A DNA stretch of 64,000 nucleotides. It comes from Monocercomonoides exilis PA203. Taxonomy: Eukaryota; Protista; Preaxostyla. The position numbers and the translations under genes are program-made. Every line of letters starts with the position of its first letter. Positions within the stretch are counted from its first letter, which is position 1. The DNA lies in the NCBI GenBank assembly GCA_001643675.2, contig LSRY02000001.1, positions 1,612,001-1,676,000 on the forward strand, written 5' to 3'. A model generated the notes under the pieces. The model ran no database searches. It saw nothing but the letters and a program-made list of their open reading frames with translations, and had not been told where the DNA came from. Of this stretch, positions 1 to 64,000 are shown one piece after another.

Positions 1-318
1 CACAATCAAGAAACAATATTTATGAAAAATTGAATTTTGATAAACAATTTAATACAGATATCGCATAAAATACAGAACAAGATCGATTTCATAATAACTG
101 CAAGAGGAATAATTCTGACAATATTCCTCTAAATACATCTCATTAATGCAAACTCATTTTATATGTAAGACTTTCAAAGTAGCTTCATTTGTGCTCAAAA
201 ATTTTTATTATTGAAATCTCAAATAAACTAAAAAAAATAATTTTTCACAAAATATTTTTTTAAAAAAATACTCAATTCTTTTAACTTTGAATAATTAGTT
301 TATCAATTTCGAATAATT

Positions 319-546
319 GGGACAAAATATGAGACTTCATGCATTTTCTTTGAAAAATTATGGACCTTCGATGAACTTTTAGTGATCAAAAATTTTGAAA
401 AAAATTTGTTTATTTTTTGACAAATAAGTGAGGAAACAAAATATTTTGTTGGAAAGTCAATGAGACCTGTTTGCAGATTTGAAAATCAAATATATTTTGC
501 AATCTGATGTAGGATTATAATGTTATAAAAGAAAAAAAATTTTTTT
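319..546 (+). repeat. Putative left terminal repeat of the 550-1852 transposon, homologous to the arm of the 19018-19491 foldback element
   Basis: GGGACAAAATATGAGACTTCATGCATTTTC... aligns by eye, essentially without gaps, over ~225 bp to the foldback arm GGGACAAAATATTTGACTTCAGGCATTTTC... Confidence 0.7.
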
Positions 547-549
547 GTT

Positions 550-1852
550 TTGTCCAATAAAGGCTTGAAAGTCCGTATTTTTTCACCATTTGTTTTTGTT
601 TTCAATTTATTTAATTCAACTTTGTTTGAAAATGTGATTGAAGATGAAGAATCAGAGATTATTGAAGATGCTTCACCAATAAAAAAAAATTCAAAATCTG
701 CGGTTTATTCCTTCTTGCGAAATCAACTCGAATGAAAATTACAAAAGCCAAAAAAATTTTGGAATAAAATCATCTTGAAGCATCTTGGCAGGACGTTTTG
801 AAACATTGGGATGAAACGCTTGACAATCTGCATTCAAAACACAAATACCGAAGTGAGTTGATCTATGATGAAGATGAAACACCACTGAGATTATCTGATA
901 ATTGCATAAAACCAGTTGCGATATCCTCGGAGTCTCCATCAGCCTATTGCCTTGATCCTTCTGGAGTGAGAAATGCGAAACTTGTGGCTGGTGTTGCCTC
1001 AGATGGGTTTTCTATGCCCACAATTGTTCTTTGGTCGAGTTCCAATATTCAGAAAGAGTTGACTCCTTTGCTATCTCCCTCGCTTTGTGTGTTGAGCAAT
1101 ACTAACTGTTTGATGAACTTTAATCTATTCAAACGATACTCTTTGCGTGATCTGCTTGAAATAATATTAGAAAGAAAGAAAAGAATAAAATTAACGAAAG
1201 AATGATGTTTGCTATTTGTTAATTCGCACAGTTCTCGCACAAACCCTGTTATTTGGGGAAAGTTTATCGAATCAAATGAAGACGTTATCACATTTGTTCC
1301 TCACATATCACATATTTCACAGCCTCTCGATAGAGGTGTTTTTGCTATTCTTAAATCAGTTTTAAATTCATCAATAGAAGTCCCTCAATCTTCAACTGCT
1401 TCTTTCAACAGAAAGGCTTTGTCAGACATCCTTCCTCAAGCTCTTCACTCTGCATTCGCTCCATCAGTTATAAAGAATGCCTTTGATGCAAGCGGAGTTT
1501 TTTTCAAATCATCAGGCCAGTTTTACGTAAAATGCCCAAGCACTTTTCATTTCCTTTGTCAACTTATTCAAATCATTTTGATTTTTACGGAAAACTGCTC
1601 ACAAACGAAGATTTCTGTGAAAAGTGGGGAGAAGATATTTTTATTCGAAAAAGAGCGAAATATTTTGATGCCGAAGAAGAAACAGATAACATTGAAGAAA
1701 CTCTTCCATTAAAATCAAAGAATAAAAGAGTTTATCGAAGAATTTTGCATGATGATTTGGAAAATATCGAAGAAGAAAATTTTGCAGATCAAAGTTCAGG
1801 AAAAAGAAAAATTCGAAGACTATTTGACCCAAGTTTTGTTTATTTTTGCTAA
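550..1852 (+). pseudogene. Decayed pogo/Fot-like (DD35D, DDE_1-type) transposase
   Basis: Broken ORFs (550-735, 798-1205, 1209-1712, 1532-1852) contain YDEDETP (NxDET, D1), LFVNSHSSR (LDGHSSH-like, D2 mutated to N) and PHISHISQPLDRGVFAILKS (D3). There are 35 residues between the D2 and D3 positions. Stops and frameshifts are present. Confidence 0.85.
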
Positions 1853-2174
1853 TTGAGTCTGCATTTTTTGTTCTTTTTTTCTTTCAAAAAATTGGTTCCA
1901 ACAAAAACACTGACCTATTCACATTCATCATCAATTTTTTTAAAGAAATTATTTCACTTAAAAATTTTTTAAATTCATATCCACACATACAATTATTTTT
2001 ATGTGATTGATCAATTTGCTCCATGAACATATTTTTTTAGAAATTGTTCTCAAAGAACAAAAGATATAACCTTTAAAAAATTCTAAATTTAATTAACATT
2101 TTATTTTTCAGATAACCAGAGTCTCCAAACGTAAATACATGTTAAAAAGAAGTCCATTTTATTTAATTAGTTAA

Positions 2175-3104
2175 CTATTTGTTTCCCTTCTTCTTTCCGA
2201 CTTTCTTTGAATAGAATTCAAGTTCTGGACCTTCCAAGATATATCCATCAGCTCTTCCGCATTGACCTGGACGTGATGAAATGCGTGCAAGAAGTCTTCC
2301 AGACTGAAATTGTGCAGCAAGGGCTTCAGAGAGTGATCTGTGTTTATTACGCAATTGCATTTTGCGATGAAGATGGTCTGACATCTTCTTAACAGTTTCC
2401 TTTTCGGCTGCTTTCTCTTTTCCTCCTTTTTTGTCCTTCTGAGCTTTGGAAATCTTCTTTTTACCAATTGAGACGCCATAATGTTTCTCATACCAGGCCG
2501 CAAAAGGTGAAGCATCGATTTCAACAATGCATCCTTTGACGAGAACTTTCATTCTCACAAGCTCCTGTCAGTTAATCATGAAAATTAATAACAAAAATTT
2601 CAACAAATAGAGTACATATTTCATTATTTATTTATATATAAAATCACAAACATTGTTCGATGCATTGTAAACAACATTCAAAATTCTGCACTTGCGTGTT
2701 GTGACTAAATTTAATTTTAAAAAGAAATACTTTATTAACAAAAGCAAATATAAAGAATTATTTACCTTCAGAACCCCATGAAAAGTTTCCAGTTTCAAGG
2801 CGAAGAGCTCTGTGCTTGATGATTCCTCCACGGCAACGTACTGGATGGACACGAACACCACCAAGATGGGTCATTGCAGCTGGACGACCAATTTCATACT
2901 TTCTCTTTTTCCTCCACTCCTTTTGTTTGCCGCTTGTTGCACGGCGTTTGTGAATTGAGTCTCTGGTAATTCCTTTCAAATTATTCAAATATTATTAACA
3001 TACAATAAGTGTAAAATATCAAAAATTGAAAAAATTCGAAACGTTGTTATGAAATGTTAATAAATATTTAAATTCAAGAAGGAATCAAAAAACATCAAAC
3101 CCAT
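2175..3104 (-). CDS. RPS8: 40S ribosomal protein S8 (eS8), 4 exons
   Basis: Spliced [17 protein letters not shown]...[15 protein letters not shown]...VYNASNNELVR...[21 protein letters not shown] introns at 2973-3100, 2705-2765 and 2565-2651. Confidence 0.98.
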
Positions 3105-3177
3105 TCAAATTAACCTAATTAAGGTTGATGTAACATAATTATTTTGTTTGATTTATTGCAAATTTGATCAGAGAAAT
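3105..3177. promoter_or_regulatory. Putative compact bidirectional promoter (RPS8 / RhoGEF) containing TTTGATCA
   Basis: 73 nt between divergent predicted ATGs; motif at 3163-3170. Confidence 0.5.
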
Positions 3178-6062
3178 ATGATAAGGTTTTGCTATTATTT
3201 TGCATGTTAGTATAATAATTCTATGCTATTTATATTTTATAACGAATCGAAACTTTAAGCGTGGTGTTGAATGTTATTTTTGTATTTGCATTTGCGCTCA
3301 GTTCGTTTATCCTTTATCATTTTATCACTCCAAAACCAAAAGGATGTAAGTCGGAAAAATTGATATCAAAATCTGTTAAAATTATGAGAAAGGTTTTGTT
3401 AGTTATTACAATTGTACAACTATATTTTGAATCGGTGACTTGTTAAAAAATTTTTATTTAGCTGCATCTTCTTTCAAACTCATTTGCCGATGCTGTTTTG
3501 GAACAACTAAGTTTGACTTTTATATAAAAAATTTCTAGACAGAAATATTTCAAACTTCAAAATTCAGATCGTAATTCTTATCCAGTTAAACCTCATTTGA
3601 CAGATGAACAAATTACGCACCATAAAAAAGACGAAGATGACGAGATGAAAAAAAATGAATCTGAAAGTAATCAAATGAAAACATCAATTAATCAACCACC
3701 ACCACCACCACCACCACCACCTCCTCCTCGTCGAAGGAATGTTTCAGACGAAAGTACTCCTGTGAGCGAATCAAAAACACAACAAGATTTTCAAACACCC
3801 CAAAGGGAACAAGAGCAATCTATTCCACTTAAAGAACAAGAACAATCCACTCCACCCAAAGAACAAGAAGAAGGGAAAAGCGTCCTGTCAAAGATGAAGT
3901 CAGGGACTTTGAGGTTTCACTCAATATTCTCAGGATCAAATACGAATAAAGAAGATGAAAAGAATGAAAGCTCTTCAGAAGAAGCAGACTCAGATTCAAC
4001 AGAAAAGCCGCAAAGCGACGAGAAGCCTGCCCAAAACCCGTTGCCTGCCCCGTCTAAACCAACAAAGACTCCCGAGGAGCTGGCTAAAGAAGCAGAAAAG
4101 AAACGTATCCAGCGCGGATATGTCATCGGAGAAATTCTGTCTACGGAGAAAACTTACGTCTCGCAGCTGCAGACGTTCGTGGATGTGTTTGTGAAGCCGT
4201 GCAGAGCCAAGTTGGCTGACCTGAAGCTGACGAACGAAGATGTGAAGACGCTTTTTGGGAACATCGAGATGATCTGCCAGATGAACGGGATGTTTCTTGC
4301 GGAGCTGCAAAAGTGCATCGACGAGCGGAAAGGCGAAGGCATTGCCGATGTGATAGGCAACATGGCAGTGTACTTCAAGTGCTACAACCCGTTCATCACC
4401 TCCTTCCCTGCCAGCCAGGAGCGCCTGAAGCAGCTGAAGGCGAACAACAAGAAGTTTGTGAAGTTTCTGAAGGAGGCGTCAGAAGACGACCGGTGCAACA
4501 TGTACTCCATCGACTCCTTCCTCATCCTCCCTGTGCAGCGCATCCCACGCTACAAGCTGCTTCTGGAGGGGTTGTTAAAGAACACACTGGCAGACCATCC
4601 CGAACACCCGCGCATTTCAGAGGCGCTGGAGAAGATAACAGTGCTGGCACAGCTGGCGAATGACTCGAGAAGGGACTCAGAGCAGAGGCTGAATGTGGTT
4701 TCGTTCCTGCAGCGGATTGAAGGCCACGATGTGACACAGTGGGGGGATAGCATTGAGGATGGGCCGAAACTGGCGAAGGAGAAAGAGAAGGAGAAAGAGA
4801 AGAAGGAGAAAGAGAAGAAGGAGAAAGAAAGGAAGGAGAAAGAGAGGAAGGAGAAAGGGAAAGAAGGGGCGGTGCTGGACGAAGAGATTGATGCTGCTGC
4901 GATTGCCACGCCAACACGAAGGATGCTTTTGGAGATGAATGGCGTTGTGTATTCAGACCTCAACAACACTCAGTATGTTCTACCAAACCTCCTCTCACAC
5001 CTTCCATCTGCTTCATCTGCTTCATCTTCTTCATCTTCTTCATCTTCATCGACTTCTCCTTCTCCTTCTGCCTCTGCTTCAGCATCATCAACTTCTTCTT
5101 CTTCTTCTTCTCCTTCTTCATTTTCGTCATTCTATGTGACAACACAGCAACAACTCAAACAATTTGTGCTGTCAACTCTTTCTGGAAATGCAATAAGCAA
5201 CTTTTCTTCTTCTTCCTCTTCTGCTTCAGCTTCTTCTCCTTCTCCTTCTCCCTCTTCCTCCTCTTCGTCCAATACCAATCCCAACATACAGCCATTTTCT
5301 TTGTGTCTATTCAACGATGCTATTTCTGTGTGTTATCCAACATGTGGTATTTTGTCATCATCATCATCATCATCTTCTTCTTCTTCATCTGCTTCTTCTT
5401 CTTCTTCTTCTTCTCTCTCTCCTTTCCCTTCTCCTCCACTGGGCGGCATCCGAACAACCGGCACACACGCCCTCATCTTCGGCGAGCTGCTTCCGCTTTA
5501 CTTTGTCGACGCCTACGATTTCTCTGAGTGCTTAGCAGAATCTGACTCACCCGAAATACAGCAAGCTCTTATCAACCTCTACACCCACTCAAACTTCGCT
5601 CCCCCGGCTTTATCTTCTTTATCCATTTCTGCTTCTTCTCCTTCTTCTTCACAACCTTCCTCTTCTTCTCCTCCGTCTCCTTCTCCATCGCCCGCCACAT
5701 CACCTGTCTCTGCCCGCGCTCTTTCGTCTTCCTTCGCTCCCACCCAGCCGATGCAGCTGATGTCTCTTGCAGTCACCCTCCGCATCGACCCCAGCTTCCA
5801 CCCGACCAACCCGAAAGTCGGGGGAGACACACAGCTCGCCCCGACAGGCTTCAGAGGGCGCATAGCATCGATGACGGACGAAGAGAAGGAAGCGCTGCAG
5901 AAAGTGAGAAGATTGTTTGTTGTCAGAGGCACGACAGAGCGCTTAAAGGAGTTCAGACACGCCTGGGAGGAGGCCATGACGACCGTCAGAGAGGCGAAGA
6001 TGCTCACGTCGTCGGCTCCGGTTTCTCCGCTGCAGGCAAACAGAGTTCCGATGAAGTTTTAA
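3178..6062 (+). CDS. Dbl-homology (DH) RhoGEF with predicted N-terminal hydrophobic anchor, Pro-rich linker and Ser-rich C-terminal part
   Basis: DH motifs EILSTEKTYV, LFGNIEMI and SFLILPVQRIPRYKLLLEGLLKNT in ORF 3597-6062. Upstream exons 3178-3185, 3260-3392 and 3462-3510 join in frame via introns 3186-3259, 3393-3461 and 3511-3567. The 5' model is less certain than the DH domain. Confidence 0.85.
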
Positions 6063-6591
6063 GAAAAAAAATTGTCAATGTGTCTTTAGCTGATTTGTCT
6101 ATATCATCAGTTTAGTTTGTTATTTTTTGGAAATAATTTTTTTAATTCTAAATTGGCCTCTTCTTATTTTTTCATTACAAAACTGAAAATGTTAAAATAG
6201 CGATTGCATTCCGATAACGATTGATTTTACAATAGCAGTAAATATTTAACCTTCTTTTTTTAACCTTTGTATGATGAAAAATGGAAGGATTGCGTTTTAA
6301 AACCAAAAATGAAATTTTATTGAATCAAATTTATTTGCAAAGCAAAGTAGTTATTTTCTTATTAATAAATAAGAACTCGATTATCATCCATTTGTCACTT
6401 TATCAAGAAAAAAAAATACAAAGAAAAAGAAAAAAATTTTTTGATTTCCAGAAATATGATGAAATGTCTTGAGTTTTGAACCCGACAAATACATTAACAA
6501 CAAAACTGAAACCGCTTTATTAATTGAAAACTTTTACACAATTCCGTTGGCAATTATTCATTTGATAATGTAAATAAGGTTATCTGATCAA

Positions 6592-7649
6592 ATGAGTGAA
6601 CAAACTATAAAAATCAAAGGTGTAGATGTGCCTTACACTGTTGAATCTTCATCAATAGATGTAAAAGCTATTGTCGAGACATTTGTTCCGTGGAAAGACT
6701 GGGTAGACTCTTTGGATGAACATATGCATGTTTCTCATGTCCATTTTCAGAGCATGGACTATAAAGGTAAAAATGTTGGATTTGTTAAATTTAAGGCGGA
6801 TGCATCAGTTGGAGATGAAAAGAAACGCATTCCAGGTTAGCTTTATGATTGTTGACAAAGAATTGGAATTTCAAGTTATTAATAGGAATTGTTCTCCTTC
6901 GTGGTGGCGCAATTGCATGCTTGATTGAGGCAATTTGCGATGGAAAGTCATATGCGCTGCTTATTGAGCAGCCACGATTTCCAAGCGGAAAATCAAATTT
7001 CAGAGAGGTTGTTGCTGGAATGCTCGATGGAGACAATCATTTGGCAGGATCAATGATTAGAGAAGTTCAGGTTTGTATCTATTTATTTTTTGCATTTTGT
7101 CAAAGAGTTAATTTTTCATTTCAATTTCAAGGAAGAAGTTGGATTAACGATTCAAGTTGACAAACTTATCGACTTGACTGAACTTGCTCAAGGACCAAAT
7201 GTTCGGGGAATGTATCCATCAATTGGATTGTATGCTTTTGATAACGTTTTAACATTTCATTTTGAGATATTTTGTAATGCTTTTATTTTTCTTGAAGATG
7301 TGACGAATTTATTCGCCTTTTCCTTTATCGTGTTGAAATGACAAAAACGCAATTGGATTCACTTGAAGGAAGATTAGGAGGACTTAAAGAAGAAGGAGAA
7401 TATATAACACTTTGCGTATGAAATGAATGTTTTTTTTCCTGTTTTATGGCTTGCTTTTATTTTGTCTTTCAAAATAATTTTTTTTTTCAGATTCATCCGT
7501 TGGATGATCTTTGGAAAACTGAATATGATTCAAAAACTTTGTGCTGTTTGTTCCTGAGAGAAAAGTTACTCGCTGCTGGAAAGCTTCCTGCTCCAATAAA
7601 ATTTGAAGATACATTTGTTCAACCTTCTCCATCTTCAGCAACTCCATAA
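6592..7649 (+). CDS. Nudix hydrolase, NUDX14/ADP-sugar pyrophosphatase-like, 5 exons
   Basis: Spliced GFVKFKAD..IPGIVLLRGGA..EQPRFP..AGMLDGDNHLAGSMIREVQEEVG (Nudix box)..YPSIGLCDEFIRLFLYR. Introns at 6836-6885, 7071-7131, 7230-7297 and 7416-7490. Confidence 0.88.
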
Positions 7650-7852
7650 AAATTATTTCATTTTCTCCTTTTTACAACCTTTTTTACCTTTTTTGTTTGC
7701 TTGTAAATTATAAAAAATGATTATTTATAATTGAAACACTTTTCTCATCAAGAAATGAAGCTCCAACAAGAGAAAGGAGTAACAGCGAAATGTTTTAGAT
7801 GAGCTTGTTTCAAATAGAAGTGAGAGAAGTGCTCATTCCAAAAATGATTTAA

Positions 7853-8476
7853 TTATGCGCGTGGCCTTGAGCCTGCTTCTGCACGTCTGTATCCACCATC
7901 ACGACGTTGTCCATCATCTTGACGTTTCTGAAAGTGAATTATTCATTGCAAAAATATTGAACGTGCGTGAAATAAAAGAATAAAAAAACGAGTCAAACAA
8001 ATGATGGCTTGAAATCTCCAGAATCCTTCTTATATCCATCGCGACGGAATCCTTCACGATCACCAAATCTGCGTGCTCTTCTCTCATCATCAAATGGTCT
8101 GGTGAACGCTTGTTTTGTTGGTTTCAATGTTGCTGGGATGACGTTTTCATCGATGTGAAGATATTCACGAAGGTAAACAATACCTTCATCAGTCAAAGTC
8201 CAATAATAAATTTGCCAGTTGAAGGTCTCCTTGACATATTTACGAGTGACCAATGACTGCATCATTTTAATAACTTGGATGTTGGGGATGGAGGGGAGAA
8301 CGATGTTCTTTTTTGCGAAGAACTCTTTCTTTGCCAGGCAAACACCCTCTGATTTTGTTTTGTTATTAACAAAGAATTCAAGCAATAAAATACGGGGTAA
8401 TGTGCAAAAAAATTAAATACAAACCTTTGAAAAGGTAACGAAGGATTTTAATTCGATTTGCAGTTGGAATGAGCAT
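7853..8476 (-). CDS. RPS10: 40S ribosomal protein S10 (eS10), 3 exons
   Basis: MLIPTANRIKILRYLFKEGVCLAKK...PNIQVIKMMQSL...YVKETFNWQIYYWTLTDEGIVYLREYLH. Introns at 8349-8424 and 7928-7998. Confidence 0.97.
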
Positions 8477-8776
8477 GTTTCTATCTTGTTTGACAATGGG
8501 TTTCTAATACCTAAAATAGGATTTCTTGGTTGTGAATGGTTCAGATCTATTTTGATCGAAAAAGCTATAATTAATATTAATAAATAATTATTTTTCGTTA
8601 ATTTAAAGCTTACATGGATGTGTGAATCGTTAATTTAAGATATCAAAGAGTATATAATTTAGTTTAAAATACAATAGGATTTATTGCTTCCGAAAATAAG
8701 TGATGAAGCTTCATTTTTTCAGGTATTGATTTGTTATTCTTATTTTGTCTTATAAATAGCACGTGCACAAATATTT

Positions 8777-11700
8777 TTGGATGCAACATATCTGCTTTCA
8801 TTCAAGGCTTTAAATGCTGTTGTTATGCTTTCTGATAAAAGTTCTCGCAGAATGAAAACTCTTGTTGCTCATCGATATTGCGCAGGAATTCTTTATCAAC
8901 TACCGACGGAGGATGTTGCTTTTTTTATTCCACAACTTTGGTTTGACTTTGCATTTTAAAATTTTAAATTTCAAATGTGTTTTTATGTTCAAAAGCATTC
9001 TTTCTCTTCAAACAAACTCTCCTTTTATTGATTATGTTCTTCTTACCCTTGCATCGCGCTCTATTCACATCGGATTGACAATTTATGTTCAGCTTAAAAG
9101 CCATGCAGACGATGAAATTAATAACCAAGTATTTAACACAAAAATTGATTCTTTTGTTTTCTTTGCTCCTTTTACAAAATATAAAAATTTGAATGCTTTT
9201 TCGTTTTAGGCAGAAAGAGCTCGACTGCACGCAAACTCAAAAAATGATAGTGATGAAGCTACCGATCCTTCTTTGTTCAATTCTTCAGTTTCATCAGATT
9301 CTTTTATTAATGATAAGGAAACAAGTGATCAGCAAAACTCTCTTTCTTCATCAAAAAGCCAAGATTCCCCTTCGACTATTTTACACACTGCAGTTTCCAA
9401 ATCTTCGCGATCATCTTCTGTTTCTTCAACACATTCTCCAGGCGAATCTCCTACTTCTAGTGCTTCGACGATTTCAACCCAGAAAGATAACCAAACGCCT
9501 ACTCCTTCTGCTTCTGCCAATCAGAGCAAAAAAATGATGCATTGGAGACAGAAAGTGTTTGAGCTGATGGAATATGTTGAGATGGCTGTGGTGAACGGAC
9601 TGTCATTCAGAATCGAAGAGGCACTCAAGGCTCTCTCAGTATACCACACGAACTTTACGTGGTTTGCTTCGACTGCTGCTCTTTCATCAAACAGTGCATT
9701 GCCTCTGCTAAAGCTGCCTTCACTTGCCATCTCACCTCCTTTGGCATCATCCCCATCTTCCACCAGAAGCGAAGCAAATGCTGACCCTTCGGATCTACCA
9801 AGCACCAAAAATGATTCTGAGAAAAGCAATTGTTCATCTTCAGTGGATTCAATTGATATAAATGCACAAAGCTCTTCTTTAACTTCTTCTTCTTCAACTG
9901 CTTTGCCTGAATTGCATCAGCTTATTCCTCCAGCTTCAGAATCCCGCTCTTCTGAAGCAGAAGAGCCTTCTTCCTCATCACTTGCCCGTTCTTCTTCTTC
10001 TATTTCTTCTACCTATTCCTCTTATTCCTCACTTTCATCCACAACCACCATAACTCCCTCTTCTTCTTCTTCTTCTTCTTCTTCTTCTTCTTCTTCTTCC
10101 ACCCACACCCTCTCCTCCCTCTCCTCCCTGCACCAGCTGTCTCCGTCCTCTGTCTGCTCGTTCTTCTCTTCCCTCACTCCTCCTCTCCCTCCTCCCGTCG
10201 GCCTCGACGAGCCGTCTGCCTCAGGAAAGGGCAAACTGCACAGGCACCGCCTCTTCTCATCCACACTCAACACACTCGAGCTGCTGAAGAAGATAAGCGC
10301 GTCTTTGAGACACCATTCGGTGGAGAAGAGGAAGGAAGTGCTGGTGAAGCAGATGACAGCGCTGGAGGAGGTGCTCGAGATGGAGGTGGAGGAGGCAGAG
10401 AAGGAGAGGAGGGCGAAGGAGGCGAAGGAGCAGAAGCTGATGGAGTGTGTGAGAGAGGAAGAGGAGGAGGAGGAAGAGGGAGAAGAGAAGAAGAATAAGA
10501 ATAAGAAGCAGACGACGTTGAGAAGGAAAACAGCACAACTGTTTTCGTATCTGTCAGCGAAGATGAAGAAGAAACTGGGGAAGAAAGAGAAGAAGGGGAA
10601 GAAGAAGGGGAAAGGAAGAGAAAAAGAAAAAGTAACGCAAACTGAAAAGTCAAATGAATTTAATGGAAAGAAAATGAATGAGCGAAAGGGAAGAAGTGAG
10701 AAAGAAAATGTGGAACAAAATGCAGAAGATGCCACAGACAATAACAACCACAACAATGATAATGAAGAAGAAGCTGACATAGAAATTAATGAAGACATAG
10801 AAGAAGATGATGATGAAAACGAAGAAGATGACGAAGAAGAAGAAGAAGAAGACGATGAAGATGACTATTCACTTTCCCTCTATCAGCACGGCGACCCCTT
10901 CCTCTCCTTCCTCCTCCCACTGCCTTTAAATCAGGTGAACAAACTTCCTCCTCGTGTCATCCGCTTCCTGCCTTCTGAGTGTTCTGTGCTGAAGTCGCGT
11001 GAAAGGGCGCCTGTGATGGTGTGGATGGAGTGCTGTGATGCGAGCTGTGCAGAAGGGGTGATGGCAGTGAAGGAGGAGGTGTGGAGGCAGAGCGAGCGAG
11101 AGAGGGAGGAGAGGATGAGGAGGGGGAGGAGGAGGGGGAGGAGGAGGAATGGAGGGAAGGAGAAAGAGGAAGGGGAAGGAGAAGGGAAAGAGGGAGAAGA
11201 GGGAGAAGAGGGAGAGGAGGGAGAGGGGGAAAAGGAAGAGGACAATGAAGAGATGAAGGAGAAGGAGAAGATAAGTTCGAATGATAAAAAAGGTGGGGAA
11301 GCGACGAAAACTGATGCTAATGGAGTGACAAAGAAGAGGAACTGGGGATTTGGTTGGATGTTCAACAGAACAGCGAATCAAACTTCTTCCTCTTCTTCCT
11401 CTTCTTCCTCTTCCTCCTCCTCTTCTGCTTCTTCATCTTCTTCTGTAACAAGCAACAAACAGAGTGACAATAATAAGCCATTGAAATCAGCAGGGAAGAT
11501 TCAGTCGATCAACTCTGAAACTTTCTTTGCTCAACTGGAACTGGCTGAAAGGACACTCAAAACGAAACAAGAAGAAGAAGAAGCAAAAGGAGAAAGAGAA
11601 AGAGAAAGAGAAAGAGAAAGAGAAGGAGCTGTGAATGCTTTAGGGAATGAATCTGCTTTGCCATCATCATTGTCTTGTAATGATCATGAAAGAGTTGATG

Positions 11701-14447
11701 GAGATAAAAATGAAATAAAAATGAATTCAAAAGGAAAAGATGTGCATACTTCAACAAAAACAGAAAATATTCCAGCAAAAACGATTTCTTCTTCTTCTTC
11801 TTCCTCCTCCTCTTCTTCTTCTTTATCTTCTTCCTCTTCTCACTCACTTTCACCAGATGTTCTTGCCATTGCATATCAATCCTGCCTCTCTTCACCAACA
11901 ACATCCACACATTCATCTCCGTCCTCTCCTTCTCCATCAAACACTCCATCTTTTCTTTCTCCTCAATCATCATCATCATCATCTTCTTCTTCATTAACAA
12001 CTTCAAATTCTTCTTCTTCCTCCTCCTCTTCTTCTTCTTCCTCTTCTCCAACAGAAGAATCGTCTTCTTCTCTTCCTCCGTCCACTTCAACCTCAAAACT
12101 CACATCATCTCAAGCACAACCTCTTTGCCCTGCTCTTCCTCTGCCTCTTCCTCTGCCTCTTTCACATTCTTCTTCTTCTTCTTCTTCTTCTTCTTCTTCT
12201 TCCTCCTCCTCCTCCTCCTCCTCCTCCTCCTCTTCCTCTTCCTCTTCCTCTTCCTCTTCCTCTTCCTCTTCCTCTTCCTCTTCCTCTTCCTCTTCCTCTT
12301 CCTCTTCCTCTTCCTCTTCTTCACTTCCCATGAATCACATCAATTCATTACCCCAATCACAATCACAATCACCACCACCGCAACTCTCTAATATTTCTCT
12401 TTCTCCTCCTCCTCCTCCTTCTTCTTCTTCTTCTTCTTCTCTTCCTCTTCCTTCTCTTCCTCCTCCTCATCCTCTCCCTCTCTCTCTTCCTCATTCTCTT
12501 TCTCCCACCTCTCTTCCAGTCATTCCGGACCTCTCCTCCATTTGGATGGCCAAAAGCTCCTATCAAATGCTCTCTGTCCGCTCTTCCCGCATCTTCTCTT
12601 CTTCTCCTTTCACTCAATGCACAAACACCGCATATTCTGCTAATTCTGCTAATTCTTCTTCCTCTTCCTCTTCCTCCTCTTCCTCTTCCTCCTCTTCCTC
12701 TTTTTTTTCTTCCTCCTCCTCTTCTTCCTCTTCCTCCTCCTCCTCCTCCTCCTCATCTTCCAATTCAGCCAATCATATCAAACACATTAATCACCCAAAC
12801 TTCTCCAATAACCCTAATATTTCCTCCAATTCCAATAATTCCATTGATTCCATCAATAACCCCAATAGCTTATATAAATCCAGCAACCTCAATAATTCCA
12901 TCAATTCTTCCAATAACCCCGATAACCCCAACAACCACCACCACCACCGTCTCCTCTCCGTCATCTCCAAGGAATACGACGATGTGCGGCAAGACCAGCT
13001 GGTTGTGCAGCTGATTGCCCTCATCGCCCGCATCTGCTCATCAGCTGGTGTGCCCGCCTGGTTCTGCCCGTATGGCGTGGTTGTCACAGGGGCAGACTCA
13101 GGATTGGTGGAGACAATTGCTGACTCTCTTTCCATACACTTCATCAAAGCGAAGTTTCCAGGCGCTGCTACACTGTATCAGTACTTCTGTGCAGCTTATG
13201 GGCCTCCGTATTTTGAGTGCAGTGCGTTTTTGGGGTTTGGAGTGAGTCAACAACAGAAAGAAGAACAGCATAAAGAACAAGAAAAAGAAAAAGAAGAACA
13301 AAAGAAGGGAGAAAAAGGAGGAGAAAAAGAGAATTCTGGATTACAGGCCATGGATGGACAAGCTGTGGGTGATAGATTCAGTTTCTCATCGCTTTCTTCG
13401 AGTGATTCGAGTGATTTTGTTGGTTCATCATCATCATCTTCTTCTTCTTCTGAACATCCTTCTTCTTTGCTTTTTGAAGAGAACAAACAGAAAATTGAAA
13501 ATTCTTCTTCTTCTTCTTCTTCTTCTTCTTCTTCTCTTTCTCTTTCTCCTTCATCCACCCCTTCTCCTCCACCACACTCTTCATCACATGCATTGCTAAC
13601 AGTTGCAATGACACCTGTATCTAACCATGAAGCTACTTCTTCAATGACAAATACATCATCTGATGCTTCTTCTTCTTCTTCTTCTCTTTCTTCCTCTCTT
13701 TCTCTTTCTCCTTCTCCTTCTCATTCATCACGTGCATCTCCTTCATTAACTCGTTCTTCTTCTCTTCCTTCTTCTTCCTCTTCCTCCTCTTCCTCCTCCT
13801 CCTCCTCTTCTTCCCTTTCCTCTCTCTCCCCTTCCCCTTCTTCCTCTCCTTCTCCCTCTCCCTCCTCACCCCCCATCCACACCCAGCTTATCCCCAACCC
13901 CATCCACAAGGCAGCTGTGAATGCCTTCGCCCTCTCCTTAGCAGGCTCCTCTCTTGTCACCTACCTTCTGCAGATCAAAGACAGACACAACGGCAACATC
14001 ATGCTGGACAAAGAAGGGCATGTGATCCACATCGACTTCGGATTCATCTTGTCTCGCTCCCCTGGCAATGTTGGGTGGGAAAGGGCGCCTTTTAAGCTGA
14101 CTGCAGAGATGGTGGAGGTGCTGGGGGGAGTGAATGGAGAAGCGTATAATCTGTTTGTGAGCACACTTGTGAGTGCGTTTGCAGCCGTGAGGAGGAAAGC
14201 GGAGTGGCTGGTGGCGTTCCTGCAGATTATGGCTGAGGACTCCCAGCTCCCTTGCTTCAGGGCAACAGACGCCTCACCCACGGCGGGGGAAGACGCAATC
14301 AAGGACTTTAAGCAGCGGCTGGCGCTGGATGTGGAGGATGGGCAGCTGGAGCAGCATGTGAAGGAGCTCGTGCACGCGTCGCTGTCGAGCTGGGCGACGT
14401 CATCGTATGACTCGTATCAGAAGCTGACGAACGGGATTATCCCGTAA
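8777..14447 (+). CDS. PI4KB: Phosphatidylinositol 4-kinase type III beta-like, with very large low-complexity insertions (true start uncertain, ~8614-8777)
   Basis: N-terminal helical region (LYQLPTEDVAFFIPQL, LASRSIHIG) in small exons. Catalytic motifs LKSRERAP, KEYDDVRQDQL, SGLVETI, YLLQIKDRHNGNIMLD, HIDFGFILSRSPG, ERAPFKLT and the C-terminal YDSYQKLTNGI. Confidence 0.93.
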
Positions 14448-15262
14448 AAAAAAAAAAAAAATAAAATAAAATAAAAAAAGAAAAATGGGAATTGAGTAAA
14501 AGAATTTTTTTGTGGGTTTTGTGTTTGAAAGGATGAAAAAAATATAAAAGAGAATGGTAAATTGACAAATAAAATAAAATAAAAGAGTTTTGATTTATTT
14601 ATCCAATGGTTTTGCTGTTTGTTTGAAAGAAAATATTTGTTTTTGTTGACAATATTAGACTTTTATTTGTTATTTTTTTCTTTTCTATTTCTTTTTCTTC
14701 CATTTGGGAACTTTACATTTGCTCGTTTAGCTTTGTAAAATATGTTATTTGTGGTTAAGCAATTTTTCAAATTGAAATCAAATGTTTAAATATTTCAATG
14801 CATTTGCTTTCAAATAATAATAATAATATTTGTTGATGCGTATTTTTTTCCCAGTTTTTTGATATTCTAAAATCTGTATATTGCTAATGTGAATTGTTTT
14901 GCTTTCAACTTGAATTAAATTTATCGCTTAATATTTCACTAAAATCAATGAAAGATGAGAACAATCACATTTTCTTTTTGAATCATTGAAAAAAGAAGAT
15001 TTTATTTTAGCAATTTTCTAATTCTTTTTTCGAAAATTTCACAAAATTATTACTTAAACTCTTACTTTTTTCATCCCAATAATCAAACAACAAGTTGAGT
15101 CTCAAAAGCTAAGAAATGATATTTATTCATTAAAATACTGATCTATATTTATACCATTCCTCAAACAAAATATTTATAATTTCAAACAACTGTTGAATGA
15201 AAGAAATAGTATGGAATTAGGTAATATTAAAGAAATGAAGGCAGATTTGATCTTACCCAGTA

Positions 15263-15712
15263 CAGTCAAAACCGGATATAATCACGTCGAATATAATCAC
15301 ATTCGCCTATAGTCACATTTTTCGATGCACCGACATTTTTTGCTAGTTTTTCATTCATTTTTTATCGCATATAATCACAGGGCTAAATATTTATAATCAC
15401 AATTTTTATTATTATGGGTGCTTTTTTCAATGAAAAATCGATTTTTTGATCAAAATATTCAAATTTTCGCTTTTTCAAAAATGCGCTAAAATAAGTCTGA
15501 ATAACATAATAAAACATAATAAATTGTTATTTCCATTGAAAAATGTGTATTTGTCAAGTTTTTTCAAAAATAAAAAAATCGACCCAAAATTAATTAATTA
15601 ATTAATTAATTTTTATTTTTTTCTGTGTAAAGCAGCATCGTGTATTATCACAATCGGATATAGTCACAAAAAGTTGTGCAAAAACCGATGTGATTATATC
15701 CGGTTTAGACTG
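15263..15712. mobile_element. 450-bp MITE (pogo/Tigger-like), copy 1
   Basis: TIRs CAGTCAAAACCGGATATAATCAC / GTGATTATATCCGGTTTAGACTG, TA on both sides, no ORF. Same sequence as 21768-22217. Confidence 0.95.
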
Positions 15713-16195
15713 TATTAATCTATTTTGGGGAAAAATTCAAAAATCATCTCTGTGTTAATTGCTTGGTTTCGGTTGAAGGGTTAGCGAAACAGTTCTTGGG
15801 CTTAGTATTTTGTTCCCGCTCTTCTTTTCAGGGTTTGCGCTCAGAAAGACTAATTCATTTTTTGATCAATTTTCATGGTTTGGGTTTTGTAAAATGTTTG
15901 TGTAGGAAAAGCATTGAAAAGAAGAACTGAAACGAAATTATCGAATCAATACCAATTAGGTATGTCAAAGACTATTTCATGATACATAAAACCAAAAAGT
16001 CTTGCTCAAAACCGTTTTGATTAAGTCAAGAGCAATTGATTTAATTCTGGAAAGTGTTCATATTTTATCTTGAACTCAAAATTTTATCTCAACCTTTTTT
16101 TGTAACTTTCTGAAGTTTTTTTCGAGCTTAACAAAGGTTTGAAACAAAAAATAAATGAATAAACAATTTGATCTTAATTTTTTTCAACTTTCTGT

Positions 16196-18641
16196 GGCAT
16201 AGGTCTAAATTGTACCAGTAGCGAATTTGACGTTTTTTAATTTTATTTCACTGTAATATTAATAACCGTAATTAATTAACTCTATTTTATCGAGAAAATC
16301 TATGAAATTTGACTTTGAAAAACAATAATAAAAATTAATGATCGGACCCATAAAATATTTATATATTTTTCATTTTTTGTTTTATGTACTTATTCGCTCT
16401 ATATTTTGATTATAAAATTTTGCAATTGTCTTGTTTTTCTGTTTTTGCATGACTTCTAATCAAAAAGAATGGACTTGTTTATGTTTTGTTTTCTTTTTTT
16501 TATATAAACATTCTGCGCATTTTGAAAATAATGCATAGAATAAAAATTTATTATAAAAACAGTTTGAATAACATTGCCATTTAATTGAGAAAATTTCATA
16601 CACAAACCTTCTTTGTTCTCCATCTTGCAATGTGGATGTTCCAGTGCAAAATTTGCTTGAATCTGTTTCTAACTCAACCTTGATCCCACCACCACTACCA
16701 TTCTTGCTCTCACAATCCTCGATTGTCACATTCTGAACAACAAATGTCTCCCCTTCTGCCACACTCTTTGCCTCAACCACCCCATCTCTTTCAGTCAACC
16801 TCACATTCTCACCGTCAAGTTCGCCAGTACGCTCTCTCCTGATGCTGTGGCTGTCAGATACAGTGCAGATGACGACAATGACGACAATGAAGAAGAAGAG
16901 AGATCCGGCTCAGAGAACAATGGTTTTGAGACATTCATATTTATGATCTCCACATCGGTCATCAACAGCTGTGACAGCGCCACCACAAACACTGACGACA
17001 ACATCACATAGTCTCCTGAAGAAACACTCGTGGTGATCACAACATCCTCCAATGAGAGTAACCCACCTCCATCAGACACCACAACCACACTCGACGAAGA
17101 AGGATTTGCATTTGAGTTGCAGTCAACCTTCATGTGCAATAAACCAAGATGACCTGTTGTCACACTGAACAACGTTCCTACTGCTGATGATAACGAAGAA
17201 AGTGCTCCTGTTCCAATCGAACATGTTTCCTTTCCTTTCCCAATAACTGAAATCTTCTTTTCTCCAATCTCAATCGTTGTTGCCTCGCTTATGTGATTCC
17301 CTTCGATCAGAGTGATTGTCAAGCTAATCTGCACCTCACACATCTCAAGCGCATTCTTCACTGTCAGACACGGATTTGATTCATTTGCCCCACACAGCTC
17401 ATTCAGGTCATTCCCGCTCACTGACACGTATACTGTCTTGTCCTTCAACCAATCCTTCTTTTCTGTGTGTTGAAATAGCCAGCTTCTTCCTGTGTAATTA
17501 TATCCATAACATACTCTCCTATCATCAGCATTTGTAGAATAGCACTCGTAGAACGGATTCCCTGACTCTTAATAAAGACTGTAATGATCTGTATATGCAA
17601 TGTCATGCCCGTATGGTGGATTGGCCAAGCATTTGCATTCATAGAAGAAAAGAAAACAGCAATAAATAATATCATTTTGCGATGTTTGTCTATTTGGGTG
17701 CAATCTCAAACCTCCTCCATGTGATGCCGCTGAACATGAAATGAACTGGATGCTCCTTATTTTCAATGTAGCTGGAATAAATGAGCAATTCATTCCTCCA
17801 CCATAATTTCTTGTTAGTGAGTAAGAAGTAAATGAGCATTCAAACACACAAGCACTCTCCCCTTTCCCACTTTCTGCTCCGATACATCCAGAACGAGAAA
17901 CCTGAAAAGAATTAAGATAAAGCCCTCCTCCTATTCTATCTGCTTTGTATTTTAAAAATTCTCAACCACTGATCCTGACACACTCCTGAACCGGATGAGC
18001 CATAATTTCTCCTCCTTCATCTTTTTCGGCAACATATCCATTGCACGAATTATTCTCAGCCTTGACTGAACTGATCGAATAGCAAAAAATTCCTCCACCA
18101 TCACAATGCGCATGGCAATAATAAAACGGACAAAATTTCACGGAAAGTGTTCCCGATCCAAGGTTATATATGAAAATCGCTCCATCAATTGAAGATCTCT
18201 GTGAGTAATAAGTTTTTGATCCAATTGTTTTTGATCCAATCCTCTAATGCCAAAATAAAGTATTCAATTCAATGGATGTTTAGCTTCATGACAAAAATTC
18301 TATTTCATCAAGCAAGAATCATATTTCGAATAGATTTTGATTACGAAAAATATTACACATATAAAAATAAATAAATAAAAGATATACAAAGAATTATATT
18401 TTTGACAATCATTATCTTTGCTGACAACAACTAAATTTCTTTGTTTCACTCCAAAAACAAAAAATGAAAAATATATAAATATTTTATGGGTCCGATCATT
18501 AATTTTTATTATTGTTTTTCAAAGTCAAATTTCATAGATTTTCTCGATAAAATAGAGTTAATAAATTACGGTTATTAATATTACAGTGAAATAAAATTAA
18601 AAAACGTCAAATTCGCTACTGGTACAATTTAGACCTATGCC
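16196..18641. mobile_element. Non-autonomous long-TIR DNA transposon carrying a host-gene fragment (Pack-type; Merlin- or Mutator-like)
   Basis: 188-bp TIRs at 16196-16383 and 18454-18641 (start GGCATAGGTCTAAATTGTACC, one mismatch seen). 8-bp direct repeat CTTTCTGT at 16188-16195 and 18642-18649. No transposase inside. Confidence 0.92.
16610..18190 (-). pseudogene. Frameshifted fragment of the large GG(A/G)I-repeat surface/receptor protein family (cargo of the TIR element)
   Basis: Overlapping short ORFs with DGAIFIY, GGGIFC, YGGGMNC, HGGGLRL, VYVSVSGNDLNELCGANESNPCLTV and IEDCESKNGSGGGIKV. These parallel RFVNSNGTTDDICGYRKNYPCKSI and IEDCVAESGNGGGLKL in the 30854 ORF. Confidence 0.85.
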
Positions 18642-19017
18642 CTTTCTGTTATTTAATATTTTGAAAAATTTTTGTTCATAAATCTTGTTATTATTTTTTT
18701 ATTTTAGAACCCAGATCAAAGACTTGATGGTTGTCCTGCAAATATTTTGTTCAGAGCGTTTAAAGCCATGGCATCACAAATTTCACTCCTACAATATTAT
18801 TTTAACTTGTATTTAACTTTTACAATTTAATTTTTGACCTTTTTTTCGAATTTTACTGTTTTTGAATAAAACACTATTTTCGGAATAAATATGAATTTGT
18901 GTCAAATTTTATTCAAAAGAAAAAAAAAATGCAAGATCTTATATATTGTTTATTTTTGTTCAATTCTGAAATGATAAAGAATTGAACATGAATTTGAAAA
19001 GAAATGGAAGAACATAT

Positions 19018-19491
19018 GGGGCTAAATATTTAGCTTCAGGCATTTTCATAGATAAATTATGCACTTTTTCTTGACTTTTTGAGTCCAAAAAACACAATAA
19101 AAATGGATTTATTTTATTAATTACGTTTGAGGTCACAAAACATAATGTTATTATAACATTTTCGTTTGAATACGAATTTGATAATCCAATTTATTTTGAA
19201 ATCTGAGAAAGCGAAATAAAGTTATGAGTGAAACAATTTTTTCAAGCTTTTTATGCACAAAGCATGAAAAAATTGTTTCACTCATAACTTTATTTCGCTT
19301 TCTCAGATTTCAAAATAAATTGGATTATCAAATTCGTATTCAAACGAAAATGTTATAATAACATTATGTTTTGTGACCTCAAACGTAATTAATAAAATAA
19401 ATCCATTTTTATTGTGTTTTTTGGACTCAAAAAGTCAAGAAAAAGTGCATAATTTATCTATGAAAATGCCTGAAGTCAAATATTTTGTCCC
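19018..19491. mobile_element. Palindromic foldback/MITE element (~233-bp arms, ~8-nt loop)
   Basis: 19018-~19250 is the near-perfect reverse complement of ~19259-19491. Ends are GGG...CCC, flanked by ATAT on both sides (or TA|TGGG...CCCA|TA). Confidence 0.9.
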
Positions 19492-20199
19492 ATATGAAAA
19501 ATTTGATATGAAAACTGTTCGTCATATTTAAATGTTTAGGTGTTTTTTCTTTGACATATCATTTTATCACAAATTTCTTTTTTATTTCATTTCAAATAAT
19601 TTATAAAACAACAGTTCATTGAAATTTTGGAAATCATGTTTTTTTGAAAAATGTGTGAAATGAGAAAAAATGTTATCAAAACAAGTTGAGAAAGTTCAAT
19701 ACAACTTTATCAAATAAAAAGGAAACGATGTTTTACGATACGAATGCTTAGAACTTCTGATAAAAAAATATTCGCTGGAAAAGCATCAAGTCTATGATCA
19801 AAACATAAAATATTAATTATCCTCAATCTTTGAAAAAAACATGAAATCTTTGGAAAAAAGTTAGAATAAGGAAATTAATATATCACGAACATTTTTTTTT
19901 TAAACAAGCTTGTGTAAAGCAAAAAGCATGACAAAAAAGAAAAAGGTCTTGAAAAAAAAGGGCAAGAAAAAATCATTAACCTGTACGATCACATGAAAAT
20001 CACAAATATTAAGAGTTCTATTTTTGTCAATTTTTTATCAAAACATAAATTTAATGATATTATAATTAAAATAAAAACAATCTCCATAGAAAAAAAGCAA
20101 GTTTCATTGTTTTAACTTCTTCAAAATCCTTCATATTTCAATTTTTATCTGAAAAAAATATAATTTCGTAAAGCCATTCTGCTCTTTTGATTTTTTGTC

Positions 20200-20445
20200 A
20201 ATTGTCAAAATTTTTTTGAAAAGTTCCTTTTGTTTTATTTTCCAATAAAGAAAAATTTCATATTTCGATCAAATTTCTGTTCCCACTCACCAAATTTCGC
20301 TGCCATGAAAATAAAATCTTCACAACGTTTTTATTTCCATTCTTGAAAATTTTCGTGAGTGGGAACAGAAATTTGATCAAAATATGAAATTTTTCTTTAT
20401 TTGAAAATTAAACAAAAGGAACTTTTCAAAAAAATTTTGACAATT
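20200..20445. repeat. Inverted repeat (~91-bp arms, partly self-complementary spacer), probable small foldback element
   Basis: 20200-20290 (AATTGTCAAAA...TTCCCACTCAC) is the reverse complement of 20355-20445 (GTGAGTGGGAA...TTTTGACAATT), with a few mismatches. Confidence 0.8.
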
Positions 20446-21289
20446 AAAAAAATTTTTGAAGCGAAAAAAATTTCATGATCATGTTAGAATCAAAAAAAAA
20501 TATTCATTATTGAAAAGAAAAGAAAAAAACGACAATGGCATCAAAATAGTTTTTAATGACAATAACATAGCTTTAAACAAACATTTTGGATGAAAAAATG
20601 AATTAACATTACTTATGTTGTTTGTTACACAAAAAAAAAAAGTTCAAAGAAAATAATAGTCTAACGAAAAACATGTTCTCAAAATAAAATTGAAATAAAA
20701 GAAAGGAAATATTAACATTTCCAAATTTCAAAATACTAAAAAACGAATGTTTGAATATTAAAAGCCTATCCTCGAACGTGCAACAAATAAAAAAGTCAGA
20801 AACAAAACTATCGAAATATTGTTCATGATCATTAAAAAAAACTTAACTCGAAACTATTTGTTACACATTAATGATACACATATAAAAAAGTTTATAAAAA
20901 CAAGCTGCTCTGTTGCAGAAAAAACAAATAACTTCAAAGAATTTTAATCAAAATTGATACAAAAATATTATTTTTTTGATCACAAGTGAGATGGAGTGAA
21001 AAACGAATTGATTGAGTCAAAATCATTTTATTAAAGAAAAGACGTTTTGACTTGATCAATTCGAATTGAGCGGGTATATTCGTTTAAGGTCTATTGACAT
21101 TCAATATAAAGTTGGTTGATAACACGGTAAAAAGGAGACAACCAGAGAAATATTTTTATGATCACAACCTTAATGTATTGTTATGAAAAAACAATAAGAG
21201 AAATTTAACCTTCGCAGATTTATATCTTTTCTTTCTTCGTCTGAATATAGAAAGAATTTAACAAGGAAGATAAGAATCCTGAAAATAAT

Positions 21290-22950
21290 TGAAAAAGAAG
21301 GTTTCAGAACATCAGATGTATTCAAGGCAGGATTGATTTCGAAGAGTGCATTCTACAGAGCTGTCAAGGCGAAAACAAAACATTGAGACGTCGTATTAAA
21401 TGGAAGACCTTGTAAAATCAGAAAAAAGTGTCGCGATGGAATATCAATGCAAATAAAAAAAGATTTTCACCGTCTCAAAGGAAAAACTGCAAAGCAATGT
21501 TCAAATGCAGTTTAAATTGTTTTAACAATTATTTAATTTTTTTTTTTAATAAATATGAAAATTTCATTTCTTCTTCAAAAAAGAACGAAAGCGTTAATAA
21601 AATGGCTGTGAATAAAAAGTGGGGTTATTCTTTTATTTCCAAAATAAAAGGATCTTCATTAAAAAAGCCTGCAAAACTTCCAATAAACAGAATCGAACAC
21701 TCAACAAGGCTCATTTTGCTTCCTTTTTTTGAAGATTAGGAAGAATTATATAAGAAGAAAAAATATACAGTCAAAACCGGATATAATCACGTCGAATATA
21801 ATCACATTCGCCTATAGTCACATTTTTCGATGCACCGACATTTTTTGCTAGTTTTTCATTCATTTTTTATCGCATATAATCACAGGGCTAAATATTTATA
21901 ATCACAATTTTTATTATTATGGGTGCTTTTTTCAATGAAAAATCGATTTTTTGATCAAAATATTCAAATTTTCGCTTTTTCAAAAATGCGCTAAAATAAG
22001 TCTGAATAACATAATAAAACATAATAAATTGTTATTTCCATTGAAAAATGTGTATTTGTCAAGTTTTTTCAAAAATAAAAAAATCGACCCAAAATTAATT
22101 AATTAATTAATTAATTTTTATTTTTTTCTGTGTAAAGCAGCATCGTGTATTATCACAATCGGATATAGTCACAAAAAGTTGTGCAAAAACCGATGTGATT
22201 ATATCCGGTTTAGACTGTATTCCACAATTAATATTTAATTTTGATGAAACTATCATTAAAAGAAACACAACAGAATCAACGAAGATTATTTCTCTGCCTG
22301 ATTGCCCAAGCCTAATTTCTCAAGAAGAACCACTTCGTTCATCTATTTCCTTGCTTTTGCTTATTTCTGCTGACGTGGAACATTGTTTGACATCTGTAAT
22401 CAGTCATTTATCGTTTCTTCCTCGGGAATGCGCACAGGCAAACTCCGACAACTTTGTTTTTACTGCTCCCACAAAGAAATAAATGAATTCTTCATTATTT
22501 TTTGAACTGTTCAAATTTGTTGTTGTTGATTCAATTGATAGAAGAAGAAAACTGATGAGATTATCAAACTTTCCTGCATGCCTGCATATGGATGGTGCAA
22601 CAACACACACGAACAAAGATGTTTTGGAACTGGCAAAGGAATAAAGGATCGATATTGTATTTCCTCCTTCGCACACCTCGCACATCGTCCAGCCATCAGA
22701 TAAATATTTCAATGCAAAAATTAAAACAATTATTTACACTTTTGATACAGACTTTGAACGAAGAAATGCCTCATCAAACAGATCCAATTTCGTCAAAAAA
22801 CTTAAAGAAGCATTATCAGAAGCGTGAAAGCTTTCGACAATCATCACATCTTTCAGGGATTCTGGCATTTGTCCCTGAAATCAAGAAATTGTATTGAAAA
22901 ACATCAGTGAAACATCTCCTATTGAAGATAGCGAAGCTTCCAGCAACAAA
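21290..22950 (+). pseudogene. Decayed pogo/Fot-like DD35D transposase interrupted by a MITE
   Basis: HTH-like ISKSAFYRAVK..NGRP, CENP-B-like KKWGYSFISK, IFNFDET (D1), HMDGATTH (D2) and PPSHTSHIVQPSD (D3, 35-residue spacing). Multiple in-frame stops. Boundaries approximate. Confidence 0.85.
21768..22217. mobile_element. 450-bp MITE (pogo/Tigger-like), copy 2
   Basis: Same TIRs, length and interior as copy 1. TA duplication at 21766-21767 and 22218-22219. Confidence 0.95.
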
Positions 22951-23057
22951 ATCCACTTGGTTGATCACTCAAAGTGCAGAATTTTCACTTTCGATTAATT
23001 TTATTTTTTTATTCACACAGAACATTTCATTATATCTTTTTCAATAACTGTTTTCTG

Positions 23058-23118
<61 letters not shown>
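23058..23118 (+). repeat. Poly(A) homopolymer, 61 nt
   Basis: Directly visible run. Confidence 0.9.
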
Positions 23119-23119
<1 letters not shown>

Positions 23120-23921
23120 ATGTGCATTTCATTTCATTTTTAATTTCGATAGCAAAAATTTATAATTTGCCTAAAAAAATTGAAAATTCGTTGCAAATCT
23201 TTCATTTCAAATACAATACTTAACGTTTTCAACTTTTATTGGAGGAGTTGTCGAAATGATAAACATATCGATGAAAATTGGGAAAATGATTCGTTGTAAT
23301 ATCTATGAAATCAAAACCTGAACACTTCTCACAAAAAATCAAAAAAGTGCTTACTAACTTCGACCATTGAATTTTTGTGGCAAAAATTTGTCTGATTCCG
23401 ATGTCTCACTATGCAATTACATGATTCCCAAAACAAATACCCAAATAGGAAAAAACGAATCTTACCCATTTCATTCTAAAATGTTAAGTGAAATGAGAAG
23501 TGGAAAAATGAATACTTTTAGCTTGATATGAGTATCAGCAGTCAAAATTTGAGAGAAAATAGATAGAACATTCAGAGTGAACATATGAGCGGGAGAAATT
23601 TCACAAAGTTCGAACGTTAATTTTACAAAGATTAAAATTTCTTCAGTATATTCAAAGAAATGAAGCATACAAACAAAAGCACTCAAGAAATTTAAATTCT
23701 TAGTGCCATAATCGAGGCAACAAAAAGTATCAACGGGAAGAAAGTTTGACAAATTTGTTCAAAAATTACGAATATGCTTGTAAAAAAGAAAAAGTATAAA
23801 AAAGATAAAGTTGAACGCTTTGTGAGATAAACTATATCGTAACTCTTAAACAATTAAATAAGAAGAAGAGCGAGGTGACAAGAGACTGTTTTGCTTACAG
23901 CAAACTGTTGATCGTAATTGT

Positions 23922-25004
23922 TCAATTCTGCTGAGGAAGGTAAAGACCATGTCCAACTCCAGTTTGAGCTTCTCCACCGTCTTCATCACTCCGACATTTT
24001 TCGAAATACGAAGGAATGGGAAGTGGTGGATACGGGATAGACGCTCTTTCATAAAACATTGTAAGATTTTTAATTGCTGCAGAGGATCGCGCCACTGACT
24101 TTGTAGATGGAGTTTCAACAGGTGAAGGAACAGGTGAAGGAGTTACAGAAGAAGAGCTTGATGTCGGTGTTGCGTCTGATGCGGTTTCTTTAGGAGGAGG
24201 TAATGCTCCCATAACTTGTTTATGAACAGTTTCTACTCCTTTCTTTAACAATGCTTTTCCTTCTTCTTCTTCAACAGCCTTGAATTCTTCGCGTGCAGCA
24301 AGATATCCAGACAATGTTGAATGCTTTCCAGTAAAAACTCTGAAGCCATACATTTTGGGGCGCAGAAAACCCAATGGCTTTTTCATCATCAACCATGGAA
24401 ATTGTTGGAAAAATGCAAGAGGGAATGATGGACCGAATGCAGCTCCATCGATAGCATGATGCCTACGAGAGGATGGAACATATATTGATTCGCAGGATGG
24501 GCAATATAACATCACATTATCAGATCCACATTCCAATGTTTTTCCAACAGGAAGAACAGGACAGCCATTGCAAATTAATAAGGGGCATGTACCAAATACA
24601 TTTCTTTCATATTTTTCTTTCTAAAGAACATAATTTTTCAAAAAATAGAAAAAACTGAAAGAATATCAAAAACTTACCATTGCTTTAAGCCCATTCAAAG
24701 TTAAAATGTAGCGAGCATGAATCATATAATAAAGTTGCTCAGTTGCTATTTCAATTTCCTCGCTCTGAGCATCATCATCTTCTTCATCAGAAACATTATA
24801 ATCCAAAATTTCTTGAAAAGCTCTTTGAAAATGCGGCGCTTTGTTGACCAGGCCAGAAGTATTTCCAGGCGTTTCTATGAAAGAACGAGGAACTTCAACA
24901 AAAAACTCGTGGCCACGAGCGGAACAAAACCACTCGATCCAAGGCATTTCAGAGGAACTGTTATCCGAGTTATCATCAGAGTACATTTGGCCTTTTCTAG
25001 ACAT
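23922..25004 (-). CDS. CSNK2B: Casein kinase II regulatory subunit beta, 2 exons, extended C-terminus
   Basis: WIEWFCSARGHEFFVEV, acidic loop, LYYMIHARYILT, FGTCPLLIC..LYCPSC zinc ribbon, IDGAAFGPSFP and PKMYGFRV. Intron at 24621-24677. Confidence 0.95.
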
Positions 25005-25241
25005 TAAAGAAAAACAATAAAATATGTTAGAGAGGGAGAAAAATAGAAAAAAGAATTCGTACAATTCGAAAGATGGAAAATCTTGATCGTTTTGATCACA
25101 ATCCACAAAAATCCCAATTGATCAAAAAAGTATTTGGGAATTATATTATAGAGTTTTCACTCGTAAATACAATGTAAGATACAAAAATAAGTTAAAAGTG
25201 AATTGAAAAAAAAATATTTTTTAAATGAGAAATGATTATTT

Positions 25242-28200
25242 CTAATTTGGATGAATTGGTGTTCGTTGTCCTAATGCAGGATGAACAGGTGTATGAGAGC
25301 CATATGATGGATGCACAGGAGTTTGACCAGAGTAAATGCCTGGATGTGTAGGTGTTTGCCCGCCCATGCCCGGGTAAATCGGGGTTTGACCGCCCATTCC
25401 AGGATAGACAGGGGTCTGGCCTCCCATGCCTGGATAGATCGGTGTCTGGCCGCCATATGACTGATAAGCTGGCGTCTGAGCGCTGTAAGAGCCATAAAGC
25501 GGAGTCTGTCCCCCATACCCTGCACGGAGCGGCGTGTACCCTCCGCCCATGTACGCCGGCGTGAGGGCTCCAGCAGCCACCATTGATGATGCAGACAACG
25601 CACCGGAAGCAGCAGAAGACGAGGCAGAAGAGGAAGGCATGGCAGAAGAGGAAGGCGCCGTGTACCGCATCTCTTCGACTAGCGCCAAGTCCTGCTTTGG
25701 AATGGTGACTGTCTTCATTGTGGCTTGTATCTCCACCCGTGCTGTGTCGCTGGTGATCGCCTTCACCATCCCCATCATTCCTTTGTAATTCCCTCTCGTT
25801 ACACGGATCGTCTTATACAGCATCGGATCCTTCCCAAACGTCTGCCTGCTCCTTCCGCCTCTGCCGCTACCGCTGTCACCTCCGCCAATACCACCCATCC
25901 CGTTTCCGCTGCTGCCCCACCCCTTTTTGTCGAGAAGCGAAAACTTCGAGTCAACTTTTGAATCAAGCATCTCGTTCTTCATTCGCGAGTCTTTCCAATC
26001 GTTTCTGCTGTCCATTCTGCTTCTGCCATCGCTCACATCATCTCTTCCGCTCCCTCCTCTCCCAGAAACGCCCCTGTCTCCGTCTCGCCCTCCCCGTGAG
26101 CCTCTGAAGCCCTTCGTCGAGCCTTGCACCGTCACCTCGCAGTCAGCCCCATTCAATGCAACAATCCCGTTATTTTCGCGAACCGGTCGGCACTCCACAA
26201 ACACAGTGTGCCCCAATATCTGCTTCACGGTGCCTGTAAACCCAGCATAAGTTCCGTATCCCTTGATCTTCACATCGTCCTCCACTCCAATCTCCCTCCC
26301 GCCGTCGTCGGTGGCTTTCCGCATCTTGCCCTTCTGCACGTTCAGCACTCGGCTCATCTGTGCTGTGACAGCCTCTCCTTCAACAGTCAGCAGCCGCACA
26401 GTCTGCGCATCCACATCCACAACACACCCGCTGGTCTCATCGTCCAGCACAACAACATCAAACTGGCTGATCCTCCCCGTCGGATCGCCTTTCGATTCGT
26501 ATGCCGACGCAAGCTGCACATCCACCCCAAACACATCCACAGCATCTCCTGTGCCGTCCACCAGAATGCTGACAATGTCCTTCTCGATGTTCTGCACCAC
26601 CACAATACCCGTGCTGTTCGTGTGAACTCCGCCTATCACACGCACATGCGACCCAACAGGAAATATCTTCTGCAGATAGATGGCTTCAAACTGCAGAAGC
26701 TCCTTCAGCTCTTCGTGCATCGGCTTCACGGTCACAAGCGGACCTTCAAGTTGCACCACTTTCCCTTCCACGCCCTTCAAATCTCCTTCCACCACAATCA
26801 CCCGGTCGCCCAGCGCAAACACCCGCTTGCGCTTCATCTTCTGCAGTGCCTGCGCAGCCTCCAGCTCGTTCTTCTCTTCGCTTCCTCTGTCAAACCGCGC
26901 AATCTCCTCCAGCGTCGGATTGACGTCCTTCGTCTGGATCATCATCTCCGAGAAGTTCCGCACCAGGAACCCGTCGTAGTAGCGGTATGCCTTGTAGATG
27001 TAGAACTCCTCTCCGTCTGGCGCTGTGCGCTGGTCAACCTCCTCGTGCAGCCGCAGCAGCTCATCTGCATCGAAATACCGCGCTGCGGGCCGCTTGCCTC
27101 GCCCAAACCCAAACGGCCCTTTCTTCTTCTTTCCCGACGCTGCTCCGTCGCCGCCGTCGATGTCCTCTTCGCCCGCGGAGAAGTCGTTGTCGTCGAGATC
27201 TTCCTCGTCCACTCGCTGCCTTTTCCCTTCTCTATTCTCTGCTTCTCCATCCACATCCAGCTCGCTGCCCATCCCGCTGTCTCCCCTCTTCGCGCCCTTA
27301 GCGATCCCTTCGTAGTCGATACGCGGAATCAGCTTCACCAGCACCGTCTTCCTCGGGATGTCGTGATCCACCACTTGCCCCAAATCGCCTCTGTATATCC
27401 CTCTTTTGATGCGGATCCAGTCTCCCTTCGATAGCTCCACATCGATTTCACCATCGCGCGTGGCGAGCGTCATGCTCGACGTCAGAATGGCATCTGCTTC
27501 GCGGACAGGCACAGACGCTGGGGGCGTTTTGAAAAACAGCTCCAGCTCGTCAACAGCCTGCTGAACAGCATCCATACGATCAGCCTCCACAAAGACGCAA
27601 TCTTTCAAATTGTCGTTGGCAAATACAGATTTGATGCCAAGATGCTCTCCTCTGGCTTTTAGTGTGAAAAATTTGTTTGTTAATACAATGGCAGCTTCAC
27701 GAGCTTTCCCAATCTAAAGTGAAAATTCCATATAATTTTTTGATGAAAAAAATAAATTATAAACAATTTAACATAAATAAAACAAGAACAAAAAATACCT
27801 TCACCCGACATCTCCATAATTTTGAATCTTGAATTGTTGGCAACCTCGTTGTAGAAAGAGCACTTCCTTCCATAAATACGCCATCGCTGTAGCGATCGTC
27901 ACTAAATGGATAATTGTGAAAAGATAAGAAAGGAAAAGAATATAGCCACTTTAAAAATAATTTTATTAATTATATTGCAAACATGGTCGTTCCTCGCTTT
28001 AATCTTTCCAAAAGCTGCTCTTCAGTCAGTTTTGCTTCTTCAAAAGATCTTTTTTGCCTATCAATAACTCTTTGATTGGCTTCTTCATTTGCACGCTTAA
28101 AGTCTTTGCTTTGTGCAACTAAAATTTTAGAAGCATTGAGTTTTGATAAAAGTAACATATATTTGAATAAAGAACGTTTATCATACTTTCACGCTCTTCC

Positions 28201-28435
28201 TCATTATCAGAAGCCTCTTCTTCTTCTTCTTCACTGGAATCAGCTTCACTAACTTGATCGATAAAATAGCTTTCAATTTCTTTTGGTATTGCCCCTGATT
28301 TAGGCTTTTCATCTTCTTCATCTTCTATATCTTCGTATTCATCCTCGTCCTCATCGTGCTCATCTTTATAATCATCTTCCTACAAAAAAAGATAAAGAGG
28401 AAAAAGCAATCAACAGTCAGACAAACATTGCGCAT
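25242..28435 (-). CDS. SPT5: Transcription elongation factor SPT5 (DSIF large subunit)
   Basis: Acidic N-terminus, NGN domain (LPTIQDSKLWRCRVKIGKAREA..VFVEAD), KOW motifs (GDWIRIKRGIYRGDLGQV, GDRVIVVEGDLKG, IRVTRGNYKGMMGMVK) and C-terminal GGQTPxYPG repeats. Four small 5' introns. Confidence 0.96.
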
Positions 28436-28640
28436 GCTTAATTTTCACTTTTTTGAAAAAAAACACAAGCAAATAACGAATAAAATCGATAATGGATCAA
28501 AATATTTTTATATTGGTAACTGCATGTGAATACAAAAAAGGAAATCGAAGTAAATATAACATCATTAAGTATATATTCCCATGCATCCATATAAATAAAA
28601 TTTATATGTGCTTTTCATGAATTAATAATTTTGTTAGAAC

Positions 28641-30066
28641 ATGTGGAATCCGACTAATACAATTCAAGGAGTTAGCTCGACAACTGTATGTGCTTTTTGA
28701 GTATAATCAATGAATCATATTTATACATTCATTCAAATTTATTAGACATTTGAGCTTCAAGGAATTGTCGAAAGTCTCAAAGAAAAAACGCGAAGCGGGG
28801 AATATCGCCCAAATTATGTGAGAAAAAGTGAAAATCCAAACGTTATACCTCCAAAACTACTTGAAAGAAAGGAAAAGGATATTCAGGAATATGTAGACTC
28901 GGATCCGCTTTCGCAGTATCAACAGAAACTCGAATTAAAAGCCAAACTATATGAAAAACTTTCAAGTGGAAAAATGATTGATGATTACTCGGCTGTTTCT
29001 GTAAATTTCACTAAAAAAATTGAAGAAAACGCACCATTCTCTTTTTTAGAATCATCTCGAGATATTTCTAACGAGAGGCCTCTTCTTTTATCAACAGCAA
29101 TTGATGAATTGAAATCAAGAAGCGAAGGTTCTCACAAAAAACATGTTTCAATTTTTAGAAACCAACAGAAAGAAGATGACATGAAAGGATGGGATTTATA
29201 CGAAGATTATTCGCACGTTCCACCACCATCGGCAAATGTGATTTATCAAAGCTCAAAAAGCAAAAGTTCAACTGCTTTATCAAACCACAGCGATTCCGTC
29301 ACTTCTTCTTCGATGGCAGAAGACATTGAGCGTTTATTTGGTGAAGAACAGTCAGAAGATTCCGAGAAGAAAAAGGAAACAGCAGAACAAGCTGCGAAAC
29401 AAGAAAGACAGAACAAGATGGAAGAATTTATGAATTCGTTGATTTTAGCAAGAGACTGGGTTAAAGATGGGAAAAGAAGAGACACAAGGGACAAAGAAGA
29501 GGAAATATATGCAGAAAAACGAATGAAATTATCTGCAGCAAAAAACAAGTTGATGCATACGATAGAAGGATTTGACCAGTTCGAAGGATCAAATGAAAGA
29601 TTGAATGCTGTCAAACTTGATGAAGGATATGCAAATATTTTGGCAATGCCTTTATCGTCTGCATTGAACGAAGAGCAAGAAATTAAAAATGCAGAACAAC
29701 AGAAACAGAGAAAGCCGCGTTCTGATTCGTCATATGACGCAAACAAAGATATTGAAGGTTGAACTTGTCAGTTTTCGCATTATTGATTATTGATTCATTT
29801 ATGATTGCACAACGTTTATTGATTATTTTTTATATCTTTCTCTTTTTTTAAAAAATATACATTTTTATCTATTAGATTTTCTTGCAAAGCGAAGAAGAGA
29901 AATACGAGAAGCAGAAGAGGCAGCAGCAGAAACAAGAGCAATTCGCCGGGCGATTGAAACAGAGAAAAAAGAAGAGCTGAGCGAACGTGATAAGCGTCGA
30001 GCTCAGCTCAGAATGACCTTGTTTGAAATGAGAAGGAGGAAAGCGAGCTTTTTTCCTGGAACTTGA
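28641..30066 (+). CDS. CCDC174-like coiled-coil protein, ~3 exons
   Basis: KLELKAKLYEKLSSGKMIDDYSAVSVNFTKK resembles the CCDC174 conserved block (from recall). ATG at 28641, intron at ~28686-28745, and a last intron at ~29758-29875 leading to a charged helical exon ending at TGA 30066. Confidence 0.6.
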
Positions 30067-30853
30067 ATGAACAATAACTTGGACAAATAACAATCAGATA
30101 AAACAATAATAAAAGGCAGGAGGGCACACTTAAAATGAATTGATAGACATACAAATTTGCAAGGAAGACATTTAAATTTTTTATGCTTTCCGCTCATCAA
30201 TATGCGTTGAGCAATAAATTTGTTGGAAGTTGAGTTTTTCATGTTTTATGGAATGTGAAATCGATTATTTAAAAGAAAATTTCAATTTGAAATTGGAACT
30301 TAACAGTTTATTATTTGTTTATCGGAAAATTATTATTAAACTTTATTATTTAAAGATTTCATTCTGAACGTTCCATTGATTTTGTGATTTAAAAACGTTT
30401 GCAATATTTTGAAATGAATATTTTTATTTTTGTTTCCTTGTAATATACGAATCAATAATTTTACTTATTTATTTATCATTCATTTCTTTTCTTATTCAAT
30501 CAAAATCACAAATAAGATTACAAAGAATTCTAATACAACTTCCCTTCATTTTCCATAATTCGAAAAATGAGATTATTCATTTCCATTATTTTTTTTGTCA
30601 ACAAACATTTCGATGAAAACTCAATATCTTCCCATTCATTTTCCAATTTACATCAAATATTATTTCACAAAAATAATCATGAAATAACTTTTCACAATAA
30701 TTTGATAACATTTCTTTAATTTCTCGAGAATGAAAATTGAAGGATGGAAAACATTAATGGAAAAGATCAGATTCATTTATTTTGTTCTTGCATTGAACCT
30801 ATTGCTTAAAAAGGTAAATAACAAAGATTTTTTCACACGGTAATTATAAAAAA

Positions 30854-33800
30854 ATGATTGCTGCAATTCTTTTCACCTTCTTCCAAGCAAATTTCAGTGC
30901 AATGAAATGGAAAGAAAATATAAACTGTGAAAATATTGATTGTGAGCGAAATCAGAATTTATCAAATTCTACTCAAGAAAGAACCGAAAGAGGAATAATT
31001 CTTGGATCTTTTACTGTTCAAAACACAACACTTGAATGCTCATGTATCATTCTCAAAACATCAAATAACCAATCTTTCTTTCGAATCAATGAGCAATCAG
31101 TTCTTTTCCTCACGAGCTGCATTTCAATTTCTTCTTCTGAATACAGTTTTTTTGTGATTGATGGAGGAGTGGCAGATGCTAAAAATCTTTCAATTTACGC
31201 AATTCGTTCATTCACACCAATTCCAGGTTTATTCTGCTCTTCATCCAATTCAATAATGTTCCACAAAGAAGCATTTATTTCTCTTTCCGATTCATTGTTT
31301 TCATCGTTTGAGATGTCAAAAACTCCGCTCCTAGCAGCAGACATTTGTTGTTCAGTTTCCGCCACCTGCCTTTTTATGCACAACATCACATCAACATTTC
31401 CAGTTCAGTCTGTGTCCCCAACGATATCAGTTGCAACTTCGACAACACTCGACAGTTGTATTTTTCATAGAGTTAGTGATGTTATTGATGGGGGTATTAC
31501 AAGATCAGTGAACAGTCCATCTTCTTCACTTGCAGCTCTCAATATCACCTTCGAAAGCTGTATCCGCCAAGCAAACATAGCCGTATCAAATAATAAAAAT
31601 ATGAAGCAGCAAAAACTTGGTGCAAATGAAGTACATGTTTTTACTAACTGTGAATGGCATGACGCTAACATTAACGGAGTTGGAAGTGCAATCTATTTGT
31701 TAGGAACCTCTTCCCTTGAATGCAAAAGATGCAGTTTTCGCAATATGAGCCATAACAACGATGGAGCTGTTGATGTTCAAAAAGGATTGGGCGTTAAACT
31801 AACTGAATGCAATTTCACAAATTGTGAATCAAGAAAAAATTCTGGTGGAGTTTTATTATTTTTCGTGACTGATGACTATTGCATTTCGCGCTGCATCTTC
31901 ACTAGATGCAAAGCTTCTCCAGAATACGCTGGAGGCTTAAGAATAAACCAACTGTCTGGAAATGATAATAATTTGATACAATTATGTCGATTCTTAAACA
32001 ACGAAGCTGCATCTTATGGTGGTGGCTTATACATCCAAAAAAATACAACGAGATATGTCATATCTGAGTGTGATTTCTTTAACAATATTGCGAATGGAAC
32101 AGGAGAAGTTTATAAACGTGGAGGTGGTGGTGCATTTATTGAATCAACAGAATGGATGAAAAACGATCCCTCTCCTGTAATATTTTCTTTCTGTATTTTC
32201 ATGAATAATGAAGCGCAATGCGAAGAGGGACTTGATGTCAAAATAAACAATTCATATATTGTTGCCAACCCATTTGAAAACTCTTACTCATTCACTTCGG
32301 AAAATAGAGTGTATTACAATGAAAGGAACATTCTATATAACAATTGGTTGCCCATTATTTGTGTTAGATTTGTGAATTCAAATGGAACTACCGATGATAT
32401 TTGTGGATATAGAAAAAATTATCCATGCAAGTCAATTGAGGCTGCACATCTTCTCTCCAAAAATTTACCAAAATATACGATAAATATTATGCAATCAATA
32501 TTTTCTCCATTGGCAATGATCATCGAAGGCGGAGAAGCTTCATTTGAAGGTGAAAAGGATGACAATTGTATCATAAACACATCCTTGCTGGATCCTTCAT
32601 CATTCTTGTTCACATTGACTTCAGGATCGATGAAAATATCGCTTGTTACCATTCATCACAACTCCGATGATTCTTCTGTTTCACTATTTGCGATGGGTGC
32701 AGCTTCACGGATGCTTTCTTTGAAAAGTGTAACTATTTCCGGGCTTGACGAAACAGCTGAAAGAATTCGGAGCAATTCTCTGTTTCTAGTCATATTTGCC
32801 AAGTTTCAAATGGACAACTGCTTGGTTGAGCATATTGCCTTGTCAAGCTGTTCAATCTTCGAAGAAGATATTGAGAGTGGAACAGGAGAGAACATGTTGA
32901 AGAATGTGACATTTAGCAATATTTCAAAAGGAGAAGGAAATGGAGGTATATTTTCAACATCAAGGGGAAGAAGGGACTCATTTTGGATAAAAAATGTGAC
33001 GTTCAAAAACTGCTCATGCAGTGAAGGAAATGGAGGATGTATCGATTGGAGTCTGATGCAGGGAGGATCATACAAGATTGGGCAAAGCAGCATTGCAACA
33101 GAAATTCACGATTGTGGGGCAGAGAACGGAAATGGGAATCCAAGCGGAGTGAGTGACACCGGAAGAGGAGGGGGCTTGTTCTTAACGTTGTCTGCACAAA
33201 GTGATGTGTTTGAGATTGTGAATGTGGTGTTCAACGGAAATCACGCAGAACATGGGAGGAACGTGTTTATTGCATCAAATCATCTGGAGTTGATCCCAGT
33301 TGAGAGATTCGCATTTGTCTTGCAAATGAATGAAGATGCGAGTGATGCAGAAGGGATAGGTGATTCCAGTAACACTTCACTCATCGTCCCCATTCTTTGC
33401 TATACTCAAGATGTGCCCCAAAGTGGGATTCAAGTGTCTGCTTCTGGATCTGATCATCCTCGCTGTGGTTTTGCGTTTTTCAAATGCAGAACACTGAGTT
33501 TCCCAGTCAACAGAGCGAATGGCTCTCCGATAAGCATAATAGTTAATGGCGCAGTGGATGTTGACGCAACTGTTGTCTTTTCCAAAGCTCAGACAGATGT
33601 TGATGCATCCGAAGATGGGGTGTTGCTCGTGATCCACGGAGAAGCATCGTGTGCAGAAGAGAGTTGCAAGGGATTGTTTGATGTTTCGAACAAAACAACA
33701 ATGAGAAATCTTGTGTTGAACTTGCCCTCAGTTCTGCAGTATCATGAAACGCTGTTTAACTTGAAAAAAGACATTTTGGAATTCAATCAATGCGGATTTC

Positions 33801-36800
33801 AATTTTCGACTGGAGCAAATGTGATTCAATACTCGTTGTTTGCTGTGGAAAAAGGAACAGTGAAAGTGTCATCACTGGAATTGGACTCAATGAAATTTAT
33901 GAAATCTGGGTTCACTGCAAACGGAAACGCCTCTCAATTTGTGATTGAAAATGTCGATCTGAGAAATATCTCACTTTCCGATGATAATGGATTTGTTGAG
34001 ATTGTCAATGGAGGCTCATTCACCGCAAATGAAATGAATGCCAGCGAATGCAATATGCAAGGATACAGTTTGATTTATGCAGGAAGCAGTTGTGTGTTGA
34101 GATTGAGCATGTGTGATTGGAGTACTTGTCAGTTCACGGATTCTGGGCTGATAAAGGCAAGCGAGGCAAATGAAATTCATGTGATTAATTGCAATGAAAG
34201 CGGAATCAGTTTGGAAACAGGAGATGGAGGGTTGATTGGTGGAGTGATTGCTTATGGTGGAGTTGTTGTTGTGGAAAACACAACCATTGAAGACTGTGTT
34301 GCAGAAAGTGGGAATGGAGGAGGATTGAAGCTGAATATGAGAGGCAGCGGAGAATTGAGAATCAGTTCAACAAGCGATGCCACATCAATAAAGAGATGCA
34401 TTGCTGGAAGAACGAAGCAAGGAAATGGAGGTGGATGTGGAGGAGGACTCTGGCTGGGATTTGAGGGTGAATTATCGAGATTTGATTTGGCCGGAATGAA
34501 TGTGGAAGGGAATAAAGCAAGATGTGGGAAAGATGTGTATTTTGTCTGCCAAGACTTGAGAAAGACTGTGACAGCATCAACGTTTTCATTTTACGAAAAG
34601 ATCACTGAGAGGAACAACTCGCTGATGGGAAAAGACAGATCAAAGTTCGAAAATGATGTTGATCTTTTCATCTTCCTCGAAGGTTACAGCTCGTTGGTCA
34701 TTGAAGTGGATGGGCTGACAGGAGATAATGGAATATGGTGTGGCATGGAAGTGTGCCCATGTGCAAGTGTGGATTACGGAGTTCGCAGACTTGCAGACGA
34801 TGACGAGAAAGGAATAATACTCGCTGGACGCTCAGCAATTGAGCAGGAGACTGATCTAACAGGTGTGAGTGTCGAAACCAAAACAAACAGACAAATCATT
34901 GTGATAATAAAGTCAACAATTGGAGGAGAGTCAGATAGTGTCATTATTTCTGAGGGAAACACTCTAATAAAGAACATGGTTCTTCAGTTGCCAAAACGCT
35001 TTGATGAAACAAAGCACACTTTGATCAGCTCAACATCACAAAACGGAGTATTGGAAGTTCAGAAATGCATCTTTGAAATGCAGGAAGAGTCGAGAGAAGA
35101 GATTCAATACTCCATAATGCGATGCAGTGGAGCAATACTGATTATGAAATGGACAACCATTCACAACATAAGAACAGAAAGGACTGTATTGGAGTTGTCA
35201 CTTCTTGGAGCTGAACATATAGCATCCGACGATTCAATAGTTAGCTTCAACAACTGCACATTTGCAGATTTGTCCAATGCAAATACAGATTGTGCTGTTC
35301 TTTTCAGCGAAGATGCAAAAAATGCGATTGTGATGGAGCAGTGTAATATGACAAATGTGAAGTCAATTGCAAGCAATTCAGGCGGAGCGATAAGCATTAA
35401 CCTATCTGGAAGTTGCTTGCTTGAAGTGAGTAGTTGTGAGATGAAAGGGTGTGCTGCTGAAACAAGCAATTCTGGCAAGGGTGGTTGCCTCTTCTTGAAC
35501 AACAAACAGGCAGCCTCTGATCTTTCTTTTGTGTTTGCAAATGTTCATTTCGAAGATAATGATGCATTTCTTGGCAAAAACATATTTATCCTCAGCAACG
35601 ATCTGAATGAATCAGTGACAAATCAGACATTTGCATTCAGCGTTGATGGGTTTACCGACAACTCGAATTTGTTTGTGGGAACTGATGAGAAGCGGAACAA
35701 CACAGACCTCCTCCGATTTCTGGTTGAATACAGCAATTCAGTTGTGGTTGTGTGGGAAAGAGGAGACGATGTTGCGAGATGCGGGAGTGATGAAGATCCT
35801 TGCAAATCGATGTGGATGGGGCTGAAGCATATTGTCAAAGATGCAAGCAGCAAGGTTGTGGAAATCAAAGAAAAAGCAAGCGTGGAAGGTTCATGCGATT
35901 TTTCTGGGCTGGTCGTTGAGCCCCAAGGTTCAGGAGGAGATGAAGTTATGCGTTCTGTTCTTGAAATTGGGAGCAAAGAAGAAAGTGCAGTATCTGTGTG
36001 GATACGCAACAGCAAAACCCTTTCACTGAGAGCACTTGACATTTGCACATATCGCTTGCAGCCAAATGGAAAAACAGGCATATTCGAAAGTGATGGTGAA
36101 ATGCTTGAATTTGACGATTGCTCACTGTCAACCAATGGAGACGAAGATAAAATGGATAATGCTGCTCTATGCTTTGCGAAAAAGGGAATTTTGCGTTTAT
36201 GGAAGTGCATGATCACATCGATTGAAGCGAAGCAAAGTGTTTTTGTGATTCTTTCGGGAGTCCAGAGCTTGTTTGATGAATGCAGTGTTTCACAAACAAA
36301 AGCTGAATGTGGAAGTCTGGTGAAGGTGCAAGATGAAAGCAGAGACCACAAAAACAACGAAAGAAATGATGTGGGCGAAGTTGTTGCAAAGAATTGCACT
36401 TTCTCTTCTGTGAATGTGGAAGGCACAGACGCAAGTTTGATATGCAGCACATGCACTTGTGGAGTCAAAGTTGATATAGAATCGTCTGCGCTGGAAGAGT
36501 GTTGTGCAGGTGGAAGCACAAAGGGAGGTGCAGTTCTATTCGCATTGAATGAAGAAGGATCATTCAAGCTGAAGAATGCAAGTGTCAGGCTGTGCGGATG
36601 CTCAGCGAGCGAAGGGAAAGGAGGAGGTGTGTATCTTTCCACCAGACTGAATGGAGAACTGAAGTTTGCTTTTGATAACGTGACTTTCAGAAGAAACACA
36701 GCGAAAGTGGGAAATGACGTGTTCATCGAGTGCCACCACATTGAAAGCCAGATCAACGAAACACAGTTCAACCTCGATTTCCGCGATGAAGAATTCATCA

Positions 36801-39800
36801 AACAAAATTCAATATTCGGGATGGACAAGGTTGATCACAAGGAGAAGGCGCTGGATCTGATGAGTCTGATTGTGAAGTATCAATCTGACACCATTGTGGT
36901 GTCGAGCAAAGAAGGGAACGGAGGGAGCAATGAGCAGCAGTGTGGAAAACCGAAGCTGCCATGTGCCACAATCGGGTTTGGGCTGCGGCATCTGACTCAT
37001 GATTTTTTCAGCCAGCTGTTTGTCGATGAGGAGTCAATTGTGGACGAAGAAGTTGTGCTTGAGACATTGACGTTTAGGGGATTGCAGGAGAATGGCAGCA
37101 TTGTGACTGTGAAAGGAGAAATAAAGGGATCTGAGGATTTCGTGATCCGCACAAGTGGCAAGGTGCAGCTGCAATCCCTTCTATTCGCATTCGAAATGAC
37201 GTTGCAAACAGAGCGCACTTCTTTCTTGAAGGTTGACTCGGGCAAGGCAACACTAAATGCATGCTCATTCGAGGCAGGAAGCTTGGTTGGAGGATCAAAA
37301 AGATCTCTTCCATTTTGTCTGCTCTCAATCGATGGAGGCGAATGTTTCCTGAACAAGGTGAACATTTCTTCACTTTCATTTGAATGTGACGCTGCCATCT
37401 GTATCAAGAAGTCGATCGAAGTCAACAATCTTGTTGTCAATAATGTGGAAGTTGAAAAGGATTTTGTGCAGATCAGCGGAAATGCAGCAGTGAAGATGGA
37501 GAATTTGGACGCGACTGAAGCGAAAGTGCGCAATGGATGCTTTATTGCAGTCAATGGAGGTGAGAGCAAGACTTCATTAGCTTCATTTTCTTTATCGCTT
37601 TCTTTCATTGAGAATATCACATGTGTGGGAGAGGATGCAAGTGGAATTGGAATTGAACGATTTAACTCCATTGCGAAATTGTCCAATTGCTCGTTTGCAA
37701 GATGCCAAACACACAAAACAACGGGAAGCATAGCCTCGCTGTCGTTTTGCAAAGATATCGAGATTAAAGGATGCCTGTTTGATGGAGAAAGGCAAATCGA
37801 AACAGATGTGCCTCACATGAGCAATGTCGATCCCTTCATTTGCGAATGGAACGGATCGCTTGCAGATGTGGTTCAAAGCAAATCAGTGATAAGTGACACG
37901 ACTTTCACAAACTCTGCCAATGGTGGCCTTTCAGCAAGAGGGGGAACAATGAGAATCGAGAAAGGCGAGCTTGTGAACAACAATCCAGCGATTGAGCTGT
38001 ATCCTTCAGCTCGAAGAAATATTTGGTGCTCTGATTCGACCAAGTTAGATATAATAAGTGTGAAAGCAGGGGATGGAGTTTTGCCAGATTCCTCATTGTG
38101 GATCTTGAATGATGGATGTGAGCTGAGCGGAATAGCCAGCGAGAGACCATCGGCACTATTTATCCCTGTGCTGCATGAAGTGAAGAGCTTGCCAATATCC
38201 TCGGGTGCAACAAATTTGACTCTGTTTGGGGAGCTTCTTCTTCCTTGCAACCTGACCTTGAAATTGTGCTTCACAAGCGGAGATGAGGAATTCATTGAAC
38301 TCCACGAGATAAACAAAGATGGATTTTCTTCAGAAAATGAAATACAAACAGTTGCAACATCTTCACAATTGGAGAATGTGAGAGAAGAGACTGAAGTTAG
38401 CTTGTGCATTCTATTTGGGAATGCCGATTCTCCCTCATCAACGCAGCCATTCATTCTGAAGAATAGAAGTGAAACAAAGGCAAAAGGAGATGAAAGGATT
38501 GCGGAAGGTGGAAATGAGAAGAAGTCATGGTGGGTTGTTATTGTGATTTCCTCTGCAGTTTTCATTGTGTTGCTGGCAATAATTGTTGTTTTGGCTGTTC
38601 GTTGGAGAAAAGCAAAGAATGAGAATAAAGATTTAAGAGAAATTGTGAACGATAATATCAGAAAAGATCCGAAGGCATTTGAGATGGTGACAATGGAGAT
38701 GTCACCTGAAGAGCAGTGGAGGAGAGCAGAGAAAGAAGCGGAGAAGAAGAATGATGAGAGGATGAAGAAGAGAATATATGAGACGAATATGCAACATTCA
38801 GAGTCATCGGAGCATTTGTTGAGTGAGAGCGGATCGACAGAATACATCTTGGGGAAAGACTCAGACAAAATTCCTGATTGGGCATTAGAAAAGGAAGATG
38901 AGGAAGAGGTGAGAAAGAGATCACCATCACCTTCCATTTCATCCACTTCAACAACAGATTCAGATTCGACTTTTGTTCGTGGGGAGGATCTGTGTCCAAC
39001 CACCTCGTCGATGTCGAATCTGGTGGATGCGATAGCCTGTTCATCTCCACATGAGAAGTTGATTGTGGATCTGAGGGATTCGCTGTTCATGCTTCTTCAT
39101 GGAAAGAATAAGACAAAGGAGATGGCGATAGGCACTCTGCAGGAGAGGGAGCAAACAGCTGCGCAGATCCTGTTCTGGGTGGCAAATCTTGCACTCCACT
39201 CATTTGACGAAATGGAAAATCCTCTCTCATCTCTTTCCAATCTCAGTCCGCACATTGTGCTGTTCTCAGAACACATGGTAATCTGCATTGTGATGCACTC
39301 TGACTTCCTTTCTTCTGATGATTCAGATTCCTCATCGATCTCTTCATTAAGTGTTGTATCTTCTTCCTCCAATATTTCAGTGATGAGCGAGAGATTAACA
39401 GACTCACCACCTCCTTCATCTGCTTTTGAGGATGAGGATGACTTCAAAAAAGAGTGTCTGAGGTGGAAGGCACCTGAATTGCAGATGAACAAGAAGATGG
39501 GAGCAACAAAGGAATCAGTTGTGTTTTCGATTGGGATGATGTTGTGGGAATGCTTGACCTTGGAGATTCCGTTTGGAGAGTATGAGGGTGAGGTGGCAGG
39601 GCAGAAAATAGTGAATGGAGAAAGACCTGATATCGAAATGATCGGAGACAGCAATCTGAAAGAATACTCAAAAGAATGCATAGCAATCAGTCCTGGAGCA
39701 AGGCCAACGCTCGCATCCATCAAAAGAGTGCTTATCCAACATTTCCCGCTTGGAGCTGCTGTTCTCACAATGTCCGATGCGATTGACATGGAGCAGCGCT

Positions 39801-39865
39801 CTGGAGATAGAGCAGATTCTGAAAGAATTACTGACGGTGAAAGTCTATTGACATTCACCAGTTGA
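30854..39865 (+). CDS. 3003-aa type-I membrane protein: signal peptide, beta-helix-like GG(A/G)(I/L)/FxxN repeats, single TM, degenerate kinase-like tail
   Basis: Intronless ORF with a hydrophobic N-terminus. Repeated GGGLY/GGAI..F..N.A..G.D/N motifs and CG....PC modules. TM WWVVIVISSAVFIVLLAIIVVLAVRW (~38528-38605). C-lobe kinase motifs RWKAPE, VFSIGMMLWECLTLEIPF and RPTL. Confidence 0.9.
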   Translation: MIAAILFTFFQANFSAMKWKENINCENIDCERNQNLSNSTQERTERGIILGSFTVQNTTLECSCIILKTSNNQSFFRINEQSVLFLTSCISISSSEYSFFVIDGGVADAKNLSIYAIRSFTPIPGLFCSSSNSIMFHKEAFISLSDSLFSSFEMSKTPLLAADICCSVSATCLFMHNITSTFPVQSVSPTISVATSTTLDSCIFHRVSDVIDGGITRSVNSPSSSLAALNITFESCIRQANIAVSNNKNMKQQKLGANEVHVFTNCEWHDANINGVGSAIYLLGTSSLECKRCSFRNMSHNNDGAVDVQKGLGVKLTECNFTNCESRKNSGGVLLFFVTDDYCISRCIFTRCKASPEYAGGLRINQLSGNDNNLIQLCRFLNNEAASYGGGLYIQKNTTRYVISECDFFNNIANGTGEVYKRGGGGAFIESTEWMKNDPSPVIFSFCIFMNNEAQCEEGLDVKINNSYIVANPFENSYSFTSENRVYYNERNILYNNWLPIICVRFVNSNGTTDDICGYRKNYPCKSIEAAHLLSKNLPKYTINIMQSIFSPLAMIIEGGEASFEGEKDDNCIINTSLLDPSSFLFTLTSGSMKISLVTIHHNSDDSSVSLFAMGAASRMLSLKSVTISGLDETAERIRSNSLFLVIFAKFQMDNCLVEHIALSSCSIFEEDIESGTGENMLKNVTFSNISKGEGNGGIFSTSRGRRDSFWIKNVTFKNCSCSEGNGGCIDWSLMQGGSYKIGQSSIATEIHDCGAENGNGNPSGVSDTGRGGGLFLTLSAQSDVFEIVNVVFNGNHAEHGRNVFIASNHLELIPVERFAFVLQMNEDASDAEGIGDSSNTSLIVPILCYTQDVPQSGIQVSASGSDHPRCGFAFFKCRTLSFPVNRANGSPISIIVNGAVDVDATVVFSKAQTDVDASEDGVLLVIHGEASCAEESCKGLFDVSNKTTMRNLVLNLPSVLQYHETLFNLKKDILEFNQCGFQFSTGANVIQYSLFAVEKGTVKVSSLELDSMKFMKSGFTANGNASQFVIENVDLRNISLSDDNGFVEIVNGGSFTANEMNASECNMQGYSLIYAGSSCVLRLSMCDWSTCQFTDSGLIKASEANEIHVINCNESGISLETGDGGLIGGVIAYGGVVVVENTTIEDCVAESGNGGGLKLNMRGSGELRISSTSDATSIKRCIAGRTKQGNGGGCGGGLWLGFEGELSRFDLAGMNVEGNKARCGKDVYFVCQDLRKTVTASTFSFYEKITERNNSLMGKDRSKFENDVDLFIFLEGYSSLVIEVDGLTGDNGIWCGMEVCPCASVDYGVRRLADDDEKGIILAGRSAIEQETDLTGVSVETKTNRQIIVIIKSTIGGESDSVIISEGNTLIKNMVLQLPKRFDETKHTLISSTSQNGVLEVQKCIFEMQEESREEIQYSIMRCSGAILIMKWTTIHNIRTERTVLELSLLGAEHIASDDSIVSFNNCTFADLSNANTDCAVLFSEDAKNAIVMEQCNMTNVKSIASNSGGAISINLSGSCLLEVSSCEMKGCAAETSNSGKGGCLFLNNKQAASDLSFVFANVHFEDNDAFLGKNIFILSNDLNESVTNQTFAFSVDGFTDNSNLFVGTDEKRNNTDLLRFLVEYSNSVVVVWERGDDVARCGSDEDPCKSMWMGLKHIVKDASSKVVEIKEKASVEGSCDFSGLVVEPQGSGGDEVMRSVLEIGSKEESAVSVWIRNSKTLSLRALDICTYRLQPNGKTGIFESDGEMLEFDDCSLSTNGDEDKMDNAALCFAKKGILRLWKCMITSIEAKQSVFVILSGVQSLFDECSVSQTKAECGSLVKVQDESRDHKNNERNDVGEVVAKNCTFSSVNVEGTDASLICSTCTCGVKVDIESSALEECCAGGSTKGGAVLFALNEEGSFKLKNASVRLCGCSASEGKGGGVYLSTRLNGELKFAFDNVTFRRNTAKVGNDVFIECHHIESQINETQFNLDFRDEEFIKQNSIFGMDKVDHKEKALDLMSLIVKYQSDTIVVSSKEGNGGSNEQQCGKPKLPCATIGFGLRHLTHDFFSQLFVDEESIVDEEVVLETLTFRGLQENGSIVTVKGEIKGSEDFVIRTSGKVQLQSLLFAFEMTLQTERTSFLKVDSGKATLNACSFEAGSLVGGSKRSLPFCLLSIDGGECFLNKVNISSLSFECDAAICIKKSIEVNNLVVNNVEVEKDFVQISGNAAVKMENLDATEAKVRNGCFIAVNGGESKTSLASFSLSLSFIENITCVGEDASGIGIERFNSIAKLSNCSFARCQTHKTTGSIASLSFCKDIEIKGCLFDGERQIETDVPHMSNVDPFICEWNGSLADVVQSKSVISDTTFTNSANGGLSARGGTMRIEKGELVNNNPAIELYPSARRNIWCSDSTKLDIISVKAGDGVLPDSSLWILNDGCELSGIASERPSALFIPVLHEVKSLPISSGATNLTLFGELLLPCNLTLKLCFTSGDEEFIELHEINKDGFSSENEIQTVATSSQLENVREETEVSLCILFGNADSPSSTQPFILKNRSETKAKGDERIAEGGNEKKSWWVVIVISSAVFIVLLAIIVVLAVRWRKAKNENKDLREIVNDNIRKDPKAFEMVTMEMSPEEQWRRAEKEAEKKNDERMKKRIYETNMQHSESSEHLLSESGSTEYILGKDSDKIPDWALEKEDEEEVRKRSPSPSISSTSTTDSDSTFVRGEDLCPTTSSMSNLVDAIACSSPHEKLIVDLRDSLFMLLHGKNKTKEMAIGTLQEREQTAAQILFWVANLALHSFDEMENPLSSLSNLSPHIVLFSEHMVICIVMHSDFLSSDDSDSSSISSLSVVSSSSNISVMSERLTDSPPPSSAFEDEDDFKKECLRWKAPELQMNKKMGATKESVVFSIGMMLWECLTLEIPFGEYEGEVAGQKIVNGERPDIEMIGDSNLKEYSKECIAISPGARPTLASIKRVLIQHFPLGAAVLTMSDAIDMEQRSGDRADSERITDGESLLTFTS

Positions 39866-42292
39866 ATTTATCAATGAAAATTATCCAATGAAAAATGATT
39901 CATGGAACTAATTGTGATAGATCGTATTTGTTGATATCTATCTCTTGAGGGCTTCTGCTTCTTTTGTATACTTTTAGCATTCTTCATCCTTGGCGTCAAA
40001 TTACTGCTCAAATGCATTCATCACATTTCATTATATTTCTTCATCAATACGTTGAATCGCATGTGAAATGGTATTTTGATTAATAGCTTCAAGTTTACAC
40101 ATAAAACAAAGAGAGCAAATCAAAGTAGATAATTAAAATAGTTCAATTGAGCCTCAGAAATGAATCTAACATTCATCTTTTGATACAATGGAAACTCTCC
40201 TTCATAACCGCAGCTGTTGAAAGAAGGGCACAGCGATATTGATGAATTAAACCTCAAAAATGAAAGGATAATTATTGATGAGCCCACTTTTGCTCGTCTC
40301 ACTTCATTGACTTCAATTTTTTTAAAATAAAATTAAAAACTCAATGATTTCTTGATGGAAGAAACTATGTCAATTGGGCAATTTCTATTTTTTTTTTCAT
40401 CCTGTGCTTTCTTGCTCTATTCATTTTTAAAGAAATAAAATAATTATGTGAAATATAAAGAAATAAAAATACATACATATTTTTGTTAATGATAAAAAAA
40501 TCAAGTTGATTCCGCTAAAATAACCATTTTCTTCATCATCATTAAATTTTATTTTTTATTTTAGAAAATAACTTTAACTTTTTTTAATGTGAAAAGTCCC
40601 ATGAAAGTTCTTTTTTCCATTTATATGAGAAAGGATCCCACTCTGTTTGAGTAACATGCAACCAAAATGCACAGCACAACCAATGTTATTCATGTTTTCT
40701 GATGAAGTTTTATCTGATGCGGTTCGTAATAATCTCAAAAAACAATGCGTGTTTTGTGAATTGTGTGAACCACCTTTCGTCTGTAGTCCATTTGAAGAAG
40801 ATGTTTTGTTTCTATTTTTTCAATATTAATGAAATCTCTAATAGATAAATCTTTCAGCTCAAGAATCACTGGCGAAAATATGTGATTGCGAAAAATTTGA
40901 ATTCCAAGAATTCATATTGCAACGAAGAATTCAAATACTTTCGATAAAGGTTTTCTCTTCACGTTCTGGAGTTCCCCCTTTCAGAATGGGAACTTTGGAA
41001 CATAAAAAAAATAGTGATGAATGGAACAGTAAAGAATTAAGATTTCAATCTTTATCATTCTTTTCCTCGAATTCTTCGCATTTAACAATACTTCAAATGC
41101 ATTTCATTCTCTTGCTTTTAATCTTTTTCATTGATAAATTTTGAAGCTCGCAATTGTTTCTCCTTTTTTAGTTTTCATACATTTCATCAAAACAGGAAAA
41201 AGAGATAATTGCAAAGTTTCATTTTTGTTAATGAATATATGAGTATGAGGAAAAATAATAAAAATAAAACAATAAGCAAACAACTTCAATATAAAATCAT
41301 TTTCAAAATTTATATATAAAGTGCATATGAGGCAGAATCATAAAATGATCATTTCAAACAAATTCAGTAATTTATTATGGGTGTTATCAATCATTAGTTA
41401 ATTGTTACAATTAAAAAAGTATCAGTAAGATAATATATATATAAAAAATAGCATTTCTCATGATTTATTGTCTACAATTTTAAAATCAATTTTTTTTGAA
41501 TAACAATATTTCTAATTTTTTTTTTTCGCTTATTTTTTTTTATGAAAGAGTGAAATTTCCCATTCAAAAATTCGATAATTATTTATTAGAAAAATTTTCA
41601 CATAATTGAAAGTAATGATATCTACATTTCTCTCTTTCTCTTTCTTTTTCACTTTCTCTTTTTATTTCCTAAAAGCGATATGCAATAGACCTATTTATGA
41701 TAAAGAAAAAGAAAAGCATCTTTGAAAAAAGATGACTCACTTTAAAAGAAGCAAGTTTGAATTGAGAGCTTCATTGGAAAAAAAAACTTCAATTGAAATA
41801 GATTCTCCTTTTTTTTTCAGGCTATTCAACAAGAAAAGTGTGATTCTTTTTTTTTTTTTTATTACATGTTAAAAACTATGATTGAAAGAATTGAAAAAAT
41901 AGAAACAATAAACAACCCATACAATACAAAACATTTTTCAAAATTACAAAAAAGAAAAAGAAAGAGAAAAAAATTATAATTTTTTTTTTTTAAATTTCAT
42001 GTCAAAACAAACTTCTCACAAAAGTGAAATTGATAATATTTAATAACAAGACAGTCAATGCAAAGCATATTAATAACATCCTCTTTCAACAAAAAAGTGC
42101 TCTAACGCTTTATATTCGTCTTTACAAACAACTGTGCAAAACATTTGAAATAAACTAAAACATTCAACTTCTCAGCTAAACAGATTGTAAAAACTCAATT
42201 TATTGCTTTTTCTTTTTCCTTTTTTTTGATATTTCATTTTTCGAATGGCAAAAAATTCAAACATCACAAAAGACATATGTGTACATCATATT

Positions 42293-45200
42293 TTATTCAG
42301 CAGGAGCTTGCACCTCAACCACGTCTGATCCATGTGTCGTGCTTAAAATCAGAACCGAGAACTTTTTGTTGGATAAAGAGGATTTTTTCTTCAGCCTCTG
42401 GCCAAGCGGCACGAAGTCCCTCGAGGCCTTTGTGGCTTCATTAACCGACAAGTAATCAAAGCACCCTCTCAAATCTGTGAACCCGTCCTTCACAAACTGC
42501 GCTTTTTCTGAGCTTGAGACTGACCCGTCCTTCGTGAACACCTTCACATACACTCCTGGCAGCGGCTTCAAGTTGTCTGCCTGCCGCACAGCCAGCCTTC
42601 CTGTTGACTCATACACCTCAATCGACATCTGATGATTGAACCATTTCCCTGTTTGCCTAACATTGCCATACACTGCTTCCACAAACATGTCCTTCGAGCG
42701 CATCTCTTCTGGCACAGACACTGTTATCTCCTCCAGCAGCTTGGCCCCTTTTCTTCTGCTGGCTGTATACTCTGGCGCAACAAGTGGCGATGCAACGATT
42801 TCGCTCTGAGAAGCAGAAGAAGCTGAAGCCGGAGCAGAAGCAGAAGAAGAAGCAGCGAATGATGCTTTAAGCTCAAATGTCGGCTTAATCACAGAAAATT
42901 GCTCGCCAACTTCCTGAACAAACGGATTCAGGCTGAACATCAGCTCCACGTCGACAAAGAAGAACCGCAGCTTCACCTGCTTCAGATGCCCGTTCTTCTG
43001 CTTGAGTACAATCTGCCCCCTTTGCGGCTGCACCTCCATCGAAAGTGTCACATCTTTCTTTTCCTTCTCGTTGCCACGTAGTTTGTACTTTTCTGCCTTG
43101 CGTTTTTGTCTCATCTCTCTCTCTCTTTCTCCCTCTCCTCCTTCTTCGTCCTTCAGACGACTCGGATCATCTAAAACAACGTCATTTGCTCCGAACTCGT
43201 CCTCGTCTTTCAAGTTTGTTCCATCTTTTCCCCTCTTCTTTACTCTTTCATAAAGATCATCAATCTCCCTCAGCTGCAGCCGGAGCTCGTCAAACATCAG
43301 CTTCCAGCGTGTGATGGGGCAGTTCTTGTATCTGGCAGCAACCGAGCGTGCAATCTTCAGAGGTGGCACTTCTTCTCCCAAAGCCCACGAATTCGCATGC
43401 GGCTTTGAAGGAGTGGAAGAAGAAGAAGAAGAAGAAGAAGAAGAAGAAGAAGAAGATGTAGCTGAAGCCGCCATTGATGCGCGGGTAAAGTCGAAATACG
43501 CAGACATGTAGTCATATTGTATCACCATGTCTATTTCCTTGTCCTGCTGGCTGACGTTCCTCTCGCCAGTTGTGCTGACGTTGCTGAGTGAGCTGTTGTC
43601 AACGCTGTCTGTTTCAGTTGTGTCTGTCTCTTCGTCTTCCTTGTCTGCAAGCAGCCCTTTCACCCTCTTTCTGATCGTCTCAATGTTTCCGGACTCGATC
43701 GAGTCGAACAAGCGCTGCGCTTCTTCTATTCGATCCTGAAGCACCAGATAATACGACAGAATAAGCTTGTCATCGTCAGAAACAGTGACAAATCCACCTG
43801 ACGGAACAACTTTTTCGTCTCCTTCACTCTTCCCAAGTGGCTCTGGCTTGTCTTTCTCGTTCTCGTCATCTGCATCTTCTGAGTGATAATTCACACAGCA
43901 GTTCCCACTCGCCATTTTGTGAGCCAAGAAATCGAGATACTCCAAGTAGTGCTTGTTGAATGTGATGTCAGGAATCTCCAGCTGCCTTCCGCTGCGAATC
44001 GATCGTGCATTGATCAGCGGGCGATAGTCAAACACATTCATTTGCCCAAACAGTGTGGGGTCATACGAGAAGATAGCAGAGTTGATGGTGTGGCTCACTG
44101 GAATGATCCTGCTCAGCGCGTGGCTGTTGTTCTGCACAGGCGATTCCACACTCTTTTCTCCTCCATTCCACTGCAGGTAATCTCTGATGGCCCAAACTGG
44201 CTCTCGGTGCAGCAGCGCATACGACCAGACATCCTTCGAAAACACAAACCGGCTGCGCAGAATGTTGATCACACGCACAAACAGCTCCTTGTCCTTCACG
44301 AAGCGCCAGCACATGTCGCTCAGCTTGATCTCCGGTGAAAACAGATCGCCTTCTCCCAGAAACGCACACAGCTCTTCGCCCGACCCGTCCTGCGAGAGAT
44401 AACTCCACCCTTTCCTTTCTGATGGGCGGATTGTGCAGTCCACTTTCACTTTTGACAGAACTTTGCTTGTGGTTGCCAGCAGCTTCCCGTTTTTGCCCAC
44501 AACTTGTGCCGGATAGTGAACATACGTGCCTTCGAAGGGGAAGTACAAATAGGATGTCAGCTGGCTGGTGGAGAACGCCTTCACTGTGACAGAGAACGTC
44601 TCAGTGATCTTCGTCTTGTTCAAGGCGATGGAGCCCTCGGGTATCTGGACGACGACTTTCAGGCTCTGCTCTTTTATTGTTGGGTTGTTGATGACGACGA
44701 TTGACTTGTACGCGCGACGAGGATGAAGCGAGCCAATGACACGCTTCGGCACATCCAGCCCACTCGCATCGAATTCAGTTGGGTCGCTCAGATCAACAAA
44801 GAACTGCTCAATCATTATGTTCTGGGGGCAGAAGGCCAACGAGGAGGAGGAAGAGGAGGAAGATGATATCGAAATGGATGAAGCAGAAGAGGAAGAAGAA
44901 GAAGAAGAGGACGCTGATTGTGGCAGTTGTATGGATGTATTTTGGTTATCTTTCTGAACAATAGGCACAAATATAATTTCTCCCTTTTCATTCCTTTCTG
45001 CCTTCTTTGTCACCTGAGAGGTTTCTTTGTACAGAAAAAGAATTGGCGATGTTGGCGTTATAATAACGTTCGTTCCTTCCTTCTGCACAGAATCCCCATC
45101 TCGCTCTTCAGAGGCAGAAGAAGAAGAAGAAGCAGATGCAGAAGCAGATGGCTTCAGAGCATGAGCCACATGCTTTTCAAATTCGACTTGCTGTTCAACA

Positions 45201-48200
45201 GAAGTGAGAGATATGTCAGTCAGAGAGAGCGCAAATGCAGCAGACGCAAAAGTCGTAATACATCCAGTGATGTTCCTGGACAAGAATGGCACTTTACCAT
45301 GATGGATTCCAGAAGATGCAGAAGAAGAAGAAGAAACAGATCCTTCATCTTCCTCTCCCCACCCGTTGAGCAGATACTCAGCATAATCCGCGTAGAATGC
45401 ATTCCAGGGGATCAAACTAGCATTTGCATGCTTCACATTGTGATACTGCGCCTCGCGATATTCCTTTGTCGGCTCCACTTGGTGGAAGCGGGGCACGGCT
45501 GGCAGCTGCTTCTGGCGAGCATTCACAACATCTGCAGGAAATGGCTGGGGCATTGGCTCGGGCATTGACATGGGCGCAGCTTTAGGCATATATCTGCAGA
45601 AATCTTCTTGACCCATGCCATAACTTGCAATTTTCTTCATTGCCTTGTGTCTGGGAGGGGATGGAGAAGCTCTACGCTTTGAAGAAAGACCGCCAAAGAA
45701 AGGCATGCTGAACGATAATCCTGCTCCTTTCTTTGGAGAATCCGACCTTGGAGAACTGCCAACTTCATAACATCTTGCCAGCGTTTGATCCAAGTTTGAA
45801 TTTAACATCTCACTTTGTGATGACAACATTGACCTAAACCGTTCGTTCCTTGTGGGAATGAATATTCCTCCGCCATCTAATTCCTCGTCAGCAGCAGCAC
45901 ACTCCTCTTCTTCATATGCATTTGCTCCACTAATTCCTGGATAGCTATCAAAGACTGTGGGGACATATGAAGCACTCCCCGATGTCGAAGAAGAACTATA
46001 AGATGAGTATACACTTGAACTTGAACTTGAACTTGAACTGGAGATTGAGCTTGAGCTTGAGCTTGACTGATTTGTTTTCTTTTCTTCTTTTTCCACATCC
46101 TGCTGAAGAAGAGTGTCAAGCTCCTCCTCTTCTTCTTCCACTTCTTTCGTTTCCTCTTTGCCTTTATCTTTGCCTTTTCCTTTCCCCTTCGCTTCTTGCT
46201 TGCTTGCCTTGACCTGCAGCCTCTTTTTCTTTGTGTCTTCCAGCTTCTTGCAGACACCCGAAGCCAGCGCAATCTCAAACGCCTTCGTATCTGCCAATAG
46301 TCTTCTGTTCGTCTTCGCATTTTTCTTGTCCTTCACTCGCGCAACTTCCAAAAAGGAGCTTTTCAGCACATTTGCATCGTGCTCTGTGATCTCGTTCTGT
46401 CGAATTGACTCACACAAACTCCGCTGCAGAATGCTCGCACAGATTCCTGGGCCAATAAGTTCTCGCCCGTCTTCCTCTCTCTCTTTCTCTCTTTCCACCC
46501 ATCCACTCTTGTCTCTATCTTCTCCTTCTCCTCCTTCTCCTTCTCCGTCTCTGCTGTTCTCCTTCTTTCCCTTCGTTTTCCCCGCTCCTCTGCTTCTGCA
46601 TCTCCAGATCTGGTAGATCAGCAGTATCTGCTCCAACGCATTCAGCTCCTCAAACCTGCTCGACTCGACGTAGCCGAGAAGCAAAGCAACATCCTGTGTA
46701 TCCAACAAGAGATAGTCCATCAGTGTCTTCTCCCTCTTGTTCTTCAGCAAGGGAACCACCACACGCTCAAACAGAGCAGGCGACTTCTTCTTCACAAAGA
46801 AGAACATCTCGTGACAGGGAAATGCGCCCATGCGGTAGATCTTCTCTTTGTCTGGCAGCCTGCCCCAGTTCGCCACCAGCCCTTCCCACACACGCAGCGA
46901 CGCGCCGACCTCAGAAAAGCCGGTGTTACTTGCCATCCCTTTCAGAAGCGACAGGAGAGAAGGCAGACTGTCATACATCGCCCACTTCCCTTTCTCCACG
47001 TTGTGTACAACTGCTTTGTTTCTGATGCTTTTATCGTAGCTGACTGGCACCAAATTGAGAGGTTTGATGGACTTTGTTCGACTGTCGTTCAGAAGAAGAC
47101 GGGTGAGCTTGTCAATCTTACTCAGAGGTGAAGAAGACGATTTGGATTTCTCGTCTCCGACTGTCGAATCATCATCGCTGTCTTCTTCTTCCTCATCGCC
47201 ATCATTCTCGTGCCCTTCTTCTTCATCATCACAATCCTCCTTGCCATTCTCTGCAACCATCATCTTGCTGCGGCTGGAGCTATGCGCAGTTTTCATGATA
47301 CTTTCTGGTAAAAGCACAAATGCACTCTTCTTCTCCACAACAGACGTGTTCGGGTCAAATGGCTCCATAAATCGGAGGTCGTTCGCGATTTCTGAGCCAA
47401 TGTCCTCTTCGTCCTCTTCGCCATCGTTGTCACTGTCTCCATCACTCTCACTCTCGCTTTCATTTTCCTCTGTCTTTCCAAGCAGTCTCTCTGCTTTCTT
47501 GTTCTTTTTGTTCCTTTTCTCCTCCGCCTTCTTCGCGAGTGTCCCGTCCGTTTTCTCCCTCTCGTAGATCTTCTTCAGCAGCTCCACATCCAGCGCAATC
47601 TGCTTCACAACTACACGCTCATCATCAGCCGCCACAATCGTCACCATCCGATGCCCCTTTCCAATCTCCTCTTTTCTCAACACAGCCACTTTCGCACGAT
47701 ACATTTCAGACTCTCTGCGCATACGCTCCAGTTCTGAACCATCACCATCACCAGTATCAGCGCCACAAAAGCTCCCTTCTTCCACAATGTCCACTGGCTT
47801 CCTGTTCAGCACAATCTTCGGCTTCCTCGCCAGAAAGTCCAAGTTGTTTGCATTTCCTCCACCCGCTGCATCACCACGATATGCGTCCCATTCGACTTCT
47901 GCCACTTTCCCTGTCTCCTTCCCGCTGTAGCCACACGGATCTAACCTAATCAGCTTTTCCAGCTCTCCGTCTTCTGCGTCTGCAGTGCTGCTCTGCATCG
48001 ATTCGTCTGCAATCAGGCGCAGCTGCTTCTTCTCTGTCACCCGTGTCATCACTGGGTGCATCACCATCGACGGCGGGTAGAGCGAGTTGCCCAGCCGCGG
48101 CAGCGCCAGCTTGCGGTTCAGCACATACAGCTGCTCGGTGCCCATCACTTTGTTCGACACAAACTCGCTTTTCTTCGCACCGCGGAACAAGACGACTTTT

Positions 48201-51200
48201 GGCTGCGCACTGGTGAATGTGTTGAGAGTGGTCGCTGCATCCAGAAACGGACAGAAGCAGTTGCAGAAGAAGTGTACACGTGTCAAGGATGTGCAGCCAA
48301 CGATGGTGGCAACGATGTCTCCATTTTCGTTGTGCGTGACGGTGCTGATGTTGAGAATAGGACGAGGACTCAAAACACCCAGGCGCTTTGCTCCGGTGAT
48401 GAGATAGCCTATTTGCTGAGGGGATGATGGAAGTGAAGAAGAAGAAGAAGAAGAAGAGGAGGAGGAGGATGATGATGAGGAGCATGAAGAAGAAGAAGCA
48501 GAAGCTGAATCAGCTCCAGATGATTCATCGTATCCTGAAATGATTGACACGCGCATCTCCTTGTCTGTCTTCCAGTTGTACAGAAGATAGTCTCCACCAA
48601 CCAGATTCCCCGACAGCATCACAATGTCGTTGCCCACCATGATGTCACTTGTGCAGTCCTTTTGTGGATAATACCTGTCATTCAGCAGCAAAAGGCGGAT
48701 GTATTCTCCATTCTGCTCTGAGACACCCGGCCACGACACAAGCAGCTGCTGCCCCTTCAGCCCGACTGCTACACGGTGCACGTTCTCTGCATCGTCTGTG
48801 CTGCATGCTCTTCTGTTCATGTCGATGTTGAAGTGAAGCGTGCGGGTGTCCAGCCCATGCCCACTGGCAGTGGTGATGTTCACTTCAGACACATCCTCCA
48901 ACTCTCCCAGAGTGATCTCCCCTTTTTCATCGCTCATCAGCCTCACCCCATCTTTGGTGAACGTGTTCGATCTTTTCATAGCTCTGAAGAAGAACTGGCA
49001 CGAACACATCTGATTCGGAACAGGCTCCCCTGTCAGCCCATACAGCGACACCACAAATCCTCTTTTAAGGTCGTGGCGGATCGAACCGCTGACAATGTTG
49101 TTTGTGCTTCCTGCGCTTTCCACAACAACATGCCGCTTCGAAGACACTGTCACAACTCTCTCCAAATCAGAGGCAATGCGAATTTTCCCTTCAACAAGCA
49201 CATCCAGCGATCTCAGCCCTTCACTCGACACGTGGTAGTCCACAACAGAGTCAGCTGTGTCGCTAAAGGTAACCTCTCCTGCATGAGTGGTGATGGGAAT
49301 GTTCTGCCTGTCGAACGACGTGAATGTCACAGCCACGTTCTCCACCAAAGTGACTGATGCGCTCACACCATTGCATTTCAGCGACGGATGAAGCAGCACT
49401 TTCGTTGTGCTGTTTGGTGTCAATGCTTCTCTGTCCACATAAACACCCACCTCAAACTGGTACTCTTCTCTCCGGTGCACAAACGGCCACCGCACGCAGA
49501 ACGGGATTGGGCGGCAGCCGTCGCTCAGAAGAATCGTCTTCCGAACACCATTGCCGTCTGACCCGTTGTTCTGCACGCTCTCTGTCGTGTACGGAATGAG
49601 GATTTCTCCTTCCTGAAGCAGATTGTTTTTCTTCTCGGCTGGCTCTTTGCTTTGAGATTCGCTAACTTCTGAACTTTCATCCTCTTTCTCTTCTTTGTCC
49701 CCCACAAGCACAGGCGTTGATGGCTTCATTGGAGTTTCTGTTTCTTCTGCTTTCTCTTCCATCAGATTCCCCTCGGAACCTTCATGTTCTGCATCACTTG
49801 TGCTTTCGCAAAGTGCACCTCCATGCATTCTTTTGTACTCCTTCGCATTCTCTGCTTCTTCTTCCGCTTCGCTCAGCCCTCCGTATTTTTTCCCATCAAC
49901 CCAAACACAACCTCGTCCATTTGTAATCAGCCTGTTCTTCTCGTCCAGCACACACACTGCATGTCCTTCCACAGTGCAGCGACTGACAAGCCGAAGACTT
50001 CCCTTCCGAATGAGAGCACGCGACGCCTGCCCTCCTCCACACAGCATCACCATAAACACACCCCTCTTCCCTGTCATCCAATCCAGTGGGATCACCAGCT
50101 CCTTCCGCATACCTGCATTGCCCACGGGCCCTTCCAGCTCTTCTTCGACAACAGGCGAGAGGCCGTCGAGGTCGATGTCTGTCCCAATCTCCTTGTCCTC
50201 CATCGTGTAGCACGCATACGTGTTCAACTCATACAGCCGCATCTGCACTTTCTCGATGTTCTTCACACGCACGCGCAGCTCCACTGCATCTTCCGCTGCG
50301 AAGGTCGTTTTGTTCGTCTCGACAATGTCGAGTTCAGTGCGCTGGCGCACCGTCTCCATAAACCCTGCCTCAGAAGTGCTCATGTTCATCTCCTCGATGC
50401 CCTTCACATCACCTTTCAGCAGCATCGCCTCCAGCACACGCTTCCGCAGTTCTTCTTCTGATATGTAATCAGAAAAGACTTTGCTGTCTTCACCGTTCAT
50501 AATGAAGTGCGTCAAGTAGTCGCGGACAAGATCATTCGAATCGAACACCTCTTTCTGCACACAGCGGATAACGTAATTATTCCTCGAAATTCTCTCTGGC
50601 AATCTTGATGATCCCTGTAAGCTCTTTTGGAAACCTGTTTGAATGTATAAGTCACTTTGGGGAATTTCAATGTATTTAATAAACTTCTCCTTTGATGGAG
50701 CTCCCCGCTTCCAGTCGAACAGCAAGCACATCCCCATCAGAGCAATCTTTGTCTGGTTGTTGAATGAAGTCAATCTCTGAGACAGCTCCCAAAGTTTTTC
50801 GTAATACTCTTCCTGCGCCTTCTGATCGTTTTCAAACAGAATTTCACTTGTGGGTCTCATTGCTTCAACCAATGCTTCCACAAAAGAGTTTTCTTTCAAA
50901 ACTTCACTATGTCGTCTCTCGATTTCTTCCAATTGATCAAGGGTAAGTTTCTTTGTAATGTCTGAAAATCGTCCATTCAAGCTCAAAAATGAATCAACAA
51001 TATCTACAGTCTTTGGATGGGAGCAATTTGGCATTATAGATAACATTTTTAACAATTCTGTTTTTGATTGTTTCATAGACATAATGTCCCAAAGGCCTTC
51101 AGAAGTAATATAAGAAAAAAACGTGTTTGAATTCATGAATTGCTTGCAATTTGCTTTGAAAGAAACAATTTCCTGTTCAAGAAAAGTCGGCGGCTTATCC

Positions 51201-51577
51201 TTTGTTTCAAGTGCAAACGTGGTACCAATGGTATTTCTCGTATGAGTGAAGCTCATCTTTAAAATATCATCTCTTAAATAATCAACCACTTTTTCCTTTG
51301 CTTTTTCATCGTATGATGTAAAACTCAACAAATGTCGTCGAAGTGTCATTACTTGATAATTTCCAAACTCTGCAGATGTTTGATTTCGCAATTGCTTGAG
51401 AAGTTCCTTCTCTGTTTGAGTTTCAGCATCTGGGCTTTTAATCTGCTCATTCAAAATGCTGTAATAAAAATAGTCCTGTGAAAGAGGAGTGAGTTGCTTA
51501 ATCGCATTAATTCGCTGCTCTTCATTTGTTGCAAACACAAATGATTCCAGAAAACGAGTTTTTGCAGTATCAGACAT
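42293..51577 (-). CDS. ~3095-aa conserved hypothetical protein (possibly macroglobulin-like beta-sandwich domains)
   Basis: Uninterrupted 9.3-kb ORF. Likely start MSDTAKTRFLESFVFA..IKQLTPLSQDYFYYSIL. Conserved-looking blocks TDIDLDGL, SRALIRKGSL and C-terminal LPGVYVKVF..FVKDGFTDLRGCFDYLS..FSVLILSTTHG. Confidence 0.8.
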   Translation of the reverse strand: MSDTAKTRFLESFVFATNEEQRINAIKQLTPLSQDYFYYSILNEQIKSPDAETQTEKELLKQLRNQTSAEFGNYQVMTLRRHLLSFTSYDEKAKEKVVDYLRDDILKMSFTHTRNTIGTTFALETKDKPPTFLEQEIVSFKANCKQFMNSNTFFSYITSEGLWDIMSMKQSKTELLKMLSIMPNCSHPKTVDIVDSFLSLNGRFSDITKKLTLDQLEEIERRHSEVLKENSFVEALVEAMRPTSEILFENDQKAQEEYYEKLWELSQRLTSFNNQTKIALMGMCLLFDWKRGAPSKEKFIKYIEIPQSDLYIQTGFQKSLQGSSRLPERISRNNYVIRCVQKEVFDSNDLVRDYLTHFIMNGEDSKVFSDYISEEELRKRVLEAMLLKGDVKGIEEMNMSTSEAGFMETVRQRTELDIVETNKTTFAAEDAVELRVRVKNIEKVQMRLYELNTYACYTMEDKEIGTDIDLDGLSPVVEEELEGPVGNAGMRKELVIPLDWMTGKRGVFMVMLCGGGQASRALIRKGSLRLVSRCTVEGHAVCVLDEKNRLITNGRGCVWVDGKKYGGLSEAEEEAENAKEYKRMHGGALCESTSDAEHEGSEGNLMEEKAEETETPMKPSTPVLVGDKEEKEDESSEVSESQSKEPAEKKNNLLQEGEILIPYTTESVQNNGSDGNGVRKTILLSDGCRPIPFCVRWPFVHRREEYQFEVGVYVDREALTPNSTTKVLLHPSLKCNGVSASVTLVENVAVTFTSFDRQNIPITTHAGEVTFSDTADSVVDYHVSSEGLRSLDVLVEGKIRIASDLERVVTVSSKRHVVVESAGSTNNIVSGSIRHDLKRGFVVSLYGLTGEPVPNQMCSCQFFFRAMKRSNTFTKDGVRLMSDEKGEITLGELEDVSEVNITTASGHGLDTRTLHFNIDMNRRACSTDDAENVHRVAVGLKGQQLLVSWPGVSEQNGEYIRLLLLNDRYYPQKDCTSDIMVGNDIVMLSGNLVGGDYLLYNWKTDKEMRVSIISGYDESSGADSASASSSSCSSSSSSSSSSSSSSSSLPSSPQQIGYLITGAKRLGVLSPRPILNISTVTHNENGDIVATIVGCTSLTRVHFFCNCFCPFLDAATTLNTFTSAQPKVVLFRGAKKSEFVSNKVMGTEQLYVLNRKLALPRLGNSLYPPSMVMHPVMTRVTEKKQLRLIADESMQSSTADAEDGELEKLIRLDPCGYSGKETGKVAEVEWDAYRGDAAGGGNANNLDFLARKPKIVLNRKPVDIVEEGSFCGADTGDGDGSELERMRRESEMYRAKVAVLRKEEIGKGHRMVTIVAADDERVVVKQIALDVELLKKIYEREKTDGTLAKKAEEKRNKKNKKAERLLGKTEENESESESDGDSDNDGEEDEEDIGSEIANDLRFMEPFDPNTSVVEKKSAFVLLPESIMKTAHSSSRSKMMVAENGKEDCDDEEEGHENDGDEEEEDSDDDSTVGDEKSKSSSSPLSKIDKLTRLLLNDSRTKSIKPLNLVPVSYDKSIRNKAVVHNVEKGKWAMYDSLPSLLSLLKGMASNTGFSEVGASLRVWEGLVANWGRLPDKEKIYRMGAFPCHEMFFFVKKKSPALFERVVVPLLKNKREKTLMDYLLLDTQDVALLLGYVESSRFEELNALEQILLIYQIWRCRSRGAGKTKGKKENSRDGEGEGGEGEDRDKSGWVEREKEREEDGRELIGPGICASILQRSLCESIRQNEITEHDANVLKSSFLEVARVKDKKNAKTNRRLLADTKAFEIALASGVCKKLEDTKKKRLQVKASKQEAKGKGKGKDKGKEETKEVEEEEEELDTLLQQDVEKEEKKTNQSSSSSSSISSSSSSSSSSVYSSYSSSSTSGSASYVPTVFDSYPGISGANAYEEEECAAADEELDGGGIFIPTRNERFRSMLSSQSEMLNSNLDQTLARCYEVGSSPRSDSPKKGAGLSFSMPFFGGLSSKRRASPSPPRHKAMKKIASYGMGQEDFCRYMPKAAPMSMPEPMPQPFPADVVNARQKQLPAVPRFHQVEPTKEYREAQYHNVKHANASLIPWNAFYADYAEYLLNGWGEEDEGSVSSSSSASSGIHHGKVPFLSRNITGCITTFASAAFALSLTDISLTSVEQQVEFEKHVAHALKPSASASASSSSSASEERDGDSVQKEGTNVIITPTSPILFLYKETSQVTKKAERNEKGEIIFVPIVQKDNQNTSIQLPQSASSSSSSSSSASSISISSSSSSSSSLAFCPQNIMIEQFFVDLSDPTEFDASGLDVPKRVIGSLHPRRAYKSIVVINNPTIKEQSLKVVVQIPEGSIALNKTKITETFSVTVKAFSTSQLTSYLYFPFEGTYVHYPAQVVGKNGKLLATTSKVLSKVKVDCTIRPSERKGWSYLSQDGSGEELCAFLGEGDLFSPEIKLSDMCWRFVKDKELFVRVINILRSRFVFSKDVWSYALLHREPVWAIRDYLQWNGGEKSVESPVQNNSHALSRIIPVSHTINSAIFSYDPTLFGQMNVFDYRPLINARSIRSGRQLEIPDITFNKHYLEYLDFLAHKMASGNCCVNYHSEDADDENEKDKPEPLGKSEGDEKVVPSGGFVTVSDDDKLILSYYLVLQDRIEEAQRLFDSIESGNIETIRKRVKGLLADKEDEETDTTETDSVDNSSLSNVSTTGERNVSQQDKEIDMVIQYDYMSAYFDFTRASMAASATSSSSSSSSSSSSSSTPSKPHANSWALGEEVPPLKIARSVAARYKNCPITRWKLMFDELRLQLREIDDLYERVKKRGKDGTNLKDEDEFGANDVVLDDPSRLKDEEGGEGEREREMRQKRKAEKYKLRGNEKEKKDVTLSMEVQPQRGQIVLKQKNGHLKQVKLRFFFVDVELMFSLNPFVQEVGEQFSVIKPTFELKASFAASSSASAPASASSASQSEIVASPLVAPEYTASRRKGAKLLEEITVSVPEEMRSKDMFVEAVYGNVRQTGKWFNHQMSIEVYESTGRLAVRQADNLKPLPGVYVKVFTKDGSVSSSEKAQFVKDGFTDLRGCFDYLSVNEATKASRDFVPLGQRLKKKSSLSNKKFSVLILSTTHGSDVVEVQAPAE

Positions 51578-51699
51578 GCTCAAAATCGTTCTCAATTCGA
51601 TCAATCCCATACTATAAAACATGAAAACATAAATTTGGTATAAATCCATTATTATTTTTATTCAAATATTTTTTAAAAAAAATATAAAAATAAAATTAA

Positions 51700-52830
51700 T
51701 TATTTTAGAATTGCTTGTGTTGTATCCACTTGCACCGATTCCTTCCCTTCAACACCTATCACAGGAGAAATAATGCACACTCCATCATCAAAAGTCGTTG
51801 CAGGAGGAAGATCATCTGGTATGGATGTTGGCACAGTTAGTGGGCTTTCAGACGAAGCAGAAAACATTACTTGATTTTTTTGAAATTCCTTTCTTGCGTC
51901 TTCGGACGCGTAATCAAGTGTGAATGTAACTAAAGCAATTTAAAATTTCATTTGAACGTTCACAAATAAAAAATGAAATTAAAAAAAAAAATAAAAAAAA
52001 TAAAAAAAATATAAAAATATAAAAATATAAAAATATAAAAATATAAAAATATAAAAATATAAAAATAAAAAATAAAAAATAAAAAATAAAAAATAAAAAA
52101 TAAAAAATAAAAAATAAAAAATAAAAAATAAAAAATAAAAAATAAAAAATAAAAAATAAAAAATAAAAAATAAAAAATAAAAAATAAAAAATAAAAAATA
52201 AAAAATAAAACGAAATTTCCAAACACAATAAAATTATAACGAACTGCTTCATAAAAAAACTCAAAATCGCTCAAAACACACCATCAACATTTACAGCAGG
52301 TGCCAAAGGAGCGGGCGCCCTTACCTGAAATGAACGCATGCCATGTGTCATAACACAGAATTTATTCCTACCATTTGCTTGAGTTGAAAACAAAATCTTT
52401 AGAAAATGTTCCGTTGCTGTAAAAATTTCAGCCATTTGCAATAATTTCAAAAATTGTGAAATATAACTGTTGCTTTCAAAAAAGAAGAAAATGCAAAACC
52501 TGGAATTCCAATTGATAAAATAACTTCTCCTTCTGTACCATCTTGTCCCATGACTTGCATAACTTTTTGGAGAAAACGTTAATATTGAGCTTAAAATACA
52601 AAGACATTCAAAACCTTGGAAAATTGCTTCAGTAGATCGTGGCATCACAGGGTTAATAAAGCCCACAAGTGCCCCCTTTTCAATTGTTACTCCTGTCCCC
52701 TCCAGTGGACGAATAAACTTTGAAAAAGAAAAGAAAAGTAAGAATTTCACATGACAATTGAATGACAAAAAATAAAAATGAATCACACTTCATCCGTGTT
52801 ATTATGAATTCTAAATATAACGTTTGACAT
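51700..52830 (-). CDS. Small 5-exon protein with aegerolysin/actinoporin-like N-terminal beta-sandwich (missed by ORF track)
   Basis: Exons 52830-52789, 52717-52615, 52562-52500, 52416-52282 and 51929-51700 join in frame through GT-AG introns: MSNVIFRIHNNTDEFIRPLEGTGVTIEKGALVGFINPVMPRSTEAIFQVMQVMGQDGTEGEVILSIGIPATEHFLKILFSTQANGRNKFCV...VDVTFTLDY... Confidence 0.65.
52008..52210. repeat. Intronic AT-only tandem array (TATAAAAA)n followed by (TAAAAAA)n
   Basis: Directly visible; lies within predicted intron 51930-52281. Confidence 0.9.
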
Positions 52831-53459
52831 TTTCAAAAGAGGAGAAGAGCTGAGCAAAAACTTTGCGTACAAAAGGCTCGATTTTCAAATCATTAGTAAA
52901 AATAGTTTTTAAATGGGATGCTTCTGAAAAGAGTAATTATAAAATAACTGGATGATCAAAAAATTTGTTTAACAATTATAGAAGCTTAGCGTTTAGTCAC
53001 AAGAAAGGGCAAAAAAAAGTTTCTTGAGCGAAATGAAAGAATAAGAAAAATAGTTCAAAAAACATCGAAACAACAATAATCGAAAACTCGAAATGCCTCC
53101 AAAACTATTTGTTAATTTCACCTTGGAAAATAATAAACTTTAAGTCAACAAACCAGCAAGATGCAAAATTATTTAGGTTCAAAAAAAATTTTAAAAAAAC
53201 ATCATAATTGAGAGGCATCCAAAAAATAAAAAAATAAAAGATAATAAACTACAAAATCGGTTGAAAACTTCTGTTTTTCCATCAGAAATATTTGTTGGAA
53301 GAAGAAAGTCATCACAAAAAGAAGGAAAAGTAATTAATTTTTTTGAATTTATCTTTATTTGACTGCAAAAAAAAAAAGGGATGACTGTTAATTCTTTGGT
53401 GCTTCCTCAATGAGGCATAACTGGTGGTGACATTCGGCTCAGAGAATTCTATCAAAATA

Positions 53460-53511
<52 letters not shown>

Positions 53512-53805
53512 AGAATAGAAAGAATAAATGACAATAAAAGTTATAAAAAAAAAATAAATATTAAAAAAGAGAATCAATTGTTAAATAAATAAATAAATAA
53601 ATAAATAAAATAATAAAAAAATATAAAAAATCAAATTCATTTCCACGCATATTTATATGATGATTAACAAATAAAAGCATTTCAACATTTTCATTTCAAT
53701 CAAAAATTTTCATTCATTTTTGAAAAATAAAAAATAAAAAATGATCAACATATTAATCTGTATCACAATTTCATATAAAATCCATAGAAGACTCTTCAGT
53801 CACAA

Positions 53806-56800
53806 TCATACTGATGATACACGATGGAATCCCTTTGGCAATGGCTGATTGCTTCCTGCATTCAGACGCCGATTGGCTTCGCTATCAGAAGAAGAGGGAG
53901 AAGAAGAAGATGATGAAGAAGAAGGAGAAGAGGAAGAGGAAGAAGAAGATGTTGTTGCTGATGATGATGAAGGAGGACGAGGAGGTCTTTGAGAAGGAGA
54001 AGAAGAACCAGATGACTTATAAGAAGAAGAAGAAGAATAACTCCCTGAATTCTTTCTCTCACCTCCTCTTCCACTTCCTCCTCCTCTGGAAGGCGATTGT
54101 GCACGCGTATACACCTGTGCATTAGCAGCAGCTGATTGCGAGCGATAGAGCGAAGGAAAAGCAACAGGTTTTATTCCCACAAGAAGAGCTTCGCTTTCTG
54201 CATCCAACGAAGAAGCTGTGAGTGGAGGAGATAGACCGCCTGTGGAGGAGTGAGAGGATGAGAGAGTGGAAGAGAGAGAAGAAAGAGAAGGGCTTTTGGA
54301 AAGAGAAGAAGAAGAGGAGGAAGAAGAAGAGGATGAGGAAGAAGAAGAAGTTCTTCTTCTTCCAGGTGATGTTATTGAATTCTTTCTGTTTGAACTTAAA
54401 TTAGCATTGTTTGTCTTATTATTATTATTGCTAATGCTGCTTTTTCTCTCTCTTTCAGCTGAAATTGATCTAACTGAGCTTCTTCTCATTGAAGAAGAAG
54501 CGGAGAAGGAAGAAGAAGAAGAAGAAGAAGTTGGCGTTGCTCTTTCTCTTTCTCTTCCTCTCTCTCTTGATGCAACACTCGAAGCAGAAGAAGGACGAGA
54601 AAGAGAAGATTTATTAGAAGAAGAAGAAGAAGAAGAGGAAGAAGAAGAATTAAGGTTGGCATAAGATGTATTAGGTGATTGATGGGGTGTTGGTGTTCTT
54701 GCCAGAGGAGCAAAAGAAGAAGAAGAGGAAGAGGAAGAGGAAGAAGAAGTTAAGCTATTTCTTCTTGGAGATTGACTTCTTTGTGGATAATTACTTGATT
54801 TATATGAAGAAGAAGAAGAAGAAGAAGAAGATGATGATGATGATTTTTCATTCTTCTTCATCATCTTTTGTTTGTTTTCTCTCTCTCTTGTCATCTTCTG
54901 CTCATCCAATATAAGCGCTCTTAGTTCAGATGGCATATCCGAATCTTCATTCATTTCTTTCTCTTTCTCTTTCTCTTCTTCTTCTCTTCTTTCTTCTTTC
55001 TCGTTGTTTTTCTTGTTATTTGAAGAAGAAGAAGAAGAAGAAGAAGAAGAAGAAGAACTTCCATATCTTGAAGCAGAAGCCGATCTCTTTTTGAGAGAAG
55101 GCGAATGAAGCAACGAATATGACCCGCTCTTCCTCAAACTCGGCTCTTTCATCAAAATTCTGTTGATTTCTTCGTTTTCTCCTTCTCTGACTCTCAAATC
55201 TTTGTTATTATTATTATTATTAATCTCTTTGTTCCTCTTTTCCCCTCCTTCTCCTTCTCTTTCTCCTTCTCTTTCTCCTTCTCTTCCTCTCTTAAACGAA
55301 GGAGGAAGAGGAATCGTATGTGGTTTGAACGTGCATCCTTCTAAATCAATGTCCTTTGTCTCGTTTTGCCTCTGTTTTCGCCATTCTTCTCTTTGTTCGA
55401 TGAAATCTCTGCCCTTTCGGTAGAGATAGTCAGGAGAAGGAGAACGGGAATGAGAGCGAGAACGAAGAGAAGAAGAAGAAGAAGAAGAAGAAGAAGAAGA
55501 AGAAGAAGAAGAAGAAGAAGAAGAAGAAGAAGAAGAAGAGGAGGAGGAGGAGGAGGAGGAGGAAGAAGAAGGGAAAGAAGGAGAAGAAGAACGAAGGGAG
55601 TTTAAAGAAGGAGAAGGAGAACGACGAGAAGAAGAAGAAGAAGAAGATGATGATGATGATGAAGGAGTATGAAATTCATAAGAAGACATATTTTTGGGTG
55701 TTGGATGAGAAAGAGGAACACGAGAAGAAGAAGAAGAAGAATTATGTTTCATTGAAGAATTAAATGAAGAATCTAAAGAAGAACGTGAAGAATAACTAGA
55801 AGCAGAAGAAGGACGTGAAAGTCGTTTGCGATTGGAAGAAGAAGAAGAAGAGGAGGAGGAAGAAGAAGAATATGAAGGTGTAATCATCTTTCCAACAGTA
55901 TCACACAAACGAGAAATATGACGAGAAGAAGAAGAAGAAGAAGAAGCAGAAGAAGAAGATGATGAAGAAGATGATGAATTTGTAGCAAAAGAAGGAGAAA
56001 CAGGGCGAGTAAGCTTCAATCCGTACTTTTCTCTTCTTTTTGCAGCAGCAACAGAAGAAGAAGAAGAAGAAGAAGAACTATCAAAGTTGTTTGAGGTTCG
56101 ATTTATTCTTCCTGCTGAAAGAGATCTAACAGGTGTTCTTTGAGAAGAAGAAGAAGAAGCGCTAATACTTCGGCTTCTTTCTCTTCCTCTTTCGTTTTCT
56201 CTTTCTCTTTCTCTTCCTCTTCCTCTTTTACTGTCATCATTATGATAAGAAGGCACTCCAAATTTTCCTGTTGTTTTTCCCTGGCTTTTATTTGAGCTCA
56301 AAGAAATTGGCTTTTTCTGATTAAAATTTGAAGAAGAAGAAGAAGTTTTTTTATCTTTTTTTCCTTCTTCTTCATCATCGTCTTTCTCTATCTCTGCTAG
56401 TCTGCGTGTGATGTCCTTCTCAAAATCTGAGTCTTCTGATTCTTCTCTTTCTCCTTCGTTTTCTCTTTTCTCTTTATTCTTTTTCTCTTTTCCTTCTTCT
56501 TCCTTCTTTTCCTTTTTTTCTTCATCGTTTTCTTCTTCTTCTTCTTCTTCTTCTTCTTCCTTCTCTTCATCCCATTTCCCATGCACTGTGGTTGTAGACG
56601 ACGCATTCTTCAATGCAGGCGCAGACAAATCAAACGGAACAGGAGAAGTTAAACGAAAAGAAGAAGAAGAAGAAGAAGAAGAATTAAAAGAAGAAGAAGA
56701 AGAGGAAGAGGAGGAAGAAGATGAAGGAGTCAAACACAAAGAAATAGAAAGCGATCCATTGTTCATTTCTTCTTCTCCTTCTTCTTCTTTTTTATTCACA

Positions 56801-57049
56801 TTTTTATTTCTATGTGAAGTTTTGCCTGCAAATGAAGAAGAAGAAGAAGAAGAAGAAGAGCCAAAGGAAGGAGAAAAAGGGAGTTTGGGAGAAGGCACAC
56901 AAGAAGCATGAGAGTGTCTGGAAGGAGAATGAGGTGAAGCCGCAACAATAGACTGGGCGAGCAGTGAGGAAGAAGGGAGCGATGGAAAAGTTTTGATTTT
57001 GGTGAATTCTGTGGGGTGGGTGGGGCGATAGAGAGAAGATGAAGGAGAA

Positions 57050-57080
<31 letters not shown>

Positions 57081-57363
57081 TAGAAGACAAAGAAGAAGAA
57101 GCAGAAGGGCTGAGAACATACGAAGAAGTTAAGGAAAGAGGAGAAGTTGGAGGCAGCGAAACAGAAAGAGAAGAAGGGGTTTGAACAGGCTGAGGCGAAA
57201 GGGGGATTTTTGGGATGGAAAAAGGAGGGTTTCCTAAGCGCTGTTTGGGAGAAGAGAGGAAGTTGTTCTTCTCAAAGAGAGGGCGGCCGCCGATGAAGGT
57301 GGTGTGGAAGGTGCAGCTCTGAGGGAAAAAAAATGAGAGAGAGAGAGAGAGAGATAGATAGAT

Positions 57364-57401
<38 letters not shown>

Positions 57402-57473
57402 ATAAATAAATAGATAAATAGATAAATAGATAGATAAATAGATAGATAAATAGATAGATAAATAGATAGATAA

Positions 57474-57566
<93 letters not shown>

Positions 57567-58269
57567 GAAAGAGAAATAATAAAAAGAGAAGAGAGAAAGA
57601 AATATATAAATAAAGATTTATATGGAAAAAAAAATGAAAAATGTTGAAAAATAAATAAAGTTAAGATTTGTTTATGATTTCACAATAAATTGAATATCAC
57701 CCAAAAATAAAAGAAAAATAAAAGAAAAAATAGAAAATATTTAAAAATACACATAGACAAAATTCATTTTCATAACAAACCGCCAAATAAACCAACTCCT
57801 TTTCCTCTTCGTCTAGGTCATCCCACACAATCATATCTGCCTCTTCTCCTTCTTCTCCTTCCTCCGCAAACTCCGCTCGTGACTTCGAAATATTCCGCGT
57901 CTCGCCCGTTTTCCCTTTCTTCCCATTAGAAATGCTGCTGTTTTGTGTCATTTTCATCCCTCCATTCTTCATTCTCTCCATCTCTCTTCTTTTTCTCTCC
58001 TTCGCTCTTCTTGCCGCTATATTCGTCCTCACAAAGTCATAAAACAACCTTTCATTCGCTGATACCCCTCCATTTTCTCCTCCTCTTTCTCCTCCTCCTC
58101 CCTCTTTCTCTTTCCCTTTTCCCTTGACTGTCCTTCTGAACCCTTCCTCAATCGCCTTCAGCGCCTTTTCCCGCTTCTTCTGCCGCTCTTCCTCTTGCTC
58201 TTTGCCCAGACGCTTCAGGCGATCTTCAATTAGCTCATTCTAATTGTGAATATACGTGTGTGTTCGGTG

Positions 58270-58334
<65 letters not shown>

Positions 58335-59566
58335 GAATTAAATAAAATAATAACAGAAATATAAAATAGTGTTTTTTCATAATAGAAAAAAAAAATTTTT
58401 TTTTTTAAGGAAATAAGCAGATGCTTCATGAAATAATTCGTTCTGGTTAAAAACTTTTCTCCCAATGGTTCATACAAAATGCACAAAAATTTAACAGAAC
58501 CGCACAATTTCTCATATTGTCCAGTCATTCAAACCTTTCTCCCTGATGCAAGCATTTTTGTTTCTTCTCCAAGCTGTGGGGCAAACGGGAGAGCCTCTTT
58601 CATTTTCTCTTCTTCTTCTTTTTTCAGTCGCTCTTTCTCTTCCAAATGCTCCTTGTCCCATTGGACAAGCATTTCATATGATCTTCTCAAAGATGCTGAT
58701 TTTGGACTGATTTCCGGTCGAGATCGATATTTTTGACTCTCCTTTGCTTCTTTATCCTCCTCTAAAGCCGTTAATTCCTTTTTGCGCTGAATCAGAAAGC
58801 GCTTATTGCGCTCTTCAAATGTTTCATTTGGATCAATAAAATTGAGTGACTTTGGATTAAGTTCTGGTCTATCTTTCAGTTCATTGGTTTCTTTCTCTTG
58901 TAATTCCTGCATCATTTTCTCCTTTAATTCTTGAGCCTCTTTTCCAGCTTTTAAAAGACGATCATACACAGGTTCATTTGATTTACGATTGTGAGACTCT
59001 TGATTAATTTGAGGAGAAAACAAGCATTCTGCAGGTGCATATGGTGAAGAAAAAGATTCGCTGTATGGAGATTTTGTAACGCGAAAAGGTTTATAGTATG
59101 AAGGAAATGTGGTCTTCGTTATTTTTGATTCTAAAGAATCGTTTAAAGAATAGCTTGTTTGATCCATTGAAGAATCTTGTTGAAGCTGTATTTCGTTATC
59201 CGTATTTTCCTTCGGGCTTTCTTCGTTGTTGAGATTGCTTTGTATCTCTTCCTGACTGTGTGACGAATTCTTTTCCTGCTGTGATTCTTCACGCTCTTGA
59301 GCAATTGTTGGAATTGGATTTTCTGCATTTCGAGAAGGTTGTATCGGATATTTTCCTTGTGAAGAGTAAAAGAAATTGTCTGTTGGCTTTGTCCTGTCTT
59401 CCTCTTTCGATTCACTGATAGTTGATGATTCGCTCTTTAATTGTGCTTGTTCGTCTAAATTTTGTTTCTCATTCTCTTGCATATTTATTACTGGTTCTGA
59501 CTGTGAAGTATTTTGGCTGGAACAAGGCTCATTTTCGATTACAGCCTCAGTTTCTTTTTCTGTCAT
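53806..59566 (-). CDS. Multi-exon hypothetical protein with dispersed FxP motifs and an extremely Ser/Glu-rich C-terminal half
   Basis: Exons ~59566-58535, ~58239-57750 and ~57318-53806 are frame-compatible. Recurring ECLFSPQIN, LKDRPELN, LPFAPQL and GCTFKPHT, plus VYDRL/EDRL/NERL motifs. A further small 3' exon near 53410-53448 is possible. Confidence 0.65.
57334..57575. repeat. Compound intronic microsatellite (GA)n-(GATA/AATA)n-(GA)n-(GAAA)n
   Basis: Directly visible. Confidence 0.92.
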
Positions 59567-59767
59567 TTTGATCAACAACATATAATATTTCAATGAAGTT
59601 TTTAAAAAATAGTTCAAATTTTTAAAATGAATAAATTCCATCAAAACTCGAAAAATTAAATTCAAATACTGCATCAAATGGATTTAATGAAAATTAGGTT
59701 GGCAGACAATGTTTTCAGCATGTTTAAGTTAAAAAAATAAATAAATAAAAATTGAATTTTTTGAATT

Positions 59768-61212
59768 TTAATATCTTTGTTGGAAGCCCATTTGACTAGC
59801 AAATCCATCTGAACCCCATTGCGTTGCTCCCCATCCTCCTCTTCCTCCGCCCCTTGCGCGCCCTGCTCCGCGGAATCCTCTCCAAGATCCACGCTGCTGC
59901 GAATGGAATTCTCTTCCTCCGTCTCTTCCGTCATATCCACCTTCGCCTCCTGATCTGCTTGGCCCTTGCTCGTTTCTCCATCCCCCTCTCCTGTTGTCTG
60001 TCCACCGTCCTCTGCCTCCTCTTCCACCTCTTCCCCCGCGCGCATTCGTTGTGTTATCTACCTGCTGGTCTCTCTTCGCCAGCTTCCAGTCCATTCGCCC
60101 CACATCCGCAGTACGCCCGCCCCTGTCAGGCACTTTCCCAATCAAAAACTTCCTCAGCGAGCTCGAAACTGACTCATTCATCAGCGTCGGGCAGAGCGAG
60201 CGGAGAGAGGCGCGGGTGATGTCCTCCACGAACACAACAGGCGGCGGTGGGAGCGATGCGCTCATCGATGCAACAACCTGAGGGAACGAGGGGTCGCCTT
60301 TCACACGGTCTGCCCATTGCATCGATTGGTACGTAGCTCTTGCTCGGGTCACAAGCATTTCGTGCCGCAGCGTGTAGTCTGCCGCTAATCTTTCGTTCAG
60401 CTTTGTTAAATATTGCTGAAATTTTTTTAAAAAAATAAAATTAAGAATTTTTAGGAAATGACAAAGAATTGTAAGCAATTATTTAGATTATCTCATACAA
60501 TTATTGAAGGACTCAACGTTGGAATTATTGGTTCTGCTGGCACTTTTTCTTGTTCAAATACATTCTCAAATAATCCATATTGCATTTTTTTAATAATTTT
60601 GTACGTCAAAGCATCAATTGAATTGCATAACGAATCAAGAAGATAATCCTCATTATCTTCTTTAGATTCTTTTGAATCATTTTCTTCTTCTATTAACTCT
60701 GGAATATTTGTTGATATGGTTTCTGCAATATCTTTTGCAATTTCATGCGCTTCTTTATGCTTCGAGAAATGAGGCGCTATATTCTCCAGTCTTGCCATTT
60801 GAACCTCTCCAACTAAAAATTCTGAAAGCAAAAAAGAGAAAATGAAACGTGCGAAAACAATAAATGAAAAATAATTACCTATAAACAGAAGATTATTTTC
60901 TAATGAAACAAGCTGAATTTTTCCATCATGAATAAAATCATCAACTTCAAAGTAAAATCCACTTTCTTTCAAATATTCAACTAAAAATTTCAGAAAATCC
61001 TGTGGATTTTTCATGTCAACTTCCTCTCCAGCATTTTCAAGCAAGACTTGTATCAAATATCGAAAGCTGGCGTTTTGAATACCCGTAAGAATAACCTTTT
61101 TAAAATCTTCTTTAAATGATTCTTCATTTGTGATGAATGAAAAGTTCAACTCAATAATTGACGATGCAATGCGTTCAACTCTTGTTTCATATTCCTCAGG
61201 CAATTGAGACAT
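59768..61212 (-). CDS. FAM98: FAM98-family protein with RGG-rich tail (tRNA-ligase complex subunit family), 3 exons
   Basis: DYTLRHEMLVTRARATYQSMQWADRVK and KFLIGKVPDRGGR match the FAM98 signature, followed by RGG repeats. Introns at 60822-60878 and 60416-60498. Confidence 0.85.
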
Positions 61213-61923
61213 GGTAAAATTGAATACAATACTTTTGTGATCAAACCATTAGAAATGTTGGACAGAACAAATTTTTATTCTGGTGTTATTATTTTTGATA
61301 ATCTGTAAATCAATCAGAACTTCTAAAAAATGAAAGATTTGAATGTTTGATTCATTTTGTGATGTTATTTTCATTTCTTCCTCTTCATTTGCAATTGAAA
61401 AGAAAAAATCACCAAAAAATATTTATATATATATTCCAAAAATTGTTTGAACATCCACAATTGCGAAATCATAATTTCATAGGTCAGAATTGCACAAGGT
61501 GTGTTCTTACAAAATATTTGAGAAATTAAAAACTATTTCAATTGTATTTATTCATTTCATTTATAATTTTAGTTTTTTGAAGAAATGAAAGAGAATAATT
61601 ATTCCAACAAAAAATAAAATATAAAAAAATATGTTTCAAAATGAATTTAATATTTAAAACACTGATTAAGAAACATAACTTTTATGAAAAATTAAATTTA
61701 AATCTCAGCTTTTTGTGTTAAAATTCGTTCGAATTATAACAAAAAAGAAAGGTCAAAAAGAAAAAAAAATTATAAATTTCATCAAAACATTTAAGTTAAA
61801 AACATATAAATGTACATATTACAAAACATAACATTTTCACAACATTTATAATAATTGAAAATTTTAAGATTTCTCAAATAAAATGTAAATAACAGAAATC
61901 ATGAAAATATCAGGCGCAGGATA

Positions 61924-64000
61924 TTAATGAAAATACTTTACATATAGCTCTGAATTGAAGAAGAGTGAATTCATATAATCTGTCATGCAGCCTCTTATGA
62001 AATCACACCCTTTGAAAGCAACAATTGCATCACTCAAACCCACTTCTTCGCCATTCTTTACAAGCGGAAAATGATAACTCCAATTTTTCATTCCTCTAAT
62101 TAGTTCGACATACACGTTATAAGCTAAAATATTAGATGCAGAATCCATGATAACATTAATAATCAACTCAACAAATTGTGGAGGCACAAAATAAACATCA
62201 TTTTTTATGCAGCTCTCGTAATACGGAGGAATGTTGGAGAATAGAAGGCGAGATGCACATGAATACCAAGAGTAGTTTCTAATAACAGTTGGAAGCAACG
62301 TTCCGTCATATAGAAGTGAAACAGTTGCATCAGATGTGGCATTGAATCCTCTGTTCATCAGGAATTGGAAACACAACATTGAATACATATTACACAATTC
62401 ATTACTTAGTTTCATTCTCAAAGGATATATCCCCGCAAGAAGCTGAGACATGAATGCGCATAGCTCTTTGCTGTTCTTGACAAAATTCAACAGGCCATGA
62501 AGCAGAAAGAAATAAGACCTCGTGACGGCGTGCGGCTGGGCTTCTTGATCGAAACTTTGGAGAAATGAAAGCAAAGCCTCAGCTGCAGAGTCAAATGATT
62601 GAATTTGATGATTCCAACGATTTATTCTCCAAAATTCATAGTTCGCAGTTTTGTCGGGAATTATTACTGAATGAAAATTAAGATTATAAATTATCAATTG
62701 AAAAAAAAAGGAGCAATAAAGTATGACATTGATTAAAATTAAAAATTCAAAATTCACAACGAAGAATTCATGAAAATGAAAAAAGAAATCAATAAGTCGA
62801 TGAACATTGCAAAAAATATCTTATTTTATCGCATGCAAGTTTTGCAATTGCAAATATTATATCATATGCATGCCATTTCTCATAATCATAAATTATTATC
62901 ATTTCTCTTATAAAAATACACATATTTCAAATCCATACATTTGTCCATCGTACAAGCAAATGCAGCAATATTTAACACAAATTGTTCCAAATCTCCTTTT
63001 TCTTTGGCACCAACGCATTCGCTTATCCACGAACATGTCAATGAATCAAGATTTTCACACAAAGTGTCACAATCAGTGCACAACATTGTTGCACACAAAT
63101 TATCATGGTTTTTAAAATCGTTTTCCAAGAAGCCAATCTCAGACAGTATTTCTGCGTTAGAATTTTTAATAATTCTATAGCGATAATACAATCCATCATA
63201 TAACAATAGCCTGATGATGTGGCAAACTGAATCAACGAGTTCTTTTTTTCTTGCACTTGTCAGCATTGCCATTTTGGAGACGGCAGAAAACGAGAAAAGC
63301 TTCAATTTGCCCAAAAAGGAAGGCGCCTCCAAATAATCAATCAAGTCCCTATCATCAGCTGCAACATTGATCATCGCAGAAATCGCATTGATATTCTCGT
63401 AGCATGTTGAGATATTCTCTGTAATCCCTCTCTTCAGCCACGCCATTATCTTCCCCAAATAAGGTTCAACTACAACAATCTCTCTGAGTCCAGGGATCGA
63501 ATTCAGGAATTGCTTGAGGATGGCACTGAACCCATCTGCATGCGCCTTCTGAAGCCAATCCAAAATGTCAATCACAACACTGTCGCACTTTGGTTTCTCA
63601 CTTGACACTGTCTTTGCAACAGCTATCACGAGCTCAATTACTTTTCTCTGTTCCACTACATTTCCTGCACCAATCTCTTCGCTCATGTTCTTTGCGATAT
63701 CGATCAAAACTCCACAAGTCTTCGCAGTTATTCCCTTCACAGAGCGCATAAGAAATAGCTTTCTCACTTTTTTATTCGTATTGTTACTCTTCTCCTTCTT
63801 CAGCAACGCAATTGTCCCTTTCATGATCTCGTCAAATAGCCTGCCCTCCAAACTGTTTATCTCCTTCTCCTTTTTCACGCCAACCCATTCAATGAACATG
63901 TGCAATCCTCCCTTCTGCACCACTTCTTTCCCCACTTCAGAACGATTGCTGCTTTTCAGCATTGCATTAATCACACCGAATGAGCAAAGCAACACATCAT
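61924..64000 (-). CDS. Hypothetical helical (possibly ARM/HEAT-like) protein, 5' end outside window
   Basis: Two long same-strand ORFs (62886-63995 and 61924-62757) separated by an AT-rich intron-like stretch (~62668-62920). No diagnostic motif recognised. Confidence 0.6.

Follow-up and report, generated by a model that had tools for sequence, protein, structure and literature searches.

A putative non-autonomous Merlin transposon of Monocercomonoides exilis carries a decayed receptor-kinase fragment shared across its clade

Gene-fragment cargo has been documented extensively in Mutator, CACTA, hAT, PIF, and Helitron transposons, chiefly those of plants. Among bacteria, some members of the IS1595 family, the 'transporter IS' treated by Siguier, Gagnevin and Chandler in 2009, reportedly carry non-transposase passenger genes between their ends; we know of no exchange between these passengers and a large family of host paralogues. 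Long-TIR elements such as Galileo (P superfamily) and Foldback have arms that are nearly identical within an element while lineages diverge. In Monocercomonoides sp. PA203, Merlin elements have been described at more than 100 copies in at least seven families, with GG termini, many decayed transposases, 8-bp target-site duplications (TSDs) without a consensus, and terminal inverted repeats (TIRs) of 23–29 bp whose inner borders are unclear (PMC8101967). These elements were reported without cargo, and the words 'non-autonomous', 'MITE', and 'captured' are absent from the main text of that paper. Merlin is not mentioned in the Pack-type and gene-capture literature that we searched, and we found no description of gene-carrying Merlin elements or of gene-fragment carriage in a metamonad. 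A preliminary description of the locus studied here had likewise known of no such case; this stands for cargo-bearing Merlin elements and not for Merlin in this organism, which had already been reported.

The locus lies in a 64,000-nucleotide stretch of the genome of the gut protist M. exilis PA203 (hereafter the window). The element is 2446 bp in total length, and its two TIR arms of 188 nt are 99% complementary and separated by 2070 nt (Table 1). Its termini read 5'-GGCATAGG, and two occurrences of its terminal 21-mer were counted in the window, versus zero expected (100 shuffles). No transposase similarity was detected between the arms by tblastn with the transposases of two larger relatives, L057 and L054 (best E 2.8). 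The element is thus a non-autonomous member of its group, as its own transposase is absent. The architecture reported previously (188-bp TIRs with one mismatch, terminal GG, an 8-bp TSD, no transposase, and ~1.6 kb of frameshifted cargo) was reproduced in full.

Table 1. Features of the element and of its cargo (window coordinates).
Feature	Position	Strand	Remark
Left TSD CTTTCTGT	16188–16195		Identical to 18642–18649
Left TIR, 188 bp	16196–16383	+	First 26 nt (GGCATAGGTCTAAATTGTACCAGTAG) near-invariant across the family; inner TGATCG..CCCATAA block also conserved
Non-coding subterminal stretch, left arm to C-terminal end of cargo	16384–16599		94–100% identical among five sister copies
Second deletion (2 bp), frameshift	near 16547	-	Relative to the open frame of sister L031
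Cargo, internal ectodomain fragment of the giant receptor-kinase family	16600–18240	-	
1-bp deletion, frameshift	16805–16815	-	Compared with the open frame (502 codons) of sister L031
Central mosaic patch of cargo	17000–17560	-	From comparison with sister L031 and genome matches
In-frame TAA in cargo	17569–17571	-	Private to the window copy; sister L031 reads TTA
In-frame TGA in cargo	17962–17964	-	Common to five sister copies; other lineages read Cys
Subterminal stretch, N-terminal end of cargo to right arm	18241–18453		
Right TIR, 188 bp	18454–18641	-	1 mismatch to left arm
Right TSD CTTTCTGT	18642–18649		Identical to left TSD

Genome-wide, the terminal 25-mer has 104 matches at ≤3 mismatches versus none for the reversed control, and about 100 elements have the GGCATAGGT terminus. 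Searches with the 25-mer and with the TIR identified 23 paired copies of a 2.3–2.6-kb family, located on 16 contigs and differing in their flanks. Perfect 8-bp TSDs, all different, surround 16 of the 21 family copies checked and 11 of 20 larger relatives. A comparison of the TIR with the genome had been proposed earlier as a check, and it yielded the paired, TSD-flanked copies that had been anticipated. Two further TSD cases (L038 and L039) are accounted for by an inversion between copies. An inverted segmental duplication was rejected for this pair, as the flanks share just the 8-bp TSDs, swapped and in reverse-complement order, the arrangement that an inversion leaves behind. The sequence GGCATAGG is present at both ends of all copies except two decayed or atypical ones (L040 and L041). 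Source-sample short-read unitigs cross both flank–arm junctions of the window element, by just 27–30 nt (bridging rule, 31 nt), as might be expected of a misassembly or of a locally duplicated and inverted segment with no transposon insertion. The probability of such an origin is negligible, since 23 loci share the structure, with different flanks and perfect TSDs.

The superfamily was assigned from the larger relatives. L057 (6874 bp; TSD CACAAGAA) has 22 of its 25 terminal bases in common with the window family and contains an open 518-aa frame (L057:528-2081) that matches DDE_Tnp_IS1595 (PF12762; E 4e-15; 56.5 bits vs a cut-off of 27; profile positions 6–148 of 153). The same frame scores 74.6 bits against the NCBIfam IS1595 profile NF033547 (E 1e-20; cut-off, 75). 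Over the full length of its arms, the window copy is homologous to L051, L052, and L054, in which a related transposase survives in decayed form. Because larger relatives with shared termini and 8-bp TSDs encode a DDE_Tnp_IS1595 transposase, the window element is, as judged from sequence, a non-autonomous Merlin (IS1595-related) element and not a MULE. The Merlin hallmarks of an 8- or 9-bp TSD, TIRs beginning 5'-GG (a criterion used in PMC8101967), and a DDE_Tnp_IS1595 profile match in autonomous members with related termini were all found. Merlin had been guessed from the GG termini and 8-bp TSD, and the partner that was to be sought has been located, open in L057 and decayed in L051, L052, and L054. 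A MULE or hAT identity was rejected, because TSDs consistently measure 8 bp and the partners encode an IS1595-type enzyme; neither the 9–11-bp TSD nor the MURA-type partner transposase of Mutator-like and Pack-MULE elements was seen. The element also differs from MITEs, which are non-coding, numerous, and shorter than about 0.8 kb, in its length of 2446 bp, its coding-derived interior, and its 23 copies.

Cut-and-paste movement of the window element would depend on a Merlin transposase supplied from another locus, which presumably binds the terminal 26 bases and the inner conserved block of the arms, and insertion would duplicate 8 bp of the target. The four copies of the cognate transposase clade (C10, C21, C69, and C19) are all interrupted by stops, and no intact cognate enzyme was found. 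The nearest intact transposase, that of L057, is 54% identical to this clade over the segment searched, and beyond the terminal 22 of 25 bases the L057 arms share just scattered short blocks with those of the family, including GTTAAT..ATAATT and the CCCATAA motif. Present-day mobility of the window family is therefore unproven. Recent movement is evident in a sister lineage, in which three copies (L046, L047, and L050) that are 99.4–99.8% identical sit at different sites and have three different TSDs; the family thus moved recently. The arms, 166–540 bp in length among these elements, evolve in concert in every lineage, with a median identity of 98% within an element versus 76% between elements. 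This concerted evolution rules out arm identity as a clock.

Within the window element, the interior encodes part of a GGG-repeat/CG..PC family protein. This part corresponds to roughly residues 270–790 of a ~3000-aa family member and has no start, membrane segment, or kinase. Pfam and NCBIfam profiles gave no match to the cargo itself. One relative has a PF13229 Beta_helix entry in a precomputed domain table. The intact 3003-aa gene at 30854 of the window, previously taken to be of the same family, does match the cargo (E 7e-20, residues 343–734); at 23% amino acid identity it is only a distant paralogue, and it was rejected as the parent. All five sister copies (the window copy and L031–L034) have the same in-frame TGA, which indicates that their lineage spread with a dead cargo, and in the recently moved trio no frame exceeds 134 aa. 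The preliminary description had read near-identical TIRs around a decayed cargo as a recent move with the cargo on board; movement with a dead cargo is upheld by the shared stop, and the age signal from the arms is not. Public annotation lists the window cargo as MONOS_13173, and MONOS_9183 of M. exilis matches the frame of L031 at 100% identity. Both are annotated as protein-coding, and so gene counts for the family include dead transposon passengers. In one RNA run, contigs of 50–70 nt have 95–99% likeness to the cargo over 16839–17380 and are indistinguishable from paralogue transcripts.

All 23 family copies align through their interiors and carry part of one host-gene region, as do 19 of the 20 larger relatives sampled, including transposase-bearing ones. 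In L051, L052, and L054, cargo codons ~306–452 are followed by segments termed ORF542 and ORF822 in the order and spacing of host genes, such that autonomous relatives hold overlapping and adjoining collinear parts of the region. The cargo is ancestral to the clade because every copy and nearly all larger relatives carry it, with the adjoining stretch in the autonomous ones. The nearest family members are 60–72% identical to the cargo in amino acid sequence. A search for the parental gene, suggested in the preliminary description, found none at high identity; the best matches in the genome search tables are 85–87% identical in nucleotides (best 40 of about 500 candidates scored), these host-gene comparisons being taken from the tables and not from alignments.

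This distribution bears on the proposal made earlier that the element is a fresh Pack-type capture from one identifiable parent, as part of an active capture system by which ectodomain modules are dispersed and the growth of the receptor family is driven. Such a capture would account for a non-autonomous TIR element with host-gene sequence between its arms and a TSD, as in Pack-TYPE elements, and for cargos of different lineages being closest to different host subfamilies. It is quite improbable, however, as the same host region occupies the same place in 23 of 23 copies and in other families, cargo boundaries are common across lineages, and autonomous elements hold the adjoining collinear stretch. 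A traceable parent and a cargo absent from autonomous relatives, which also characterize Pack-TYPE elements, were not observed, since no match exceeds 87% and the relatives carry the region. Nor did we find support for a contribution to receptor-family expansion: about 100 element termini compare with more than 1800 first-look loci of the family, and the cargos seen are without exception broken internal pieces.

We instead favor, with a probability of about 80%, a non-autonomous Merlin insertion whose dead receptor fragment is ancestral and was later overwritten by paralogue versions, rather than captured by this copy. An ancestral and perhaps single acquisition of the host-gene region, followed by internal deletions, would have produced the present cargos. 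The window copy and L031–L034 are 94–100% identical at their ends and 57–76% identical in their centers. Compared to L031, the window copy is 66–87% identical over the central patch and 94–99% in its flanks, with dS of 0–0.05 over codons 1–150 and of 0.73 and 0.44 over codons 151–300. The best genome matches to this patch (85–87%) are at loci with no listed terminal 25-mer nearby, versus ≤80% for sister copies. A tree based on the ends groups the five sisters with 100% support; this clade is rejected by the AU test for block 900–1300 (p 0.0021, lnL difference 53.8) and not for block 1300–1700 (p 0.75). Within the aligned frame, six of eight indels are multiples of 3, and dN/dS is 0.19–0.4 in the majority of the most divergent blocks (with one at 0.58 and two saturated) and 0.6–0.9 in the computable blocks among the least divergent.

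We infer from these patterns that repeated gene conversion with paralogues probably produced the mosaic. With more than 1000 homologous paralogues in the genome, the center of the fragment would be replaced repeatedly by other versions through gene conversion or recombination, while the arms and subterminal parts stay nearly identical. No donor above 87% identity was found for the patch among the best 40 of about 500 candidates, even though the sequence on either side of it is 97–99% identical to a sister; donors may have been lost, the patch may be a composite of short tracts, or the donor may have been missed by the search. Each lineage might instead have made its own repeated captures with no later conversion, for example through template switching in gap repair seeded by a short homologous stretch in autonomous elements. 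Consistent with this, the cargo of L035 is far nearer to an open 3121-aa host frame (78% in amino acids, 85% in nucleotides) than to other family copies (61–64% in amino acids), and about 1.4 kb of the host sequence in the 2.4-kb family extends N-terminally beyond all that the sampled autonomous relatives contain. Within a lineage that has 94–100% identical ends and cargo edges, including the shared stop, however, only internal patches differ, which points to conversion tracts and not to whole-cargo replacement. We therefore regard independent captures as improbable.

The receptor-like frame might also be a working second ORF of the transposon kept by selection. Virtually all elements of the clade have kept it, with long open frames in some (502 aa in L031; 822 and 542 aa in L057) and dN/dS below 1, and the passenger of L057 is 77–79% identical in nucleotides to those of L054 and L052 compared to ≤70% for the transposase. 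This is nevertheless very improbable. Every copy is interrupted, the five sisters spread despite their common nonsense codon, the most recently moved trio has only short frames, and neither a start nor a membrane anchor nor a kinase is present in the fragment. In addition, it is mainly the imported patches that have low dN/dS; the most conserved parts are at 0.6–0.9.

If the ancestral fragment is indeed overwritten from paralogues, these elements are natural markers of ectopic gene conversion. In this genome, 35% is classed as 'unclassified repeat' that overlaps kinase genes (PMC8767320). A more speculative and, in our estimate, unlikely extension is that the Merlin clade keeps the receptor segment as a 'homology handle', through which sequence passes in both directions between elements and more than 1000 receptor-kinase genes. 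The sequence patterns argue that the elements have imported sequence or exchanged it with one another, and export into host genes is a conjecture that belongs to this extension. If it is correct, transposons would ferry ectodomain patches between chromosomes and add to diversification of the largest gene family; alternatively, the handle would let the elements renew their own sequence or weaken homology-based silencing.

Bacterial IS1595 elements reportedly resemble the window element in having a related transposase family and 8-bp TSDs, and are said to differ in being prokaryotic and in having intact functional passengers and short inverted repeats. Galileo and Foldback show the same concerted evolution of arms, although their superfamilies differ. 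The closest described elements are the Merlin families of the same organism, which agree with those studied here in superfamily, copy number, GG termini, TSDs, and decay (PMC8101967). In contrast to the 23–29-bp TIRs of that report, the arms of the present elements are far longer, and the window element has no transposase and an interior of host-gene sequence. Pack-MULE and Pack-CACTA elements (PMC8903248, PMC6379663) are similarly non-autonomous TIR elements with host-gene fragments between their arms and TSDs. The Pack-TYPE elements of plants belong to Mutator, CACTA, hAT, or PIF, whereas the window element is assigned to Merlin and has a protist host. Pack-TYPE elements usually carry diverse fragments of many genes; unlike these, one gene family rides the whole Merlin clade, transposase-bearing members included, and appears to be renewed by exchange with paralogues.

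The window copy (W) is bounded by two inverted arms located by a repeat finder, and inspection of the sequence revealed that CTTTCTGT immediately flanks both arms on their outer side and that both termini read 5'-GGCATAGG. The terminal 21-mer occurs at two places in the window, both at the ends of W (0 expected). The minus strand between the arms has four pieces of reading frame bearing GGG(I/M/L) and CG..PC motifs, and a similarity search found no transposase-like sequence there (best E 2.8). Repeat finder, flanks, motifs, and similarity search thus agree that the structure given in the preliminary description (long terminal inverted repeats, a target-site duplication (TSD), no transposase, and a receptor-family interior) is real. 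Short-read unitigs reach into the arms by only 27–30 nt. Contigs of 50–70 nt from one RNA run resemble positions 16839–17380 at 95–99%, as transcripts of paralogues also would. The site is a gene-poor stretch between putative PI-kinase-like and CK2-beta-like genes, and no gene disruption by the insertion is evident at the locus. Its neighbors, which also include a putative Spt5-like frame, are of ordinary kinds. Located 370 bp downstream of W is a near-perfect 484-bp palindrome, with ends CATATGGGG... and ...CCCATATG, which resembles a foldback or MITE-like element; it has no assignable TSD because CATATG is palindromic in itself.

Coordinates of W, its surroundings, and related loci elsewhere in the genome
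Feature	Location	Details
PI-kinase-like gene, putative	window 9273-14447	very serine-rich, ~1724 aa, PI3/4-kinase-like C-terminus; motifs read by eye
W arms	window 16196-16383 and 18454-18641	188 nt each, 99% complementary, 2070 nt apart
W cargo	window 16600-18240 (-)	annotated as MONOS_13173, 367 aa
W frameshifts	window near 16810 and near 16547	
W central patch	window 17000-17560	
TAA private to W	window 17569-17571	
TGA common to sister copies	window 17962-17964	
Palindrome	window 19013-19496	arms 238 nt (98%), spacer 8 nt
CK2-beta-like frame, putative	window 23922-24536	motifs read by eye
Spt5-like frame, putative	window 25242-27608	motifs read by eye
L031 cargo frame	L031:983-2488	annotated as MONOS_9183, 401 aa
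L038	C9:702423-704733	
L039	C9:706961-709270	
L043	C35:478970-481374	
Merlin transposase frame, another family	C27:195732-197081	open, 643 aa
DDE_1 frame in L053	L053:1971-3509	513 aa, pogo/Tc5-like
Inverted cargo-like pairs, examples	C42:556534+/560467-, C80:1222364+/1226735-, C71:143231+/147832-, C53:384373+/388484-	

The W arm gave 40 scored matches as a genome query, and the terminal 25-mer gave 104 at ≤3 mismatches versus 0 for the reversed control. The repeat is multicopy, with the 25-mer matches pairing into 23 elements of 2.31–2.58 kb on 16 contigs (the 2.4-kb family, which includes W). The 8-bp TSDs are perfect in 16 of 21 readable copies, and all differ, without a consensus. Three copies (L046, L047, and L050) are 99.4–99.8% identical across the entire element and occupy three sites with three different TSDs; the family has therefore transposed recently. 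Two neighboring copies on one contig, L038 and L039, are 99.9% identical and have TSDs swapped in reverse complement (AAGAGATA / TGCTACGC versus TATCTCTT / ACGTAGCA), with no homology found in their flanks beyond these. This indicates that the intervening ~2.2 kb was inverted via recombination between the two oppositely oriented copies. Another copy, L043, is an insertion nested inside a Merlin transposase gene remnant, which forms its right flank (41% amino acid identity over 102 residues).

The near-identity of the W arms had been taken as a sign of a recent move, a reading that did not hold. Arm identity has a median of 98.1% within elements versus 76% between elements, and the nearest relative of an arm is its own partner in 14 of 20 elements. 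The arms are homogenized within each element, and arm identity provides no date for insertion. Much longer arms occur in related families (L065, 541 bp, 100%; L069, 450 bp; L068, 332 bp; L060, 312 bp), and arm length is therefore very plastic in the clade.

The 25-mer search also recovered larger paired elements (3.3–11 kb) whose termini are identical or differ slightly; twenty of these elements were examined. One of these relatives, L057 (6874 bp; TSD CACAAGAA), has an open 518-aa frame that matches DDE_Tnp_IS1595 (E 4e-15, well over the Pfam cut-off) and the NCBIfam IS1595 transposase (E 1e-20, 0.4 bit under the cut-off). Decayed versions of the transposase occur in L051, L052, L054, and L063, and the W arms align full-length with those of the first three. 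Common to all groups are ~24 terminal bases and a CCCATAA-centered inner block. The cognate transposase clade has four copies, each with stops; the nearest open transposase is that of L057, 54% identical to this clade over the 220-aa segment searched. The 2.4-kb family is presumably moved by a Merlin transposase encoded elsewhere in the genome. At ~570 bp from L035, a copy of the 2.4-kb family, lies an open transposase frame from a different Merlin family, which shares 40% identity with that of L057. In L053, a 6.1-kb element with Merlin termini, the receptor cargo is split by a DDE_1 frame, probably a different transposon inserted within it.

The sister copy L031 retains an open cargo frame of 502 codons, which matches N-terminal ectodomain residues 343–734 of the 3003-aa window gene (E 7e-20, only 23% identity), a gene with a kinase domain at its end. 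The M. exilis protein MONOS_9183 matches this frame with 100% identity, and each of the 120 database matches listed (of 145) comes from M. exilis. A genome search with the frame returned 1831 first-look candidates, of which 85 were scored; these are 60–72% identical in amino acid sequence, and most lie within uninterrupted frames of ~2700–3100 aa. The interior is alignable in all copies of the 2.4-kb family, and 19 of the 20 larger elements hold part of the same host-gene region, so the proposed capture of the cargo by W itself is not borne out. In L051, L052, and L054, cargo codons ~306–452 are followed by two further passenger segments, ORF542 and ORF822, with the transposase on the other strand; L057 and L063 have these segments without the leading cargo piece. 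In host genes (five; three computed), the cargo and ORF822 regions are ~2.1–2.2 kb apart and in the same order. Taken together, the elements therefore cover roughly 2100 of ~3000 host codons in collinear order, which is most simply explained by an old acquisition in the clade with internal deletions thereafter. The public record annotates dead cargos, in W and L031, as protein-coding, and gene-family counts therefore include transposon passengers.

A TGA is common to the cargos of all five sisters (W and L031–L034), at a position that is Cys in other lineages, and W has further lesions in a private TAA and two frameshifts. In the three recently moved copies, no frame exceeds 134 aa. The cargo is therefore dispensable for movement.

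The five sisters form a clade with 100% support when the tree is built from the ends, and their arms are about 95–98% identical. In 100-bp windows, identity is 94–100% at the ends and cargo edges and 57–76% in the center, with abrupt borders. Between W and L031, dS is 0–0.05 in codons 1–150, 0.73 and 0.44 in codons 151–300, and about 0.15 beyond. In the most divergent blocks, dN/dS is mostly 0.19–0.4 (one block gives 0.58 and two are saturated), and it is 0.6–0.9 in the least divergent blocks where computable. Of the eight indels that fall within the aligned frame, six have lengths divisible by three. The patches therefore diverged while constrained as coding sequence, which places their divergence in working genes rather than in the element. 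In block 900–1300, an AU test rejects the ends-defined five-copy clade (p 0.0021); here, L032 clusters with L043, a copy of another lineage. Block 1300–1700 gave no such rejection. The W central patch is nearest to loci without a listed terminal 25-mer nearby (85–87%), with the sister copies at ≤80%, and no donor match >87% was found among the best candidates scored. The cargo of L035, which belongs to another lineage, is 78% identical in amino acids (85% in nucleotides) to an open 3121-aa host frame and only 61–64% in amino acids to other family copies. For ORF822 of L057, identity is 83% to an open host frame of 2893 aa and 63–78% to other elements' passengers. These sequence comparisons suggest repeated gene conversion or recombination of the cargo with paralogues.

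The nearest relatives of the central patch in the genome search tables are inverted cargo-like pairs. Dozens of these pairs, 3.5–5 kb apart, lie within open frames of only about 600–820 aa and are clustered on contigs C42, C80, C71, and C53, with no Merlin 25-mer listed nearby. Such pairs may represent palindromic truncated genes or a different mobile unit.

The genome paper on the M. exilis PA203 ONT assembly does not mention Merlin (PMC8767320), nor does the literature on Pack-type elements or gene capture found in our search. Merlin in M. exilis has already been published, without cargo or non-autonomous forms, and is defined by GG termini, 8-bp duplications, and an IS1595-type transposase (PMC8101967). 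The 2.4-kb family has such termini and duplications, and its relative L057 also encodes the transposase; W is therefore a non-autonomous Merlin, as the preliminary description had guessed.
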